Assembly: GCA_041664265.1 (NCBI GenBank)
Contig: JBAYLD010000004.1
Span: 33,470-97,469 of the forward strand
Reading direction: 5' to 3'
Origin: Minisyncoccota bacterium
GTDB lineage: Bacteria; Patescibacteriota; Minisyncoccia; Phycocordibacterales; Phycocordibacteraceae
DNA: 64,000 nt
Part shown: positions 1 through 64,000 of the stretch, in pieces
Numbering within the stretch: position 1 is the stretch's first letter
How the letters are laid out: each line of letters opens with the position of its first letter
Position numbers and translations under genes: made by a program
Notes under the pieces: generated by a model
What the model saw: the letters and a program-made list of their open reading frames with translations, nothing else
What the model was told of the DNA's origin: nothing
Database searches by the model: none

Positions 1-8032: not shown

Positions 8033-10909
8033 TTACGGTGTGGTGGTGTGACGCGTGTCCATCCCCGCGAGAGGCACGGTGACATAGAAGGTTGTACCGT
8101 TTTGCTCCGCAGAATCTCTTGAGGCACCGAACGCTCGCGGCGACGGCGACTCGCACCATATCCGTCCGTGGTATTGGTCGACGGCCGCCTTTGCTATATA
8201 GAGCCCCAGACCGGTGCCCTTCACCTTGTCGTCAGTTTGGACCCGGAACAGTTTTTCGAATATTTTTTTCTGCTGATCTTTTGGTATGCCGTTGCCGGTG
8301 TCGGATACCGCGATCAGGGCGTCGCGCCCCTTCTTCTTGATCTCGATGAGGAGGGTACCTCGATCGGGGCTGTATTTTATAGCATTGGAGATCAGGTTCT
8401 CAAGAATAATCTCCATGAGCCGCCGGTCGATCTCAATGTCGGGGATATCCTCGTAGAGCTTTTTGACCCGGATTTCTTTTTCTTTCAGGGCAATACCCAC
8501 ATCTTCTAGCATCTTGTCCGAGAACTTTGTCAGGTTCACCGGCTCGAGGTTGATAACCAGCGTCCCCATCTGGATCCTCGAGATGTTCAACAAGGTCTCG
8601 ATGATGTCGGTCATATCCTTGATTCCTTTAAAGGCTATTTTCAGGTACTTCTTCTGTTCTCTAGTCAGCAGATCGTTCACATGGTGGAGTAGCATGTCGA
8701 TAGAGAGGCTAATACTCGTCAGGGGCGTCCGCAGCTGGTGGGAGGCGAAGGAGATGAATTCATTTTTTGCCTTATCAACTTCTCGCTCATGCGTGATATC
8801 TCTCCATGCGACAACCGCTCCCATGACTTCGCCATCGACGACAAAGGGCGCGGCGCTGATCGAGAGAGGGACCTTGCGCCTATCCTTTTTATTGACGAGG
8901 TGGAATGTGGTGGCGGTCGATATCGGCAAGGTCTTCTGCACTTCTGGATCGAGCGCGAGATAGATGGGCCGCTTCTCTTTTGGCACCCGCTGCCCCCGGT
9001 CATCGAAAAACGGAATCGATTCATCCAAATCCCGATGCAGGATTTCTTTTGCATCCATCCCGCACAATTTTTCGAGTGCGCTGTTTATGTATATTATTTT
9101 TCCCGACATGTCGGTCACGAGGATACCGTCAGCGATACTCAAGAGGAGCGCATCATCGCGCGCCTTCCCCTCGGCCATGCGATCTGCATATTCTTGTACC
9201 TGGTGTTCGGATTCTTTTTGTTTGCTGATGTCCCTGACGATCGAGGTATAAAACCGTTCCCGTCCGAACTTCCACGAAGACGAAGACACCTCCATCGGGA
9301 ATTCTTCGCCGTTCTTCCGCAGGCCGCGCATCTCGAGCGGCCCGCTCTCTTTGGCCAGCGGGGCGTCTTTCCCAGCCGCTTGGTTTTCTACCCCCAGGAC
9401 GAACGGCTTGCCTAGAACCTCCTTTTCGTCATACCCAAAAATGCGTTTCGCACTTTTATTCCAATATACGACGCGCCCCGCGCTATCGAACGTAATGAGC
9501 GCGTTTCGTATCGAGTCCGCCACCGAACGGAATTTTTGCTCATTTTCCTTCAACTCGCTCAGGGCTCGCTGGTTCTGGAGGGCGAGCGAAGCCATGTGCC
9601 CGAACGCGCTCGCGATCCGCTTGTCGTCCTCGGTAAAGCCGCCCGGCTTGCTCACGAATGCGAAAAATCCTGCAGGGAGGCCGTTGAGCAGTATCGGCAC
9701 GAGGAGGGCGCTCTGTATGACAATGCGGTTCCGGAACGGGTTGGCGCCCTGGTTCTCTAGGGTGAAGAAGAAATCGTTGTCGAGCACCGTTTTCCCTGTC
9801 CTGCACATTTTTTTCATGGCGCTTTTCATGGGGGCGGATTGTGTCACGTCGGCAACGCATTTCTGCAGCAAGGAATCGCAATACACGATTTCTGCCTGCT
9901 CATCTTCTCTGCCCTGCAAAACGGCGTAGCAGGATTCTGCGCCGATAGTTTTTTTGCACGCGTCGGCTATCGCTTCTGCCGAGTCTTTAAACTCGGTGTG
10001 CTTCAGAGCTTCTTGCGCGCTTCGGGAGAGGGAAGCCGTCTCTGATTCGTGCATCTCAGAATCTTCGAGAGCCTCCTGCAGATCCTCTTCTTTCTCCTTA
10101 ACGCTTTGGAGCAGTTGCTTATACGGATCCTTGAAGCTGATCGTCGCTACCGCCTGATAGAAGAAATAAAAAGAGACAACGCCCAGGGAATTCCCGATCA
10201 GATTAGAGAGATCATTCGCGCCCGCATACCACACGAAGAAGGCGGCCGAGGCGATACCGGTCGCCACCGATGAACACAAGAGATAGAATATTTTCTTCTC
10301 AAAGGCGGGGCGTCTCCATATCAAGAGCAGCAGCGAGAGAAGAAGTGCGAGGGAGACGGTGATGCCGCTCGCCCGGGTAAACGCGGTCTGCCCAACACCT
10401 TCGATATAGGAGACCGGAAATGCGTTCCAATAAAATATCGAGAACAACAAGAGGAACGTGGCGATCGCATAGGCGAGCAAGACCATGTCCACTTTTATCC
10501 TTTTGCCGATGAAGAACGGGGCCGCAACAAACGCGCTCGCCTGGAGATATTGCGTGGCGACCCAGAGCTGGGTCGCCACGTTGGTCTCGGTACTTTCGGA
10601 AGAGACGTTCATGCCTCCATAGGACAACAAATGGAGCAAGCTGGTGAAGGCGGTCGCGATAACTGAAATGCCGATAAACAGCACGTACTCGTTATTCAAA
10701 TAATCTCGGGCATTCAGAGTGATGACGAAGATGAGCACCATCAGCACGATACCGGAGAGCTCGGTCAAGTTGTGGAGCGAGAGGCGGTTATCAAGGCCGA
10801 CCAAGTAGAGCACCGCGAGCGCCAGCGCGCCGACGGCGGTATAGCGGTAGATGTCCGCAGGTATCGCTCTGGCTTGGAGAAGCACCTGTTCTCGGATGCT
10901 CAATAGCAT
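8033..10909 (-). CDS. Sensor histidine kinase with multiple TM, PAS and GAF domains
   Basis: H-box SHQLRTPL, HATPase GTGLGLYIAK, roughly 8 N-terminal TM helices and PAS repeats. Confidence 0.85.
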   Translation of the reverse strand: MLLSIREQVLLQARAIPADIYRYTAVGALALAVLYLVGLDNRLSLHNLTELSGIVLMVLIFVITLNARDYLNNEYVLFIGISVIATAFTSLLHLLSYGGMNVSSESTETNVATQLWVATQYLQASAFVAAPFFIGKRIKVDMVLLAYAIATFLLLFSIFYWNAFPVSYIEGVGQTAFTRASGITVSLALLLSLLLLIWRRPAFEKKIFYLLCSSVATGIASAAFFVWYAGANDLSNLIGNSLGVVSFYFFYQAVATISFKDPYKQLLQSVKEKEEDLQEALEDSEMHESETASLSRSAQEALKHTEFKDSAEAIADACKKTIGAESCYAVLQGREDEQAEIVYCDSLLQKCVADVTQSAPMKSAMKKMCRTGKTVLDNDFFFTLENQGANPFRNRIVIQSALLVPILLNGLPAGFFAFVSKPGGFTEDDKRIASAFGHMASLALQNQRALSELKENEQKFRSVADSIRNALITFDSAGRVVYWNKSAKRIFGYDEKEVLGKPFVLGVENQAAGKDAPLAKESGPLEMRGLRKNGEEFPMEVSSSSWKFGRERFYTSIVRDISKQKESEHQVQEYADRMAEGKARDDALLLSIADGILVTDMSGKIIYINSALEKLCGMDAKEILHRDLDESIPFFDDRGQRVPKEKRPIYLALDPEVQKTLPISTATTFHLVNKKDRRKVPLSISAAPFVVDGEVMGAVVAWRDITHEREVDKAKNEFISFASHQLRTPLTSISLSIDMLLHHVNDLLTREQKKYLKIAFKGIKDMTDIIETLLNISRIQMGTLVINLEPVNLTKFSDKMLEDVGIALKEKEIRVKKLYEDIPDIEIDRRLMEIILENLISNAIKYSPDRGTLLIEIKKKGRDALIAVSDTGNGIPKDQQKKIFEKLFRVQTDDKVKGTGLGLYIAKAAVDQYHGRIWCESPSPRAFGASRDSAEQNGTTFYVTVPLAGMDTRHTTTP

Positions 10910-11055
10910 GTCGTCATTATGGATTCTCTGCAGGGAAACAGCAAATTATTTTAGCACCCATTTCTTAATGAAAGGTTAATAAGAGTTCCTCTATTATCTG
11001 CCCAGTCAGTTGTGCGGGCGATTAAGATTAAAAATAAACATTAGAATCAACTATT

Positions 11056-14000
11056 ATGAAAAAGATATATATAACCACGCTCTCGATTGTGACGGCGCTA
11101 TCGCTGTCGCTCTCGCTCGTGCCTGCGGGCATCGCCCACGCGGCGTTGCAAGCAGTTTCCAGAGATGCTCTTGGGGCCGTATCAGTAAGCACGGCTACTG
11201 GATTCCCGGTCTGGTATCAAGACGTCACCGGAACTGCCTTGCAGCAGTGTCTCGGCCTTAACGCCGATGGAACGGGCGCGGCAGATCCGAAATGTATTTT
11301 GCCTACCGCGAATCCTATTCCGGACATTAACGCCAATCCAGCAGGGTTCCCCGACGAATCGTTCTATTCTTTCGCCGAGGCACCCTTGACCATTAACGGG
11401 AATGCCGGACGTTTCCGCTTGCTTACAGAAGCGGCTTTCGTGAATCTTATTCCCGTTAACGGCGAGCAGCTCACTTTTACTCGAGCTAGCTTGTTTACAA
11501 GTCAGCAAGGAGCATTCCCGGCGAACTCAACCTTCCATGTTGAATACCCATTCGGCGCATTCGACTTTTCGACTGATGCGCTCGGGGACTTTGTCTCCAT
11601 TCCTGGCTCAGGTCCATTCGGTGCAAACGCTAAAGAAATGCGCGCAGAAGACGGTCCTGGTGCTGCGGGTGACTTCGTGACACTCTTAGCGGGAGCCAAC
11701 ACGGGTATCACGACCTTCCTCAGATCAACGACAGCCCCTGTGGGTTATCTTGGTGACGCGGTTACCGAGACTCCGGTGACCGGTGGTACGAATGGCAATA
11801 TTGTCACCATCACTCAAACAGCTGGCGTCGGACCGTTCGTAGTTACGGGCGGTACCAATTGGGTAGTCGCCGGAAAGATCGCGGTGATAGATACCATCGC
11901 TCCGGTGATTACTGCAGCTCCGATGTCCGCAGCGCTCGGCACCGCGAACGCGGTTGCCAGCGTCGGCATTACCGACAACTTGTTTGTCGGCAGTGCAACT
12001 ATCGATCTCGGTGCATTGAGCAACAACTTCTCTGCCACCTTGAACGGCGCACAAGAAGTGCCCGCGACAGTTTCAGGAGCAACAGGATCAGGAACGTTTA
12101 CCATCGACACGGCAGCCAATACCTTGTCGTTCAACATCACGTCAAACGTAACGGGTGTTACGGGTATGCACATCCACGGTTCTGATATTCCTCCAAACGG
12201 AGCGGCAGGCCAAAATGCCGCAATCGCTTTTGACCTCGGCACGGCACTTCCAGCAGTAGGGACGTGGACCTATCCGGAAGCGATGGAGGCCGAGATCTTG
12301 GCGGGCAGGACGTATGTCAACATTCACACGACCTTGTTCCCCAACGGAATAATCCGCGGGCAGATCCTGCCTACGACAGATATCCAGCCTCTCACATTGA
12401 CCGCTGGCGTTAACACCAACGGTACCTGGGGTGTCGTTCTTCCTGCCTTAAACAGGTTGGGCACATTCAACTTGCCTATTGCCGTATCTGATGGCAGCAA
12501 CACGGCAACAAGCAATCTGGTTCTGACCGTCAACACGCTCGCGAGCGTGAGTGTCGCTCCGGCGACCGCGACGATTGTCGGCGCGGGAACCCAGCAGCTC
12601 ACGGCTTCGCCTTTGGACAACAACGGCACAGCCTTTGTCGGTGCGACCGTCACCTGGGCTTCAAACAACACTGCAGTCGCCACGGTTGACGCGAACGGTC
12701 TCGTGACCGGTGTCTTGAGCCAGACTCCCGGCACCGCGACCATCACCGCCACGGCAGTGAGCGGCGCGACAAGCGTTACCGGTTCGTCGGTCATATCGGT
12801 GTCTCCAGGGCTTCCGGTCTTGACGGGAGTCGCTGTGACCCCGAGTCCGGCTTCGATAGTGGTGAACGCGGCGGCCCCAGCGGGTACGACCTTACAGCTC
12901 TCGGCAGCCCCGGTAGACCAGTTCGGCGTGCCGTTTGTCGGCACGACGGTTACGTGGGCATCGAGCGACTCGCTCGTCGCCACTGTTGACGCGAACGGAT
13001 TGGTCACCTCGGTTATCCCGGGCGTCGCAACTATCACCGCGACCGCTTCAGACGGGGCACTTGTCCCGACGGTAGTCACCGGGACCTCAGTGGTAACGAT
13101 CACCACAGCACCGCAGGTGTTTACCTCGGTGAGCGTTACTCCGGCGACCGCAACGATAACCTCTGGCACGCAACAATTGACGGCCACAGGGATTGATCAG
13201 TTCGGTGGACCAATGGCGACACAGCCAGCGTTCACCTGGGCTTCGAGCAATCCTGCAGTCGCGACAGTTGATGCGACGGGCCTGGTTACTGCGGTTGGAG
13301 CTGGTTCCGCTACGATTACCGCAACCAGCGGTGCGTTGAACGGCACCTCGGTCATTACCGTTACAGCAGTCACGACCACGGACACGATTACTCCCGCGAC
13401 AGCTTCAGTTGTTCTTAACGCGACCACGCAGTTATCTGCTTCAACCCTCGATCAATTCGGCGCGGTTATTACTCCTGCTCCGGCGATTGTCTGGACATCG
13501 AGCAATCCGCTCGTTGCCACGGTTGATGCTAACGGCTTGGTCACGGGCGTTGCGCTCGGCACTGCTAATATCAACGCGGCCTCAGGCGCGCTCATCAGCG
13601 CCTCGGCGACAGTCACCGTCGTGGCCGTCCCGCAGGTGTTGACCAGCGTTGCGGTTACGCCGGCTACGGCCTCGATCATTACCGGCGCGACTCAGCAGTT
13701 CACTGCATCGGCGTTGGATCAATTCGGCTCGCCGATGATCCCTCAGCCGGTGTTCACCTGGACGTCGAGCGATGCAGCAATCGCGACGGTCAATGCCTCT
13801 GGCATGGCAACGGGTGTGATCCCGGGCGCGGTGACTATCACCGCGACCAACGGCGCATTCTCTGGGACGGCAGCTCTTACTGTCACGTTGTCTCCGGCAG
13901 TCCTCACGAGCGTTTCGGTCACTCCTGCCACGGCCTCGGTCTTGGTCGGTGCGACACAACAGCTCACAGCGGCACTCTTGGATCAGCGGAACGATCCGTT

Positions 14001-15180
14001 CACGAGCGTTGCGTCGACTACCTGGGTTTCGAGCAATCCGCTCATCGCCACGGTTGACGCGAACGGCTTGGTAACGGGTGTTGCCGTCGGTACGGCCACC
14101 ATCACGGCGACGAATGGCGCGGTGAGTGGTCAAGTGGCAGTGACGGTTCCTTCGGTGCTTCTCGCAGCGGAGATCCAGGCTACGATCGGTGGCGGCGGTG
14201 GCGGCATCTTCACGCTCCCCGCACTCACGCCGGCAACATCGACTCCTTCGGTGACGCTTGCTCTTCCGCTTAAGATCGATATGCCTTCTTCGGATGGAAC
14301 CAGCACCAGCACGGTGTCCATGCCTTCAGGCACGGTGATCACCAAGGTGGACGGCACCAATCTTGACGCCACGACGCTGTCGGCGAGCGCTGCCGCGGCG
14401 GCCTCCTTGTCGAACTTGGGCGATGTCGTCGTCAACGGTTCGGTCCAGTGGGGCATCCCGAATATCGGTTTGCAATTCAGCCAGCCGATCAGCTTGAGCA
14501 TCTTTGTCGGTACCGGCCTAAACGGCCAGGTGGTTGACATACGGCGCTCGGTAGACGGCACGTCCGACTGGACGAGCGACGGCATCGTGACGGCCACGTC
14601 AACGGTCGCCAACGGCTTCGCCAACTTCCAGGCGACGAAGGCTTCGTTCTTCGCAGCAACGACTCCGGCGCCCGCACCAGCCCCAGCTAGCTCGGGCGGC
14701 GGTGGACGTCGCGGCGGCGGAGGTTCGATCTCGTTTGCCTCCCCGACAGCTTCTTCTCCTATCGCGCAGGCAACTCCGACAGCCCCCGCACAAGGCCAGG
14801 TGCTCGGTGCAGCAGTCTTCATCTTCACCAAGAACCTCTCGGTTGGTATGCACGAAGCAGAGGTGACCGAGCTCCAGAAGTTCCTCATCGATAACGGCTT
14901 CTCGATTCCTGCAGGCGCGACCGGCTTCTTCGGCGCGCAGACAAAAGCGGCGGTCATCAAGTTCCAAAAGGATCACGGTGTGATCCAGACCGGATTCTTC
15001 GGCCCCTTGACTCGGGGTGAGGCCAATCGCGGCAGGGGATCTGGCTCATCGGGTTCGTCCGGCTCCGGGCGGAGCTCCGGCCTGAGCTCTGCACAAGTCG
15101 ATTCCATCATCGCGGTGCTCCAATCCTTCGGTGCGGATCAATCGACGGTCACCCAGGTTCGCCTGGCGCTCGGGAAATAA
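11056..15180 (+). CDS. Giant secreted surface protein. It has a signal peptide, a CHRD domain, about 8 tandem Big_2 Ig-like repeats, a PG_binding_1 domain and a C-terminal tail motif.
   Basis: Repeating unit of the form VSVTPATATI..GTQQLTA..LDQFG..WASSN.AVATVDANGLVT. The CHRD-like block reads LNGAQEVP...HIHGSDIP...YVNIHT..FPNGIIRGQI. PG-binding motif LSVGMHEAEVTELQKFL. Confidence 0.85.
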   Translation: MKKIYITTLSIVTALSLSLSLVPAGIAHAALQAVSRDALGAVSVSTATGFPVWYQDVTGTALQQCLGLNADGTGAADPKCILPTANPIPDINANPAGFPDESFYSFAEAPLTINGNAGRFRLLTEAAFVNLIPVNGEQLTFTRASLFTSQQGAFPANSTFHVEYPFGAFDFSTDALGDFVSIPGSGPFGANAKEMRAEDGPGAAGDFVTLLAGANTGITTFLRSTTAPVGYLGDAVTETPVTGGTNGNIVTITQTAGVGPFVVTGGTNWVVAGKIAVIDTIAPVITAAPMSAALGTANAVASVGITDNLFVGSATIDLGALSNNFSATLNGAQEVPATVSGATGSGTFTIDTAANTLSFNITSNVTGVTGMHIHGSDIPPNGAAGQNAAIAFDLGTALPAVGTWTYPEAMEAEILAGRTYVNIHTTLFPNGIIRGQILPTTDIQPLTLTAGVNTNGTWGVVLPALNRLGTFNLPIAVSDGSNTATSNLVLTVNTLASVSVAPATATIVGAGTQQLTASPLDNNGTAFVGATVTWASNNTAVATVDANGLVTGVLSQTPGTATITATAVSGATSVTGSSVISVSPGLPVLTGVAVTPSPASIVVNAAAPAGTTLQLSAAPVDQFGVPFVGTTVTWASSDSLVATVDANGLVTSVIPGVATITATASDGALVPTVVTGTSVVTITTAPQVFTSVSVTPATATITSGTQQLTATGIDQFGGPMATQPAFTWASSNPAVATVDATGLVTAVGAGSATITATSGALNGTSVITVTAVTTTDTITPATASVVLNATTQLSASTLDQFGAVITPAPAIVWTSSNPLVATVDANGLVTGVALGTANINAASGALISASATVTVVAVPQVLTSVAVTPATASIITGATQQFTASALDQFGSPMIPQPVFTWTSSDAAIATVNASGMATGVIPGAVTITATNGAFSGTAALTVTLSPAVLTSVSVTPATASVLVGATQQLTAALLDQRNDPFTSVASTTWVSSNPLIATVDANGLVTGVAVGTATITATNGAVSGQVAVTVPSVLLAAEIQATIGGGGGGIFTLPALTPATSTPSVTLALPLKIDMPSSDGTSTSTVSMPSGTVITKVDGTNLDATTLSASAAAAASLSNLGDVVVNGSVQWGIPNIGLQFSQPISLSIFVGTGLNGQVVDIRRSVDGTSDWTSDGIVTATSTVANGFANFQATKASFFAATTPAPAPAPASSGGGGRRGGGGSISFASPTASSPIAQATPTAPAQGQVLGAAVFIFTKNLSVGMHEAEVTELQKFLIDNGFSIPAGATGFFGAQTKAAVIKFQKDHGVIQTGFFGPLTRGEANRGRGSGSSGSSGSGRSSGLSSAQVDSIIAVLQSFGADQSTVTQVRLALGK

Positions 15181-15200
15181 AATAAAAAAACACATCCCGT

Positions 15201-15232
15201 ACGAACAACCCCGCTTCAGGCGGGGTTGTTCG
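15201..15232 (+). terminator. Rho-independent-type hairpin acgaacaaccccgc-ttcag-gcggggttgttcgt
   Basis: A 13-14 bp GC-rich stem lies 20 nt after the stop of the giant gene. Confidence 0.6.
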
Positions 15233-15250
15233 TGATATCGTTATGAGTAC

Positions 15251-16228
15251 ATGCGCAAGCCGATCCTGCATCATCTCCACGACTACTTCTTCCCGCATCC
15301 GCGCAACAATCACTGTCCGCATCTCTTCAGTACCGCATCCCTCGCGGTGCTCGCGATCGCGATTGTCATCTTTGAAGCAGGGTATCTGGTGCAGACAAAG
15401 ATCGTCTTCTTAAGGACCGACTTCCTCGCGTCAGTCTTGCCGGGGGCGCTCGTCGCGCTTACCAACCAAGATCGCGCGACGCTCGGCGTGGCGGGCGTTG
15501 CCGAGGATCCGCTCTTGAATAAGGCGGCCGCGGCGGCCGCGGCCGACATGGCGGCCAATGGATACTTCGCGCATGTCTCGCCTGGGGGTAAGGAGCCATG
15601 GTACTGGCTCGACTCCGTGGGCTATCGGTATTCCTATGCGGGGCAGAATCTCGCCGTGAACTTCACCGACTCTGAGAATGTCGAGACGGCGTGGATGGCG
15701 TCGCCGACGCATCGCGCGAACATCGAGAAGCCGCAGTATACGCGGGTTGGTATCGGCACGGCACATGGCGTGTACGAGGGGAGAGAGACGACTTTTGTCG
15801 TCGCCTTTTTCGCGACTCCCGCGTCAGCAGAGGCACACGTTGCCTCTGTGGAGGTTAAACCTCCACAAAATATCTCCACGAACGTGAGGGACGTTAGTCG
15901 TCCCTTAGCGACTACGTCCGTCCAGGTGCTCGGTACTGAGATCGTAGATACTGACGCAGGAAGTGCGGCAGTAGATGCTGACTCGGTGCCGCCAAAGGCG
16001 CCGCCGAGCCGGCTCGCTCGTATGCTCGCGTCGCCCTCTACAATGCTTCAGGTGATACTCACCGCCCTTTTTGCTCTCGTTGCGGTTTCGTTTATCGTCG
16101 TTATGTTTGTGCGGGGGAAGGATCACCACCCGCGCGTGGCTCTCGGCGCGGCGCTCCTCTGTCTGCTCATCTCTGGCGCGCTTATCGTGAGCGCCTTGGC
16201 CGCCGGACCCGTGTTACTCCTCGTTTAA
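15251..16228 (+). CDS. CAP/SCP/PR1-like (YkwD-type) domain protein with N- and C-terminal TM segments
   Basis: YAGQNLA..W..SPTHRANI...YTRVGIG signature of CAP domains. Confidence 0.65.
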   Translation: MRKPILHHLHDYFFPHPRNNHCPHLFSTASLAVLAIAIVIFEAGYLVQTKIVFLRTDFLASVLPGALVALTNQDRATLGVAGVAEDPLLNKAAAAAAADMAANGYFAHVSPGGKEPWYWLDSVGYRYSYAGQNLAVNFTDSENVETAWMASPTHRANIEKPQYTRVGIGTAHGVYEGRETTFVVAFFATPASAEAHVASVEVKPPQNISTNVRDVSRPLATTSVQVLGTEIVDTDAGSAAVDADSVPPKAPPSRLARMLASPSTMLQVILTALFALVAVSFIVVMFVRGKDHHPRVALGAALLCLLISGALIVSALAAGPVLLLV

Positions 16229-16238
16229 AACGCCCATG

Positions 16239-16294
16239 TTAGGACATCCGATGTCCTAAATTCAAAATGCATGTTGGGACATCGGATGTCCGAA
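16239..16294. repeat. Tandem direct repeat made of two hairpins: ttaggacat-ccg-atgtcctaa and ttgggacat-cgg-atgtccgaa. The same element recurs at 46916..46960.
   Basis: Each unit is CATGTTRGGACATCSGATGTCC. The second hairpin is close to the reverse complement of the first. Confidence 0.8.
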
Positions 16295-16297
16295 ATG

Positions 16298-16390
16298 CTA
16301 GAACCCGCCGGTAACGAGGCCAGGCAAGAGCGTCCCGATTAGGGCGAGGGCGAGCAGCACGACGACGATGATGGCAAATGCGCGTTTCAT
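16298..16390 (-). CDS. Possible 30-aa hydrophobic micro-protein MKRAFAIIVVVLLALALIGTLLPGLVTGGF
   Basis: ATG at 16390 to TAG at 16298. It forms a single TM helix. It is below the ORF-track size cut-off and is flanked by hairpins. Confidence 0.25.
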   Translation of the reverse strand: MKRAFAIIVVVLLALALIGTLLPGLVTGGF

Positions 16391-16433
16391 CGCCCGATCA
16401 TACCAAATCATTTTTGCTCCCACAATGCGTTTC

Positions 16434-16458
16434 TTGATGGACACTCCGTGTCCATCAA
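16434..16458. repeat. Hairpin ttgatggacac-tcc-gtgtccatcaa (11-bp stem) upstream of the lipase-like gene. It has the same GGACA..TGTCC core as the 16239 element.
   Basis: Perfect inverted repeat read directly from the sequence. Confidence 0.6.
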
Positions 16459-16515
16459 ATTAATGAAGTGTTCATAAAGCATTTGTTGCGCTTGCAGGGG
16501 CGGTATAGTGGAGCC

Positions 16516-19311
16516 ATGCGCGCTCAAAACGCCGCGTTATTTTTTATCATCATCGCGCTCACGGTGAGCGCGCCGCTCGGCGCGTTCGCTACTCCATCGA
16601 TCATCTCTCAATATTCAGGCGTAACCCAGCCATATCTGGAGCGGATGAATATACATGTTGGAGTTGCTGATCATCGCTACTTCGTGGCGACGGGGACGGT
16701 ATCCAGCATCGCACTGACGCTGGCAACTTACAAAACCACGTTCACCGGCACAGAGACATTCCAACTTCGGCTCTATAATCAGTATTATAGCCAATGGATT
16801 GATTGCGAAACGCCCGTTAAGACCATCGACGAGTGGGGAATGACGCACCTGCCGAGAGATCCGTATGCTCCCCTGGTAATGTTTGGCCCTTTTACCGGCA
16901 CACAGTGCGATGTTACCGGCACCTTTACTCCTGGGGGTGGTCCGAATTCAGGAGTCGTCTGGCCGATTCTCGACGGTAAAACCAACTACACTGATTTTCC
17001 CGGGCGCATGGGTAATAATCTCCGTTCGAATTTTACCGTGTACGGAGCTGATATCCCTGAACCCGACCCTTGTGCGACGCCGGGCGTCTGCGCTTCAAAC
17101 GTGTTGTTCTTGCCCGGCATACAGGGCAGCCGGCTGTATGAAGGGACCGGGTGCGGGAAGAGCGCCGAAGAGAAATTGTGGGAGCCGCTTGGGGATTCGC
17201 TCTTGAGCATCTTGCGCGGGGCGGGGGACGCGAAGATGCGCGGATTATTTCTGGATGATGCGGGAGAGAGCGTGTGCAGCGATGTATACACAAAAGAAGG
17301 TGATGTGATCGGCTCGGTGCGCGGTGACCCTATCTACCAATCATTTATTGACGCGATGGACGAGCTCGCCGCCGGCGGCGATATCACCGACTGGGAGCCG
17401 GTCGCCTATGACTGGCGGCTTTCGCTCGATGCCTTGTTAGACAAAGGCGCAGCGCGGGAAGGGAACCTCTATTATGCGGGGGGAGACACCGGCGCGACGA
17501 GCACGCCCTATATCGAGCAGACTCTCCGCGCGCTTGCCGCGAGCTCCAAGACGGGGAAGGTGACCATCGTGGCGCACTCTAACGGCGGCCTCGTCGCCAA
17601 GGCTCTGCTGAAGAGGCTCGGCGATGGCACAGCCTCACTGCTGGTGGACAAGGTGATCATGGTGGGCGCGCCGCAGAGCGGCGCGCCCGAGGCGTTTGGC
17701 GCGGCTCTTGTCGGGCACAACGCGGGCATTTATAAGTTCGGCTTCCCGATCGTCTCCAACGCCGTAGCGCAGGAGTTCGCCAAGAATGCGCCGATGACGT
17801 ACCACCTGCTCCCGTCAGATAGGTATCTGGCGAGCGTCGCGAGCGATGCAGATCACCCCGTCGCCCGCTTTAGGGGCGACGCCTACGCCGGAGAGATCGC
17901 GGCATACGGCGCCACCATAGGCGACACCACCGAGCTTGGCGACTTCATGCGCGCGTCCTCGCTCAACGCGTCGCTCATCGATTATGCCAACACGGCGCAC
18001 GCCGCGCTCGACGCTTGGGCGGCACCCGAGGGTATCGAGGTGAGCCAGATAGCGGGGTGGGGAGCCGACACGATCGCGGGGATAGACTTCTATACGCCGC
18101 CGCCCGTGAACGCGCTCACCGCTCTCGAGCCGATGCGCCGATATCGGCCGATCTTCACCGAGGACGGTGACGGCACGGTCCCTGTCCCGAGTGCGCTCAT
18201 GATGTCGGAGGGCGAAAATGTGAAGAGGTATTGGGTGGATCTTCATGCTTACAATCTCGAAACGAACTCTGGTCGAGAGCACAAAGATTTATTCGAAATC
18301 CCTTCATTGCAAGATTTTATTAAAAACATCATCACCAACAGCACCAGCACACTCCCGGCTTATGTCTCTACCAACCAGCCATCGTCAACAACCGAAGATA
18401 AGAAGCTCACCTTCTTCCTCCATTCGCCGCTCACGCTCCAGCTCACCGATGCATCGGGTAGGGTGACCGGCCTCGCCGAGGATGGCTCGATGACCCAAGA
18501 TATCCCCGATTCGACCTATGGCGAGTTTGGCGAGGTGAAGTATGTCACCGTCCCTCAGGGCAGCGACTACGAGCTCATCCTCCATGGCCAAGCGAGCGGC
18601 ACCTTCGCGCTTGAGATGCAGGAGAGCTCGGGCAGCGTCGTCACCGCCTCGAGCGCCATCGAGAACGTCCCGACGACCGCGAGCACGCTCGCCTCGCTCA
18701 CCATCTCGGGCGGGCTCGACACAGTCTCACCACTTACGGTTGATGCAGACGGCGATGGTGCGAGCGTCATCACTCTCACGCCGAGAGTGGGCGAGACGAT
18801 AATCTATGCTCCACTCGAAGATCCCGAGCCTGTCGAAGAGTCGGTGTCAGAATCCGAGCCAGAATTGCCACCTACGCCAGAGCCAGAACCCGCTCCTTCG
18901 ATAGATCCAGAACCTGTGGCTGCGCCCGTCGAGCCAAGGAGTTCGTCAGGGGGCGGGGGAGGCGGGAGGAGGAGGGTCTCGATCCCCGATGTTGTTGCGG
19001 CACCGGTGGTGGTCACTGAAGAAGCAGTCGCGACGACCACCACACAATCAGCCGCTATCGCTACCAGCACCCCCGAGATTGCAGCCGCTCCGCGCGTCGC
19101 CCAAAGAAGAGAGAAGTCGCCAAGGCCTGTCGCGATAAACACGCAGAAGTCGAGGGAGGAGGAGCCTGCAGTACAAAAAGCGGATACAGATATCCCACAG
19201 ACCGCGGCGGCATATGATGCCGCTTCTCAACAACCGATGGTTAAGAGGTGGGGCGCGGCAGTTTATAATGGTTTCTACGGATTCTGGGTCGCGCTCAAAA
19301 AATTCTTTTAA
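16516..19311 (+). CDS. Secreted alpha/beta-hydrolase of the LCAT/PGAP1-like lipase family, with a Pro-rich linker and a C-terminal GGGGGGRRR module
   Basis: Signal peptide MRAQNAALFFIIIALTVSAPLGAFA. Nucleophile elbow VAHSNGG (GxSxG). The tail reads PEPEPAPS...SSSGGGGGGRRR. Confidence 0.6.
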   Translation: MRAQNAALFFIIIALTVSAPLGAFATPSIISQYSGVTQPYLERMNIHVGVADHRYFVATGTVSSIALTLATYKTTFTGTETFQLRLYNQYYSQWIDCETPVKTIDEWGMTHLPRDPYAPLVMFGPFTGTQCDVTGTFTPGGGPNSGVVWPILDGKTNYTDFPGRMGNNLRSNFTVYGADIPEPDPCATPGVCASNVLFLPGIQGSRLYEGTGCGKSAEEKLWEPLGDSLLSILRGAGDAKMRGLFLDDAGESVCSDVYTKEGDVIGSVRGDPIYQSFIDAMDELAAGGDITDWEPVAYDWRLSLDALLDKGAAREGNLYYAGGDTGATSTPYIEQTLRALAASSKTGKVTIVAHSNGGLVAKALLKRLGDGTASLLVDKVIMVGAPQSGAPEAFGAALVGHNAGIYKFGFPIVSNAVAQEFAKNAPMTYHLLPSDRYLASVASDADHPVARFRGDAYAGEIAAYGATIGDTTELGDFMRASSLNASLIDYANTAHAALDAWAAPEGIEVSQIAGWGADTIAGIDFYTPPPVNALTALEPMRRYRPIFTEDGDGTVPVPSALMMSEGENVKRYWVDLHAYNLETNSGREHKDLFEIPSLQDFIKNIITNSTSTLPAYVSTNQPSSTTEDKKLTFFLHSPLTLQLTDASGRVTGLAEDGSMTQDIPDSTYGEFGEVKYVTVPQGSDYELILHGQASGTFALEMQESSGSVVTASSAIENVPTTASTLASLTISGGLDTVSPLTVDADGDGASVITLTPRVGETIIYAPLEDPEPVEESVSESEPELPPTPEPEPAPSIDPEPVAAPVEPRSSSGGGGGGRRRVSIPDVVAAPVVVTEEAVATTTTQSAAIATSTPEIAAAPRVAQRREKSPRPVAINTQKSREEEPAVQKADTDIPQTAAAYDAASQQPMVKRWGAAVYNGFYGFWVALKKFF

Positions 19312-19317
19312 TCCACT

Positions 19318-19737
19318 ATGAAAAATAAAATCACCCAACTCATTCCGGCGATTCTCGCTTTGGTTGTTATCGGTTTCCGATATTTTAGTCTCTGGTGCAT
19401 TTTTACCACTCGTGTTTGTTACAGTACTGTAATAGATCATGTAGCTCTCTCGGTAACGCAACCACTCTATAATTTCTCTCTCTTTTTCCTCCCAATCGCC
19501 CTCATCCTCATATTCATCCCGCGACACCTGTTCAACTCCTGGCTCAAGTTCGCCGCGTGGACTCTACCTATCTTACTCATACTTGTCGCGACACAGCCGG
19601 TCGTTAGTTCTTTTCTCTCAACAAATCGCGATGACGCCGCCCGCCTCGCGGGCCAAGTCTTCGCTGGCGCGAGCCTCCTCCTCATCATCTACAAATGGAT
19701 TACCTCGGCTAACCCTTCGAAGCCTCGTGCGAAGTGA
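19318..19737 (+). CDS. Hypothetical multi-pass membrane protein
   Basis: Three to four hydrophobic helices and intact ORF context. No family assigned. Confidence 0.4.
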   Translation: MKNKITQLIPAILALVVIGFRYFSLWCIFTTRVCYSTVIDHVALSVTQPLYNFSLFFLPIALILIFIPRHLFNSWLKFAAWTLPILLILVATQPVVSSFLSTNRDDAARLAGQVFAGASLLLIIYKWITSANPSKPRAK

Positions 19738-19830
19738 ACGGGGCAGTCAGACTTCCCCAAACGAGGTACACTATAGCAGTATGCGGTCTTCATTATGTCT
19801 TCATGATAGGCACGATAGACTTGTGATCAC

Positions 19831-20283
19831 ATGATAAAGATACTCATCGTGCTTCTGGCGATATTCTCTCTGACCTTGGTCGACACAGCTGTCGCGAAGG
19901 ATACGCACGGCGCGAACGGTCAGCCTATACGAGAATATGAGACGGAATTTGTGAACGGGCAGAAGGTCATAAAGGAGAGGATCTCTGGCGGAGAATGGCG
20001 AGTTATCTCGAGTACGCCAACCGGAGGAGGTGCGGTAGCGCCGGCGGCGGCCGGGGGCGCTGTCGCGCCCTCTGTCGCGCCGCCGAGAGAATCGCCGGAT
20101 GCTTCGCAGCCGACAGCCCAATCAACGAGCAACGAGAATGAGACCGGGCAGGGGAGCGGTCCGTCTCTCGCTGCTCTCGATGGGAGAGCTCTGAACAAAA
20201 ATATAGGGTTTGGCATCATGGGCGCGTTGGCACTCGTCGTCGTTATTGTAATAGGGACTTTTAAAAAATACGTTCTTAGGTAG
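19831..20283 (+). CDS. Hypothetical exported protein with a signal peptide and a C-terminal TM anchor
   Basis: Signal MIKILIVLLAIFSLTLVDTAVA, a low-complexity linker and a C-terminal helix. Confidence 0.4.
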   Translation: MIKILIVLLAIFSLTLVDTAVAKDTHGANGQPIREYETEFVNGQKVIKERISGGEWRVISSTPTGGGAVAPAAAGGAVAPSVAPPRESPDASQPTAQSTSNENETGQGSGPSLAALDGRALNKNIGFGIMGALALVVVIVIGTFKKYVLR

Positions 20284-20328
20284 TCGAACTCTTGGGCGAG
20301 AGCGCAGGGCAGGGTACACTATATAGGT

Positions 20329-21105
20329 ATGAGCATCATCTTCTTCGACACCGAGACCACCGGCAACGGCGACAAAGATCGCCTCTGCCAGCTCGCTATC
20401 AAAGAGCGATATGTTGACGAGCCGCTGGTCAATGCGACCTATAAGCCGCCGGTGCCGATCTCGATCGAGTCGATGGCGATCCACCATATCACCGAGCGGA
20501 TGGTGGCGGGGCGGTCGGCGTTTAAGGACGCGCCAGAATACGAGAGCGTGAAGGATCTTTTTGAGAACAGCGAGACGATTGCGGTCGCGCACAACGCGAC
20601 CTTCGACATCGCGATGCTCGCGCGCGAGGGCATCACGCCCAAGCAGACCATCTGCACCTACAAGGTCGCCTACGCGCTCGACCCGAGCGACACCCTGCCC
20701 AATTATCGGCTCCAATATTTGCGCTACCTGCTTGATCTCGACGTCGAGGCCGAGGCGCACGACGCTTGGGGTGACGTGCTGGTGCTCGAAGCGCTCTTTG
20801 AGCGGCTTGTGGCGAAGATGAAGGAGCGCCACGGGACCGAAGAAGCCGCGCTCGCCGCTATGCTCGCGATCTCGGCGCAGCCCTTGCTCTTTACCACGCT
20901 GCGTTTCGGCAAATATAGCGGGAAGCGCCTGGAGGACATCGCGAAGACCGATCGGAGCTACCTCGAATGGCTCCTAGCCGAGAAGAAAAAATCTCCGGCA
21001 GGAGAGGAGGATTGGATCTATACGCTGGAGTATTACTTAAAGCCGCAGTCGTCAGACGCCCCGCCGATTACCGCATCGGAGCATGAATCCCGTAGTAGAA
21101 TTTAG
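20329..21105 (+). CDS. DnaQ-like DEDDh 3'-5' exonuclease fused to an ExoX-C-like domain
   Basis: Exo I FFDTETTG, Exo II AHNATFD, Exo III HDAWGD. The C-terminal domain carries FGKYSGKRLEDIAKTDRSYLEWL (DUF3820-like). Confidence 0.75.
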   Translation: MSIIFFDTETTGNGDKDRLCQLAIKERYVDEPLVNATYKPPVPISIESMAIHHITERMVAGRSAFKDAPEYESVKDLFENSETIAVAHNATFDIAMLAREGITPKQTICTYKVAYALDPSDTLPNYRLQYLRYLLDLDVEAEAHDAWGDVLVLEALFERLVAKMKERHGTEEAALAAMLAISAQPLLFTTLRFGKYSGKRLEDIAKTDRSYLEWLLAEKKKSPAGEEDWIYTLEYYLKPQSSDAPPITASEHESRSRI

Positions 21106-21113
21106 GTTTGGTT

Positions 21114-21410
21114 ATGTTCTACAACTACGTACTACAGAGTAAGAAAAATAATGAATTCTATATTGGGTATACTACCGACCTAAAAAGGAGGTTAGCAGAA
21201 CATAACCGAGGGTTAAATCCTTCGACCAAGCGATATATGCCGTGGCAAATCATCTACTACGAGGCTTGTCTAAACGATGCAGATGCTAAAAGGCGAGAAG
21301 GGTATATGAAAACGACCCAAGGTGGTAGATTATTGAAGAGAAGATTGAAAGAGTTCTTATATGAATCGAGGTCGAAGGATTTAACAAACCTAAATTTCAC
21401 TACAGGATGA
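21114..21410 (+). CDS. GIY-YIG nuclease family protein (UPF0213-like). AT-rich.
   Basis: YVLQSKKNNEFYIGYTTDLKRRLAEHN matches the GIY-YIG core. A local GC drop is visible. Confidence 0.7.
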   Translation: MFYNYVLQSKKNNEFYIGYTTDLKRRLAEHNRGLNPSTKRYMPWQIIYYEACLNDADAKRREGYMKTTQGGRLLKRRLKEFLYESRSKDLTNLNFTTG

Positions 21411-21805
21411 ACACCTACGACACCTATCAAACATTGATCAAACCCTCGTGGGCGCCGCCCGCATGGATCTTCGGCCCGGTGTGGACTCTGCTCTATGTGA
21501 TCATCGCGATCACTTTCGGCATGATCTTTTATCGGGCGTTCATCAAGAAGGATTTGCCCAAGCTGGTCGCCCTGCCGTTCATCCTCAACCTCGTCTTCAA
21601 CTTCTCCTTTACCTACTTCCAATTTACCCTCCAGAACTACGCCCTCGCGTCGCTCGATATCCTGCTCGTCCTCGGCACTCTCATCTGGGGGATGTCTAGC
21701 GTCTGGCGCCGCGCCCGCTGGATCGCACTCGCCAACATCCCGTATCTGGTGTGGGTAAGTTTTGCAACAGTTTTGCAACTGACGGTGACGTATCTGAATT
21801 GGTAG
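21407..21805 (+). CDS. tspO: TspO/MBR family membrane protein, shorter than usual
   Basis: KPSWAPPAWIFGPVWTLLY signature. Confidence 0.7.
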   Translation: MNTYDTYQTLIKPSWAPPAWIFGPVWTLLYVIIAITFGMIFYRAFIKKDLPKLVALPFILNLVFNFSFTYFQFTLQNYALASLDILLVLGTLIWGMSSVWRRARWIALANIPYLVWVSFATVLQLTVTYLNW

Positions 21806-21833
21806 CTTAATTATCTTGCTATAGTATTTCGTA

Positions 21834-22493
21834 ATGGGACTGGCTATAAAGAATCTCCCCACGCACGAGCGTCCGCGCGAGAAGCTTATCGCGAAGGGTG
21901 TGGGGAACCTTACTGATAAAGAGCTGCTCGCCATCCTTTTGCGCACTGGTAGAACAGGGAGGAGTGCGATCGATATCGCCGAGAGCATTCTCGCGAAATA
22001 TCCAAAGAAGGAGATTCTGAACATTTCGTTTGCCGATTTAAAAAAGATGAATGGCATCGGCGCAGACAAAGCATGCACACTTCTCGCAGCGTTTGAGTTC
22101 ACAAAGCGTGTACTCGATGTGCAGAAAGGCGGTCGGCCAATCATTGAGAACACCGAACAGGCACTCGCACAGCTTCACGACATCCGCAATCATAAAAAAG
22201 AACACTTCGTCGCGCTTTACCTCAACGCGCGTAACGAGCTCATTCATCGAGAAGATATTTCTGTCGGCACGGTAAACGCAAGTATCGTGCATCCACGGGA
22301 AGTGTTTGCCCCTGCGCTCGAACACAACGCCACTGCGGTGATCGTCGCCCACAACCATCCCTCCGGCTCGGCCGAACCTTCTCCAGAAGATCATGAAGTT
22401 ACTACGCGTCTCAGGGAAGCAGGGAAGCTACTCGGTATTTCGTTCGTTAATCATCTGATTGTCACAAAAGATAGCAATTCAGCCGTATTTTAG
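21834..22493 (+). CDS. radC: RadC-like JAB/MPN domain protein
   Basis: HHH-like N-terminus and JAMM motif HNHPSG..P.S..D. Confidence 0.85.
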   Translation: MGLAIKNLPTHERPREKLIAKGVGNLTDKELLAILLRTGRTGRSAIDIAESILAKYPKKEILNISFADLKKMNGIGADKACTLLAAFEFTKRVLDVQKGGRPIIENTEQALAQLHDIRNHKKEHFVALYLNARNELIHREDISVGTVNASIVHPREVFAPALEHNATAVIVAHNHPSGSAEPSPEDHEVTTRLREAGKLLGISFVNHLIVTKDSNSAVF

Positions 22494-22556
22494 GTCATAA
22501 AAGTTATACACCTATTGGGTTAACAAATATTGCGTTCTGTGCTAGGATAGGATACC

Positions 22557-22877
22557 ATGGAAGTGGACTGGAGAAACGAGAGTGACCGCACGCGAGTTGA
22601 AAAACTTGCGCGCAAGAATCGGGTCACGGAGCGACGAATGCAACGTCTCGTGGCCGCGAAGAACTTCCTCGATCTCCAGCTTCCAGCCAATGGTCGCGCC
22701 CATTTTTTAAAAAGAGAGTACGAAGGGTACTTTGCTCTCGATCTGGAAAGTAAGACTCGGGCACATCGTCTCATCTGCAAACCGGCGGGCGATTTTGAAA
22801 AGAAGGGAGGACAATACGTCAAAGAGAGTATTACCAAGATAGAGATTATAAAAATAGAAGAGGATTACCACGACTAA
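22557..22877 (+). CDS. higB: HigB-like toxin of the RelE/ParE superfamily
   Basis: C-terminal ...IEEDYHD and LKREYEGYFAL resemble HigB. It lies immediately upstream of a HigA-like HTH gene, in the usual toxin-first order. Confidence 0.6.
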   Translation: MEVDWRNESDRTRVEKLARKNRVTERRMQRLVAAKNFLDLQLPANGRAHFLKREYEGYFALDLESKTRAHRLICKPAGDFEKKGGQYVKESITKIEIIKIEEDYHD

Positions 22878-22878
22878 C

Positions 22879-24024
22879 ATGATTCACCGTAGCACCAAAA
22901 GTACCGGCTGGCAGCCCACTGCACTCGTTCACCCCGGCGAGCACCTTCTCGATTTCCTAGAGGAGAGTGGTATTTCGCAGGCTGAGCTTGCGGCACGAAC
23001 GGGTATTTCAAAAAAAGCCATCAATGAGATCGTAAACGGTAAGAGTCCCATTACGCAAAACACCGCCTTTAAACTGAGCAAGATTCTCTCGGTGTCTCCA
23101 GAATTCTGGATAAACCTACAGAGTAATTATGATCTGGCGCTTGCACAGAACGCAGAGTGTCAAAGGCTCGAGGGCGAGGCGGTCGCACATGCGCAAGATT
23201 TTAAGGAAACATATCAGGAACTTGAGAGGCGCGGCTTTGTGCCGGCATGCAGATGGGCAAAGAAAAACATTCTTGAGATTACGCGGAATCTCCAGCACTT
23301 TTTCGCCGTTGATTCTCTAGCGTATATTGCCGAAGACACTATGGAGTTTGCCTTTCGCAAATACAACCGAAAGAACGTAAATCAGTACACGCTCGCCGCC
23401 TGGGTACAACTCGGGAAGATCCAGGCCAAGCTCGTCGAGGCGAAGTCTTTTGATAGGGAGAAATTGAAATCGGAGTTACCGAAAATTAAGTCTTTGTCTC
23501 GCAAGGACTGGAAGGAATACGCGCCTGAGCTGGAGAAATTACTCGCGGACTGTGGCGTAGTGCTTGTTCTCGCACCTCGATTTACGCATGTGCCGGTACA
23601 GGGCGCGACGCACTGGATAGAGAGCGAGAGAGTTCTCGTGATGCTTAACACAGAGCATCAGTATGAAGACCGTTTCTGGTTCAGCTTATTTCACGAACTT
23701 GGGCATGTGCTTCTGCACGGTAAGAAAGATGTGTATGTCGACTTCGATAAAGACGGCGAAAAGACGGAAGAAGAAAAAGAGGCAGACGCATTCGCACAAA
23801 AGTGGCTTATTCAGGATCTAGACGAATTCTATGCCCTACTTAAGAAAACGGCGGATCTGGAAGGTTCTGTCAAGAAGATCGCAGATATAAATGGTGTTTC
23901 AGAAGCAGTCGTCGCTGGGCGCATTACGCACGATCATGCTACGACGCAGAGAATCTACGCGCTTATGAGCCCTTTCCAAAAAGAGAGAATCGAATACTCA
24001 AATATTACCTTCAATAACGCATAA
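22879..24024 (+). CDS. HigA-like XRE-family HTH fused to an ImmA/IrrE (COG2856) Zn-metallopeptidase domain
   Basis: N-terminal HPGEHLLDFLEESGISQAELAARTGISKKAINEIVNGKSPIT...PEFWINLQ matches the HigA HTH. The C-terminal HEXXH motif reads FHELGHVLLH. Confidence 0.7.
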   Translation: MIHRSTKSTGWQPTALVHPGEHLLDFLEESGISQAELAARTGISKKAINEIVNGKSPITQNTAFKLSKILSVSPEFWINLQSNYDLALAQNAECQRLEGEAVAHAQDFKETYQELERRGFVPACRWAKKNILEITRNLQHFFAVDSLAYIAEDTMEFAFRKYNRKNVNQYTLAAWVQLGKIQAKLVEAKSFDREKLKSELPKIKSLSRKDWKEYAPELEKLLADCGVVLVLAPRFTHVPVQGATHWIESERVLVMLNTEHQYEDRFWFSLFHELGHVLLHGKKDVYVDFDKDGEKTEEEKEADAFAQKWLIQDLDEFYALLKKTADLEGSVKKIADINGVSEAVVAGRITHDHATTQRIYALMSPFQKERIEYSNITFNNA

Positions 24025-24028
24025 ACGT

Positions 24029-24220
24029 ATGGACACCTGCAAAAAGTGCGGAAGTAAGAATGTGATGGGAGTCGAGTACAGTTGGGACAGTCCGGAGCAT
24101 TATGACGGTGTGAGCGAGGTGGAGTGCCGCGACTGTGATGCCCGCTTTGGCCGTTGGAGCGGCAAAGAGCTGACAGAAGGCGAGGCAGAAAAAGCATCTG
24201 CACGCTTTGCGGTACAATAA
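24029..24220 (+). CDS. Small Zn-ribbon protein (CKKC...CRDC)
   Basis: Four Cys in a C-x2-C...C-x2-C arrangement. It is tightly packed between the HTH-ImmA gene and hsdR. Confidence 0.4.
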   Translation: MDTCKKCGSKNVMGVEYSWDSPEHYDGVSEVECRDCDARFGRWSGKELTEGEAEKASARFAVQ

Positions 24221-24271
24221 TCTTCATGAAGCACGAACTTTTTGAGCAGGTGAAGAAGGTGTTGGAGAAGG

Positions 24272-26641
24272 ATGAAAGATATGACTGACCCAAACCTCTC
24301 AGAGCGCGATATCTGCACGAAGTACATCACTCCGGCACTCGTGGCGGCAGGGTGGAATATCCAGACTCAAGTCAGAGAAGAATTGAGCTTCACGGCCGGA
24401 CGCATCAATATACGCGGTAAGACCATTTCGCGCGGAGAAAAGAAACGTGCCGACTATGTCCTGTACTATAAAAACAATCTCCCGATCGCTCTTATCGAAG
24501 CGAAAGATGCGAATCACTCGGTTGGTGACGGGATGCAGCAAGCGCTTGCGTATGCTGAAGCACTCGATATCTCGTTTGTCTTCAGCTCAAACGGTGCGGG
24601 GTTTCTGGAGCACGATCGATTGAAAACAGGAGGGGATATTGAACAGGAAATTGCTTTGGAGGCATTTCCGAGCCCGGGTGCCCTTTTTGAACGGTATCAA
24701 CACGGAAAGAATCTGGACGAAGAGGAACGCGATATCCTGCTACAGGAGTATTTCCAAGATGGATCCGGTCGTGGCCCGCGCTACTATCAGATCAATGCCA
24801 TAAATCGCGTGGTAGAAGCGGTCGCAAAGGGCCAGAACCGCATCATGCTCGTCATGGCGACGGGGACCGGCAAGACCTACACCGCATTTCAAATCATTTG
24901 GCGGCTCTGGAAGGCAAAAAAGAAACAGCGCATATTGTTTCTTGTTGATCGAACAGCGCTTGCAGACCAAACAAAGAACAGCGATTTTCGACATTTCGGC
25001 AATGCCATAACGAAGATTGATGGTCCGAAAGTTGATCCGGCCTACGAGGTGTATATCGCGCTCTATCAGGGGCTCATGGGTGGCGAGGAGACAGAGAAAT
25101 TTAAGCAATTTTCACCGGATTTTTTCGATCTGGTCGTAGTGGATGAGTGTCATCGCGGTGTCGCGAGAGATGATGCACTCTGGCGCTCAATCCTCGACTA
25201 CTATGCGAGCGCCACGCATATCGGCCTTACGGCAACTCCTAAGGCAGCTGACGATGCGAATAATTTTGAATATTTCGGCGCGCCTATCTACACCTACTCC
25301 CTCAAGCAGGGGATTGAAGACGGCTTCCTTGCGCCGTATAAAGTCATCCGATACATTTTAGATAAAGACGAATGGCGGCCCGATAGTATGGTGCGCGACA
25401 CGAGTGGCAACCAGATCGAAGATCGCATTTATACCACCGCAGACTACGACACGAAGCTCGTTATAGATGCGCGTGCCAAGCTCGTTGCCGCGAAAATCGT
25501 TGAGTTCATGCGCGAAACCGATCCGATGCAGAAAGCTATCGTTTTTTGTGTCGATCAGGCTCACGCTGAGCGGATGCGCGAAGCGCTCGTCAACGCGAGT
25601 GGGGAATATGCGGCCCAAAATAGCCGCTATGTCGTGCGCATCACCGGTGATGATACCTACGGCAAGCTTGAAATAGATAACTTCACGAATCCCGAATCTC
25701 CGTATCCAGTCATCGCCACTACGTCAAAGTTGCTCTCTACTGGCGTCGATACCCAGACAGTAAAGCTCATCGTGCTTGATGCCCCGATGAACTCTATGAC
25801 CGAATTTAAACAAGTCATCGGCCGAGGCACGCGCATCAACGAGCAGTACGGTAAGTACTACTTCACCATCATGGACTTCCGTAACGTCACACGGCTTTTC
25901 GCCGATAAAGACTTCGACGGTGAGCCGGTCGAGAGTTACGAACGCAAAGTTGAGGAGACACTGCCGATCAAGCGCATTATCGAAGAAGAAACCGTCTCTG
26001 AACGTGAGATCATCGAGCATAATCCGCAAGAAGAAATCCTTATTGATGGAACCGAAGAGAATCCGAAGCCGAAGAAGATACATATCGCTGATGGGGTTAC
26101 CTTCGACGTGATCCATAAGCTGGTGCAGTATATTGATCCAGCGACTGGTAAACTCATCACCGCGTCGCTCCAGGACTACAGTAAGAAGGCTGTCTGTGGT
26201 ATGTATGCTTCGCTTGAAGACTTCCTCAACCGATGGAACGCTACCGAGCGCAAAGAAGTGATTATCAGTGAGCTCGCCGAGCGTGGCGTTATCTTTGATG
26301 AGCTTCGCGCAGAGGTAGGGCAGGAGTGCGACGTGTTCGACCTCATCACACAGGTCGCTTTTGGCAAGAAGCCGCTCACACGGAGTGAGCGGCTGAAGAA
26401 CGTGAGGCAGAGCGACTACTTCGCCAAATATGAGGGTCAGGCACGCGAGATTATTAATCACCTCTTAGAGAAGTATGCCGAGTATGGCATTACTGCCATA
26501 GACGACATCGGTGACTTGCAGGTCTCGCCCTTTAGTGATTATGGCGCGCCGGTTGAGATCGTGGATGGTATCTTCGGCGGTCGCGAGCAATATTTACAAG
26601 TTGTTCGCGAGATCGAGCGGCAGTTGTATAGTGCTTCGTAG
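24272..26641 (+). CDS. hsdR: Type I restriction enzyme R subunit
   Basis: HsdR N-terminal nuclease region, helicase motif I VMATGTGKT and motif II VVDECHRG. Confidence 0.9.
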   Translation: MKDMTDPNLSERDICTKYITPALVAAGWNIQTQVREELSFTAGRINIRGKTISRGEKKRADYVLYYKNNLPIALIEAKDANHSVGDGMQQALAYAEALDISFVFSSNGAGFLEHDRLKTGGDIEQEIALEAFPSPGALFERYQHGKNLDEEERDILLQEYFQDGSGRGPRYYQINAINRVVEAVAKGQNRIMLVMATGTGKTYTAFQIIWRLWKAKKKQRILFLVDRTALADQTKNSDFRHFGNAITKIDGPKVDPAYEVYIALYQGLMGGEETEKFKQFSPDFFDLVVVDECHRGVARDDALWRSILDYYASATHIGLTATPKAADDANNFEYFGAPIYTYSLKQGIEDGFLAPYKVIRYILDKDEWRPDSMVRDTSGNQIEDRIYTTADYDTKLVIDARAKLVAAKIVEFMRETDPMQKAIVFCVDQAHAERMREALVNASGEYAAQNSRYVVRITGDDTYGKLEIDNFTNPESPYPVIATTSKLLSTGVDTQTVKLIVLDAPMNSMTEFKQVIGRGTRINEQYGKYYFTIMDFRNVTRLFADKDFDGEPVESYERKVEETLPIKRIIEEETVSEREIIEHNPQEEILIDGTEENPKPKKIHIADGVTFDVIHKLVQYIDPATGKLITASLQDYSKKAVCGMYASLEDFLNRWNATERKEVIISELAERGVIFDELRAEVGQECDVFDLITQVAFGKKPLTRSERLKNVRQSDYFAKYEGQAREIINHLLEKYAEYGITAIDDIGDLQVSPFSDYGAPVEIVDGIFGGREQYLQVVREIERQLYSAS

Positions 26642-26644
26642 GCC

Positions 26645-28087
26645 ATGGTTGACATTCAGAACATCATCAAGGCGATTCAGGACATCATGCGCAAGGATGC
26701 GGGGGTCGACGGTGATGCCCAACGTCTGTCACAACTCGTCTGGATGCTCTTCCTCAAGATTTTCGATGACCGAGAAAAGAATCAAGAATACATAGACCCC
26801 ACGTATCGCTCGCCGATACCCGAGAAGCTTCGCTGGCGGAGCTGGGCAGCTGATTCAGAGGGCATGACGGGCGAAGAGCTCCATTCTTTTATCGACAAAG
26901 AGCTTTTCCCGGCGCTCAAGAATATCCCACTGGGCAATGTTGAATCATCGGCTGGCATCGTGCGGGGTGTTTTTACCGACTCTTATAACTATATGAAGAA
27001 CGGTACGCTCATTCGGCAGGTCGTGAACAAGATTCAAGAGATCAATTTCAATAAGAAAAACGATCGGCATCAATTCGGCGATTTGTACGAGAAATTGCTT
27101 AAAGATCTCCAGAGTGCCGGGAACGCGGGCGAGTTCTACACGCCGCGCCCGCTCACGAAATTTGTGGTGGAGATGATGGCTCCCATGCTTGGTGAAAGTG
27201 TCCTTGACCCTGCTTGCGGCACCGGCGGCTTTCTCATAAACGTGCTCGAATACGTTCGAGCACACGAGGTCAAGACGGCCGCAAATGAGAAGAAACTTGA
27301 AGCATCGGTACACGGGGTGGAGCTGAAGCCGCTCCCGCACCTCCTCGCGACTACCAACTTCATGCTGCACGATGTGGAAATTCCTTCTACGGTGCGACGT
27401 GATGATATGCTCGCCAAGCCACTGACACAATATGGTCCCAGTGATCGTGTAGATATCATCGTGGCAAATCCACCATTCGGTGGGATGGTGCAGGATGGCA
27501 CTCAAGCTAACTTCCCGAGTGAGTTACGAACTAAAGACACCGCGTTACTCTTTCTCCAGCTGTTCATTCATCTCTTGAAGCCACAAGGCCGAGCTGGAAT
27601 CGTATTGCCCGATGGCGTTCTCTTTGGTGAGGGCGTTGCGAGCAAGATAAAAGAGAAGCTTCTGACCGAATGCAATGTGCATACGATCGTGCGACTCCCG
27701 CAGGGTGTTTTCAGTCCCTACGCGGGCGTGAACACGAACCTAGTCTTCTTCGAGAAGGGAACTCCCACAAAAGAAATTTGGTACTACGCGATGCCGCTCC
27801 CAGAAGGCTTGCGACAATACAGCAAGGGCACGCCGATTAAAGATTCTGAATTTGAACCCGTGAAGAAATGGTGGGGTGGGGTAGAGCGCAAGGGGCGCAA
27901 GGCGAGCGAGTACACATGGAAAGTCTCCATCGATGATATCCGTGCTCGCAACTACAACCTCGACTTCAAGAACCCCAACGCCCCCGCCGCCACCGAACAT
28001 AAAACTCCGAAAGAACTTCTGGTCGATATTGAAAGTAAGGAAAAACAAATCTCCGCGCTGTTGGGGGAGATGAAAAAGGAGATATGA
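26645..28087 (+). CDS. hsdM: Type I restriction-modification N6-adenine methyltransferase subunit
   Basis: VLDPACGTGGFL and NPPFGG motifs. Confidence 0.9.
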   Translation: MVDIQNIIKAIQDIMRKDAGVDGDAQRLSQLVWMLFLKIFDDREKNQEYIDPTYRSPIPEKLRWRSWAADSEGMTGEELHSFIDKELFPALKNIPLGNVESSAGIVRGVFTDSYNYMKNGTLIRQVVNKIQEINFNKKNDRHQFGDLYEKLLKDLQSAGNAGEFYTPRPLTKFVVEMMAPMLGESVLDPACGTGGFLINVLEYVRAHEVKTAANEKKLEASVHGVELKPLPHLLATTNFMLHDVEIPSTVRRDDMLAKPLTQYGPSDRVDIIVANPPFGGMVQDGTQANFPSELRTKDTALLFLQLFIHLLKPQGRAGIVLPDGVLFGEGVASKIKEKLLTECNVHTIVRLPQGVFSPYAGVNTNLVFFEKGTPTKEIWYYAMPLPEGLRQYSKGTPIKDSEFEPVKKWWGGVERKGRKASEYTWKVSIDDIRARNYNLDFKNPNAPAATEHKTPKELLVDIESKEKQISALLGEMKKEI

Positions 28088-28779
28088 AAAAATCATTTAA
28101 GACAAAATTCAATATTTTCTTACGGAAAGAACCGAACAGAGCTTCTGAAGGCGTCTTGATTCCTGCCGGAACAAAAATTGAAGGTCTAGAAACGGTTAAA
28201 GGGGAGAGTGTAGAAGATATAGACAATTGGTACAAAAACGAAAATGGATTGTATTTTTGGGCCGGTGGTGTAGAAGAAATTACATCAGAAAGCCCGAGCT
28301 TTATTTGGCCAGTTGAGTCAATTTACAAAAAAATAACAACTCCCTTCTCAGAAAAATGGATTCTCAATTTGAAGAAAAAACACACAGGTGTAGATATTGC
28401 CGTGCCAGTTGGTAAAGAAGTTTACGTAGTCGCAGACTGTGTTGTTAGAAAAATTGGCTGGCTCGATCAGAAAAAAACGATGGCTCAATATGTGACGGTT
28501 GAGCATGATTCCAGTGGATACTGCTCTGCTTATTTGCATATTGATCCTGCGGTAAAAAAGGATGACAAACTAAAAGCAAAAGATATCGTTGGGCATACGG
28601 CCCAATTGATAGACATGGGTTCTCACCTGCATTTCAATTTTTGGAAAGGGACATATAACGACTTACTTTGTCGTGGGGCACTCCCGTCTTTAGAATTTGC
28701 AGGAACAATACATCCCGTGAGTGACCCTGCTTTCCCTTCAAATTTTGTGGATCCCATGTCAGTCTTGTATCTCGATTAA
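28084..28779 (+). CDS. M23 (LytM/lysostaphin-type) metallopeptidase with an SH3b-like N-terminal domain. No signal peptide. AT-rich.
   Basis: HTGVDIA (HxxxD) and GSHLHF (HxH) motifs. The ATGA overlap with the hsdM stop indicates translational coupling. Confidence 0.65.
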   Translation: MKKSFKTKFNIFLRKEPNRASEGVLIPAGTKIEGLETVKGESVEDIDNWYKNENGLYFWAGGVEEITSESPSFIWPVESIYKKITTPFSEKWILNLKKKHTGVDIAVPVGKEVYVVADCVVRKIGWLDQKKTMAQYVTVEHDSSGYCSAYLHIDPAVKKDDKLKAKDIVGHTAQLIDMGSHLHFNFWKGTYNDLLCRGALPSLEFAGTIHPVSDPAFPSNFVDPMSVLYLD

Positions 28780-28783
28780 GGGT

Positions 28784-29536
28784 ATGACCTGCCTAACAAA
28801 AAAATCAAAAGAGATAAGTTCTCTTGATTTAAGTAATCAGAAGGGAATGATGGACTTTTTACGAGCACCAACGGTAAAGATCGCAGAATTTATTACCGGC
28901 GTTCTTGTTTCAGAACAAAAGGATTGGAAATTTTCGGCAGGCAAACTTGTACAAGCTGCTATAAAAGGAAATCTACTTACTCAACTAGGGCGAGAAATAG
29001 AAAAATATCGCAATGAAGGTAGGATTAAAGAGGATTATTTCGCGACTCATAAAAATCAAGCCTCGCTCTATGAGTTATTGAAGTTTTTAGACGAAGAAGT
29101 ACCGGACGAAGAACTTTTTAAAGCAATTAAATCTATTTTCTTTGCAGGTATAAGTGTCGATTCAGATGCGCAAAACGAGGCTTTAGCATATGAATTTTTG
29201 CAAACTGCAAAAAAATTGAATGGAACAGAGATTCTGATTCTAAAAGCCAATTTTGATATTGTGCGAGGTCACCCAATAGCCGAAGTACAAAAACGTATGG
29301 AAGACACAAGTAATAACCACAATAGAGGACGCTGGCGCAAATTTATTTCGATTCAGATGGGTTACAGCGATTTTGATGCCGTAGTACGTAAATATGAGGC
29401 TCATCTTGAAGAGTTGTGTCTGATTACACCTCGCAATGAAGATAACCGATTTGTCAATGATTATGAACCTTCTCAAAAATTCCGACTTACTGAAATTGGA
29501 TTTAAATTTTGTGAGTTTATGACCAAATATGAATAG
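28784..29536 (+). CDS. Hypothetical protein, possibly HEPN-like. AT-rich.
   Basis: Contains RKYEAH (Rx4H). Its end overlaps the hsdS start (ATGAATAG). No confident family assignment. Confidence 0.45.
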   Translation: MTCLTKKSKEISSLDLSNQKGMMDFLRAPTVKIAEFITGVLVSEQKDWKFSAGKLVQAAIKGNLLTQLGREIEKYRNEGRIKEDYFATHKNQASLYELLKFLDEEVPDEELFKAIKSIFFAGISVDSDAQNEALAYEFLQTAKKLNGTEILILKANFDIVRGHPIAEVQKRMEDTSNNHNRGRWRKFISIQMGYSDFDAVVRKYEAHLEELCLITPRNEDNRFVNDYEPSQKFRLTEIGFKFCEFMTKYE

Positions 29537-30656
29537 TGTGCGAACAAAAAAACTAGGGGAGGTTTTGGAGAAGATTCCGAAGATTGTCGGTGTGCTTACA
29601 AAAGATTATCTAGACGAGGGAATGTTTCCAATCGTAGACCAAGGGCAATCGTTTATTGCCGGTTATACCAATGATATTGCAAGTGTTTACTGTGGAGAAT
29701 TGCCAGTAGTTATTTTTGGCGACCATACACGGGCAATGAAGTTCATCGATTTTCCGTTTGCTATTGGTGCGGATGGAACAAAGATTCTGAAACCGACAAG
29801 CGAATTTGATGCAAAATTCTTTTATTATTTTTTACTGTCGATAAATATTCCAGCCAGAGGTTACGCGAGGCACTACTCGTTACTTAGAGAGTTTAAAATC
29901 CCATTGCCGACGGTGGGGGAGCAGAAGAAAATTGTGGCGAGGATAGAAAAGCAGTTTGCGAAGATTGATGAGGCCGCATGCCTGCGTGCAGAATCGCTTG
30001 CTTCGACTGAACAAATTTTTCCTGCTATCCTCCACGAAATTTTTTCCTCTGCCGAATCAAAAGAGTGGGGATTAGTGAGCATCACCAACGAGGCTTTCTT
30101 TCAAGAAGGCCCGGGCATCCGTTCATATGAGTATGAAGACGACGGCTATCCAATGATTAATGTTCGTTGCGTTCAGGATGGGCGTATCAATCTCACGGGC
30201 GGTAAGGCAGCGTCGCGCGAATTGGCGGAGGGAAAGTGGAAACATTTTCAAGTGCAGGTGGGGGATATTCTCTTCACCACATCTGGCACCATAGGCCGTG
30301 TTGCGGTCGTTCAGGAGTATGACCTGCCACTCCTTATGAATACGAGCGTCGTTCGTTTTCGCACGCTTGACGAAAGTCGGCTAGCAAATGATTTCTTGTA
30401 TTGGGTTCTTCGGTCGCCTGATTTTGTAAACGGGCTCAAAGTGCAAAGTACGGGTTCAGCTCAGCAAAACGTCGGGCCGTCGCACATTAAGAAAATGCAA
30501 ATTCCCCTGCCACCCCTCGCTGAGCAGAAGGAGATTGTGAAGAAGCTCGATGCCTTGTCTGAGAAGGTTCGGGCGCTGCAGGAGCTTCAATCCGCCCAAG
30601 CCACCGACCTGAAGGCTCTCAAGCAGTCCATTTTGCATGAGGCGTTTTCTGGATAA
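29529..30656 (+). CDS. hsdS: Type I restriction-modification specificity subunit
   Basis: Two target-recognition domains separated by conserved LP(T/P)(V/L)(G/A)EQKKIV repeats. Confidence 0.85.
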   Translation: MNSVRTKKLGEVLEKIPKIVGVLTKDYLDEGMFPIVDQGQSFIAGYTNDIASVYCGELPVVIFGDHTRAMKFIDFPFAIGADGTKILKPTSEFDAKFFYYFLLSINIPARGYARHYSLLREFKIPLPTVGEQKKIVARIEKQFAKIDEAACLRAESLASTEQIFPAILHEIFSSAESKEWGLVSITNEAFFQEGPGIRSYEYEDDGYPMINVRCVQDGRINLTGGKAASRELAEGKWKHFQVQVGDILFTTSGTIGRVAVVQEYDLPLLMNTSVVRFRTLDESRLANDFLYWVLRSPDFVNGLKVQSTGSAQQNVGPSHIKKMQIPLPPLAEQKEIVKKLDALSEKVRALQELQSAQATDLKALKQSILHEAFSG

Positions 30657-30660
30657 GCCC

Positions 30661-30680
30661 TTAAGGTGTCACCTTACGGG
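30661..30680. repeat. PAL-A copy: taaggtgtcaccttacgg
   Basis: GGTGTCACC core with CCTTACGG arms. Confidence 0.75.
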
Positions 30681-30779
30681 CTTAAGAAGGGCTATATTGG
30701 GTTGGATAAATTGCCGTATTTTGTACTCCTCACCTCGTAGCCATTGACTAGATTGAGTATCCGATCAAGGATCGGTTAT

Positions 30780-31208
30780 ATGGACATAAGTCGAGAACTT
30801 GCGATCGAAATCCTAAAATACCTAGATGAACACTCGGGCTTCTATTTTCCGTTTTTAGTCATGTGCAAGGAATATTCTGATGAGGATAATAACTTCGTCG
30901 AGATCGAGCCGGATGAATGGCGGATGATTAAAGAGGATGACAAATATCAGACTTTCCAGCTCTGGGAGAATCTTCAAAACCTAGACAAAGAAACGCTCGA
31001 CCTTATGTCGCGGGGATTTATCCAGAAGATCACGAACATTTCACTAGAATTTCACATCGCTACGTTGGCAAAAAGTTATCGAAATGAGTGGAAGAAGCAT
31101 CTGCCAGAAAACGAGAAAATAGGGGCTTATGGTTTCAATGAATTCATCGGTGGTAAGGCAGAAGGATACGAAGATTGTCTTGATTTGATCAAATCTTACA
31201 TAAATTAA
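30780..31208 (+). CDS. Hypothetical protein, AT-rich cassette gene
   Basis: Intact ORF bounded by PAL repeats. No family recognised. Confidence 0.4.
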   Translation: MDISRELAIEILKYLDEHSGFYFPFLVMCKEYSDEDNNFVEIEPDEWRMIKEDDKYQTFQLWENLQNLDKETLDLMSRGFIQKITNISLEFHIATLAKSYRNEWKKHLPENEKIGAYGFNEFIGGKAEGYEDCLDLIKSYIN

Positions 31209-31211
31209 CCT

Positions 31212-31260
31212 CCGTAAGGTGACACCTTGGATACTTTGGGTACATAGGGCTCGATGTAGC
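31212..31260. repeat. Partial PAL-A copy (ccgtaaggtgacacctt) plus a degenerate PAL-B copy (ggtacatagggctcgatgtagc)
   Basis: Sequence match to the two repeat families. Confidence 0.65.
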
Positions 31261-31325
31261 AAGGGTAGATTCTGGGAATATGTTAGAACCTTTCGTTCTT
31301 TGGTATACAAGAGTATGCTGATTTT

Positions 31326-32222
31326 ATGGCGGATAGTGAAAAAACTAAGTCGTTGACGGCAGACGATTTTAAAAAGAAGTTCAATCTTGAAAACATAAGC
31401 TTCCCGGAGCCATTGGCGTTTTCCAACGCTATCGGTATTGGAGTTAAGAAGGTATACCCAACAGGTTTTGCATCTGTGTATGGGGTTGAGATAGCACGAC
31501 ACAAACCTCAACCGACCTCTAGAAAAAGTTTATTTGCACACGTTGCGTATGGAAAAGATACACCGGAAGGGGTTATCTTAATGTCGGACAAAAAATTGTC
31601 CGATCCGATTGACTTAAACTTTGACGATGAGTTCTCGTTCGATTTACAAACGGATAAGTTTTATTACAAAGATCAGGAAATTCGGCCAGAGGAGATTTTC
31701 ACTATTATTGACAAGGCTCACAAAAAACCCTCGCAGCCAATTACTGGGTTTCCCTTAAGATGCAAACTTTGGTTTTGGAGAAAATTCCTCACAGGCGTCA
31801 TAAAATATCTCGATATTTTCTTAATAGGACTGCTGTGGGTAATTTCTGGAGAGCGAATCAAGGGAGGTATTTGGAGGCGCATCATCAACATACACTCAGA
31901 TAAGCGATACCAAATAGAAGGGAAAGACGGTTTATTTGAGGAGGCAAGAACAATGGAATTTTTTGGATATAAGGCAAAACGATGGTCCGTCGTTTTCTAT
32001 TGTGTTCTGCACCTGACCATTTTCTCTATTTTCTTCTGGAAGAAGGTTTCGTATTCATTTATTGATCAAGTGTTCAGTAGCAATTTTCTTGCTCTTTGTT
32101 ATGTTGTAGTTTCATTTGCGACCACCGAATCGTTGGTGCCCAGGCTACTAAAATCAGCAATAAATGAACTGACTCCGAGGATGTTTAGCAATATCTCGGA
32201 TAAGAAACTTGCAATAAGCTAA
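31326..32222 (+). CDS. Hypothetical protein with a C-terminal multi-TM region. AT-rich.
   Basis: Intact ORF with an N-terminal soluble part and C-terminal hydrophobic helices. Confidence 0.4.
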   Translation: MADSEKTKSLTADDFKKKFNLENISFPEPLAFSNAIGIGVKKVYPTGFASVYGVEIARHKPQPTSRKSLFAHVAYGKDTPEGVILMSDKKLSDPIDLNFDDEFSFDLQTDKFYYKDQEIRPEEIFTIIDKAHKKPSQPITGFPLRCKLWFWRKFLTGVIKYLDIFLIGLLWVISGERIKGGIWRRIINIHSDKRYQIEGKDGLFEEARTMEFFGYKAKRWSVVFYCVLHLTIFSIFFWKKVSYSFIDQVFSSNFLALCYVVVSFATTESLVPRLLKSAINELTPRMFSNISDKKLAIS

Positions 32223-32224
32223 CT

Positions 32225-32260
32225 GGGTACATGGATACATAGGTAGTCCTATGTAGGCAA
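32225..32260. repeat. Degenerate PAL-B copy: gggtacatggatacataggtagtcctatgtaggcaa
   Basis: Shares the ACATAGG..CCTATGT stem. Confidence 0.55.
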
Positions 32261-32428
32261 AGGTTTTTGCGAGGCGGTGATACAATAGTCGCATGCACCT
32301 AAGCTACCTAATGGGCGGAAAAGATATTTCAGATTCTGACTTGGAGAAGTTGAGGATTGAGATAGTTGAGGGCGATGCTGATGGGGACCGGAAATTGAAG
32401 ATTCCTGATGATAAGCGCGCCGATGTGG

Positions 32429-32474
32429 TTACATAGGGCTGCCCTATGTAAGCCCGTAAGGTGTCACCTTACGG
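32429..32474. repeat. PAL-B (ttacatagggctgccctatgtaa) followed by PAL-A (ccgtaaggtgtcaccttacgg)
   Basis: Both are perfect palindromes. The downstream aagtgataagat box precedes the next ATG. Confidence 0.85.
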
Positions 32475-32492
32475 AAGTGATAAGATGCCGGT

Positions 32493-32738
32493 ATGAAAAA
32501 GGTTTTTGCGGAGGCGGGGATGGGGAACGGGACATTTTTCTCGACTGAGTTCGAAGAGGGAGAGAGCGAATATCGAGTCCTAAAATTTATTCGACCTGAC
32601 AAAGTAGACGGATATTATTTACGCTTTTGGCTGTTCAAAACTGTTTTCGTCTTGTCTACCAATCACGGGTTTGAGATGAAGAAAAAAGATAGAAACAGGC
32701 TAAAGATCTTGTTCGGTATCGGCGGGGAGAACCCGTAG
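32493..32738 (+). CDS. Hypothetical small protein (81 aa)
   Basis: An ORF whose 5' region is duplicated in degenerate form at 32256..32290. Confidence 0.35.
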   Translation: MKKVFAEAGMGNGTFFSTEFEEGESEYRVLKFIRPDKVDGYYLRFWLFKTVFVLSTNHGFEMKKKDRNRLKILFGIGGENP

Positions 32739-32739
32739 G

Positions 32740-32838
32740 TACATAGGGCTGCCCTATGTAGGCAAGTTGTTTAGTGAGCACGGGTAGTAAATCCGTAAGG
32801 TGTCACCTTACGCAGAGCCGTAAGGAAACACCTTACGG
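32740..32838. repeat. PAL-B (tacatagggctgccctatgta) + PAL-A (ccgtaaggtgtcaccttacg) + variant PAL-A (ccgtaaggaaacaccttacgg)
   Basis: Three palindromes lie in about 100 bp. The aagtgataaaat box precedes the next ATG. Confidence 0.85.
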
Positions 32839-32858
32839 AAGTGATAAAATAGAGCGAT

Positions 32859-33098
32859 ATGAAGACAAACAAATGCGAGAGTTGTTTGATGCCGTTTGTG
32901 CAAGACCCAGGGGTGCGGGAGTCAGATAAATATTGCAGTTATTGTTACGGAGACGGGAAGCTCCGATATGAAGGCGATCTGAAGGGATTTCAGGAGGTTG
33001 CCTATAAGGAGATGACGGGGCATGGGATGAATAAATGGAAAGCGAAATTCTTCACCTGGCTGATTCGTTTCGCCCCGAGGTGGCAAGGTCGGGGTTAG
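32859..33098 (+). CDS. Putative zinc-ribbon domain protein (CESC...CSYC)
   Basis: Two CxxC pairs near the N-terminus. Confidence 0.5.
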   Translation: MKTNKCESCLMPFVQDPGVRESDKYCSYCYGDGKLRYEGDLKGFQEVAYKEMTGHGMNKWKAKFFTWLIRFAPRWQGRG

Positions 33099-33103
33099 TA
33101 AAT

Positions 33104-33142
33104 CCGCAAGGTGACACCTCGCGGCGAGGTGTCACCTTGCGG
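33104..33142. repeat. PAL-A2: a 39-bp perfect palindrome ccgcaaggtgacacctcgc-g-gcgaggtgtcaccttgcgg
   Basis: The reverse complement of the left 19 nt equals the right 19 nt exactly. Confidence 0.9.
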
Positions 33143-33196
33143 ACACAGACACAGAGCCATGGGTTCAAATGTTTTTTGTTTCATACCTTGAAATAG

Positions 33197-33227
33197 ACGA
33201 TTAACTCAACGGGTTGAGTTAATCGTC
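33197..33227. terminator. Hairpin gacgattaactcaac-ggg-ttgagttaatcgtc with a 14-bp stem. It overlaps the sppA stop.
   Basis: Perfect 14-bp inverted repeat. Confidence 0.55.
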
Positions 33228-34090
33228 TACGGCCAACAAACATCCGGCGTTTCGCCCATATCCGCTTCGAGCTTCTGCCACACTTCTGCTTTGGTCCCTA
33301 TTTGATCAACAAGGCCATTCTGGAGAGCCATCGCGCCGAGCATAGTGGAGCCGTCCGCAAGCGCAGTCACTTTTTCAAGCGAAAGGTCGCGATTTGCCGC
33401 TACTGCGTTGATAAAATTCTGCAGGACGATATCGAGGTCGCGTTGTATCAGCGAACGCTCGTCGTCGGTGAGCGGTCGATCCGGCGTGCCGGTGTCCTTG
33501 TACTTGCCCGTCGACAGTTGATTGAAAGTCAAACCATCTTTCGCGTTCTTTTTCACATTGTCGAGATACGACATCGTGACCCCGATGCTCCCGACATCTG
33601 AATTCTCAGAAGCGATGACAGTGTCGGCCGCGCTCGCAATCCAATACGCGGCTGAATAAGCATTCTCGCGCACCCATGCGATCGAGGGTTTGCCGAAGTT
33701 CTTCACCGCGCTCGCTATTTCGTCGGCGGCAACAGGAGAGCCGCCGCCCGAGTCGATTTCAAGAACAACTGCCTTAATCTGTGGATTGTTCGCTGCCTCT
33801 TCAAGAGCCCATATAACATCTTCAGAAGAAGTGACGGTATCGCAGTAACTATCGCTCGTGTCGGAAGAATCATTGACGTCGGGTTCGTAGGTGAGCAGGC
33901 ATCCGCGGATCTCGATACCAAGCACATTGCAATTCTCATCATAGTCAGAGGACTCATAAGAAGAATCAGTAGCGCTTGAATTTGGATTAAGGTATGAACC
34001 CGCAGTAACGCCGGCAAGGGTACCAAGAGCGATCAGAATAAATATAGAGACGAATTCTTTTATCTTGCCGTACATGTTCTTGTCAAACAT
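33227..34090 (-). CDS. sppA: Signal peptide peptidase SppA (S49 family, 36K type)
   Basis: VVLEIDSGGGSPVAADEI and the ClpP/crotonase-like fold, with an N-terminal TM helix. Confidence 0.8.
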   Translation of the reverse strand: MFDKNMYGKIKEFVSIFILIALGTLAGVTAGSYLNPNSSATDSSYESSDYDENCNVLGIEIRGCLLTYEPDVNDSSDTSDSYCDTVTSSEDVIWALEEAANNPQIKAVVLEIDSGGGSPVAADEIASAVKNFGKPSIAWVRENAYSAAYWIASAADTVIASENSDVGSIGVTMSYLDNVKKNAKDGLTFNQLSTGKYKDTGTPDRPLTDDERSLIQRDLDIVLQNFINAVAANRDLSLEKVTALADGSTMLGAMALQNGLVDQIGTKAEVWQKLEADMGETPDVCWP

Positions 34091-34129
34091 TGCTTCGAGT
34101 ATAGCACCCGTGTTTGGGTTAAAATGGTA

Positions 34130-34150
34130 CCGTAAGGTGACACCTTACGG
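34130..34150. repeat. PAL-A perfect copy: ccgtaaggtgacaccttacgg
   Basis: Identical to the copy inside prmC. Confidence 0.85.
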
Positions 34151-34180
34151 AGTTGACAGGAGGTGTATACTTAATCGCAT

Positions 34181-34372
34181 ATGAAAAAGCTTTATCGATC
34201 ACGCGAGAATAAGATTATCGCCGGGGTGGCGGGCGGCTTCGCCGAATACTTCGACATTGACCCGATTATCATGCGGCTCTTCTTCTTCGCGCTGCTCTTC
34301 TCCGGTGCGTTCATCTTCGCCTATATTGCCGCGTGGATCTTTGTCCCGCTCGCCCTCGACGAACAAAAGTGA
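34181..34372 (+). CDS. PspC-domain protein
   Basis: LYRSRENKIIAGVAGGFAEYFDIDPIIMRLFFF... matches the PspC signature. Confidence 0.7.
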   Translation: MKKLYRSRENKIIAGVAGGFAEYFDIDPIIMRLFFFALLFSGAFIFAYIAAWIFVPLALDEQK

Positions 34373-34439
34373 GGAGATACTGAGCTCAGCAGAGCGAACG
34401 TGCGGTATCATACGAGTATTAGCCGGTAACAATATATTT

Positions 34440-34709
34440 ATGAATCAACGTATGAGCCCCGCGAAAACCTCAGCCACCTTTGCAGTTTTGATTGGCGGCA
34501 TTCATGTCATGTGGTCTGCCTTTGTCGCGCTTGGGTGGGCGCAGCCGTCTATGGACTTCATATTCCGGCTGCACATGGTTAGCCTCGATTTTGTCGTGCA
34601 GCCGTTTGATGCCGCTACGGCGCTCATACTTGTCGCCATCACTGCGATCATTGGTGCGCTCTTTGGCTACTGCATGGCGATTATCTGGAACCGCCTTCAT
34701 CGCGCCTAG
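34440..34709 (+). CDS. Hypothetical small membrane protein
   Basis: Two or three hydrophobic helices. ATG at 34440. Confidence 0.35.
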   Translation: MNQRMSPAKTSATFAVLIGGIHVMWSAFVALGWAQPSMDFIFRLHMVSLDFVVQPFDAATALILVAITAIIGALFGYCMAIIWNRLHRA

Positions 34710-34727
34710 TCGGCTCACCGCGGCGGT

Positions 34728-35924
34728 ATGAAGAACTACGCGATAGCTATCGGAGCACTGGTGTTGGTGGGTGTCGGGGCGTGGTGGTTGACGCAAGTGC
34801 GCGAGGCGCGCGTGCCGAGCGGAGGGCAGACAGGCCCCCTCTCTCTCGATGCGCGCATCGGACAAGAAGTGAGCGGCCTTGACGTGCGCATTGTCCCGAT
34901 TGAAGTGCTTGAGGATAGTCGATGTCCGATTGATGTGCAGTGCATCCAGGCGGGGACCGTGCGCATCCGCGCGCGGCTCATCAGCGGTTTGGGCGAAGCG
35001 AATCAAGAGTTCAGGCTTGGCCAGCCGATAACCACCGAAACAGAGGTCGTCACGCTCACCGACGTCCTCCCGCAGCCGAAGGCAGGAATAGAAATAAAGG
35101 AGAGCGACTATCTCTTCACGTTTGCAATTACCAAACGGCCGCAGAGTATCGTGCCGGATTATGAGAACGCAACATATGTCATCGAAGGGCAGCCGATACA
35201 GCTCGTGAATGGCCGCGCCGAGACGCCAACCGCGCCCGGTTCGGCAACGAAGGTGGTCACGACCACCTTCGGCCCGGCCGCCATCGGCGACTTAAATGGC
35301 GACGGGCACGCCGATGCGGCGATCCTGCTCACACAAGATGCGGGAGGGAGCGGGACATTCTTCTATGTCGGTGCCGTCTTGAATCCGGTGGACAGCCGTT
35401 CGGTAGAAAATGCTTATTTGCTCGGCGATCGCATCGCTCCGCAGAATATCGAGATACGCGAGGGCGTCATCATCGCCAACTATGCGGAGCGTGCGCCGGG
35501 CTCTCCGATGACCGCGCGACCTTCGGTGGGAGTGAGTAAGTATCTCAAGCTCGAGGGCTCACGCCTCGTCGAGATCTCTGGCGGAGACAGCGGAGGTGGC
35601 AGTATTCTCCCGTATAACTCCGGCGTGCGCGGCACGGTCTCGCTCGGACCGACCTGTCCGGTCGAGCGCATCCCACCCGACCCTGCTTGTGCCGACAAAC
35701 CTTACGCGACGGCGATCGCGGTGTACCGCACAGGACTCAAGACCCCATTCGTACTGGGGAATTCAGACGCAAGCGGCGCCTTCAAGATCTCACTCCCGCC
35801 CGGAGCCTACACGCTCTCGGCGACGGGAGGCGCGACGCTCCCGCGTTGTAACCCTGTAGAGTTTGTTGTCGCCCCAGGTGCGTATACGGTAGCAAGCATC
35901 TCTTGTGACACCGGGATTCGCTAA
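34728..35924 (+). CDS. Hypothetical exported protein with an N-terminal anchor
   Basis: N-terminal TM/signal segment and a large Gly/Thr-rich extracytoplasmic region. Confidence 0.45.
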   Translation: MKNYAIAIGALVLVGVGAWWLTQVREARVPSGGQTGPLSLDARIGQEVSGLDVRIVPIEVLEDSRCPIDVQCIQAGTVRIRARLISGLGEANQEFRLGQPITTETEVVTLTDVLPQPKAGIEIKESDYLFTFAITKRPQSIVPDYENATYVIEGQPIQLVNGRAETPTAPGSATKVVTTTFGPAAIGDLNGDGHADAAILLTQDAGGSGTFFYVGAVLNPVDSRSVENAYLLGDRIAPQNIEIREGVIIANYAERAPGSPMTARPSVGVSKYLKLEGSRLVEISGGDSGGGSILPYNSGVRGTVSLGPTCPVERIPPDPACADKPYATAIAVYRTGLKTPFVLGNSDASGAFKISLPPGAYTLSATGGATLPRCNPVEFVVAPGAYTVASISCDTGIR

Positions 35925-35953
35925 TACGCGTTTTAGTTAACCAAAATAAAAAT

Positions 35954-36229
35954 ATGATTGACCCAAAACAAGTAGATCTGAACCAACTGCCGAAGAAGCT
36001 CTGCGACGGGGCGATCGGCGGCTATGCCAAGGAGATATTCTCCTTTGTGCTCACGTCGGGGAATAATCTCGACTCGTTCGCGGCGACGCCGCAGACGATG
36101 AAGAGCATCGCGCTCTGGATGCAGGAGCAGATCGCTGGTTATGAGAAGCAGTACGGCACAATCGACATGACCCCGCCCGAGATCCAGAGCCCCCTTCAGG
36201 CGGCCGACTTGGGGAAGTCGGGTACATAA
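35954..36229 (+). CDS. Hypothetical small protein
   Basis: An ORF followed by the taaatcc + PAL-A2 junction that is also seen after other cassette genes. Confidence 0.35.
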   Translation: MIDPKQVDLNQLPKKLCDGAIGGYAKEIFSFVLTSGNNLDSFAATPQTMKSIALWMQEQIAGYEKQYGTIDMTPPEIQSPLQAADLGKSGT

Positions 36230-36240
36230 ATCCATAAACG

Positions 36241-36298
36241 CCGTAAGGTGACACCTCGCAGCGAGGAGTCACCTTACGGCGAAGGAGTCACCTTACGG
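36241..36298. repeat. PAL-A2 variant (ccgtaaggtgacacctcgc-a-gcgaggagtcaccttacgg) plus an extra partial arm (cgaaggagtcaccttacgg)
   Basis: One mismatch relative to a perfect 39-bp palindrome. Confidence 0.8.
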
Positions 36299-36367
36299 TA
36301 GCAGTAGACCTGTTGACAACCGAGATGGGCGGGTGCTTCGTGCTTCATACTATAAAAAATAATATAT

Positions 36368-37570
36368 ATGAATAACACAACGCGTCTCCTTATCTCCATT
36401 TCTTTTTTCATGCTCGCGTTCGGCACTTCTGCTTCTCGCGTGTTTGCAGTCAGCGAGAACATCACGCAACTCAACTTCACCACCGCGCCGCAAACGATTG
36501 ATGCGAATGCGACTTCGACGGTCATCACCATCCAGACGCAGAATGCGACCAGCTCGTTAGAAAAGGTGAGCGGGACGACCACGCTCAACCTCACCTCCAC
36601 CTCAGCAACGGGAGAATTCTCATCCAACAGTACGAATTGGATCGCGGTGGCAACCCTCACGATGAGTACCAATTCGGCCAACAGGAGCTTCTATTATCGC
36701 GACACAACGGCGGGCACGCATACCCTGACGGTGACCGCGAGCGTCGGTGGCGTGGCGCGGGAGTGGACTCCCGCCACACAAGCGATCGTCATCACTGGCA
36801 CAAGAGTGGCTCCGACGATTTCTGTAGCGAGTTCGTCTGTCTTGTATACCGGCTCCGCACAGTCGGCGATAGTCTCGGGATCGGTGCCCGGCGTGGTGAG
36901 CAATATCGCCTATAATGCCTCAACTACGACGCCGATCGACGCTGGCACCTATGCGGTCACCGCAGACTTCGCTCCGGATGATAGTGCGAATTATGACGCC
37001 CTCACCAGTGCTCCGGCGGGCGATTTTGTGATTGGCAGGGCGGCACTCACCGTCACTCCTGATAACCACACCAAGACCGAGGGCGAGATCTTCTCGGCGT
37101 TTACCGGTGTGATCGATGGCATCAAGGGCAGCGATGCTCTCGCTGCGCGCTATGCGAGCGGCGGCGCGTCAGCCGACGCGCCGGTCGGCAGCTATGAGAT
37201 CACCGCAACGCTTGATGACCCTGATTCGAGGCTAGGGAATTATGATCTCGTGTACCGCGTCGGGACGCTCGAGGTGTCTGCGCCCGCCGCGCCTGCCCCA
37301 GAAGCTCTCCCGCCTGCCGCCCCGCCGGCGGAGCCGGCCGTGTCGAGTCCGCCTCCTCCCGCTAGTAGAGGCGGCGGGCGCAGGAGAAGCCCGGTTGTCG
37401 TAGTGCCGGTGACTCCGGCTGTCGCGGCGTCGCCCGCACAAGGGCAGGTGCTCGGCGCATCAGTCGGCCCGCTCACGCGCGCACAGGCGGGTTCGCTGGT
37501 CGAATTTCTTCGATCTTTTGGTGTTGATCAATCGATTATCGACCGAGTCCGAGAAGTTACCCACATCTGA
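36368..37570 (+). CDS. Secreted MBG-domain (Ig-like) protein with a C-terminal GGGRRR...AQGQVLGA...SFGVDQS module
   Basis: Signal peptide, YTGSAQ...YNASTTTPIDAGTYAVTADF MBG-like repeats, and a tail shared with the 11056 and 16516 proteins. Confidence 0.6.
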   Translation: MNNTTRLLISISFFMLAFGTSASRVFAVSENITQLNFTTAPQTIDANATSTVITIQTQNATSSLEKVSGTTTLNLTSTSATGEFSSNSTNWIAVATLTMSTNSANRSFYYRDTTAGTHTLTVTASVGGVAREWTPATQAIVITGTRVAPTISVASSSVLYTGSAQSAIVSGSVPGVVSNIAYNASTTTPIDAGTYAVTADFAPDDSANYDALTSAPAGDFVIGRAALTVTPDNHTKTEGEIFSAFTGVIDGIKGSDALAARYASGGASADAPVGSYEITATLDDPDSRLGNYDLVYRVGTLEVSAPAAPAPEALPPAAPPAEPAVSSPPPPASRGGGRRRSPVVVVPVTPAVAASPAQGQVLGASVGPLTRAQAGSLVEFLRSFGVDQSIIDRVREVTHI

Positions 37571-37624
37571 TTCGCCTCGCGAGGGAGGTGCTACACTATA
37601 GTTATTACCAACTAGTCATACGTT

Positions 37625-37999
37625 ATGGATATTTCACTGGTTGCCGCAAAAATCTTGGGAACATATCTGGTTGTCAGCGGTCTCTTCCTCATCTTCCGCG
37701 GGAAGACGGTCCCGCGCTTGTTGAAGGATTTCTTCGATCATCCGGCCATCGTGTATCTCACGGGCGTTATCCTCATCTTCTTGTCATCGCTCCTGCTCGT
37801 ACAAAATAATGTTTGGGACGGCAGTTGGCGCACGGTCATCACCATCTTCTCGTGGCTGGTCCTCTTGAAGGGCGTGTCCTACATTCTCTTCCCTGACGCG
37901 CTCCACAAGATGGTGAGCAAGAAGATCCTTAACGCCCCCTTTAATGTCTATGGCCTGATCGCACTCGCCGGTGGCCTCTTCCTCTTCTATCTCGGTTAA
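37625..37999 (+). CDS. Hypothetical 4-TM membrane protein
   Basis: Four hydrophobic helices in a clean ORF. Confidence 0.45.
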   Translation: MDISLVAAKILGTYLVVSGLFLIFRGKTVPRLLKDFFDHPAIVYLTGVILIFLSSLLLVQNNVWDGSWRTVITIFSWLVLLKGVSYILFPDALHKMVSKKILNAPFNVYGLIALAGGLFLFYLG

Positions 38000-38067
38000 G
38001 GCGAGGTCATACCAAGGTGTAACTTTGTACAAAAAAACGGTATACTGGCGGGTATAATTAATCCGCT

Positions 38068-38505
38068 ATGAAAAAGTATGCACTAGCCGCCAGTATCGGG
38101 ATCGTGGTGGCGGTCGCTGCGGCGTTCTGGGCGATCAACGTGCGCGAAGCCAAGGCGCCGGTCGCGATCCCCGCATCAAAAGACGATCTCATCGTTGTGG
38201 ATACGCCGTTGCCGGGCGCGATCGTAGCCAGCCCGCTCACGATCTCTGGCCGCGCGCGCGGCACGTGGTACTTTGAAGCATCGTTCCCGGTAAGGATGCT
38301 TGATGCCAAGGGGAATGAGCTCGGCGTGCTGCCCGCACAGGCGCAGGGCGAGTGGATGACGACCGAGTATGTGCCGTTTATCGTCGACCTCGCCTTCGCC
38401 ACCTCTACGACCGCGACCGGGACGCTCGTACTTGAAAAAGATAATCCATCGGGCCTGCCCGAGCATGCAAATGAACTGCGCATCCCCATCCGATTTCAGC
38501 CCTAA
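38068..38505 (+). CDS. Gmad2 Ig-like domain protein, exported
   Basis: Signal/TM segment and PLTISGRARGTWYFEASFPVRMLDAKG, typical of Gmad2. Confidence 0.6.
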   Translation: MKKYALAASIGIVVAVAAAFWAINVREAKAPVAIPASKDDLIVVDTPLPGAIVASPLTISGRARGTWYFEASFPVRMLDAKGNELGVLPAQAQGEWMTTEYVPFIVDLAFATSTTATGTLVLEKDNPSGLPEHANELRIPIRFQP

Positions 38506-38583
38506 GGATTTCTTCAAGAAATTTTAATGAAGTAATGTGCACAATGCGTGAGTGAACTTACTCGTCACTCACTACAAAAAGAT

Positions 38584-39009
38584 ATGAAAATGTCGACTGT
38601 CGTTTGGTTTGTCGTGATCATCGGGCTTGTGCTTCTCGGTATCTGGTACTTCATGCCGCGGCCGGCGAGCGCGAATCCGGTGCTCACTGTTGCGAACGAT
38701 GCCACCTTGGGCGACTTCCTCGTCGCGTCAAACGGCATGACCTTGTATCTCTACACAAACGATACGAAGGATGTTACCAACTGTTATGACCTCTGTGCGG
38801 TCAATTGGCCGCCGTATGTGCGTACGACTGCTGAGCCGCTTGTCGGAGGCGCGGGCATGGCGGGCACTATAGCGACCACGGCGCGCACCGATGGGACGGA
38901 GCAGATTACCTACAACGGTATCCCGCTCTACTTCTGGAAGAACGACCTGAAGCCGGGCGACACGACGGGTCAAAATGTTGGCGGTGTATGGTTCGTTGTG
39001 CACCCATAG
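38584..39009 (+). CDS. Lipoprotein_15 / COG4315-type secreted repeat protein
   Basis: Two tandem Y.(Y/F)..D motifs (MTLYLYTNDTKD and IPLYFWKNDLKPGD). Confidence 0.55.
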   Translation: MKMSTVVWFVVIIGLVLLGIWYFMPRPASANPVLTVANDATLGDFLVASNGMTLYLYTNDTKDVTNCYDLCAVNWPPYVRTTAEPLVGGAGMAGTIATTARTDGTEQITYNGIPLYFWKNDLKPGDTTGQNVGGVWFVVHP

Positions 39010-39036
39010 GCAGAAGGGAGCGTCTGGTAGTAGAGT

Positions 39037-40806
39037 GTGTGGATGACACAAGGCGAGGCGCTCACCATATTGAAGACGGGTGCGAACGTATTCCTCACCG
39101 GCGAGCCCGGAAGCGGCAAGACGCACACGATAAATGAGTTTGTTGCGTGGTTGCGATCATCAGGCATCGAGCCTTCGGTGACCGCAGCGACGGGGATCGC
39201 GGCGACGCACGTGAGCGGCATGACGCTCCACTCTTGGAGCGGCATCGGCATCAGCGAGTCGCTCTCGCGGGCTGATGTAGATCGCATCGCGAGCAGGGAG
39301 CATATCGCGAAGCGCTTAACGAAAGCCAAAGTGTTGATTATCGAGGAGATCTCCATGCTGTCGGCGGCGACGTTTGAGATGGCAGACAAGGTGTGCCGCG
39401 AAGTGCGACGCAGCGACCAGCCCTTTGGTGGGCTGACGGTGATTCTCGTAGGGGACTTCTTCCAGCTCCCGCCCGTGTCGCGTCGAGGCGATGTTGAATT
39501 CGCCTATGCGTCAAAACTTTGGCGCGAATTGAATCCGATCACCTGTTACCTCACCGAACAATATCGGCAGGATGATGCGGCGTTTCTCGATGTGCTCTCG
39601 GCGATACGGTCGGGCACGGTTGAAGAGTTGCACTATGAGCATCTCACTTCGCGACAGGTCGCCAAGGATCCGTTAACAGCCGAATGCCAAGGTCGGACCT
39701 TGGAGAACTCAATACCCAAACTGTTTTCGCACAATGCGGATGTCGATCGCATCAATGCCGCTGAGCTCGCCAAGCTCCCGGGTAAAGCGAGAAGCTTCTC
39801 TATGAGCTCGAAGGGTAAGGACTCGATGGTTGAAGGCCTGAAGCGCGGCTGCCTCTCGCCAGAAATCTTGGAGTTGAAGGAGGGCGCGGCGGTCATGTTC
39901 ACCAAGAATTCGCCGCAGGGGAAGTTTGTGAATGGCACGCTTGGCGTTGTCATCGATTGGAGCTTCGATGGTGCGCCGGTTATCGAAATTCGCAGCCCTT
40001 CGACTGGTTCGACAAGCTCACCGCAAGCAAGCTCAGGGCATCGTCTCCGCGTAACCGCAGAGACTATGGAGTGGCAGCTCGAAGAACAGGGCAAGGTGAA
40101 GGCGAGCATCACACAATATCCGCTCCGGCTCGCCTATGCGATGACGGTGCACAAGAGCCAGGGCATGAGCATGGACGCGGCGATTATGGATCTCTCAAAG
40201 GCGTTTGAATATGGACAAGGATATGTCGCGCTCTCGCGCGTGCGGCGGCTCTCGGGCGTGTATCTCACCGGTCTCAACGCGCGTGCGCTTGAGGTGCATC
40301 CGGAGATCCTGAAAAAAGATAAGGACTTCCGCGCCGCCTCAGAGGCGGCGCGCGATGCATTCGCCGAAATGCCTGAAGCAGAAGTAGAAGGGATGCAGAA
40401 GAAGTTTGTGAAGGCGATGGGCGGAGCATTTATGGACCCACGCACGAAACACGAGGGGATTAAGGGACTTCGTAAGTCCCTATCTGATAGGGACTTACGA
40501 AGTCCAAACATTCCGGGAAGATTAGCCGAGACGCTCCAAGCCGCGCGAGACGCGAAGAGTTTGAAACAGGTAGCAAAAGAGCGCGGACTCACCGCGAGCA
40601 CTATCGTGAAGCATCTGGAAGAGTTGGCGGAGATGGGGAAGCTCGCCCGAGCCGACTTCGCACACCTCGTGCCGATGGATATCATCGGCGAGATCCACGA
40701 GGCGCTCGCAGAGAACAAAGACGGCCGCCTCTCGCCAATCTTCCACGCTCTCAAAGGCCGTCACTCGTTTGAAACCATCCGCCTCGTCCGCCTCATGCGC
40801 GATTAG
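39037..40806 (+). CDS. PIF1/RecD-like SF1B DNA helicase with a C-terminal HTH-like domain
   Basis: Walker A GEPGSGKT, and the linker-tail context. The helicase body is followed by a helix-rich tail. Confidence 0.8.
   Translation: MWMTQGEALTILKTGANVFLTGEPGSGKTHTINEFVAWLRSSGIEPSVTAATGIAATHVSGMTLHSWSGIGISESLSRADVDRIASREHIAKRLTKAKVLIIEEISMLSAATFEMADKVCREVRRSDQPFGGLTVILVGDFFQLPPVSRRGDVEFAYASKLWRELNPITCYLTEQYRQDDAAFLDVLSAIRSGTVEELHYEHLTSRQVAKDPLTAECQGRTLENSIPKLFSHNADVDRINAAELAKLPGKARSFSMSSKGKDSMVEGLKRGCLSPEILELKEGAAVMFTKNSPQGKFVNGTLGVVIDWSFDGAPVIEIRSPSTGSTSSPQASSGHRLRVTAETMEWQLEEQGKVKASITQYPLRLAYAMTVHKSQGMSMDAAIMDLSKAFEYGQGYVALSRVRRLSGVYLTGLNARALEVHPEILKKDKDFRAASEAARDAFAEMPEAEVEGMQKKFVKAMGGAFMDPRTKHEGIKGLRKSLSDRDLRSPNIPGRLAETLQAARDAKSLKQVAKERGLTASTIVKHLEELAEMGKLARADFAHLVPMDIIGEIHEALAENKDGRLSPIFHALKGRHSFETIRLVRLMRD
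40465..40505. repeat. 41-bp perfect palindrome ggacttcgtaagtccctatc-t-gatagggacttacgaagtcc, in-frame inside the helicase coding sequence
   Basis: Encodes KGLRKSLSDRDLRS between the helicase core and the C-terminal domain. Confidence 0.85.
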
Positions 40807-40815
40807 CAGTCACGT

Positions 40816-41582
40816 GGGGTTTCCGAAATCCTTCAATTCTTCATGAAGAATTATTCAAGATCAATCTTTTCTGGGTTATCGAGTTCTGAATCTTTAAGGA
40901 AGTCAATAAGTTCCTTGCCATAATTGCCGAAGACCTCGCTGAAGAAAGACTTTGTGAGTATGGAAGGAAAGTTTCTTCGGCCGGTATAATCGAGCAGGCT
41001 ACTCCAGCGGTATGTAGAAAGATGTTCCAAAGCTTTATTCATGTCCGCAATGCCACCTTTGTTACGGATGCGCCAGTCCTGGGCACCCTCAAGATAATCA
41101 AGCGGGTTTAGATGCAAATAGTGGAGGATATATAGAAAGTGCGGTTCATGTTCAATCAATATCCTTTTCGTGTGCCCTTGGAATAGAGTCCCTTTTCGCT
41201 CGTAGCGTTCGTTAAAGTAATTCGCATAACCGACATTAATTTTTCTGAGGAACAAACTGACACCACCCTCGACGCGCTCAGAGAGCAGGAGATGGTAATG
41301 ATTTTTCATCAGAGTCCATCCGTGAATGTCCACCAATAGCTCGCGCTCTTTTCTAAATGAAGGGTTTCCGAAACCCTTCATTCCCGATGGGTCAAAGAGG
41401 CGAGACATGTTCTCGGCAGGGGCGGTGTCATTGAATTCGTAGAGATTGTGCACAAAGCGCGCATAATCTTGAGAATCAAGAAATAATTTTCTCCCGTCGA
41501 CGCCCTTATTTAATACATGCCACAGCTCCACCCCCTCATGATACATGAAGGGTTTACGAAACCCTTCAATTCCTCATGAAGG
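40816..41582 (-). mobile_element. REPIN-like unit: a RAYT gene flanked by direct copies of a roughly 30-bp element carrying the PAL-C hairpin GAAGGGTTTCSKAAACCCTTC. A third copy sits inside the coding sequence.
   Basis: Copies at 40816..40850 (degenerate), 41356..41382 (perfect 12-bp stem with a ccg loop) and 41547..41582. Confidence 0.6.
40851..41546 (-). CDS. REP-associated tyrosine transposase (RAYT; IS200/IS605 TnpA-like Y1 HUH transposase)
   Basis: HUH motif HYHLLL, LFQGHTKRILIEHE and HYLHLNPL match the RayT and IS200 TnpA layout. The gene is flanked by palindromes. Confidence 0.7.
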   Translation of the reverse strand: MYHEGVELWHVLNKGVDGRKLFLDSQDYARFVHNLYEFNDTAPAENMSRLFDPSGMKGFGNPSFRKERELLVDIHGWTLMKNHYHLLLSERVEGGVSLFLRKINVGYANYFNERYERKGTLFQGHTKRILIEHEPHFLYILHYLHLNPLDYLEGAQDWRIRNKGGIADMNKALEHLSTYRWSSLLDYTGRRNFPSILTKSFFSEVFGNYGKELIDFLKDSELDNPEKIDLE

Positions 41583-41677
41583 TGTGGAAAATGATGGATA
41601 TCGTAGGTCCATCATCTAAGAATATAAAAAAAGAAGGACCCCGTACCAATAATCGGTACGAGGTCAAGGCTTCAGAT

Positions 41678-42262
41678 TCAACTTTTGCACACTGCAGCGG
41701 GGAAGTTTCCGTCAAATTCCTCATCGAGCCATGTAATGCTTGCACCCCAAGACTCGTTATCGCTGTGCCAAAGGAGACCACGAACACATAAATCTCCTCT
41801 TTTTACATTGCGATAGGTTGTGCCCCAGAAGCACACATACTTACCTTTCCATTCATCAGGGATGAGATGCGGGTGATCAAGTAAATAATCAAGAACGTTT
41901 GCGTTAAGGATCGTTTTCCCCGTACCCTTGAGCTCCCATTTGAGTGTTACCCCATCCAGGGATTTGCCGTTCTTTTGCCCATCGGCATAGAAGAGCTCAA
42001 CCTTGGACGGATCCCAGACAAATGAATCATCACTCCGGTGTTCTTCGACTACATGGCCTTGAGGAGCAGAGAAGTTGAGAGCGTTACAGTCTACAGCGTG
42101 ATCAGCACCTGCGATAGACGCATATCCGAGTACAACTTCACGAACCTTGGCGAGGATGTCTCCTTCACAAAGTTTCTTGATTTCCTTGTTCGTCCAGTTT
42201 CCACGTCGAAACGCGGCCTTCAATTCTCCCGCTTGGTCAACATCGAGCATTAAGTTACTCAT
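41678..42262 (-). CDS. Hypothetical protein
   Basis: ATG at 42262 is preceded by an AGGAGA ribosome-binding site. No family recognised. Confidence 0.45.
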   Translation of the reverse strand: MSNLMLDVDQAGELKAAFRRGNWTNKEIKKLCEGDILAKVREVVLGYASIAGADHAVDCNALNFSAPQGHVVEEHRSDDSFVWDPSKVELFYADGQKNGKSLDGVTLKWELKGTGKTILNANVLDYLLDHPHLIPDEWKGKYVCFWGTTYRNVKRGDLCVRGLLWHSDNESWGASITWLDEEFDGNFPAAVCKS

Positions 42263-42526
42263 CGTTGTTCTCCTTTCTGCGACGGTGTTCATTACAGAAC
42301 GATGTCGCTATGCGCTGGCGGGTTCCACTGGATTTAGTGGTTTGCCACAGCAGGGAATGGCCCAGACGAGCCGCTTTCTGCTATGGCAAACGCAAGTTGA
42401 ATCTGTCAAAGAACTTACTGCTATTATACACGAAACTTATATACTGTCAAGCGTTTTGACAAGGTGCAGGGTGTTGAGTATGAAAATATGGCTTAAAATA
42501 TGGACTTTTGAGCACAAATATCAAGG

Positions 42527-43279
42527 TTAAACCTTGATATTTAAGAGTGATTCGATAAGTTGGGCGGTTTCGGTGGGGGAAGTGACGCTTTGGGCCGTTG
42601 CGCCAGTTTTAAATACGGCCTCGTCGTTGCCACCGCCTACGAGCTCGTCGCCCACATAGACCGCGTCAGCTTCAGCGATGCCGAGACGCTTCGTGAGTTG
42701 CCGAATGCCATATGCCTTGTCGATGTCGCGCTTGGTCACATCGATAGTCGTCGAACCGCCCATGCCGACTGAATATTCCGGTAGCTTCGCGGCGATATTG
42801 GCTTGGAGCGCGTGGCGCTTTGAATGATCGGGATCCCACGCTTTCTTTTCAATAATCGGCGCTTCTTGGCCAAGCGCAGACAGCGTCACTTGGCCGCCGC
42901 GATATTCGATGCGATCGCCCCACGCCGATTCGGCGAAATTGATAAGGCCGGTTTCCTCTGCTGCTGCGCGCATTGCCGCCTCGATAGCATGAGCTTCTTT
43001 CTCTGAAAGGCGCTCTTCATAAATCTTGTTCCAGTCACTATTCTGATATTCGTAGAGAGCAGCGCCGGAGGTGGGCAACAAATAAAGGTTCGAGAAGTGT
43101 GTATCGCTCGGGAGGTGGGCGACCAACTGCTTTAAGAGCTGCGGCAGGGCGCCGCCCGAGACGACCGCGATTTTCGTAGCGACAAGGAGCTTCGCGACGA
43201 GTGCCGCCATCTCGCTGGTGAGGGGCTGCTTGCTCTCGGTGAGCGTGCCATCTAAATCAAAGATTATAAGTTTATTCAT
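42527..43279 (-). CDS. HAD-IIB family hydrolase, phosphomannomutase/Cof-like
   Basis: IIFDLDGTLT motif I and VGDELVGGGND motif IV. Confidence 0.7.
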   Translation of the reverse strand: MNKLIIFDLDGTLTESKQPLTSEMAALVAKLLVATKIAVVSGGALPQLLKQLVAHLPSDTHFSNLYLLPTSGAALYEYQNSDWNKIYEERLSEKEAHAIEAAMRAAAEETGLINFAESAWGDRIEYRGGQVTLSALGQEAPIIEKKAWDPDHSKRHALQANIAAKLPEYSVGMGGSTTIDVTKRDIDKAYGIRQLTKRLGIAEADAVYVGDELVGGGNDEAVFKTGATAQSVTSPTETAQLIESLLNIKV

Positions 43280-43399
43280 AGGCGTGTCGCGAGCGAGAGC
43301 CTGTATCTCGAAGGGTACGCGATTTTTTTGCTAAAAAATCGCTCAGTCCTCGTCTCGTCAGCCTGTGGAGCCCCTTCTCGACACATACGCTCGCTCGCT

Positions 43400-45334
43400 T
43401 CATGTCAGTGCATCGATTATGTGCTTGAGCGACGCGGTCGCGACGCCAAGCACCTTGTCGGCGGCACCGTAATAGAGATAGAGCGTGTCGCCTCGGGTAA
43501 CCGCACCGCAGGAGAAGACGACGTTTGCGATCGTGCCCTCGCGCTCATACTGTTCAAGGGGCTCAAAGATGTGGTCGGCAGTGCGTGCGAGCACGGAGGT
43601 GCCTGAAGGGTCTAAAAGTACGGCACCGAGGCGATACTTTGCGTGATGAGAGACGCCGTGATAAATCATTAGCCATTTGCCGTCCGCAACTTTAATCGGC
43701 GGCGCCGCGCCGCCGACCTTCACACCGTCCCACATGCCGCGGCGCGGCGCGATGATCTCTATGCAGCGACTCACGCGCTTGCCGGATGAGAGGTCGGGTA
43801 AGAGATCGGCGCAGATCTGGCCGTTCACGCGGTGATAGAGCAGATAGTTCCCGTCGATCTTCTCTGGCAGGAGCGCGAGATCCTTATCATCGACACCGTC
43901 GGGCGTGAGGAGGAGTGGCACACTCCACTTCTCCCATCGACGCGCAAGAAAGTCGGGAACGCTGATCGAGGAGATCGCTCCCGCCGGCGGATGCACGCCG
44001 TCATAGGCGGTGTAGGTCATGTGGAGAGAGTCGCCGATGCGCACGATACGCGGATCCTCGCAGCCGGAGTTACCGGTCGAGCTGCCTTTTTTCATTTCAA
44101 AATCAACACGCGGTATGTAGATCGGCTCCGGCAAACGCTCATCGATCGTGAGGCCGTCCTTCGAGATCGCGAGCCCGATGGTCGACGTGTTCGCGGCGTC
44201 CATCGCGCGATAGAGGATGTAGACCGAACCATCGAGATCGATCGTAGCGGCGTTCATCACTTCGCTGCTTTCGAATCCGCCTCCTCGCGGAGCGAGGATA
44301 GGGTTATGTGGAGAACGGGTGAAGGTGCGTGCCGGTCGCGTGGGGTCGAGTGCACGCAGGAGATCGTGCAGCTTCACGCTCGCCTTGGCGCAAACGGTGT
44401 CGGCCGCGCCATACCAAATATCGAGCATGCCGTCTTCGCCAATGGTCGCGCTCGTAGGGAAGACGATGTCGGGCACCACGCCGTACGCCTCATATATTTC
44501 TTCAGGCACCAGGAGAGACTCGGTGCGGTGGATAATCTTTGTCGGGTCATCACGATCTAAGAGCGCTGCTTCAACGGAGAATATCCGGTCGTCGCCGCTA
44601 AAATAATTTTCAATATACGAATAGAAGATGAGCCAACCGCGGTCGGTGAGGACCGGGACGCTGCCGACTTCAACATGGTCGTTGTCGCTGCGCTTAAACG
44701 GGAGCTTGTGCGACTGCCAATCTGCATACCATGCTGCCCAGAACGCGGGGGACCAGAAGTCCTCAATGTGGTCGGCGAGGACTAAGCATATCTCGGCGGG
44801 GGGGTCATCGGTATGGACGGTGAGCAGGGCCGCAACCTTCCCGCCCACACGCTCGGGGAAGATCGCAAACGCTTTTGCGTTAAACGGCGTCGCGAGATGT
44901 CGGTCGGTAAAGTTCTCTCCATCCCGTGCGACGGCGATGCCGACTTTAATATTGTCTTTTGAGAAAGGGAACCCGCCGAGTGCGGTATAGGTGAGGTACG
45001 TCACGCCCTCAAAGACTGTTGCACGCGGGTCTTCACAGCCGAAGGCCTCCCATGGTTCTTTAGGAGCAATCACTTGCCTCTGCAGGTTGAAGTGGATCCC
45101 GTCTTCAGAAAATGCTTCGCCGATGGTTGATTGTCCGGCATAGGGCGCAATAAGTGCTGCGGGGTGCGAGAGTGCGCGATAATACATTCGCCAACCACCC
45201 TTCTCGCGCTTGCCTCCCGTGGTTTCAACGAAGGAGGGGATGACTGAAGGATTGAAGGTCGCGAGCGCTTCCCAAGGGTGTTCGCGGTTGGGTGAGAGAA
45301 TGGGATTATGAGGCTCTCGGCGGATGACAAACAT
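43400..45334 (-). CDS. Tandem double GH130 (DUF377) beta-mannoside phosphorylase-like protein
   Basis: Two copies of the FNP...GCEDPR...Y..YHR...YGAAD module in one 644-aa protein. Confidence 0.75.
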   Translation of the reverse strand: MFVIRREPHNPILSPNREHPWEALATFNPSVIPSFVETTGGKREKGGWRMYYRALSHPAALIAPYAGQSTIGEAFSEDGIHFNLQRQVIAPKEPWEAFGCEDPRATVFEGVTYLTYTALGGFPFSKDNIKVGIAVARDGENFTDRHLATPFNAKAFAIFPERVGGKVAALLTVHTDDPPAEICLVLADHIEDFWSPAFWAAWYADWQSHKLPFKRSDNDHVEVGSVPVLTDRGWLIFYSYIENYFSGDDRIFSVEAALLDRDDPTKIIHRTESLLVPEEIYEAYGVVPDIVFPTSATIGEDGMLDIWYGAADTVCAKASVKLHDLLRALDPTRPARTFTRSPHNPILAPRGGGFESSEVMNAATIDLDGSVYILYRAMDAANTSTIGLAISKDGLTIDERLPEPIYIPRVDFEMKKGSSTGNSGCEDPRIVRIGDSLHMTYTAYDGVHPPAGAISSISVPDFLARRWEKWSVPLLLTPDGVDDKDLALLPEKIDGNYLLYHRVNGQICADLLPDLSSGKRVSRCIEIIAPRRGMWDGVKVGGAAPPIKVADGKWLMIYHGVSHHAKYRLGAVLLDPSGTSVLARTADHIFEPLEQYEREGTIANVVFSCGAVTRGDTLYLYYGAADKVLGVATASLKHIIDALT

Positions 45335-45337
45335 ATA

Positions 45338-46489
45338 TTAGGTTGTTTGTGCCGGTATGGTCACCAGAGAAGTTTGGCTCCCCTCAATCAAGGCATCGAG
45401 GAAGGCGTCCAAGGGCGCGGTCGCGACGCAGACGACCTTGTCGGCGCCGCCGTAGTAGATGAAAAGGGTGCCGTTTTGTACCGTCGCGCCGCAAGCGTAG
45501 ACAACGCCCGGTTTGCCCTCATTCTCGTAACGTTCGTCCGGGGAGATGATGGGAGCAGCAGAACGGTGAAGTACGTGTGTCGGATCGTTGAGATCGAGCA
45601 GCATCGCGCCGAGCTTGTAGCGATTTGGTTCGCAGCTATCAACCGCGTGATAGAAGAGGAGCCAGCCGTGTGGAGTCTTGATGGGTGGCGGTCCCGCACC
45701 GCGAACAAACGTGTCCCAACAATGTTCTCTTACCGGGAGACTGCCACGCGCGCCGACCCAACTGTCGATCAGAGGTTCTTCAGTGCCGATGTCTTCAATT
45801 GAGTCGCGATAGGCAATGTCTATTTTCGGCGTGATGCTGTGCAGGATAGCGAATCTCCCGTTTATTTTTTCTGGGAACAGGACCCAATTTTTGTGTACCT
45901 GCTTCGGCTGGGAGAGGAGATAGGGCCCGTCCCACTTCTCAAACCGGTGCGCGACCAAATCGTCCTCCGCAATTGAGATAGCGGCGACGCGTATGAAGTC
46001 CCATCCGTCAAATATATTGAACGTGATATAGACTCGTCCGTCGAGAAGCACCATGCGCGGATCCTCGCATCCGCCCCAACTGCCGCCCGAGGGATATAAG
46101 ACGGGAGAATAGCGGCGGATGCCGTTTGAAGAGGCACGCGGATTTTGCGCAACGAAGGCGGGATAGGGCCAGAGCGTATCAAAGACGATGCCGTCGGCGC
46201 TGCTCGCATAGCCAAGCCGCGAGATGCCGTCAGTGCCGATGGCGCGATAGATGAGGTGCGTGCGGCCATTGATAATCGCAGCCGCCGGATTCAAGACCGC
46301 CTCGGCAGTCCACGGGTGTTTGCCCGGTTTTAGGATCGGGTTACCGAGGTGTTTGTCGAGTACGAGGTGTCGTAGGAGCGTCGCGACTTTTTCACGCAGC
46401 GGCCGAGAGAATGCAATGCCGAGAATCGCTCCGACGACAAAGAGAGAAAAGAGCAGTGCGACGATATTCACAAAAAATAAGAAGCTCAT
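45338..46489 (-). CDS. GH130 (DUF377) family protein, membrane-anchored
   Basis: N-terminal TM helix, then GCEDPRMV, LLFYHAV and YYGGADKV. Confidence 0.75.
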   Translation of the reverse strand: MSFLFFVNIVALLFSLFVVGAILGIAFSRPLREKVATLLRHLVLDKHLGNPILKPGKHPWTAEAVLNPAAAIINGRTHLIYRAIGTDGISRLGYASSADGIVFDTLWPYPAFVAQNPRASSNGIRRYSPVLYPSGGSWGGCEDPRMVLLDGRVYITFNIFDGWDFIRVAAISIAEDDLVAHRFEKWDGPYLLSQPKQVHKNWVLFPEKINGRFAILHSITPKIDIAYRDSIEDIGTEEPLIDSWVGARGSLPVREHCWDTFVRGAGPPPIKTPHGWLLFYHAVDSCEPNRYKLGAMLLDLNDPTHVLHRSAAPIISPDERYENEGKPGVVYACGATVQNGTLFIYYGGADKVVCVATAPLDAFLDALIEGSQTSLVTIPAQTT

Positions 46490-46544
46490 AGCTTTAATAA
46501 CAATAGCATTCGCATGGCGGTTTGAAGCGTGGTATATTCAGCAC

Positions 46545-46919
46545 ATGTTGGTAAATGTCTGTATCGCGAAGCTGCACCGCGCGACGGTGACCGACGCCGA
46601 TCTCAATTATGTCGGCTCGATCACGATCGACGAAACGCTCCTCGAAGCGGCAGGGCTCGTGCCCGGGCAGATGGTGCAGATTACAAATGTGAGTAACGCC
46701 GTCCTCTGGCGCACCTATATCGTGAAGGGCGACAAGGGGAAGGGCGAGATCGTCTTAAACGGCCCGCCGGCGCGCCTCTTCCAAAAGGGCGACAAGGTCA
46801 TCATCCTCGGCGAGGGTTGGGTCGAGGCGGCGGAGGCTGCGAAGATGAGCCCCACGGTCGTCTTCATGGATGACCAGAATCAGATTACTGAGGTAAAAAA
46901 AGGCTGGCGCCCAAGTTAG
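46545..46919 (+). CDS. panD: Aspartate 1-decarboxylase
   Basis: MLVNVCIAKLHRATVTDADLNYVGSITIDE is strongly PanD-like (pyruvoyl Gly-Ser site). Confidence 0.8.
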   Translation: MLVNVCIAKLHRATVTDADLNYVGSITIDETLLEAAGLVPGQMVQITNVSNAVLWRTYIVKGDKGKGEIVLNGPPARLFQKGDKVIILGEGWVEAAEAAKMSPTVVFMDDQNQITEVKKGWRPS

Positions 46920-46960
46920 GACATCCGATGTCCTAATTGCACGTGGACATCGGATGTCCA
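46916..46960. repeat. Second locus of the tandem-hairpin element: ttaggacat-ccg-atgtcctaa followed by tggacat-cgg-atgtcca. The first hairpin overlaps the panD stop.
   Basis: The first hairpin is identical to the copy at 16239..16259. Confidence 0.8.
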
Positions 46961-47069
46961 AATGCAGGTTGCAAAAGTAGGATTAGAGCGTACGCTTCTC
47001 TCCGGAAGCCCTTCTTAGGTGTAAGGGCGATTTTGATTTTTAACTCACTAAAAGAAGGAGGAAGAGAGA

Positions 47070-48122
47070 ATGGATAGATATTATCTGCAACGTTGGACGA
47101 AATGGCCGTTACCGGTCATACCAGTTCCGGAGAAACTAAACCCTTTCAAAGCGGATAAGGTGGATCTCTCGATCGTGCTCACCTGTCACTTGCCGTATGA
47201 AAACATCAAGTTTTTCACGGTTTTAGGTATGCTGCTGGGAGCCCAGGCCGTAGGAGCGCTCAAAGGAGTGCATACGCTCGTAGAGGCTACCTCTGGCAAC
47301 ACAGGCGTAGTGCTCGCGGCGATGGCAAAGTCCTTCGAAATATCGAAGGTGAAGCTGGTCGTTGCACCCGATCTACCGGATGGGAAGCGGTACCCCTTTC
47401 TTCTCGCGGGAGCCGAGACCATCCCTCCGGAAGAAGGGTTAAGCCCTATCGGCACGGCGCGCAAGCTGGGAGGCGGCGGGTGGCGAGAGGAGGATTGGCA
47501 TGCCGACAACGGCATCTTAAATCTCGACCAGTACGCAAACCCGTACGGCACTGAGCCGCATCGAGACTTCATGGCTTCAAAGATTCTGGATCAGGTCGCG
47601 TACCCGCCGACGGTCTTTGTGGCCGGAGTCGGGACGGGCGGAACTCTCGTGGGGGTGAGCAAACATCTCCGCGACAGGAGAGAAAACATTACCATCGTCG
47701 GGGTGCTTCTGAAAAAAGGGGATGAAATCCCGGGTGTGCGTGATTTGGCTCGCATGAAAGAGATTACGCTCCCGTGGCATGAGTCGCTGGATGAGTTTGT
47801 CGAGGTCGAGTCGCGGCCGTCCTACCTCGCGGCACTCTGGTTTAACTGGGTCATGAGTATAACGCCCGGACCCAGCTCCGGCTTCGCCTACCTCGGCGCG
47901 TTGAAGTATCTCGCCTTGCAGAAAATGAACGGGAAGCTCGACTCCCTTCGTGATGATCGAGGAAGAGTCCACGCTGTGATTCTGTTCCCGGACGGAAATC
48001 GCCCCTACGGAGACCGCTTCATGGCGAACCTTCCTTCGGATTATCTGAAGGCGTCTACGGCGCCCATGCCGTGGTGTTTCCCTGGGCATGAACTCATGCC
48101 GGCACCTTTAGGTATTCTCTGA
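47070..48122 (+). CDS. Divergent fold-type II PLP-dependent enzyme, cysteine synthase / Trp-synthase-beta-like
   Basis: TSGNTGVVLA and GVGTGGTLVG glycine-rich loops. The canonical N-terminal Lys motif is unclear. Confidence 0.55.
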   Translation: MDRYYLQRWTKWPLPVIPVPEKLNPFKADKVDLSIVLTCHLPYENIKFFTVLGMLLGAQAVGALKGVHTLVEATSGNTGVVLAAMAKSFEISKVKLVVAPDLPDGKRYPFLLAGAETIPPEEGLSPIGTARKLGGGGWREEDWHADNGILNLDQYANPYGTEPHRDFMASKILDQVAYPPTVFVAGVGTGGTLVGVSKHLRDRRENITIVGVLLKKGDEIPGVRDLARMKEITLPWHESLDEFVEVESRPSYLAALWFNWVMSITPGPSSGFAYLGALKYLALQKMNGKLDSLRDDRGRVHAVILFPDGNRPYGDRFMANLPSDYLKASTAPMPWCFPGHELMPAPLGIL

Positions 48123-48142
48123 ATTGAAGAATCTTCTCAATC

Positions 48143-48176
48143 CCCGGCCGCTAGCGGCCGGGGATTTGCTCTTTTT
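48143..48176 (+). terminator. Rho-independent terminator ccccggccgc-ta-gcggccgggg followed by atttgctcttttt
   Basis: A 10-bp GC stem followed by a T-rich tract. Confidence 0.75.
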
Positions 48177-48256
48177 CACCCTATTGACATGGGAATGTCA
48201 ATATGCTAGGATACAAATAACGAGGTAGCTATTGGCTATTTCGACAACTACATTCA

Positions 48257-48826
48257 ATGCTAAACATAGGAGCCTTAATGGGCTTTTTCCTTTTTTCAGG
48301 CGCCACCATGGCAGTGCCCGCATCAGCGAGCGCGCCAGAGGTGCCTCCCTTACCTACGCATAAGGTAACGCTCACGGCCTATAACGCTGTGCCGGAGCAG
48401 ACCGACAGCGACCCATTGGTGACTGCCTCGGGCGCCTATTCAAATCCTGAAATCGTCGCGGCTCGCTCGCAGGATCTCGCGAAGGATCTCCCCTTCGGTA
48501 CCATCATCGAGATTGATGGCCCTGCAACATCAGGGAACTCGTGCGGCTTCGGCATTGTCGAACCGATTATCGGCTATCGCATCATCGCGGATACCATGAA
48601 CGCGCGGTACACCGATCGCATTGACGTTCTCTTTGATACCGAGTCAAACTACACGCTCGCCAATGGCAAGGTGAAGAATGCGGGTATGGTGCTTGGCATC
48701 TGTAACGGCGCCACCGTTCGCGTGGTTGGCTTTGTCGATATTAAAAATCCGAAACGCCTCCCGAAGACACAAGCTGAGCTTGTCGCGCTCGTCCGTGGAG
48801 CGAGCAAGACGATCGCGCTCAAGTGA
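48257..48826 (+). CDS. Secreted 3D-domain (MltA/YocH-like) protein
   Basis: Signal peptide. KVTLTAYNAVPEQTDSDPLVTASGA...GTIIEI matches the 3D domain. Confidence 0.6.
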   Translation: MLNIGALMGFFLFSGATMAVPASASAPEVPPLPTHKVTLTAYNAVPEQTDSDPLVTASGAYSNPEIVAARSQDLAKDLPFGTIIEIDGPATSGNSCGFGIVEPIIGYRIIADTMNARYTDRIDVLFDTESNYTLANGKVKNAGMVLGICNGATVRVVGFVDIKNPKRLPKTQAELVALVRGASKTIALK

Positions 48827-48840
48827 TAGACTAGAGGCGT

Positions 48841-49521
48841 ATGAAGCGTCTCACCCTGAAGGAGTCGGGACTGACCAAAAAAGAATACGAGGTATTGAAA
48901 CGTCTCTCAACCCCGATCAAGATACAAGACTTCCTCGACACGCTCGCGTTCAATTGGGAGAAGGGAGGCGATACACATCGATCGCCACGCTATGTGTTAA
49001 AAGAGAAGAAGGCACACTGCATCGAAGGCGCGCTCTTCGCCGCCGCTGCGCTCTGGGTGCATGGCGAGCCGCCGCTTCTTATGAATCTCTCGCCGCGTTA
49101 TGGTCGCGGTGACTTCGATCATGTGGTCGCGCTCTATAAGCGCGGGGGGATGTGGGGCGCAGTGAGCAAGACGAACCACGCGTGCTTGCGCTTCCGCGAC
49201 CCGATCTATCGCACGCCGCGCGAGCTCGCGCTCTCCTATTTCCACGAGTGGTTCATCAACGAAACAGCCGAGAAGGTGCTCGAGCAATATTCAAAGCCGC
49301 TTGATTTGCGCCGCATCGGCGTCCCGTCGGGGGCAGGCCGATTCGGCACTGATTGGCTCACCACCGAAAAAGACTTATGGGAGATCGCCGATGCGCTCGA
49401 CGAGCAGCCCTATTACCAACTCGTGCCAAAAGGGAATTGGAAATATGTACGCAAAGCCGACCCTATGGAGCTCAAGGCCGGTACTCTCATCGAGTGGCCT
49501 CGCTCTCACCCTCGCGCCTGA
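48841..49521 (+). CDS. Hypothetical protein, possibly a papain-like or C39-like cysteine peptidase
   Basis: A Cys...His...Asp pattern (KAHCIEGALFAAAAL...GDFDHVVALY). Weak. Confidence 0.35.
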   Translation: MKRLTLKESGLTKKEYEVLKRLSTPIKIQDFLDTLAFNWEKGGDTHRSPRYVLKEKKAHCIEGALFAAAALWVHGEPPLLMNLSPRYGRGDFDHVVALYKRGGMWGAVSKTNHACLRFRDPIYRTPRELALSYFHEWFINETAEKVLEQYSKPLDLRRIGVPSGAGRFGTDWLTTEKDLWEIADALDEQPYYQLVPKGNWKYVRKADPMELKAGTLIEWPRSHPRA

Positions 49522-49591
49522 AATGTCCAATAAAAATATCAAGGTCTCGCCTTGATAAACATGTCGGGACGTTTAACGTCCCGACATGGGC

Positions 49592-50305
49592 TTATACTTT
49601 GCGGATGATGAGGAAGGGGGTCATCTCGCTGTCTTGGCCGGCGGGGTTGTCGATGAAGAGCTCCTGGATAAACTTCTCGCTGATGGCTCGCGTTGACTTG
49701 CCGAGCGAGAAGGCACCGCGATAGTTGGCGTCGATAATGACCGCTTCGACGCCGAAGCGTTCTTTAATCTGTCGCGCGACGCCGTTTGGATCCGCGGGCG
49801 CCTTCTTCGCATATTCTTGATAAGGTTCAATCGTCCACGACATCGGGCAGTCGATCGACTTGGCCTGCTTGCCGACCAGATAATAGAATGCGCCCTTGAT
49901 GCCGAGCGGGCGCGTGAGAGCGGCGACAGCTGCCGCAAAGAGCGTACGCAGATAGCCCGCCTCCTCGATGAGGAGCTGCATCGCCGGCGCGGTGCCGTGC
50001 CCAAGACCGCGAAATTGCGGCGTCCCAACATGGTTCTTTACTCGCTTCGCGAGGAATCGCGCGAGCCGCGAGGTCACGACCTCGTCGCTGCGGATAATGC
50101 GGCTCTGCGCCACGCAGACAACCTTTTCGCTCACAAAGAGCATATCGCCCGGCGCAAGATGCGGGGCGGCATATTCTTCAAGGAGCGCGAGCAGATCATC
50201 GCCGCTCTCGATAAGTCGCGTCTTGATCGGGAGTCGTAGATAGCGCTCGCCCGCAGCAACGCCCTCAAGCTTCTTCCCGGTGTTTGGTTCTATAGTTGTA
50301 GACAT
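49592..50305 (-). CDS. CofE-like (F420-0:gamma-glutamyl ligase family) protein
   Basis: COG1478-like motifs such as LFVSEKVVCVAQSR. ATG at 50305. Confidence 0.45.
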   Translation of the reverse strand: MSTTIEPNTGKKLEGVAAGERYLRLPIKTRLIESGDDLLALLEEYAAPHLAPGDMLFVSEKVVCVAQSRIIRSDEVVTSRLARFLAKRVKNHVGTPQFRGLGHGTAPAMQLLIEEAGYLRTLFAAAVAALTRPLGIKGAFYYLVGKQAKSIDCPMSWTIEPYQEYAKKAPADPNGVARQIKERFGVEAVIIDANYRGAFSLGKSTRAISEKFIQELFIDNPAGQDSEMTPFLIIRKV

Positions 50306-50333
50306 GTTCACATAACTATACCAGCTCTGTATA

Positions 50334-50367
50334 CAAGGAGACACCTCGCGGCGAGGAGTCACCTTGT
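50334..50367. repeat. PAL-A2 variant: caaggagacacctcgc-g-gcgaggagtcaccttg
   Basis: Shares the ACACCTCGCGGCGAGG centre with the 33104 and 36241 copies. It sits in a divergent intergenic region. Confidence 0.65.
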
Positions 50368-50384
50368 GCTACACTATTTCGCAT

Positions 50385-50774
50385 ATGAAAGGATACATAA
50401 CGAACATAGAACAGGCGACGAAGGAGAATACCGATTATCGACGCGTGCTCTACACAGCGAAGCATCATCAGCTGGTGTTGATGAGCCTCGCCGCCGGTGA
50501 GGAGATCGGCGAAGAGGTACATGAGCTCGACCAGTTTTTCAGATTTGAAGCAGGAGAAGGGAAGGTAGTTATTGATGGCGTAGAGCACACGGTGAAGGAT
50601 GGCGATGCGGTGATAGTGCCGGAAGGGGCGCGACATAATGTCGTCAACATCGGGAGCGGGACGCTCAAACTCTACACCATCTACGCTCCGCCTAATCATA
50701 AAGACGGCACTGTGCATGCAACGAAGGCGGACGAAAGCGAAGAGCACTTCGACGGCACAACGACTGAGAGCTAG
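50385..50774 (+). CDS. Cupin-domain protein
   Basis: Cupin motifs, including G(X)5HXH-like EEVHELDQFF. Confidence 0.65.
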   Translation: MKGYITNIEQATKENTDYRRVLYTAKHHQLVLMSLAAGEEIGEEVHELDQFFRFEAGEGKVVIDGVEHTVKDGDAVIVPEGARHNVVNIGSGTLKLYTIYAPPNHKDGTVHATKADESEEHFDGTTTES

Positions 50775-50784
50775 AAGAGAACGT

Positions 50785-51189
50785 ATGGCTAAAAAAAAGA
50801 AACCGGCGTATCCGGAGGGTGTCGTAGTAAAAAAATCGAGCGCGGGTCTCGGGCTCTTCGCCACGCGCCCGTATAAGAAGGGCGAACGCATCATCGAATA
50901 TTTTGGCCGCATCATCGCGCCCGAAGAGGAGTACACGAGCCGGAGCAAGTATCTCTTTGAGGTGAATAGCAAGAAGACGATCGATGGCACGACACGCGAA
51001 AATATCGCGCGCTATATCAACCACTCCTGTCGTCCCAACTGCGAACCGAATATCATAAAAGGGCGCGTCTTCATCGACACGATGAAAAATATCAAAGCAG
51101 GAGAAGAGTTTACGTATGATTATGGCAAGGAATATTTTGACGAGCACATCAAGCCCTTCGGTTGCCGTTGCAGCAAATGCAATAAATAA
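50785..51189 (+). CDS. SET-domain protein, putative protein lysine methyltransferase
   Basis: NHSCRPNC, the EEFTYDYG (ELTYDY-like) motif and a post-SET CRCSKC. Confidence 0.75.
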   Translation: MAKKKKPAYPEGVVVKKSSAGLGLFATRPYKKGERIIEYFGRIIAPEEEYTSRSKYLFEVNSKKTIDGTTRENIARYINHSCRPNCEPNIIKGRVFIDTMKNIKAGEEFTYDYGKEYFDEHIKPFGCRCSKCNK

Positions 51190-51190
51190 C

Positions 51191-51225
51191 AAAACGCCCC
51201 GCTTTTAGCGGGGCGTTTTGTCTGA
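51191..51225. terminator. Bidirectional Rho-independent terminator aaaacgccccgc-tttta-gcggggcgtttt
   Basis: A perfect 12-bp stem with A/T tracts on both sides, between convergent genes. Confidence 0.8.
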
Positions 51226-51231
51226 TCTAAT

Positions 51232-51441
51232 TTAGATCTTGTTGACGTTGACGGCGTTCGGACCCTTTTCGCTGTCGCCGACCTCGAATGAGACCTTGTC
51301 TCCCTCGCGAAGCTCGTCGAACGAAATGTTCTTGAGCTCGTTCGCGTGGAAGAAGAGATCCTTCTCGCGGCCTTCAACCTTGATGAAGCCGAAGTACTTC
51401 TCCGCAACTTTCTTTGCGACGATTCCTGTTTCTTCTTGCAT
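51232..51441 (-). CDS. cspA: Cold-shock protein
   Basis: KYFGFIKVEG..DLFFH RNP motifs. Confidence 0.9.
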   Translation of the reverse strand: MQEETGIVAKKVAEKYFGFIKVEGREKDLFFHANELKNISFDELREGDKVSFEVGDSEKGPNAVNVNKI

Positions 51442-51563
51442 ATACGATAGATAGAATGTGTGGCTAAAATATCAAATCAGTAGCCGAAGAGAGAAGCTCG
51501 ATCCCGACTTCTATTGGATCCAGCGCTGGTTGATAGCTCTATGATACCATAGATATCATTCGT

Positions 51564-52232
51564 ATGGAACAGCCAGCATTGTTCACCGTGAAGCACCTCT
51601 TTGGCCCGGAGTGGCTGCGCTCCCTCGTCAACGCGGGCATCTTGCTTGGCCTCGCGTTCATTGTCGAGCATTTCGCCGTCGTGTATGCGTTTGAATATGT
51701 GGCGCGCCCGACCACCACCCACGTCGGGGACCTCTTCTTGGATAATCTCCCTATCGTTGATTTGAATTTTATCATCATCGAGATAGCGCTCCTCGCTATC
51801 GTCGTCGGGACGGCGTTTGTCGTGTTCTTCCGTCCTCGGTATATCCTCTTTACGCTCAAGTCCCTCGCACTCTTTATAGCGATTCGGGCGCTCTTCATGT
51901 CGCTCACGCATGTGGGCATACATCCGGGCAATATCGCGCCGGGGTCAGGAGTATTTGATTCCGTGTATTCCTACTTCAATTTCCAAACAGGACTATTCTT
52001 CTCGGGGCATACGGGTATGCCGTTCCTTATGGCGCTTATCTTCTGGCGGACACCGCGTACGCGGAACATTTTCTTGCTGCTATCCTTTATTTTTGCGATT
52101 GCCGTACTGCTCGCGCACATCCATTATTCGATAGACGTGCTCGCAGCGCCTTTTATCGCGTATGGCATATTCAAGATCGCGCACTATCTCTTCTTGCGGG
52201 ATTACAAGCTTATTGAGGCAGGGCATGTTTAA
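51564..52232 (+). CDS. PAP2-superfamily membrane protein
   Basis: FSGHT and HYSIDV motifs across six TM helices. Confidence 0.6.
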   Translation: MEQPALFTVKHLFGPEWLRSLVNAGILLGLAFIVEHFAVVYAFEYVARPTTTHVGDLFLDNLPIVDLNFIIIEIALLAIVVGTAFVVFFRPRYILFTLKSLALFIAIRALFMSLTHVGIHPGNIAPGSGVFDSVYSYFNFQTGLFFSGHTGMPFLMALIFWRTPRTRNIFLLLSFIFAIAVLLAHIHYSIDVLAAPFIAYGIFKIAHYLFLRDYKLIEAGHV

Positions 52233-53352
52233 CCGGCGTATATATCTCGATGTGGCGGCTGGCATGAACGGGCCTTCGCCTCGCCGAAGCTGGCTCCGGC
52301 CACGCGAAGGCGGGAATCCCTCATCGCCACACACCGAAGGCCGCCGGGCGCGGCACCTGCTCGAAGATGCGCGTACGGCTATCGCGCGGCTTGTCGAGGT
52401 GCAGCCAGACGATGTTATCTTCACCAGTGGCGCGACGGAGGCGAATGCACTCGCTATTCTCGGCAGCGCTACGGCGGGAAGTCATGTCTTGTATTTGCCG
52501 AGCGCGCACTCCTCGATCGTTGAGAATATTAAACTGCTCGCGCAGAGGGGCGTGAAGGTGGAAGCGTTGCCCATTCAAAACGGGCGTGTCGACTGCGTGA
52601 AGTTGAAGAAGCTTTTGCGGCCAGAGACAAAATTGGTAAGTGTCGAAGCTGTCTGCGGAGAAACAGGGGTAGTCTGGAATATCAGAGGAATACGAGAAGC
52701 GATTGGCTTAAAAATTTTATTGCATGTGGATGCGAGCCAGGCGCCGCTGACAGAAAAGTTAACGCGCGCGCATTTTAGCGCCGACCTGCTCACCCTTGAT
52801 GGGTCGAAGGTCGGCGTACGCGGCATCGGCGCCTTGATCGCGCATCGCACGATTCCCTTGGTTCCTTTGTACGCTGGGGGCGGCCAGGAGCGCGGACTCC
52901 GCCCGGGGACCGAGGTGCCCGAGCTCGCAGAGAAGTTCGCGGCCGCGCTCCGCGCCGCCGCGCGCGGCCGCGACGCATTTCGCGCTTCTGCAACGCGAGA
53001 ACGAGAGCGGCTCGTCTCGTTCATCAAAAACACACTTCCCGACGTATATGTTACTGAGGGTTCGCCAGCCGGCGGACAGGCCCCAAACATCCTCAACCTC
53101 TCATTCCCCGGCCGAGACACCGATTACCTCGTTGCGCTCTTAGACGAGGCAGGGTTTGCGGTCTCGACCCGAAGCGCCTGCGAGTCAGACTCGCAAGAAG
53201 GATCGCGGGCCGTTTTTGTCCTCACGGGGGACCATGCGCGGGCGCTCTCGACGTTGCGTATCTCTTGGGGACCAGGTACCCGATCGCGCGCATTGGCCCG
53301 ATTCGCAAAGGCGCTTGCGCGGGCTATCACCTTTATTGACACCAAGAGCTAG
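52225..53352 (+). CDS. Cysteine desulfurase (class V aminotransferase, NifS/IscS-like)
   Basis: IYLDVAAG at the N-terminus and the PLP-Lys context TLDGSKVGVRGIGALI. There is an 8-nt overlap with the upstream gene. Confidence 0.8.
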   Translation: MFNRRIYLDVAAGMNGPSPRRSWLRPREGGNPSSPHTEGRRARHLLEDARTAIARLVEVQPDDVIFTSGATEANALAILGSATAGSHVLYLPSAHSSIVENIKLLAQRGVKVEALPIQNGRVDCVKLKKLLRPETKLVSVEAVCGETGVVWNIRGIREAIGLKILLHVDASQAPLTEKLTRAHFSADLLTLDGSKVGVRGIGALIAHRTIPLVPLYAGGGQERGLRPGTEVPELAEKFAAALRAAARGRDAFRASATRERERLVSFIKNTLPDVYVTEGSPAGGQAPNILNLSFPGRDTDYLVALLDEAGFAVSTRSACESDSQEGSRAVFVLTGDHARALSTLRISWGPGTRSRALARFAKALARAITFIDTKS

Positions 53353-53370
53353 CGGTAGCATTATAGTCAT

Positions 53371-54141
53371 ATGGATATCGAAGAACTCTCTAAATCCCAG
53401 CTCATATTGCTCACGATTTTAGTGAACTTCGTCACGTCAGTCGCGACGGGCATCTTGACGGTCTCCCTACTCGACGAAGCTCCGCCCTTCGTTACTCAGA
53501 CAGTGAATCGTGTGGTCGAACGCACTATTGAAACGGTCGCGGCCGCCGCGCCGGCCGCGATCATCGCCGCGCCGGCGCCATCAAATCAAGATCTGGTGAC
53601 GGCGGCTATCGGCGCGGACGCGGCACGCACCGTTGCTATCTATGCCGCAAAAACCGGCACCTCAACACCGGCGATAGCGATTGGCACGTATATCCCGAAG
53701 GCGCGCATTATCGCGACTGCAGCGCAGGATGCACTCCCAAAGGAGGCCCTGATCGAATTCACAAACGGCTCTTTCATCCCCGCATCGCGCGCGCGGGAGG
53801 GGAGCGGCATCGCGATCTATGGCTTCGCGGACGACGCAGTTTTACCCAAGATGACTTCGCCGGTCCTTGTCACCGAAGGGGATTTGAAGCTCGGCGAGAC
53901 CGTACTCGCTCTCTCTGCCGACGGTTTTGCCGCCACTGGCATCGTCGCGCGCGTGAGCGCGAAGGGTATCCACACCACCTTGCCTGACATAGGCACCGGC
54001 AGCGCCGTGGTCAATTTGTCGGGCAATCTCGTCGGCATTGATGCCGGTTCGGCACCCGGATTGCTTATCAGTGCGCACATCATAACCGAGCTTCTCACCG
54101 CGACCTCGACGACAGCCACGACAACTCCCAAGAAACCATAG
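53371..54141 (+). CDS. Hypothetical membrane-anchored protein
   Basis: N-terminal TM helix and an Ala-rich extracytoplasmic region. Confidence 0.35.
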   Translation: MDIEELSKSQLILLTILVNFVTSVATGILTVSLLDEAPPFVTQTVNRVVERTIETVAAAAPAAIIAAPAPSNQDLVTAAIGADAARTVAIYAAKTGTSTPAIAIGTYIPKARIIATAAQDALPKEALIEFTNGSFIPASRAREGSGIAIYGFADDAVLPKMTSPVLVTEGDLKLGETVLALSADGFAATGIVARVSAKGIHTTLPDIGTGSAVVNLSGNLVGIDAGSAPGLLISAHIITELLTATSTTATTTPKKP

Positions 54142-54195
54142 CAATCATGACGTAGTTTCTACTCCCTATACCCTACCAACTACAACCTATTTTAT

Positions 54196-56883
54196 ATGCC
54201 TCCCTTTAACAATTTCACCACCAAAGCAAAAGAAGCCGTACGCCGAGCGCACGAGCTCGCGATCGAACGCGGCCAGAACCACGTCTCACCACTCCATTTG
54301 CTCGCCGCGCTTGTGCTCCAAGAGGAGTCCCTCGTCTTCTCGATGCTTGATCGGATGGAAGTCGATACCGTCATGCTCGCGGATGCCGTGCTTGAGCATC
54401 TTGAGGCGCCCGAGAGCGCATCGGTGCTCTCGCCCTCGTACCAGATTTATCTCACGCCCGATCTCGCTCAAGCGCTTGAAGCATCGGGGAAGATTGCGGC
54501 GCGCATGAATGATGCATTTGTAGGCACCGAACATCTCTTCCTCTCGGTTATCGAACATCCGGGCGGAGCCGCAGACATACTCGCGCGCTTCTCGATAAGC
54601 CAGCAGGCGGCGCTCGCTGTCCTCAAAGAATTGAAGAATTCGAAGGAGGGTCAGATTGCAGAACCGAAGCAGTTCCGCGCGCTCTCCAAATATGCGCGCA
54701 ACCTCACCAAGCTCGCCGCCGAGAACAAGCTTGATCCGGTCATTGGACGCGACAGCGAGATCAACCGCGTCATCCAGATCCTCGCGCGCCGTACCAAGAA
54801 TAACCCGGTGCTTATCGGCGAAGCGGGCGTCGGGAAGACGGCCATCGCTGAAGGGCTCGCGGCGCGTATGGCGACCAACGATGTCCCCGAATCGCTTCGC
54901 GGCAAAGAGCTCCTCTCGCTCGATCTCGGGCTCATGATCGCCGGCACCAAATATCGCGGCGAGTTCGAAGAGCGTATGAAAAATGTTATGAAGGAGGTCG
55001 AACGTGCAGAAGGGAAGGTGATCCTCTTCGTCGACGAGCTCCACACGCTCGTAGGCGCCGGCGGCGCCGAGGGCTCGCTTGACGCATCGAACATGTTGAA
55101 GCCCGCCCTCTCGCGCGGCGAGATCCGTGTCATCGGCGCGACGACACTGAAGGAGTATCAGAAGTATATCGAGAAAGATGCCGCGCTCACGCGCCGCTTC
55201 CAATCGGTTTTTGTGCAAGAACCATCCGTCGAAGACGGCATCGCGATCTTGCGCGGGCTGCGCGATAAATATGAGCTCTTCCACGGGGTGCGCATCACCG
55301 ACGGCGCTATCGTCGCCGCGGTCGAGCTCTCCTCGCGCTACATCTCTGATCGCTTCTTGCCGGACAAGGCGATCGATCTTATCGACGAAGCGGCATCAGG
55401 TCTGCGTATCGCGCTTGAGAACAAGCCGCCCTTGCTGGAGGAGACCGACCGCAAGATCCGCCGCCTCGAGATCGAGCGCCAAGCGCTCCAAAAAGACTTA
55501 GAGGGAGAACACAGCAAAGAGATCAAGGAGCGCATCAAGGATATCGATGCCGAGGTTGCCGATTTGAAGGAGAAGACAAGCGAGCTCGAGCTCAAGTGGA
55601 AGAACGAGAAGGATATATTGACCGGCATCCGCGCCCACAAGACCGAGCTCGAGGCGCTCAAGATCCAGGCGGACAATGCCGAAGCCGCCGCTGATCTCGG
55701 CACCGTCGCCGAGATCCGGTATGGCAAGATCCCGCATATCCAAAAAGATCTAGAAGCGAAGCTGAAGCGCCTGAAGATGCTCCAGAAGTCGCGCCGCGTT
55801 TTGAATGAAGAAGTAACCGAGCAGGATATCGCCGCGGTCGTCAGCCGCTGGACGGGCATCCCAGTGGTGCGCATGCTCGAAGAAGAAGCCACGAAGCTCT
55901 CGCGCATGGAGGAGTCGCTGAAGAGTAGTATTATCGGTCAGGATACTGCGGTCAAGAAGGTGACGGACGCGGTCAAGCGCTCGCGCGTGGGCATCAGCGA
56001 CCCGAATCGCCCGATCGGCTCATTCCTCTTCTTGGGGCCCACCGGCGTGGGCAAGACCGAGCTCTCGAAGAAGCTCGCGGAGTTTATGTTCAACGACACC
56101 GATGCCTTGGTGCGCATCGACATGAGCGAGTTCATGGAGAAGCACTCGGTCGCGAAGCTTATCGGCGCGCCGCCGGGCTATGTCGGCTATGAGGAATCGG
56201 GCACCCTGACTGAGCGCATCCGGCATCGCCCCTATGCGGTGGTGCTCTTCGACGAAATCGAGAAGGCGCATCCCGAGGTGTTTAATATCTTGCTTCAAGT
56301 GCTCGATTCGGGCCATCTTACTGACGGCAAGGGGCGCAAGGTTAATTTCAAGAACACCATCATCGTGCTCACCAGCAACATCGGTGGAGAGTTCATCGAC
56401 CGTCTCGCGCACATCGGCTTCGGCACCGCGGGCGCGACCGAGGCGTCGCAGTATGAAGAGACGAAAGTGCGCGTGATGGATGCGCTCAAAGAGCACTTCC
56501 GTCCGGAGTTCTTAAATCGTCTCGACGATATCATCATCTTCGACGTGCTCGCGAAGGAGGCGCTCGCGAAGATCGTCGATACGCAAGTCGAGGAGGTGAC
56601 GAAGCGCTTGGCTCAGAAGCGCATCGCGCTCGCGTTCGCTCCCGAGGTGCGCTCGTGGCTGGCCGAGAAGGGCTACAATCCACAATATGGCGCGCGCCCC
56701 TTGCGCCGCACGATCCAGGACAAGATCCTCACGCCGCTCGCTTCGCTCATGGTTGACCAGGGGGTGACAGAGGGCGGAACAGTGACGGTCTCGATCAGGT
56801 CTGCCGAGCCGCATTTTGAGGTGAAGAAGAAGCAGGTGCGTGTCCGTCGAAGTCAGACATCGACAGCTGCTGTGGATGTCTGA
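54196..56883 (+). CDS. clpB: AAA+ chaperone ClpB
   Basis: Clp_N domain, two Walker A boxes (GEAGVGKT and GPTGVGKT) and a long coiled-coil M-domain. Confidence 0.9.
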
Positions 56884-56931
56884 CTTCCACGAGTCGTTGC
56901 TTAAATCGGGTGTTTCTGCTAAATTAGCGTT

Positions 56932-57087
56932 ATGTCACAAGATCGCCTGTTGAAGCTCAAGTCCACGAAGTCCAAGCACGTTATGTGGACGAGGAAGAAT
57001 AAAAAGAAGGTCGAGCGCAAGATAGAGCTCACCAAGTTCGACCCCACGCTTAGGAAGCGCGTCCTCTACAAAGAGACGAAGAAATAA
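56932..57087 (+). CDS. rpmG: 50S ribosomal protein L33
   Basis: A 51-aa basic protein (KLKSTKSKHVMWTRKNKKK...KFDPTLRKRVLYKETKK) that matches L33. Confidence 0.75.
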   Translation: MSQDRLLKLKSTKSKHVMWTRKNKKKVERKIELTKFDPTLRKRVLYKETKK

Positions 57088-57133
57088 CCCGCCAAAAACA
57101 AAACCGCCTTCGGGCGGTTTTGTTTTTGGCGGG
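57088..57133. terminator. Long perfect hairpin cccgccaaaaacaaaaccgcc-ttcg-ggcggttttgtttttggcggg
   Basis: A 21-bp stem between rpmG and the convergent tRNA. Confidence 0.7.
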
Positions 57134-57200
57134 CCCACCAGGAATCGGACCTGGACTGTCGCTTTTGGAGAGCGATGTACTACCACTATACGATGGACCC
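57127..57200 (-). tRNA. tRNA-Trp (anticodon CCA)
   Basis: Cloverleaf with acceptor GGGTCCA/TGGGCCC, anticodon stem TCGCT/AGCGA, loop CUCCAAA, T-stem CCAGG/CCTGG and an encoded 3' CCA. Confidence 0.75.
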
Positions 57201-57276
57201 TTGCGGTAACGATACCAGATGCAGGGCGGTGGGGAAAGCGGCATAGAGGGAGCCGAGGGAGAGGTATGATGGGGGT

Positions 57277-58329
57277 ATGCGTTCACGCGTTCTTTTATTT
57301 ACACTCCTACTCACGGTCGTCTTGTTCGCGTTGCCGCACGCTGTGTTTGCAAAGATACCGTTCTTTGGGCCGATCATCCCCGAGGCGCAGAGCGTTTGCC
57401 CTGCGAGCTGGGGTTTGGTTATCACAGTCATCAACAATCTCATTGAGTTTCTTATCACGATCGCGATCGTGTTCGTCGCGCCAGTCATGATCGCCTATGC
57501 CGGATTCCTGTACGTCGTGAATCCGATGAACCCGAGCGGTATGAGCAATGCGAGAAGTATCTTGAAGAATACTGTCATCGGCATCGTCGTCGCGCTCTCG
57601 GCTTGGCTCATTGTGGCCGCGGTTATGGCGGTGTTCTATAATCCGAAGGCAGTTGGGAAAACATGGTCAGAGCTCATCACTTCAGGGGGCATTGATCCCT
57701 GCCTCAAACAAGCAGGATCGATCACGGAGCTCAGGCAAGTAAGCGTTCCGGGTGTTGCCGGCATCACTGTGACCACTCCGGGTACGACTTCTTTGACACC
57801 GGCGCAGATCCGAGCAAAAGCGAGTGCCGCCAAAGCGTTTAAGACTCAAGTGTGCGCTGCAGCCTCAACGCAGGGTATCCCTACCCAATGCAGCCAACTT
57901 CTCGGTATTCTTGGTGTAGAATCAGGAGGGATCCCGACATCGGTAAGCCCCGAAGGAGCTATCGGACTTATGCAACTCATTCCGACCACGGCGGCAAGCA
58001 ACGGTGTGTCCGCTTGTGTCGGGTCTTCAGATATAAGCCCCTCGGCTGCCTGTATCGCCGCACTGAAGAATTCAGATACGAATATCAAAGCTGGTGTGAC
58101 AAACTACGCGAAACTTTTTAAGAAGTTTAGTGGGAACCAGACATACGCGACGGCCGCGTACAATGCCGGTGATGGGACAGGATTAAAACCCGATGGTAAA
58201 AAACAAGCTTTTGCAAAAAGCAGTGATTGTCCTGGCATGTTCGCTTGGGAATGCCCTATTAACCCTGGTGGATTCGTTGAAACGCAAAAATACGTTCTGG
58301 ATGTGGCCGCCGTGGCGCAACAACTCTGA
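57277..58329 (+). CDS. Lytic transglycosylase (SLT domain) fused to an N-terminal VirB2/TrbC-pilin-like double-TM region
   Basis: Signal peptide, two long hydrophobic helices, and an SLT core (GVESGG...GLMQL...AAYNAG). Confidence 0.65.
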   Translation: MRSRVLLFTLLLTVVLFALPHAVFAKIPFFGPIIPEAQSVCPASWGLVITVINNLIEFLITIAIVFVAPVMIAYAGFLYVVNPMNPSGMSNARSILKNTVIGIVVALSAWLIVAAVMAVFYNPKAVGKTWSELITSGGIDPCLKQAGSITELRQVSVPGVAGITVTTPGTTSLTPAQIRAKASAAKAFKTQVCAAASTQGIPTQCSQLLGILGVESGGIPTSVSPEGAIGLMQLIPTTAASNGVSACVGSSDISPSAACIAALKNSDTNIKAGVTNYAKLFKKFSGNQTYATAAYNAGDGTGLKPDGKKQAFAKSSDCPGMFAWECPINPGGFVETQKYVLDVAAVAQQL

Positions 58330-58341
58330 AGATAATCAGTT

Positions 58342-59184
58342 TTATTCTTGGTCGAGGACTTTAAGTTTGCGCAGCCACGCCTTTTGGCGGCGGGCATACT
58401 GCCAGAGCTTAGCGGAGAGGATAGGGAGAAGAGCTTCTTCAATTTGGCCAACACCTGGTGTTGGCCATTTTTGCAAATATTCGCCGATGATGCGATATTC
58501 GAGCCCGAGCTCGTTCAGGCGCGCGTCGCCTACTTGATTGCGCACTCGACGCACTTCGTCAACCAATCCCCGCCCTAATGCTTGCTTTAGGCGGGCATCG
58601 ATTCTTGTGCGCAATTCTTCTTTTGGCGGGTCAATCACAATCCATTGCACAATATAGGGACTTACGATGTCCCTAGATGGGACAGAGCCAAGGGAGGAGA
58701 TGATCTCGAGCGCGCGGATGAGGCGGCGGCGGTTCTTGGGGTCGAGCTCGACGGCACGACGGGGGTCCGCGGAGCGGACGCGCACATGAAGCTCTTCATT
58801 TGAGAGCCCTTCAATTTCGGCTCGGAATGTTTGATTCGCGGCAATTTCGGGAACGGGACGGAGCAACGCGTCAAAATAGAAGTGCGTGCCGCCCACAAGG
58901 ATCGGCAACTTCCCTCGAGCAGAAATATCTTTGATCAATCGTGTTGCATCAGCGACAAAGTCGCCAGCAGAATATGTTTCGTGCGGGTCACGAATATCGA
59001 TAAGGTGATGCAGCACGCCGCGCATCTCTTCTTTCGTGATCTTTTCTGTGCCGATATCTAGGCCGCGATACACCTGCCGCGAATCAACCGAGATCACTTC
59101 ACCGTTTCGCGCAAGCGCTTCTTCAACCGCTCGCGCAGACTTGCCCGAGGCAGTCGGCCCCGCGATGCATAAAATTTTAGTCAT
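58342..59184 (-). CDS. miaA: tRNA dimethylallyltransferase
   Basis: GPTASGKS P-loop and DSRQVYRGLDIGT. Confidence 0.85.
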   Translation of the reverse strand: MTKILCIAGPTASGKSARAVEEALARNGEVISVDSRQVYRGLDIGTEKITKEEMRGVLHHLIDIRDPHETYSAGDFVADATRLIKDISARGKLPILVGGTHFYFDALLRPVPEIAANQTFRAEIEGLSNEELHVRVRSADPRRAVELDPKNRRRLIRALEIISSLGSVPSRDIVSPYIVQWIVIDPPKEELRTRIDARLKQALGRGLVDEVRRVRNQVGDARLNELGLEYRIIGEYLQKWPTPGVGQIEEALLPILSAKLWQYARRQKAWLRKLKVLDQE

Positions 59185-59235
59185 CAAGGGCGATGGTAGC
59201 ATTTTTGAATCCATCGTGCCCCAGCACGAAAACGC

Positions 59236-59320
59236 TGGTGCTGGAGGTGGGAATCGAACCCACAACCCTTGCGGGACACGATTTTGAGTCGTGCGCGTAT
59301 ACCAGTTCCGCCACTCCAGC
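59236..59320 (-). tRNA. tRNA-Leu (anticodon CAA), type II
   Basis: 85 nt. Acceptor GCTGGAG/CTCCAGC, anticodon stem CACGA/TCGTG, loop CUCAAAA, a long variable arm and an encoded CCA. Confidence 0.75.
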
Positions 59321-59437
59321 GTTTCGTACGGGGTAAATCTACCAATTTTTACCCCTGCACCAATGTCCTCATTCGGTGCGGGGCCGCCATCTCGGCTGCC
59401 TGTGGATTGCAGGATACCATATGTTAAAATATTTTAC

Positions 59438-60430
59438 ATGCATGAAGAGGCAGGCTACGTCCCGACCAAGTACGATTCGGTTTTTTGGATTGACGTGGAG
59501 CGTATTGCGCCGAACCCCTATCAGCCGCGCCGGGAATTCAGCGAGGAGGGCTTGACGTCGCTCGCAGAGAGCATTCGCCAATACGGCGTCTTACAGCCCT
59601 TGGTCGTGAGCCGTGTTGATGTCGAGAAGCCGGAGGGCGGTCTCGAGAGCCACTATGAGCTCATCGCGGGCGAGCGGCGCCTGCGTGCCTCAAGGCTTGC
59701 CGGCCTCAAGCAAGTGCCGGTAGTGATCCGTCACGGCGATACCAATCTCACCAAGCTCGAACTCGCCATTATCGAGAATCTCCAGCGCGAAGACCTTAAC
59801 GCGATCGATCGCGCCAAGGCACTCAAGAAGCTCATCGAAGAATTCGGCATCTCGCATGCCGAGTGTGCGGCGAAGATCGGCAAGAGCCGCGAGTATGTCT
59901 CCAATTCGCTTCGCCTTCTTTCTCTGCCTGAGCACATGCAGAGCGCCATCGTTGGGAAGGAGATCAGCGAGGGTCATGCGCGCGCACTTCTCGGGCTCGC
60001 CAATCGCCCTGAAGAGCTCGAGACGACCTTTAAAGAAATACTATTAAAACGCTTGCCGGTCCGCGCGGTTGAACGCATCGTGCGCTCTATCGCACAAGAG
60101 CGCGTGCGCAAGTACCACCGCAAGACGCCCGAAATGATTGAGATTGAAAAGTCGCTTACCGAGACCTTGGGTACACGCGTCATCATCGAGACCAACAACG
60201 CCGAGGAGGGCGGTCGTCTGTTGATCGACTTCTTTTCGCCCGATGATCTCTCGGCTATTGTAGAATCGCTGGCGTTGCGTCCTGCCGAAGCCAAGCAGGC
60301 GAACGAGGGAGAAGGAGGCGATCTGACATCTGGCGAAGCAATCGTCGAACCGCCCGATCCGATCGCGCCTCCTGCGCCCGAAGAAGCTGATGATGACGGG
60401 CTGTATTCAGTGTCCGGCTTTACGGTGTAA
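59438..60430 (+). CDS. parB: ParB/Spo0J partition protein
   Basis: LIAGERRLRASRLAGL box and HTH. Confidence 0.85.
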   Translation: MHEEAGYVPTKYDSVFWIDVERIAPNPYQPRREFSEEGLTSLAESIRQYGVLQPLVVSRVDVEKPEGGLESHYELIAGERRLRASRLAGLKQVPVVIRHGDTNLTKLELAIIENLQREDLNAIDRAKALKKLIEEFGISHAECAAKIGKSREYVSNSLRLLSLPEHMQSAIVGKEISEGHARALLGLANRPEELETTFKEILLKRLPVRAVERIVRSIAQERVRKYHRKTPEMIEIEKSLTETLGTRVIIETNNAEEGGRLLIDFFSPDDLSAIVESLALRPAEAKQANEGEGGDLTSGEAIVEPPDPIAPPAPEEADDDGLYSVSGFTV

Positions 60431-62023
60431 CGGGATCTTCCTCTTTTTTCGCGATGGCTTAGCCGGTTCGGTCATGCCGAGCGCTGTGCGGATATGTCGG
60501 CGCGCGAGAGAGGTGCGGGCGATCTCGAGCCACTTTGACGAAGGATGAGCAGATTCGCGCCGCATTATTTCGACGACTTCTCCGTTGCCGAGCGCCGTAT
60601 CAAATGAGACGAGCTTCCCGTTGACCTTGGCGCCTTGGAGATGGTTCCCGAGGTCGCTGTGTATCGCGTAGGCGAAGTCGATAGGCGTTGACGCAACCGG
60701 GAGGTCTATAACATCGCCGCTCGGAGTAAAGACGAACACACGGTGCGAAAAGAAGTCTTCTTTGAGTCCCTCGACGAATTCTTCAGACTCTGCGACACCA
60801 GCGTGCGCCCCGGCAAGTTCGGCGAGCCACGGGGGAATCTTTCCGCCAGAAGGTGCGCTCCCGACGGGCATCTCTCCGCTTCTGTTTTTTGAAACCTTCA
60901 TGAGCGAGGGGATAAGCGAGCGAATCCAGGGGAAGGAGAGTGCCGAAAACCTGCTTTTCTGGACATTCTTATCAAGTTTCTGGATGCCTTTCCCCAACTG
61001 TTTGTACGACATGTGGGAGGCGATACCGAACTCCGCGCGCTGATGCATCTCTTCGGTGCGGATCTGGATCTCGACGATGCCCGCCCCCGGCGTCACGACG
61101 GTCGTATGGAGCGATTGATAGCCGTTAGGCTTCGGGAAGGCGATGTAGTCTTTAAACTCTCCCGGTAGAGGCTTGTAGAGCGCGTGGACGATCCCGAGCG
61201 TCGCGTAACAATCCTCGATTTTCGGCACGACGATGCGCAATGCCGCGATGTCGTGGACGAGGCTGATGTCATCATGCTTTCGCTTCAATTTTTCATTCAG
61301 GCTCCATAAACCTTTCATGCGGATGTCGGTCCGGAACTTCGTGAGGCCTTTTTTTGCCAGCTCTTTTTTGATTTCCTTCTGCACATTGGCGAGGCCGACT
61401 TCGGTCTCTTGTGTCTTCAATTTACGCACTTCGGCAGCATGCGCGGCAGCGTCAGGGTCTACATAAGGGAAGGCGAGATCCTCAAGGAGGCTCTTCATCT
61501 TACCCATCCCAAGGCGATCGGCAATCGGCGCATAGATCTCGAGCGTCTCAAGCGCGATGCGGCGGCGTTTGGGCTCCGGCACATATTCGAGCGTCTGCAT
61601 GTTGTGCTTGCGGTCGGCAAGCTTGACGATGAGTACGCGGATATCGCTCGCGGTCGCGACCAAGAGGCGGCGCAGCGACTCGGCATGACGCTCGGCACCG
61701 TGATATTTATGTTTGCCGAGCTTCGTAACGCCGTCGACGATGAAGGTAACTTCCTTGCCGAATTCTTTTTCAATTTCCTCACGCGAGATGCAGCCGTCCT
61801 CGACCGCATCGTGAAGCAGCCCGGCGGCAATCGTCGTCGCGTCCATCTCATATTCAGCGAGTATCTTCGCGGTTGCCGCGGGGTGGATAAAATAGGGTTC
61901 GCCCGAGTGGCGCAGGCGGCCTTCGTGCTCCCGCTTAGAAACTTCGTACGCCTTCTCGATAAGGGCGATGTCCTCCTTCGAGGGATTCGACATCTCGCCA
62001 ATAATCTCCTTGACGGTCGTCAT
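60407..62023 (-). CDS. RelA/SpoT-family (p)ppGpp synthetase/hydrolase, short form
   Basis: HD motif LLHDAVEDG and the RelA_SpoT nucleotidyltransferase region. Confidence 0.85.
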   Translation of the reverse strand: MTTVKEIIGEMSNPSKEDIALIEKAYEVSKREHEGRLRHSGEPYFIHPAATAKILAEYEMDATTIAAGLLHDAVEDGCISREEIEKEFGKEVTFIVDGVTKLGKHKYHGAERHAESLRRLLVATASDIRVLIVKLADRKHNMQTLEYVPEPKRRRIALETLEIYAPIADRLGMGKMKSLLEDLAFPYVDPDAAAHAAEVRKLKTQETEVGLANVQKEIKKELAKKGLTKFRTDIRMKGLWSLNEKLKRKHDDISLVHDIAALRIVVPKIEDCYATLGIVHALYKPLPGEFKDYIAFPKPNGYQSLHTTVVTPGAGIVEIQIRTEEMHQRAEFGIASHMSYKQLGKGIQKLDKNVQKSRFSALSFPWIRSLIPSLMKVSKNRSGEMPVGSAPSGGKIPPWLAELAGAHAGVAESEEFVEGLKEDFFSHRVFVFTPSGDVIDLPVASTPIDFAYAIHSDLGNHLQGAKVNGKLVSFDTALGNGEVVEIMRRESAHPSSKWLEIARTSLARRHIRTALGMTEPAKPSRKKRKIPLHRKAGH

Positions 62024-62041
62024 AGGTGATTACTATACACC

Positions 62042-64000
62042 TTATTTTAGGTATTCGGCTGCTTCGGCTGGGGTGAGGGAGTCGGCGGAGACGTCAGTGG
62101 GGAGGTAGATACGGCGGAGGCCTTTTTTCAAAAAGAGCCCCTGCTTTGATTTGTAGAGCGAGAGCATCTTGCCAGTGCGTGGGTGCTTGCCGATCTCCTT
62201 CACGAGCTCAATCCCTTTTGCTTGTTGTTTTGGTGTAGCGATGAGCGCGAGCGCCTCATCAAGCGTGATGGTGTAAGGGTCGCCAACTTTTGCCTTGAGC
62301 GAGCGGAACTCGCCATCACTGCCGACATACGGGCCGAAGCGCCCGGTTGAGGCGAACACCGGCTTGCCGGTGGAGGGGTGCATCCCGAGCTCTCGCGGCA
62401 ACGAGAGATATTTGAGTGCATCGGCGAGTGTCACCTGCGCCAGGTCGGTCCCCGCCGGGATACTCGCGCGCTTGGCAGCAGTCTTCGGCCGACCCTTACC
62501 GCGCTTTGTTGGCTTCTTTTTCTTTCCTTCTTTTTCTTTTGTGTCTTCACTGCCTCTTGCTCCTGCCTCCTGCTTGTTTTCTTCTAGTGCCATCTCGACA
62601 TACGGCCCAAACCTTCCCGTCTTTATATAAATAGGCGCGCCCGTTTCCGGATGCATACCGATAGGCTCATCGCCCTTAAGCTCCGCACCCTCTTCAGTGC
62701 GCGCACCAAGGCAGTCCGGATACTTCTTGCAGCTCATAAAGACGCCGCCACGGCCGAGCTTGAACTCCATCGAACTCCCACAGAGCGGGCAGGGGAATTC
62801 TTCTGCGGCATCGCCAAGTGATGTTGCTTTTGGGAGCTTCTCTTTGGCCTGCACCGCTTTTTCAAATGGGCCATAAAATGCAGAAAGCGTCTCGGTATAG
62901 CCGCGCTCTCCGCGTGCGATTTCGTCGAGCTCGTTCTCCATCTCTGCGGTGAACGTGTCGCTCACATAGGTGGGGAAATGTTCTTCAAGCCAGCCGGAGA
63001 CGACCATGCCGGTGGCGGTTGGCTTGAGCGCTCGCGCGAGTTTCTCGACATAGCCGCGATCTTGGATCGTCTTCATGATCGAGGCATAGGTTGAGGGGCG
63101 CCCGATACCGCGCTTCTCGAGCTCCTTGATAAGCCCCGCTTCGGTGTAGCGATTGGGGGGTTCGGTCTGCTTCTCATCGGCACCGAGAGAGAGAAGCGTG
63201 AGCGGGTCGCCACTGGCCAACTTCGGCAATTCGACATCTTCGCCGCGCGCTTTCGTATCGAGCGCGAGCCAGCCGGGGAAGATGATGCGTGAACCGTTCG
63301 CAGTGAAGAGGGGAATGCTTGCCTCGCCGGAGCTGTGCGGAGGCGGGTCGGCTTTTGCCGAGATAGATGTGCGCATAACGCGTGCGGGCGCCATCTGCGA
63401 GGCGAGTGCACGAGTGCGAATGAGCTCATAGAGCTGTGTTTCGTCTGGCGTAGCGCCCGCGCGCGCCTGGTGTGAGTCGGTAGGGCGTACGGCCTCGTGT
63501 GCTTCTTGGGCGTTCTTACTTTTCGTTTTGTATACTCGCACCTGGAGGTATTCTTTCCCGAATTGCTTCTCAACGACGCCCGCCATCTTCGCGACCGCTT
63601 CTTTAGAGAGGTTTACTGAATCGGTGCGCATGTAGGTGATGTGGCCGGCCTCATACAACTTTTGCGCAGCGCGCATGGTGCGTGAGGGAGCGAAGCCGAG
63701 TCGTGTCGAAGCGGCCTGTTGGAGCGTTGAGGTGGTGAAGGGCGGCCGCGGATTGCGATCTTCAGCCTTCTCGCTCACATCGGCGACGCTCCATTTTGCT
63801 GCGCGGCCTTCTCGCACGATCCGCTCCGCTTCTTCTTTTGTCTTTGGCTGTTCGGTACAGGTGGTAGCTAGATCTCCTGTTTTCGATTTAAATAAAGCGG
63901 AAAGCACAAAATAAGTAGCCGGTATAAAGGCTTTAATTTCGCGCTCGCGTTCGGCGAGAATCCGGAGCGCGGGCGACTGCACGCGCCCAGCCGAGAGTCC
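62042..64000 (-). CDS. topA: DNA topoisomerase I, N-terminus beyond the window
   Basis: TopA domain II-IV motifs, C-terminal Zn-ribbon CPLCGSSMEF...CKKYPDC and a lysine-rich tail. The frame is open to the window edge. Confidence 0.85.
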   Translation of the reverse strand, partial: GLSAGRVQSPALRILAEREREIKAFIPATYFVLSALFKSKTGDLATTCTEQPKTKEEAERIVREGRAAKWSVADVSEKAEDRNPRPPFTTSTLQQAASTRLGFAPSRTMRAAQKLYEAGHITYMRTDSVNLSKEAVAKMAGVVEKQFGKEYLQVRVYKTKSKNAQEAHEAVRPTDSHQARAGATPDETQLYELIRTRALASQMAPARVMRTSISAKADPPPHSSGEASIPLFTANGSRIIFPGWLALDTKARGEDVELPKLASGDPLTLLSLGADEKQTEPPNRYTEAGLIKELEKRGIGRPSTYASIMKTIQDRGYVEKLARALKPTATGMVVSGWLEEHFPTYVSDTFTAEMENELDEIARGERGYTETLSAFYGPFEKAVQAKEKLPKATSLGDAAEEFPCPLCGSSMEFKLGRGGVFMSCKKYPDCLGARTEEGAELKGDEPIGMHPETGAPIYIKTGRFGPYVEMALEENKQEAGARGSEDTKEKEGKKKKPTKRGKGRPKTAAKRASIPAGTDLAQVTLADALKYLSLPRELGMHPSTGKPVFASTGRFGPYVGSDGEFRSLKAKVGDPYTITLDEALALIATPKQQAKGIELVKEIGKHPRTGKMLSLYKSKQGLFLKKGLRRIYLPTDVSADSLTPAEAAEYLK

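What the first reader, a model, noticed from the sequence alone, without database searches (positions are those of the whole stretch)
40465..40505. 41-bp perfect palindrome inserted in-frame in the PIF1-like helicase linker
ggacttcgtaagtccctatc-t-gatagggacttacgaagtcc has 20-nt arms with no mismatch. It lies in the coding frame of the helicase and encodes KGLRKSLSDRDLRS, between the SF1B motor and the C-terminal HTH-like domain.

The antisense frame encodes nearly the same peptide, as expected for a palindrome. This is a second, distinct palindrome family residing in a coding sequence, and it supports the idea of active RPE-like elements in this genome.
Basis: seen in the sequence. Interest (0 to 1): 0.6.

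Follow-up and report, generated by a model that had tools for sequence, protein, structure and literature searches.

The report
Mobile hairpin pair inside a helicase gene
The 41-base perfect palindrome is real and is a pair of small mobile-type DNA hairpins sitting in-frame in a helicase's flexible linker; the same hairpins flank, and even sit inside, a family of transposase-like genes in these ultra-small (Patescibacteria) bacteria and turn up in-frame in many housekeeping genes.

Summary
Window 40465-40505 is a perfect 20+1+20 palindrome, in-frame (KGLRKSLSDRDLRS) in the linker of a PIF1/RecD-like helicase of a Candidatus Paceibacterota MAG.

It is an inverted pair of one 15-nt hairpin unit (GGACTT-CGT-AAGTCC). 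Of 107 helicase orthologues with readable linkers, only three carry both units. One has a single unit with a compensated stem change, and one has a stump.

The same unit, bounded by ATG...CAT feet, is the hairpin found upstream of, in-frame inside and downstream of a Patescibacteria family of Y1 (HUH) transposase-like genes. One of these genes lies next to the helicase. In 79 loci the three hairpins co-vary: cores are identical in 45 of 61 genes against 3.6% of random pairs. Solo hairpins match their own genome's class 11 times in 25, against about 1 expected.

The exact doublet occurs in 68 metagenome contigs. 61% of copies lie inside long ORFs, including Dus, TGT, UvrA, UvrB, PurL, GltX, ComEC and Pol III delta'.

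Best reading: a REP/REPIN-like element tied to RAYT-like transposases that behaves like Rickettsia palindromic elements by inserting in-frame in genes. Mobilisation by the enzyme is inferred, and recent activity in this genome is not shown. No paper describing this was found.

The parts
40465..40505 (.). 41-bp perfect palindrome: an inverted doublet of a hairpin unit, in-frame in the helicase linker (KGLRKSLSDRDLRS)
   Evidence: (I6)
40463..40481 (.). left hairpin unit AGGGACTT-CGT-AAGTCCCT (8-bp stem, CGT loop)
   Evidence: The same unit lies at Y1-transposase-like genes in L016, L050, L052, L056 and L078.
40489..40511 (.). right hairpin unit AGGGACTT-ACG-AAGTCC plus the outer foot AAACAT. 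A stump of it (ACGAAGTCCAAACAT) survives in orthologue L004.
39037..40806 (+). host gene: PIF1/RecD-like SF1B helicase with C-terminal HTH_40 (identical to P0001, Candidatus Paceibacterota MAG)
40851..41546 (-). RAYT-like Y1 (HUH) transposase-like gene, convergent with the helicase. The real start is probably the GTG at 41531 (P0121 is 226 aa). The gene is absent from orthologous loci L001-L004 and present at the same place in L005 and L007.
41546..41568 (.). upstream hairpin of the RAYT-like gene, TGAAGGGTTT-ACG-AAACCCTTCA, followed by AATTCCTCATGAAG
41356..41382 (.). internal, in-frame copy of the same hairpin, AATGAAGGGTTT-CCG-AAACCCTTCATT. It encodes the variable loop GMKGFGNPSF of the RAYT-like protein.
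   Evidence: (pLDDT below 50 over residues 45-65)
40816..40852 (.). downstream motif of the RAYT-like gene: a degenerate hairpin GGGGTTTCCGAAATCC followed by the palindrome AATTCTTCATGAAGAATT. It is a direct repeat of the upstream motif.
58653..58677 (.). single family hairpin TAGGGACTT-ACG-ATGTCCCTA, in-frame (SRDIVSPY) in a MiaA-like ORF 58342..59265(-). It is identical to the hairpin downstream of the RAYT-like gene in L058.
16239..16294 (.). intergenic inverted pair of related hairpins (TTAGGACAT-CCG-ATGTCCTAA, 14 nt, TTGGGACAT-CGG-ATGTCCGAA)
   Evidence: (I9)
46916..46962 (.). intergenic inverted pair of the same related hairpins
   Evidence: (I15)
6477..6503 (.). single family hairpin CATGTGGGACTT-CCG-ATGTCCCACAT
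49560..49588 (.). single hairpin CATGTCGGGACGT-TTA-ACGTCCCGACATG between convergent genes. It has the same stem class as the RAYT hairpins in L025, L035 and L043.

Best explanation
The palindrome is a REPIN-like doublet: two inverted copies of a ~15-25-nt hairpin unit ((C)ATGnn-GGACTT-CGT/ACG-AAGTCC-nnCAT(G)). The unit belongs to a family of small palindromic elements in Patescibacteria. These hairpins are the cognate sites of a RAYT-like Y1 (HUH) single-strand DNA transposase family: each such gene carries its own hairpin class upstream, in-frame inside and downstream, and solo copies of that class occur elsewhere in the same genome.

Inferred mechanism: the Y1 enzyme binds the hairpin extruded in single-stranded DNA, cleaves and rejoins next to its conserved ATG/CAT foot, and so copies or moves hairpins and hairpin pairs. 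Insertions into genes survive when they are in-frame, free of stops (two of the three frames of each unit are open) and land in tolerant loops such as this disordered helicase linker. The exact 41-bp symmetry in this lineage is most simply produced by hairpin-templated (template-switch) correction of the 13-nt centre, or by replacement with a fresh copy.

The element most likely has no function for the helicase; it is a tolerated passenger.

Shown here: the structure of the palindrome, membership of the hairpin family, absence from most orthologues, the association and co-variation with Y1 genes, and occupancy of many housekeeping ORFs. Inferred: the enzymology, the direction of events, and neutrality.
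For: (1) Structure. Each arm is a hairpin, and the whole is an inverted pair.
(2) It is an insertion. Only 3 of 107 orthologue linkers have both units. L001 and L002 have the same two units with the same 13-nt spacer length but a non-palindromic centre. L003 has one complete unit with a compensated stem change. L004 has a stump that shares the window's AAACAT foot.
(3) The family is linked to an enzyme. In 79 loci of the RAYT-like gene, the upstream, internal and downstream hairpins have identical 7-nt stem cores: 45 of 61 (internal vs downstream), 26 of 36 (upstream vs downstream) and 21 of 32 (upstream vs internal), against 3.6% for random pairs. There are 32 distinct cores. Loci L016, L050, L052, L056 and L078 use exactly ...GGGACTT-CGT/ACG-AAGTCCC.... 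Inverted doublets lie next to such genes in L022, L040 and L052.
(4) Solo hairpins match a class of their own genome's RAYT-like genes 11 times in 25, against 1.03 expected. One example is L004 6042-6068, which matches L032 from the same MAG.
(5) The protein has a Y1 HUH fold. The top Foldseek hit is 4ER8, the E. coli RAYT bound to a REP hairpin (E = 1.8e-4), and ranks 2-25 are all IS608/ISDra2/IS200 TnpA. All 39 members tested hit Pfam Y1_Tnp and NCBIfam REP_Tyr_transpos. The residues H83, H85, Y139, Y143, H145 and N147 are invariant.
(6) Dispersal. The exact doublet is in 68 metagenome contigs at about 20 different gene sites, in real housekeeping proteins. Some of these copies have perfect CATC-N-GATG centres like the window's.
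(7) The arms are 28/28 identical between the window and L001/L002, although the genes are only 74-78% identical and third codon positions are saturated at about 50%.
Against: - The RAYT-like gene next to the helicase uses a different hairpin class (GAAGGGTTT-NCG-AAACCCTTC), so it is not the obvious cognate enzyme of this palindrome.
- No gene with the GGGACTT class was seen in the 64 kb.
- Cognate hairpins are sparse near the genes: 10 extra copies in about 1 Mb. Nothing shows transposition in progress.
- Carriers of the helicase element are not monophyletic in a poorly resolved tree. The history could therefore be one insertion with losses, recombination, or repeated insertion.
- In MiaA the hairpin does not add length and overlaps conserved SPY codons. 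In some helicases a hairpin is built on the conserved GLP codons. Local palindrome formation therefore contributes in at least some cases.
- The protein scores below the curated cut-offs of both family models (22.2 against 23 bits; 27 against 80 bits), and the structure model is only moderately confident (mean pLDDT 60).
Confidence: 0.68

Rival explanations
1. The palindrome was generated locally. A quasi-palindrome in the linker was perfected or created by template switching during replication, with no mobile element involved, and its resemblance to other hairpins is incidental.
For: The window's 13-nt centre is perfect, while the homologous centre in L001/L002 is not (7 of 13 positions shared). 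The L005 helicase linker has a hairpin GGAAGTCCGGC-TCC-GCCGGACTTCC that re-uses the conserved GLP codons and encodes the recurrent 'KSGSAGLP' motif. The MiaA hairpin re-uses conserved SPY codons with no net insertion.
Against: The identical 14+14-nt arms with the same loops occur at about 20 unrelated gene sites and in intergenic DNA. The same unit flanks and interrupts Y1 transposase-like genes. The window's 58653 hairpin is identical over 21 nt to the L058 hairpin. Independent local origin cannot give this. Template switching probably explains only how the centre became perfect.
Confidence: 0.1
2. It is a functional nucleic-acid structure kept by selection in this gene. Candidates are an mRNA hairpin that pauses ribosomes between the motor and the HTH domain, an RNase or protein-binding site, or a DNA cruciform site.
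For: The arms are 28/28 identical across orthologues whose third codon positions are saturated. L003 has a compensated stem change, C>T paired with G>A. The RNA hairpin is very stable at -38.6 kcal/mol. The element lies exactly at a domain boundary.
Against: It is absent from about 100 of 107 orthologues, including the window's nearest relatives P0004 and P0006, and is reduced to a stump in L004. The same element sits in many unrelated proteins at arbitrary loops. There is no Rfam match. Conservation of the arms is equally well explained by recent origin or by homogenisation from other copies.
Confidence: 0.12
3. It is an end (LE/RE) or target site of the neighbouring RAYT/IS200-like element, that is, part of that ~0.75-kb unit and not an independent element.
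For: It lies only 346 bp from the RAYT-like gene's stop. The block 40807-42526 is low in GC and absent from L001-L004. L005 and L007 also have a RAYT-like gene right after the helicase.
Against: The gene's own hairpins are at 40816-40852 and 41546-41568 and belong to another class. The conserved HTH_40 domain lies between the palindrome and the gene. L001 and L002 have the doublet without any RAYT gene nearby, and L007 has the RAYT gene without the doublet.
Confidence: 0.04
4. It is a sequencing or assembly artefact, for example a hairpin chimera.
For: Perfect palindromes can arise as library artefacts, and this is a metagenome-assembled genome.
Against: The reading frame is preserved. Homologous doublets lie at the same site in independent assemblies L001, L002, L130 and L139.
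Confidence: 0.02

Closest known systems
REP / REPIN elements with REP-associated tyrosine transposases (RAYTs; E. coli, Pseudomonas)
   Same: Both are short GC-rich hairpins that occur singly and as inverted doublets with a short spacer. In both, a Y1 HUH gene is flanked by its cognate hairpins, hairpin class and enzyme co-vary, and the paralogues are diverged rather than identical copies. The protein's best structural and family-model matches are RAYT.
   Different: The conserved foot is (C)ATGT, not GTAG or CGTC. The elements are not extragenic: 61% lie in long ORFs, like random positions. Density is low. There are several RAYT-like genes per genome. A third, in-frame copy of the hairpin sits inside the transposase gene; to my knowledge this has not been reported for RAYTs. 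The protein is below the curated cut-offs.
Rickettsia palindromic elements (RPEs)
   Same: Both are palindromic selfish-type DNA found in-frame inside conserved protein-coding genes, adding peptide segments at tolerant sites. Both occur in small, reduced genomes.
   Different: From established knowledge, RPEs are about 100-150 bp, are restricted to Rickettsia and relatives, and have no known transposase. This element is 33-43 bp between its outer ends (about 55-60 bp with feet), occurs in Patescibacteria, and has a candidate enzyme. No sequence relationship was tested or is expected.
IS200/IS605 family (TnpA Y1; IS608, ISDra2)
   Same: The Y1 HUH fold is shared. Hairpins lie just inside both ends of a ~0.75-kb gene unit. 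Hairpins are recognised on single-stranded DNA (inferred).
   Different: Copies within a genome are diverged paralogues with different hairpins, not identical IS copies. Only 1 of 39 members touches the IS200 model. Solo hairpins and doublets are dispersed without the gene.
Quasi-palindrome template-switch mutation (hairpin-templated correction of imperfect inverted repeats)
   Same: It explains how an imperfect centre (as in L001/L002) can become a perfect palindrome, and why loops flip between CGT and ACG among copies.
   Different: It is a mutational process, not an element. It does not explain the same unit at about 20 unrelated sites.

Membership tests
REP/REPIN | Short (about 20-40 nt) palindrome able to form a stable stem-loop; REPIN = two inverted REPs with a short spacer | tested here: met
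   The units have 6-8-bp stems with a 3-nt loop. Two inverted units are separated by a 13-nt centre. The DNA fold is -21.2 kcal/mol, z = -8.5.
REP/REPIN | Conserved 5' tetranucleotide tag (GTAG or CGTC) at the hairpin foot | tested here: not met
   The consensus of 60 non-redundant copies is A-T-G/T-T at positions -6 to -3 next to GGACTT, that is, an (C)ATGT foot.
REP/REPIN | Extragenic location and high copy number (hundreds per genome) | tested here: not met
   43 of 71 doublets lie in stop-free frames of 250 aa or more, against 64% for random segments. The hosts are real proteins. Only 10 extra cognate copies were found in about 1 Mb of flanks. Whole-genome counts could not be made.
REP/REPIN | Cognate association with a RAYT gene that is flanked by the same hairpin | tested here: met
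   This holds for the hairpin family: triplet co-variation in 79 loci and 11 of 25 solo copies matching their own genome's class, against 1.03 expected. For this particular copy it is inconclusive: the neighbouring gene has another class, and no GGGACTT-class gene is in the window.
RAYT (REP-associated tyrosine transposase) | Y1 HUH fold with an HUH motif and a catalytic tyrosine motif | tested here: met
   H83-Y-H85 and Y139/Y143-H145-N147 are invariant. Foldseek's top hit is 4ER8, and the next 24 are all Y1 transposases. The model has a mean pLDDT of only 60.
RAYT (REP-associated tyrosine transposase) | Scores above the curated family threshold (NCBIfam NF047646; Pfam PF01797) | tested here: not met
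   27 bits against a cut-off of 80, and 22.2 against 23. All 39 members hit both models weakly; the best E-values are 4.2e-10 and 7.8e-07.
RAYT (REP-associated tyrosine transposase) | Typically one copy per genome per class; behaves like a vertically inherited gene | tested here: inconclusive
   There are up to 4-5 genes per MAG, but each has a different hairpin class and only 55-70% identity. The gene is present in the window, L005 and L007 and absent at the same locus in L001-L004.
Rickettsia palindromic elements (RPE) | Palindromic repeat found in-frame within conserved ORFs | tested here: met
   The hosts are the helicase, Dus, TGT, UvrA, UvrB, PurL, GltX, ComEC, Pol III delta' and an aminotransferase.
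Rickettsia palindromic elements (RPE) | Sequence or size class of RPE families (about 100-150 bp, Rickettsiales) | not tested
   No RPE consensus was available to compare. The size (41 bp) and the host phylum differ, by established knowledge. The comparison is treated as an analogy only.
IS200/IS605 insertion sequence | Near-identical multiple copies of the whole unit; hairpins only at the two ends | tested here: not met
   No second copy is in the window. Paralogues within a MAG differ in both protein and hairpin. A third hairpin lies inside the ORF.

The most novel reading that the evidence does not exclude
Patescibacteria harbour a previously undescribed REP/RAYT-like system. Each Y1 transposase-like gene carries its recognition hairpin three times: 5', in-frame inside its own coding sequence, and 3'. 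The hairpins, singly or as doublets, colonise housekeeping genes in-frame about as often as non-coding DNA. This would give the first RPE-like 'selfish DNA in proteins' phenomenon with an identifiable enzyme, and the helicase palindrome would be one such insertion.
Probability: 0.5. Interest if true: 0.8.

Novelty: new variant of a known kind. Interest (0 to 1): 0.7.

Why it matters
In-frame palindromic insertions in essential genes have been known mainly from Rickettsia, where no mobilising enzyme has ever been identified. Here the same behaviour appears in the very large, uncultured Patescibacteria radiation. The hairpins are tied by co-variation to a specific Y1 transposase-like family, so the mechanism becomes testable with oligonucleotides and a purified protein.

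The results also suggest three further points:
- Part of the lineage-specific 'linker' and loop sequence in proteins of these reduced genomes is hairpin-derived.
- A transposase gene can tolerate, and keep up to date, a copy of its own site inside its coding sequence. This may serve autoregulation or self-limitation.
- REP-like elements are not intrinsically extragenic.

In practice, such palindromes can break assemblies and gene calls in CPR MAGs. The L005 helicase, for example, is frameshifted at a linker hairpin.

Tried and rejected
- Sequence searches of the RAYT-like protein, and of its 39-member profile, against PDB sequences found nothing meaningful. Only the fold comparison and the family HMMs place it.
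- The idea that cognate hairpins swarm around the genes like classical REPs was tested and rejected: 10 extra copies in about 1 Mb.
- The idea that RAYT units are bracketed by target-site duplications was tested. Only L007 has one (36 nt of the helicase 3' end); elsewhere the only direct repeat is the hairpin itself.
- The idea of a single ancestral insertion inherited vertically was tested with a linker-masked NJ tree. Carriers are not monophyletic (0 of 200 bootstraps), but the tree is nearly star-like, so this is unresolved. A first Biopython attempt timed out.
- Rfam and the terminator scan found nothing at the palindrome.
- The 204-aa ORF next to the RAYT gene has no Pfam or NCBIfam hit and no homologue in any fetched locus, so it does not appear to be part of the system.
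- Literature searches found nothing on REP/RAYT or in-frame palindromes in CPR/Patescibacteria. The library is incomplete, so this is absence of evidence only.
- The third large protein search and the representative-library search were not spent, because the helicase already gave an unbiased orthologue set.
Full report
THE OBSERVATION

Window 40465-40505 reads GGACTTCGTAAGTCCCTATC-T-GATAGGGACTTACGAAGTCC. It is a perfect palindrome with 20-nt arms (I6). The arm sequence is not expected by chance: 0.00 matches in 100 shuffles against 3 observed, namely the two arms and a relative at 58653. The 61-nt context folds far better than shuffles, at -21.2 kcal/mol as DNA (z = -8.5) and -38.6 kcal/mol as RNA (z = -9.2).

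The palindrome is in the frame of the 589-aa ORF 39037..40806(+). This ORF is a PIF1/RecD-like SF1B helicase with a C-terminal HTH_40 domain and is identical to P0001 of a Candidatus Paceibacterota MAG. The encoded peptide is KGLRKSLSDRDLRS, and the antisense frame gives nearly the same peptide. The palindrome is therefore an inverted pair of one hairpin unit joined by CTATC-T-GATAG.

IS IT AN INSERTION?

All orthologues at 72-79% identity are 13-37 residues shorter than the window's protein. The linker between KKFVKAMGGA and PGRLAETL is hypervariable. Of 107 orthologues with readable linkers, only the window's protein, P0003 and P0005 carry GLRKS...DLRSP.

I fetched the DNA of four orthologues:
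- L001 and L002 have the same two units and the same 13-nt spacer length, but a non-palindromic centre (AACATCAAATGGG).
- L003 has one complete unit, GTGGGGATTT-ACG-AAATCCCCAC, with a compensated C>T/G>A stem change.
- L004 keeps only ACGAAGTCCAAACAT, which shares the window's outer foot.

The segment is therefore not a conserved protein feature, and wherever the peptide exists the nucleotide inverted repeat exists too.

The history is not simple. With the linker masked, carriers are not monophyletic (0 of 200 bootstraps), and the window's nearest relatives P0004 and P0006 lack the element. However, the tree is nearly star-like, with all distances at 0.14-0.16. The genes are only 74-78% identical in nucleotides, with third positions saturated at about 50%. 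Even so, the 28 arm nucleotides are identical between the window and L001/L002, and L001 and L002 share 56 of 57 nt across the element. The element is either constrained or homogenised at the DNA level, or it is younger than the genes through recombination or repeated insertion. I could not decide between these.

WHAT FAMILY IS IT?

The window contains many short hairpins: 35 perfect hairpins with a stem of at least 7 and a 3-nt loop, where simple arithmetic (64,000 x 4^-7) expects about 4. One group has the form (CATGT)nGGGAC(A/T)T-NNN-A(A/T)GTCCCn(ACATG). It occurs singly or as inverted pairs at 6477, 16239+16274, 46916+46944, 49560 and 58653, mostly between genes.

The ORF just downstream of the helicase, 40851..41546(-), is a weak match to Y1_Tnp and to the REP-associated tyrosine transposase model. 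Both scores are below cut-off, at 22.2/23 and 27/80 bits. The gene is flanked on both sides by a directly repeated hairpin motif, GGGTTT-(A/C)CG-AAA(C/T)CC + TTCAATTC(C/T)TCATGAAG. It also contains a third copy of that hairpin in-frame at 41356-41382.

THE ENZYME FAMILY

This protein belongs to a large Patescibacteria family with 1,580 database clusters at E <= 1e-5, called 'transposase' by sources.
- All 39 aligned members hit Y1_Tnp and REP_Tyr_transpos, and only one touches the IS200 model.
- The residues H83/H85 (HUH) and Y139/Y143-H145-N147 are invariant.
- An AlphaFold model (mean pLDDT 60; the hairpin-encoded loop 45-65 is below 50) finds 4ER8, the E. coli RAYT bound to a REP hairpin, as top hit. 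It is followed only by IS608/ISDra2/IS200 transposases.

In 79 loci from species-representative genomes, I extracted the best hairpin upstream of, inside and downstream of each gene. They are almost always the same hairpin within a locus and different between loci. The 7-nt stem cores are identical in 45 of 61 internal/downstream, 26 of 36 upstream/downstream and 21 of 32 upstream/internal comparisons, against 3.6% for random pairs. There are 32 distinct cores.

The general form is (C)ATG-nnGGAyyT-(CGT|ACG|CCG|CGG)-ArrTCCnn-CAT(G). Five loci (L016, L050, L052, L056, L078) use the helicase palindrome's unit...GGGACTT-CGT/ACG-AAGTCCC.... L058's downstream hairpin is identical to the window's 58653 copy. 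L022, L040 and L052 have inverted doublets beside the gene.

Solo hairpins elsewhere in these loci match a class of their own genome's genes 11 times out of 25, where 1.03 is expected from other genomes' classes. One example is the hairpin right after the helicase stop in L004, which matches the class of L032 from the same MAG. This is a REP-RAYT-type cognate relationship.

It is not a dense swarm: only 10 extra exact copies occur in about 1 Mb of flanks. Genomes often have several diverged paralogues, each with its own class.

DISPERSAL INTO GENES

A metagenome scan for GGACTTCGTAAGTC-N(1-30)-GACTTACGAAGTCC found 68 contigs and 71 copies, with total lengths of mainly 33, 42 or 43 nt. Only two copies are the helicase (L130, L139).

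43 of 71 copies lie in stop-free frames of at least 250 aa, which is the same as random segments of those contigs at 64%. The element is therefore not excluded from coding DNA.

The hosts are genuine conserved proteins, and several Pfam domains are split by the insertion: PurL, UvrA, UvrB, ComEC, GltX, TGT, Pol III delta', Dus and a class-V aminotransferase. Against the solved Z. mobilis TGT, the doublet lies in a stretch of 45 residues (111-155) that corresponds to only 4 residues of the solved enzyme. The units are read as GLRKS/GLTKS or DFVSP/DLRSP; the third frame of one unit has a TAA stop.

Copies share an outer (C)ATGT foot. Several have perfect CATC-N-GATG centres (L087, L124, L132, L140, L142), so the window's perfect symmetry is typical of a subclass. 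About 20 independent gene sites are represented, many of them shared by orthologues with different spacers. The exact-arm search biases that comparison.

In the window's own MiaA-like ORF, the single hairpin replaces part of a variable loop with no net gain in length, and its 3' half encodes the conserved SPY. In some helicases a different hairpin is built on the conserved GLP codons. Local palindrome formation therefore also plays a part.

THE NEIGHBOURHOOD

In L001-L004 the helicase is followed directly by the HAD/PMM hydrolase and the GH130 genes. In the window, a low-GC block at 40807-42526 (0.44-0.50 against 0.55-0.60) lies between them. It holds the RAYT-like gene and a 204-aa ORF that has its own promoter and terminator.

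L005 and L007 also have a RAYT-like gene convergent with the helicase. However, L007 lacks the doublet, and L001/L002 have the doublet without the gene. The window's gene also uses another hairpin class. The adjacency is therefore not the explanation for the palindrome.

MECHANISM

Shown here: the element's structure, its family, its absence from most orthologues, the enzyme association, and ORF occupancy.

Inferred, from established knowledge of IS608 TnpA and of E. coli RAYT, which bind hairpins in single-stranded DNA and cut next to them: the RAYT-like enzymes copy or move these hairpins and hairpin pairs. Selection then keeps only in-frame, stop-free insertions in tolerant loops. Template switching on the hairpin perfects centres and flips loops between CGT and ACG.

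The role of the in-frame internal copy in the transposase gene is unknown. Autoregulation, or self-limiting cleavage, is speculation.

KNOWN OR NEW?

The closest known systems are REP/REPIN-RAYT (structure and enzyme) and Rickettsia RPEs (in-frame behaviour). The element fails the REP criteria for tag, extragenic location and abundance, and the RAYT criterion for curated score. It is not an IS200-type insertion sequence. I found no paper describing REP/RAYT-like or in-frame palindromic elements in Patescibacteria.

VERDICT

The feature is real. It is a new variant of a known kind, and it points to a broader phenomenon worth following.

Noticed in passing
window 41356-41382 and loci L005-L083: Nearly every gene of the RAYT-like family has an in-frame internal copy of the hairpin that also flanks it. 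This copy encodes the most variable, low-confidence loop of the protein (SGMRDFVNPSF-type) and co-varies with the flanking hairpins (45 of 61 identical cores).
   Followed up: yes
L007 about 9900-9935 and about 10739-10775 (DAICZA010000001.1): The RAYT-like unit next to the helicase orthologue is bracketed by a 36-nt direct repeat of the helicase 3' end (CACTCGTTTGAAACCATCCGCCTCGTGCGGCTTATG). This is unique among 69 loci examined. It may record how the unit entered this site.
   Followed up: partly
window 40330-40352: A 10-bp-stem hairpin, CGCGCCGCCT-CAG-AGGCGGCGCG, lies inside the helicase CDS and encodes RAASEAAR. It is conserved in L001-L004 as CGCGCCGCGT-C(A/T)G-ACGCGGCGCG, that is, with a compensated stem change (Ala synonymous plus Glu>Asp).
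   Followed up: partly
window 3395-3435, 6115-6137, 32454-32474, 32794-32839, 33103-33143, 34130-34150, 36239-36298: A second palindrome family, TCCGTAAGGT-GAC/GTC-ACCTTACGGA, is often found as inverted pairs (33103-33143 is a perfect 20+1+20 palindrome). All copies appear intergenic. No associated gene was identified.
   Followed up: partly
window 58342-59265 (-), hairpin 58653-58677: A MiaA-like tRNA isopentenyltransferase carries a single family hairpin in-frame (SRDIVSPY). Against solved MiaA structures there is no net insertion, and the hairpin's 3' half encodes the conserved SPY.
   Followed up: partly
window 41678-42292 (-), promoter 42450->42423, terminator 41665->41637: A 204-aa ORF has no family match and no homologue in any fetched locus. 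It has a perfect 12/12 sigma-70-type promoter and an intrinsic terminator. It lies within the low-GC block between the RAYT-like gene and the hydrolase, and is absent from L005, which has the RAYT gene.
   Followed up: partly
L005 helicase linker (about 11033-11053) and proteins P0006, P0009, P0018, P0040, P0049, P0051: Another hairpin, GGAAGTCCGGC-TCC-GCCGGACTTCC, encodes the recurrent linker motif '(R)KSGSAGLP' and re-uses the conserved GLP codons. The L005 gene is frameshifted at this hairpin.
   Followed up: partly
helicase residues about 316-340 (window about 39982-40056) and proteins P0009, P0010, P0012, P0014, P0017; also P0028, P0047, P0103, P0065, P0110: Other sporadic inserts occur in helicase orthologues: 'RSPSTGSGHRLRV' in the 2B-domain region (longer in the window), 'RPDSGQAGM', 'PAEGGSAFGG' (probably a GC-rich palindrome) and the 'EARNSKQIKNS' linker type. 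Their DNA was not examined.
   Followed up: no
window 56845-56891 and 57088-57133: A 23-nt-arm near-palindrome overlaps the stop of ORF 54196..56883. A perfect 21-nt-arm hairpin, CCCGCCAAAAACAAAACCGCC/GGCGGTTTTGTTTTTGGCGGG, is terminator-like.
   Followed up: no
metagenome Ga0209542 (L085, L090, L093, L094, L096, L102, L111, L113-L115, L117, L119, L123, L131, L132, L137, L142): 17 contigs of one metagenome carry the exact doublet in different genes. This suggests at least 10 copies per genome in some populations.
   Followed up: no

What the first reader, a model, noticed from the sequence alone, without database searches (positions are those of the whole stretch)
40816..41582. REP-associated tyrosine transposase (RAYT) flanked by its own palindromes, with a third copy inside its own ORF
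The 231-aa protein has the HUH motif (HYHLLL) and the Q..R.W.H.I / Y..NP blocks of RayT and IS200 TnpA.

Both ends of the gene carry direct copies of ATGARGAATTGAAGGRTTTCGKAAACCC, which contains the hairpin GAAGGGTTTCSKAAACCCTTC. A perfect copy (aatgaagggttt-ccg-aaacccttcatt) lies in-frame within the coding sequence, encoding MKGFGNPSF.

This is the classic REPIN architecture, and it gives a plausible mobilising enzyme for the palindromic repeat families scattered through the window. The RAYT/REP association has mostly been described in Proteobacteria. Its presence in this lineage, with coding-sequence insertions, is notable.
Basis: partly seen in the sequence, partly recalled or inferred. Interest (0 to 1): 0.7.

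Follow-up and report, generated by a model that had tools for sequence, protein, structure and literature searches.

The report
Hairpin-flanked RayT-like gene with internal hairpin
A single-copy, transposase-like gene of an ultra-small groundwater bacterium (Patescibacteria) carries the same short DNA hairpin before its start, after its stop and in-frame inside its own coding sequence; related genomes show that this three-hairpin layout is conserved across the gene family and that the hairpin sequence changes together with the gene.

Summary
ORF 40851..41546 (-) encodes a Y1/HUH protein with NHYH and Y-x3-NP motifs. Its fold matches IS608, ISDra2 and TnpAREP transposases, but profile scores fall just below the curated cut-offs. 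A perfect 27-nt palindrome lies in-frame at codons 55-63. A near-identical hairpin abuts the first ATG. The 3' copy is decayed and no longer folds.

PAL-C occurs nowhere else in the 64-kb window.

In 79 related Patescibacteria loci nearly every homologue has hairpins at the same three positions. Arms are usually identical within a locus and differ between loci by compensatory changes. Two reading phases are used, so selection acts on the nucleic acid, not the peptide. Paralogues of 25-46% identity carry their own unrelated hairpin sets.

The gene sits in a conserved housekeeping neighbourhood, so it is not an insertion sequence. Family-specific hairpins, often as inverted doublets, also occur elsewhere, including in-frame inside housekeeping genes with presence/absence variation.

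Best reading: a REPtron-like RAYT system, new for this phylum and for a subclass-2.1-like protein, whose intragenic hairpin is an ancient fixed feature. I rate it a new variant of a known kind.

The parts
40851..41546 (-). RayT-like Y1/HUH gene, 231 aa from the first ATG. The probable true start is GTG at 41531, giving 226 aa.
   Evidence: ORF list. Pfam Y1_Tnp E 1.6e-4. NCBIfam REP_Tyr_transpos E 3.4e-6. Identical to NCBI 'MAG: transposase [Candidatus Paceibacterota bacterium]', 226 aa. The fold search returns only IS608/ISDra2/TnpAREP/IS200 transposases at the top.
41292..41300 (-). HUH motif (H83-Y84-H85 in N-H-Y-H-L-L-L)
   Evidence: Read. Both His are invariant in 21 and 54 homologues.
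41103..41120 (-). Y-L-H-L-N-P, the Y-x3-NP motif carrying the presumed catalytic Tyr143
   Evidence: Read. Y, N invariant and P nearly so. This is the class 2 TnpAY1 signature in PMC6006769, Table 1.
41356..41382 (.). Internal hairpin: perfect palindrome AATGAAGGGTTTC-C-GAAACCCTTCATT, in frame (codons 55-63, MKGFGNPSF), in the low-confidence loop between helix A and strand 2
   Evidence: DNA fold -11.2 kcal/mol, z -5.95. Loop residues 40-60 have pLDDT below 50. Homologues carry a hairpin at the same place.
41546..41568 (.). 5' hairpin TGAAGGGTTT-ACG-AAACCCTTCA. Its foot overlaps the first in-frame ATG (41546-41544).
   Evidence: DNA fold -9.1 kcal/mol, z -5.29. 68 hairpins fall between -60 and -1 of the start in the 72 homologous loci with complete flanks.
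40814..40834 (.). 3' copy of the hairpin, 17 nt after the stop codon. It is decayed, with 3 mismatches, and no longer folds.
   Evidence: 3 mismatches. (-0.4 kcal/mol, z +1.15). Homologues have an intact hairpin centred about 15 nt after the stop.
40817..40848 (.). 32-nt direct repeat, copy at the 3' end of the gene (half of the hairpin plus CTTCATGARGAATT on the sense strand)
41550..41581 (.). 32-nt direct repeat, copy at the 5' end of the gene
   Evidence: 91% identical to 40817-40848
41591..41615 (.). Second hairpin upstream of the gene, from another family of the same class (ATGATGGA...TCCATCAT). That family is the cognate one in several related loci.
   Evidence: class scan. (-6.1 kcal/mol, z -5.47). 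The ATGATGGAC family is seen in L010, L014, L019, L056 and L057.

Best explanation
This is a REPtron-like unit. It consists of a vertically inherited, single-copy RayT-like Y1/HUH single-strand DNA endonuclease/transposase gene and its cognate short hairpin.

The hairpin is double-footed, about 25-29 nt, with consensus AATG-nn-GGAC-nT-[ACG/CGT]-An-GTCC-nn-CATT. It sits just upstream of the start, just after the stop, and in-frame inside the gene, in a disordered surface loop between helix A and strand 2.

Inferred mechanism: the enzyme binds this hairpin when DNA is single-stranded, cuts near its foot by the HUH/Tyr mechanism, and copies or moves hairpin singlets and inverted doublets (REPIN-like) in trans. 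These land in intergenic sites and, when the length keeps the frame, in tolerant loops of housekeeping genes.

The intragenic copy is an ancient insertion that became fixed. It is kept identical to the flanking copies, either because the enzyme keeps acting on all copies (replacement or gene conversion), or because it serves as a self-recognition or autoregulatory site, or both.

Shown: the anatomy, its conservation, covariation, concerted evolution, dispersal, presence/absence variation, and the protein's fold and motifs.

Inferred: binding, cleavage, mobilisation by this protein, and any role of the internal copy.
For: **Protein**
- HUH and Y-x3-NP are invariant.
- The top 27 Foldseek PDB hits are all Y1 transposases, including 4er8 TnpAREP.
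- Profile hits to Y1_Tnp and REP_Tyr_transpos are weak.

**Architecture**
- In 72 homologous loci with complete flanks, hairpins pile up between -60 and -1 (68), between +150 and +179 (63) and between +660 and +749 (68). Background is about 1 per 30-nt bin.
- 56 of 80 loci show all three hairpins at strict thresholds.

**Concerted evolution**
- The 18 arm bases of the internal and flanking copies are identical in 42 of 59 (5') and 39 of 56 (3') loci. The mean is 1.0 mismatch, against 7.4 between loci.

**Covariation** (56 distinct internal hairpins)
- 94.2% of cells are paired; 10 of 12 pairs change on both sides.
- The covariation score is 0.645 against 0.155 for shuffles (0 of 500 reach it) and at most 0.14 when the partner is slid.
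- Two reading phases are used (28 and 23 hairpins) and give unrelated peptides.

**Vertical inheritance**
- The neighbours are conserved: aldolase, transketolase, RecR.
- Hairpin distance tracks protein identity.

**Paralogues**
- Paralogues of 25-46% identity have their own hairpin sets.

**Dispersal**
- 13 family-specific copies lie in 476 kb of flanks, where chance predicts about 0.02.
- Inverted doublets lie inside CDSs.
- One transketolase loop is empty in 7 loci and holds a doublet or singlet in 6, which in at least 5 match or closely resemble the hairpin at that genome's own RayT gene. L069 and L070 have identical RayT proteins but differ in occupancy.
Against: - In this window PAL-C exists only at the gene itself. 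The genome-wide copy number for this genome could not be obtained, because the genome scan was saturated by an unrelated Chloroflexi repeat.
- Dispersed family-specific copies in relatives are sparse, about 1 per 37 kb, far below classical REP densities.
- The canonical unpaired 5' GT[AG]G tag is absent. Only 16 of 56 hairpins contain GT[AG]G, and there it is paired within the stem.
- The protein scores below the curated cut-offs for Y1_Tnp and for the RAYT equivalog. A family profile finds nothing in the PDB by sequence.
- The structure model is of low confidence, pLDDT 54.
- By motif signature the protein resembles subclass 2.1, which was reported as not REP-associated.
- No biochemical evidence is available.
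Confidence: 0.62

Rival explanations
1. The hairpins are chiefly regulatory elements of the gene's own expression, acting in the mRNA or on the DNA as operators. The 5' hairpin would mask the start region, the internal hairpin would pause or attenuate, and the 3' hairpin would stabilise or terminate. They would possibly be bound by the protein itself for feedback. The protein would be a domesticated hairpin-binding enzyme with a host function, and would not move repeats.
For: - The positions relative to start and stop are fixed across the family.
- In the window the first in-frame ATG lies in the foot of the 5' hairpin.
- A promoter-like site at 41649-41621 would place both upstream hairpins in the 5' UTR. 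This match is not above chance.
- The gene is single-copy and syntenic.
- PAL-C is absent elsewhere in the window.
Against: - Mismatches show no excess of G-T over A-C in the internal and 3' hairpins: 8 against 8 and 3 against 3.
- Loop orientation (ACG or CGT) flips freely at all three positions.
- There is no consistent T-tract after the 3' hairpin.
- The same hairpin families occur far from the gene, as inverted doublets inside unrelated CDSs and with presence/absence variation. A purely cis-regulatory role does not explain this.
- The two readings are not exclusive.
Confidence: 0.2
2. The whole unit (hairpin, gene, hairpin) is an autonomous IS200-like insertion sequence. The two flanking hairpins would be its left and right ends.
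For: - A Y1 transposase-like gene is bracketed by subterminal hairpins and a 32-nt direct repeat.
- The locus lies between two convergent-end genes, and the surrounding 2 kb has somewhat lower GC: 0.50 against 0.55-0.57.
Against: - There is one copy in 64 kb.
- Homologues at 58-62% identity keep the same housekeeping neighbours while their hairpins differ.
- Paralogues within a locus are divergent (25-60% identity), not identical copies.
- The Tyr motif is Y-x3-NP, not the Y-x3-Q of IS200 TnpA.
- No tnpB is present.
- Left and right hairpins are the same sequence, and a third sits inside the gene.
Confidence: 0.05
3. The palindromes are generic genome-wide hairpins, such as terminators or sites of another DNA-binding protein. 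They would lie near this gene by chance or for reasons unrelated to its product.
For: The window holds other palindrome families of similar shape in intergenic positions. A strict class scan finds 10, against 0.17 expected.
Against: - Family-specific hairpins are present three times per RayT gene, against 13 in 476 kb elsewhere.
- They change in step with the protein.
- Each paralogue has its own family.
Confidence: 0.03

Closest known systems
REPtron: RAYT/TnpAREP gene flanked by its cognate REPs (E. coli, Pseudomonas; Nunvar 2010 PMC2817692; Bertels & Rainey 2011 PMC3116915; Ton-Hoang/Messing 2012 PMC3479197)
   Same: - Single-copy Y1/HUH gene with a Y-x3-NP Tyr motif, vertically inherited.
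- The same hairpin on both sides of the gene.
- Each paralogue has its own hairpin family.
- Dispersed copies and inverted doublets elsewhere.
   Different: - The host phylum is Patescibacteria.
- The hairpin is a nearly perfect palindrome with a symmetric ATG/CAT foot and no conserved unpaired GT[AG]G.
- Dispersed copy number is low.
- A hairpin is fixed inside the gene.
- The protein scores far below the NCBIfam RAYT cut-off and has FQ instead of WQ.
TnpAY1 subclass 2.4 (Bertels group 4; Cyanobacteria, Bacteroidetes): 'double-foot' REPs and REP insertions inside the tnpAREP gene (Quentin et al. 2018, PMC6006769)
   Same: REP copies lie inside the enzyme's own gene without breaking the frame, in a peripheral loop. 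The hairpins are symmetric, double-footed ones.
   Different: [quoted passage not shown] Here the hairpin lies at one fixed site N-terminal to HUH, throughout the family and its distant paralogues.
- The motif signature here is NHYH / FQ / Y[LI]HLNP with a WSS tail. Subclass 2.4 has NH[IFV]H / WQ / YIxNNP.
TnpAY1 subclass 2.1 (Bertels group 1, 'TIRYT')
   Same: The motif signature NH[YF]H, FQ, Y[IV]HLNP, a C-terminal tail with the SS motif, and a length of about 230-240 aa all match.
   Different: - Subclass 2.1 was reported to have no REP-like sequences nearby; some members have long terminal inverted repeats. Here hairpins are always present.
- No DnaA_C/HTH tail was detected by Pfam.
- Membership was judged from motifs only, not from a phylogeny.
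Rickettsia palindromic elements (RPE) and intragenic REPs (Di Nocera et al. 2013, PMC3733652)
   Same: Short palindromic repeats are inserted in frame in housekeeping genes of a reduced genome and are tolerated in surface loops.
   Different: Here a cognate enzyme gene is identifiable and itself carries the repeat. The elements are much shorter: 25 nt singlets and about 54 nt doublets.
IS200/IS605 TnpA with subterminal hairpins
   Same: The Y1/HUH fold, recognition of DNA hairpins (inferred), and a hairpin next to the start region.
   Different: It is not multi-copy or mobile as a unit, has no tnpB, has Y-x3-NP instead of Y-x3-Q, and has identical ends.

Membership tests
Y1 HUH transposase superfamily (TnpAY1, Pfam PF01797) | HUH motif and catalytic Tyr on a beta-alpha-beta-beta-alpha-beta-alpha core | tested here: met
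   NHYH and Y-x3-NP are invariant. The model's secondary-structure order fits the core, and the top Foldseek hits are only Y1 transposases, with E about 1e-4 and target-normalised TM 0.5-0.6. The model's pLDDT is only 54.
Y1 HUH transposase superfamily (TnpAY1, Pfam PF01797) | Score above the Pfam gathering threshold | tested here: not met
   22.2 bits against a cut-off of 23 for this protein. Some close homologues, and all listed members of the second subfamily, carry precomputed PF01797 hits.
RAYT / TnpAREP (TnpAY1 class 2) | Y-x3-NP Tyr motif (class 2 signature, PMC6006769) | tested here: met
   Y143-L-H-L-N147-P148; Y and N invariant, P nearly so.
RAYT / TnpAREP (TnpAY1 class 2) | Gene flanked by cognate hairpin repeats (REPtron) | tested here: met
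   The window has an intact 5' hairpin and a decayed 3' copy. In 72 homologous loci, 68 hairpins fall upstream and 68 downstream of the gene, and their arms are usually identical to each other.
RAYT / TnpAREP (TnpAY1 class 2) | Low copy number, vertical inheritance, divergent paralogues each with its own repeat family | tested here: met
RAYT / TnpAREP (TnpAY1 class 2) | Cognate repeat dispersed in many copies through the same genome | tested here: inconclusive
   No PAL-C copies lie outside the locus in this 64-kb window. Relatives have 13 copies in 476 kb of flanks. The rest of this genome could not be searched.
RAYT / TnpAREP (TnpAY1 class 2) | Conserved 5' GT[AG]G tetranucleotide at the hairpin foot | tested here: not met
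   PAL-C has GAAG at that position. Only 16 of 56 distinct hairpins contain GT[AG]G, always paired within the stem. The conserved features are an ATG/CAT foot and the G12-C24 and T16-A20 pairs.
RAYT / TnpAREP (TnpAY1 class 2) | NCBIfam equivalog NF047646 score at or above the cut-off | tested here: not met
   27 bits against 80.
RAYT / TnpAREP (TnpAY1 class 2) | Hairpin-specific ssDNA binding and cleavage by the protein | not testable with these tools
   Needs biochemistry.
REPIN (two REPs in inverted orientation forming a larger hairpin) | Inverted doublets of the cognate hairpin, dispersed in the genome | tested here: inconclusive
   There is no PAL-C doublet in the window. Relatives have abutting inverted doublets with a 28-nt offset: L011 5404/5432, L031 14825/14853, L069 14151/14179, L200 10723/10746. 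The window has a doublet of another family at 40465-40505.
TnpAY1 subclass 2.4 | Motifs NH[IFV]H / WQ / YIxNNP; REP insertions between HuH and Y | tested here: not met
   The motifs here are NHYH / FQ / YLHLNP, and the hairpin lies N-terminal to HUH.
TnpAY1 subclass 2.1 | Motifs NH[YF]H / FQ / Y[IV]HLNP with an SS tail, and no REP nearby | tested here: inconclusive
   The motif signature matches, but hairpins are present, unlike the published description. No phylogeny with reference members could be built.
IS200/IS605 insertion sequence | Multi-copy mobile unit; Y-x3-Q motif; distinct left and right ends; often tnpB | tested here: not met

The most novel reading that the evidence does not exclude
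The hairpin inside the coding sequence is not a passive hitch-hiker. It would be a selected cis-element that makes the enzyme's gene a member of the repeat population it services.

The enzyme would recognise its own gene at three sites. That would couple its expression, or the homogenisation of its target sequence, to its own specificity.

This would explain why position and structure are kept across a very large Patescibacteria-wide radiation of RayT-like genes (2,654 clusters at E<=1e-10), and across paralogues with unrelated hairpins, while the sequence co-evolves with the protein.

It would be a built-in enzyme-target co-evolution device. It would also give a natural 'specificity code' data set for Y1 enzymes.
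Probability: 0.3. Interest if true: 0.8.

Novelty: new variant of a known kind. Interest (0 to 1): 0.62.

Why it matters
REP/RAYT systems are known mainly from Proteobacteria and a few other phyla, and what they do remains debated. Four points stand out here.

- **Reduced genomes.** The system appears in highly reduced Patescibacteria genomes, where any repeat is costly.
- **A subclass thought to be REP-free.** The protein type carries the motif signature of a subclass reported as not REP-associated.
- **A near-universal rule.** The enzyme's own gene carries the target hairpin at a fixed site.
- **Many natural enzyme-hairpin pairs.** Dozens of distinct pairs are seen here, with compensatory stem changes, several pairs per genome, and insertion hot spots inside housekeeping genes that show presence/absence variation.

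This makes three questions directly testable:
- How do Y1 enzymes read hairpins?
- Are REP-like elements copied by their RAYT?
- Is the in-gene copy an autoregulatory or self-homogenising device?

It also warns annotators that short 'conserved' peptides in these proteomes can be translated palindromes.

Tried and rejected
- **Genome-wide count of PAL-C.** I scanned genome contigs with GAAGGGTTTNNNAAACCCTTC. Only L144 and L176 were of the Patescibacteria type, so the copy number in this genome remains unknown.
- **Sequence profile of the family against the PDB.** No hit at E<=1. Fold comparison was needed instead.
- **AlphaFold model.** From 54 close homologues the mean pLDDT is 54. I used it only for topology and for a Foldseek search.
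- **Rfam on 40300-42000.** Only spurious miRNA matches on the helicase doublet.
- **Promoter/terminator scan.** Nothing above chance. One promoter-like site lies upstream of both 5' hairpins.
- **RNA-specific signal.** I looked for G-U against A-C bias among stem mismatches. There is none in the internal and 3' hairpins.
- **IS reading.** Rejected on synteny and copy number.
- **Literature.** Searches for REP/RAYT in CPR/Patescibacteria found no description.
- **Covariance model.** I considered one for the hairpin class and used a transparent descriptor scan with simulated controls instead.
Full report
**1. What is in the window**

ORF 40851..41546 on the minus strand encodes 231 aa. It lies between the 3' end of a PIF1-like helicase gene (39037..40806, +) and the 3' end of a 204-aa gene (41678..42292, -).

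The protein has N-H-Y-H-L-L-L (HUH, 41292-41300) and Y-L-H-L-N-P (41103-41120). NCBI holds the identical protein as a 226-aa 'MAG: transposase [Candidatus Paceibacterota bacterium]' on a 104,889-bp contig. Most homologues also begin at the residue that is codon 6 here (GTG 41531).

A 32-nt direct repeat brackets the gene, 40817-40848 and 41550-41581, at 91% identity. A perfect palindrome, AATGAAGGGTTTC-C-GAAACCCTTCATT, lies at 41356-41382 in frame (MKGFGNPSF). A near-identical hairpin, TGAAGGGTTT-ACG-AAACCCTTCA, lies at 41546-41568, and its foot overlaps the first ATG.

With up to three mismatches the 21-mer occurs at three sites, all here, against 0 expected by chance.

Folded as single-stranded DNA, the internal copy gives -11.2 kcal/mol and the 5' copy -9.1 kcal/mol (z about -5 to -6). 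The 3' copy (40814-40834) is decayed and does not fold (-0.4 kcal/mol, z +1.15). A second hairpin of another family (ATGATGGA...TCCATCAT, 41591-41615) lies further upstream.

- The 3' copy is a relic.
- The 'Q..R.W.H.I' block is not present as stated.
- PAL-C is not elsewhere in the window.

**2. What the protein is**

Profile hits are weak. Pfam Y1_Tnp scores 22.2 bits (cut-off 23, E 1.6e-4). NCBIfam REP_Tyr_transpos scores 27 bits (cut-off 80). A profile of 21 homologues finds nothing in the PDB by sequence.

An AlphaFold model from 54 homologues has low confidence (pLDDT 54). Its element order is strand, helix, long loop, two strands carrying HUH, helix, strand, helix carrying the Tyr motif. 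Its top 27 Foldseek hits in the PDB are all Y1 transposases: IS608, ISDra2, TnpAREP 4er8 and IS200.

The histidines, Y143 and N147 are invariant, and P148 nearly so. In the classification of Quentin et al. 2018 (PMC6006769), Y-x3-NP marks class 2, the RAYT-like proteins. The combination NHYH / FQ / Y[LI]HLNP with a WSS tail and about 230 aa matches the second signature given for subclass 2.1 (Bertels group 1). That subclass was reported to lack REP-like sequences. This placement rests on motifs only.

**3. The architecture is a family rule**

A scan of JGI metagenome contigs returned 79 loci with homologues of 55-75% identity, mostly from groundwater. Named homologues are all Patescibacteria.

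Mapping the MKGFGNPSF position onto each locus shows a perfect or near-perfect hairpin at the same place in almost every gene, but with very different stems.

In the 72 loci with complete flanks, hairpins with at least 9 of 11 pairs cluster in three places:
- 68 between -60 and -1 of the start;
- 63 between +150 and +179;
- 68 between +660 and +749, that is, just after the stop.

The rest of the CDS holds about one per 30-nt bin.

Within a locus, the 18 arm bases of the internal and flanking copies are identical in 42 of 59 (5') and 39 of 56 (3') cases. The mean is 1.0 mismatch, against 7.4 between loci.

On 56 distinct internal hairpins (centre-anchored, gapless alignment A3), 94.2% of cells are paired and 10 of 12 pairs change on both sides. 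The covariation score is 0.645, against 0.155 in shuffles (0 of 500 reach it) and at most 0.14 with slid partners. Only G12-C24 and T16-A20 are invariant. The consensus is AATG-nn-GGAC-nT-ACG-An-GTCC-nn-CATT. Because the alignment was anchored on the hairpin centre, it leans towards the structure. The position histogram and the within-locus identities are independent of that choice.

The hairpin is read in two different phases (28 and 23 distinct sequences). These give unrelated peptides: M[RM]D[FIL]VxPSF and NVG[RP]xxS[YH]IR. The encoded segment falls in the model's low-confidence loop, residues 40-60. Selection is therefore on the nucleic acid, not on the peptide.

Loop orientation (ACG or CGT) flips at all three positions. 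Stem mismatches show no G-T over A-C bias in the internal and 3' hairpins. This gives no support for a purely RNA-level structure.

**4. Not an insertion sequence**

The window has one copy.

Loci whose proteins are only 58-62% identical to the query, and which carry different hairpin families, share the same neighbours. A class-I fructose-bisphosphate aldolase lies directly downstream in 20 loci, together with transketolase subunits. The clade nearest the window shares RecR and a DEAD-box helicase.

Hairpin distance follows protein identity: 0 mismatches at 90% identity or more, 3.4 at 80-89%, 4.4 at 70-79% and 7.6 below 70%. Gene and hairpin are inherited and diverge together.

**5. Paralogues and a second subfamily**

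Several loci hold a second or third paralogue 7-9 kb away, at 25-46% identity. Each has its own set of hairpins at the equivalent positions, with unrelated sequences:
- TGTCAAACAC-CGA-GTGTTTGACA at L068 17179, 17433 and 17923;
- ATGCCAAGGG-CGC-CCCTTGGCAT at L069 17101, 17625 and 17885.

The subfamily of the latter is again Patescibacteria. All its listed members carry PF01797, and JGI names some 'REP element-mobilizing transposase RayT'.

Two further members were fetched:
- L200 has an internal hairpin at +160, an inverted doublet just after the stop, and a further copy inside a signal-peptidase gene. No upstream hairpin was found within 200 nt.
- L202 has an internal hairpin at +169 and one at +785.

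A full HMMER scan of 1.84 billion cluster representatives gives 121 clusters at E<=1e-30, 2,654 at E<=1e-10 and 12,796 at E<=1e-3.

**6. Dispersal and mobility**

Outside the genes, the 476 kb of flanks contain 13 family-specific copies (18 arm bases, up to 2 mismatches). Chance predicts about 0.02 (my estimate). That is roughly one per 37 kb.

Three of these occurrences are abutting inverted doublets with a 28-nt offset, forming a longer palindrome, REPIN-like. All three lie in frame inside genes: a PrmC-like methyltransferase in L011 and the transketolase N-subunit in L031 and L069.

One transketolase loop, between RMD and VYC, varies across 20 loci:
- empty in 7 (L070, L036, L032, L033, L007, L018, L057);
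- a doublet in 4 (L031, L069, L072, L041);
- a singlet in 2 (L059, L025);
- other fillings in the rest.

The inserted hairpin matches or closely resembles the family at that genome's RayT gene in L031, L069, L072, L059 and L025, but not in L041. L069 and L070 have identical RayT proteins yet differ in occupancy. This indicates turnover at a hot spot.

A PAL-C-type hairpin also occurs in another Parcubacteria MAG with no RayT-like gene within the 8-kb locus (L144).

In the window itself a strict class descriptor finds 10 hairpins, against 0.17 expected. Most are intergenic at gene ends. A 41-nt doublet of another family sits in frame in the helicase gene at 40465-40505, folding at -21.2 kcal/mol.

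**7. Interpretation**

The anatomy is that of a REPtron: a domesticated Y1 enzyme gene bracketed by its cognate hairpin. To this are added divergent paralogues each with its own family, low-copy dispersed singlets and inverted doublets, and tolerated in-frame insertions in other genes. I infer that the enzyme recognises the hairpin in single-stranded DNA and copies or moves it.

The intragenic copy is best seen as an ancient insertion into a tolerant loop. It is kept in step with the flanking copies by continued enzyme action, by selection as a self-recognition or autoregulatory site, or by both.

The main rival reading is that the hairpins are chiefly regulatory elements of the gene. It is compatible with the fixed positions but does not explain dispersal. 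The two readings may both hold.

**8. Comparison with what is known**

REP copies inside the enzyme's own gene, and double-footed REPs, were described for TnpAY1 subclass 2.4. There the insertions are variable and lie between HuH and Y, and the motifs differ.

Intragenic REPs and Rickettsia RPEs are precedents for in-frame palindromes in housekeeping genes.

Full-text searches found no description of RAYT/REP systems in CPR/Patescibacteria.

The following are new relative to those sources:
- the phylum;
- the subclass-2.1-like protein type;
- the fixed intragenic site conserved across deep paralogues;
- the three-fold concerted evolution;
- the non-GTAG symmetric foot.

**9. Limits**

- There is no biochemistry.
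- The model is of low confidence.
- Subclass placement was done by motif only.

Noticed in passing
window 40465-40505 (inside helicase CDS 39037..40806, +): A perfect 41-nt palindrome made of two inverted hairpins of another family (AGGGACTTCGTAAGTCCCT). It lies in frame and encodes GLRKSLSDRDLRSP, between the helicase core and the C-terminal HTH_40 domain. As DNA it folds at -21.2 kcal/mol. A third copy of this family is at about 58665.
   Followed up: partly
window about 6490, 16249, 46926, 46952, 49574, 58665 (hairpin centres): Further hairpins of the same structural class but other sequence families, for example CATGTCGGGACGT-TTA-ACGTCCCGACATG at 49560-49588. Most lie between gene ends. 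Together with the three at the RayT-like locus and one other, a strict class scan finds 10 in the window against 0.17 expected. Their cognate RayT paralogues, if any, are outside the window.
   Followed up: partly
window 6115-6137, 32454-32474, 32794-32812, 33103-33143, 34130-34150; 32429-32451, 32740-32760: Two other palindrome families, CCGTAAGGTG-N-CACCTTACGG and TTACATAGGGC-T-GCCCTATGTAA. They are concentrated in and next to the low-GC stretch at 28-34 kb (GC 0.39-0.48, against about 0.55 elsewhere).
   Followed up: no
L080-L199 (genome-contig hits), e.g. L103 94-114: A widespread repeat in Chloroflexota/Anaerolineae MAGs, AGACCCGAAGGGTTT-nnn-AAACCCTTCGGGTCT, present on many contigs per genome. 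It shares the GAAGGGTTT core with PAL-C but has a different foot. In L199 a weak RayT-like match (25% identity, E 3e-6, 3543-3950) lies about 200 nt from one copy.
   Followed up: partly
L063, L071 and L068, transketolase N-subunit loop (RMD|VYC site): Instead of a hairpin, this loop holds a short tandem repeat in L063 and L071 (CCTACAA x4, encoding NLQPTTYNLQP). L068 has a similar low-complexity insert at the same hot spot.
   Followed up: no
window 41637-41665 (-): A terminator-like hairpin with a T-tract just after the 204-aa gene (41678..42292). It overlaps a promoter-like TTGGTA-17-TATATT site, which would place both upstream hairpins in the 5' UTR of the RayT-like gene. The match is not above chance.
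   Followed up: no
protein ids P0007, P0046, P0069, P0078, P0081, P0101: Gene callers often extend these genes upstream through the 5' hairpin. This gives spurious N-terminal extensions that repeat the internal hairpin-encoded peptide, for example MMDIVCPS upstream and MMDIRCPS inside in P0069.
   Followed up: partly
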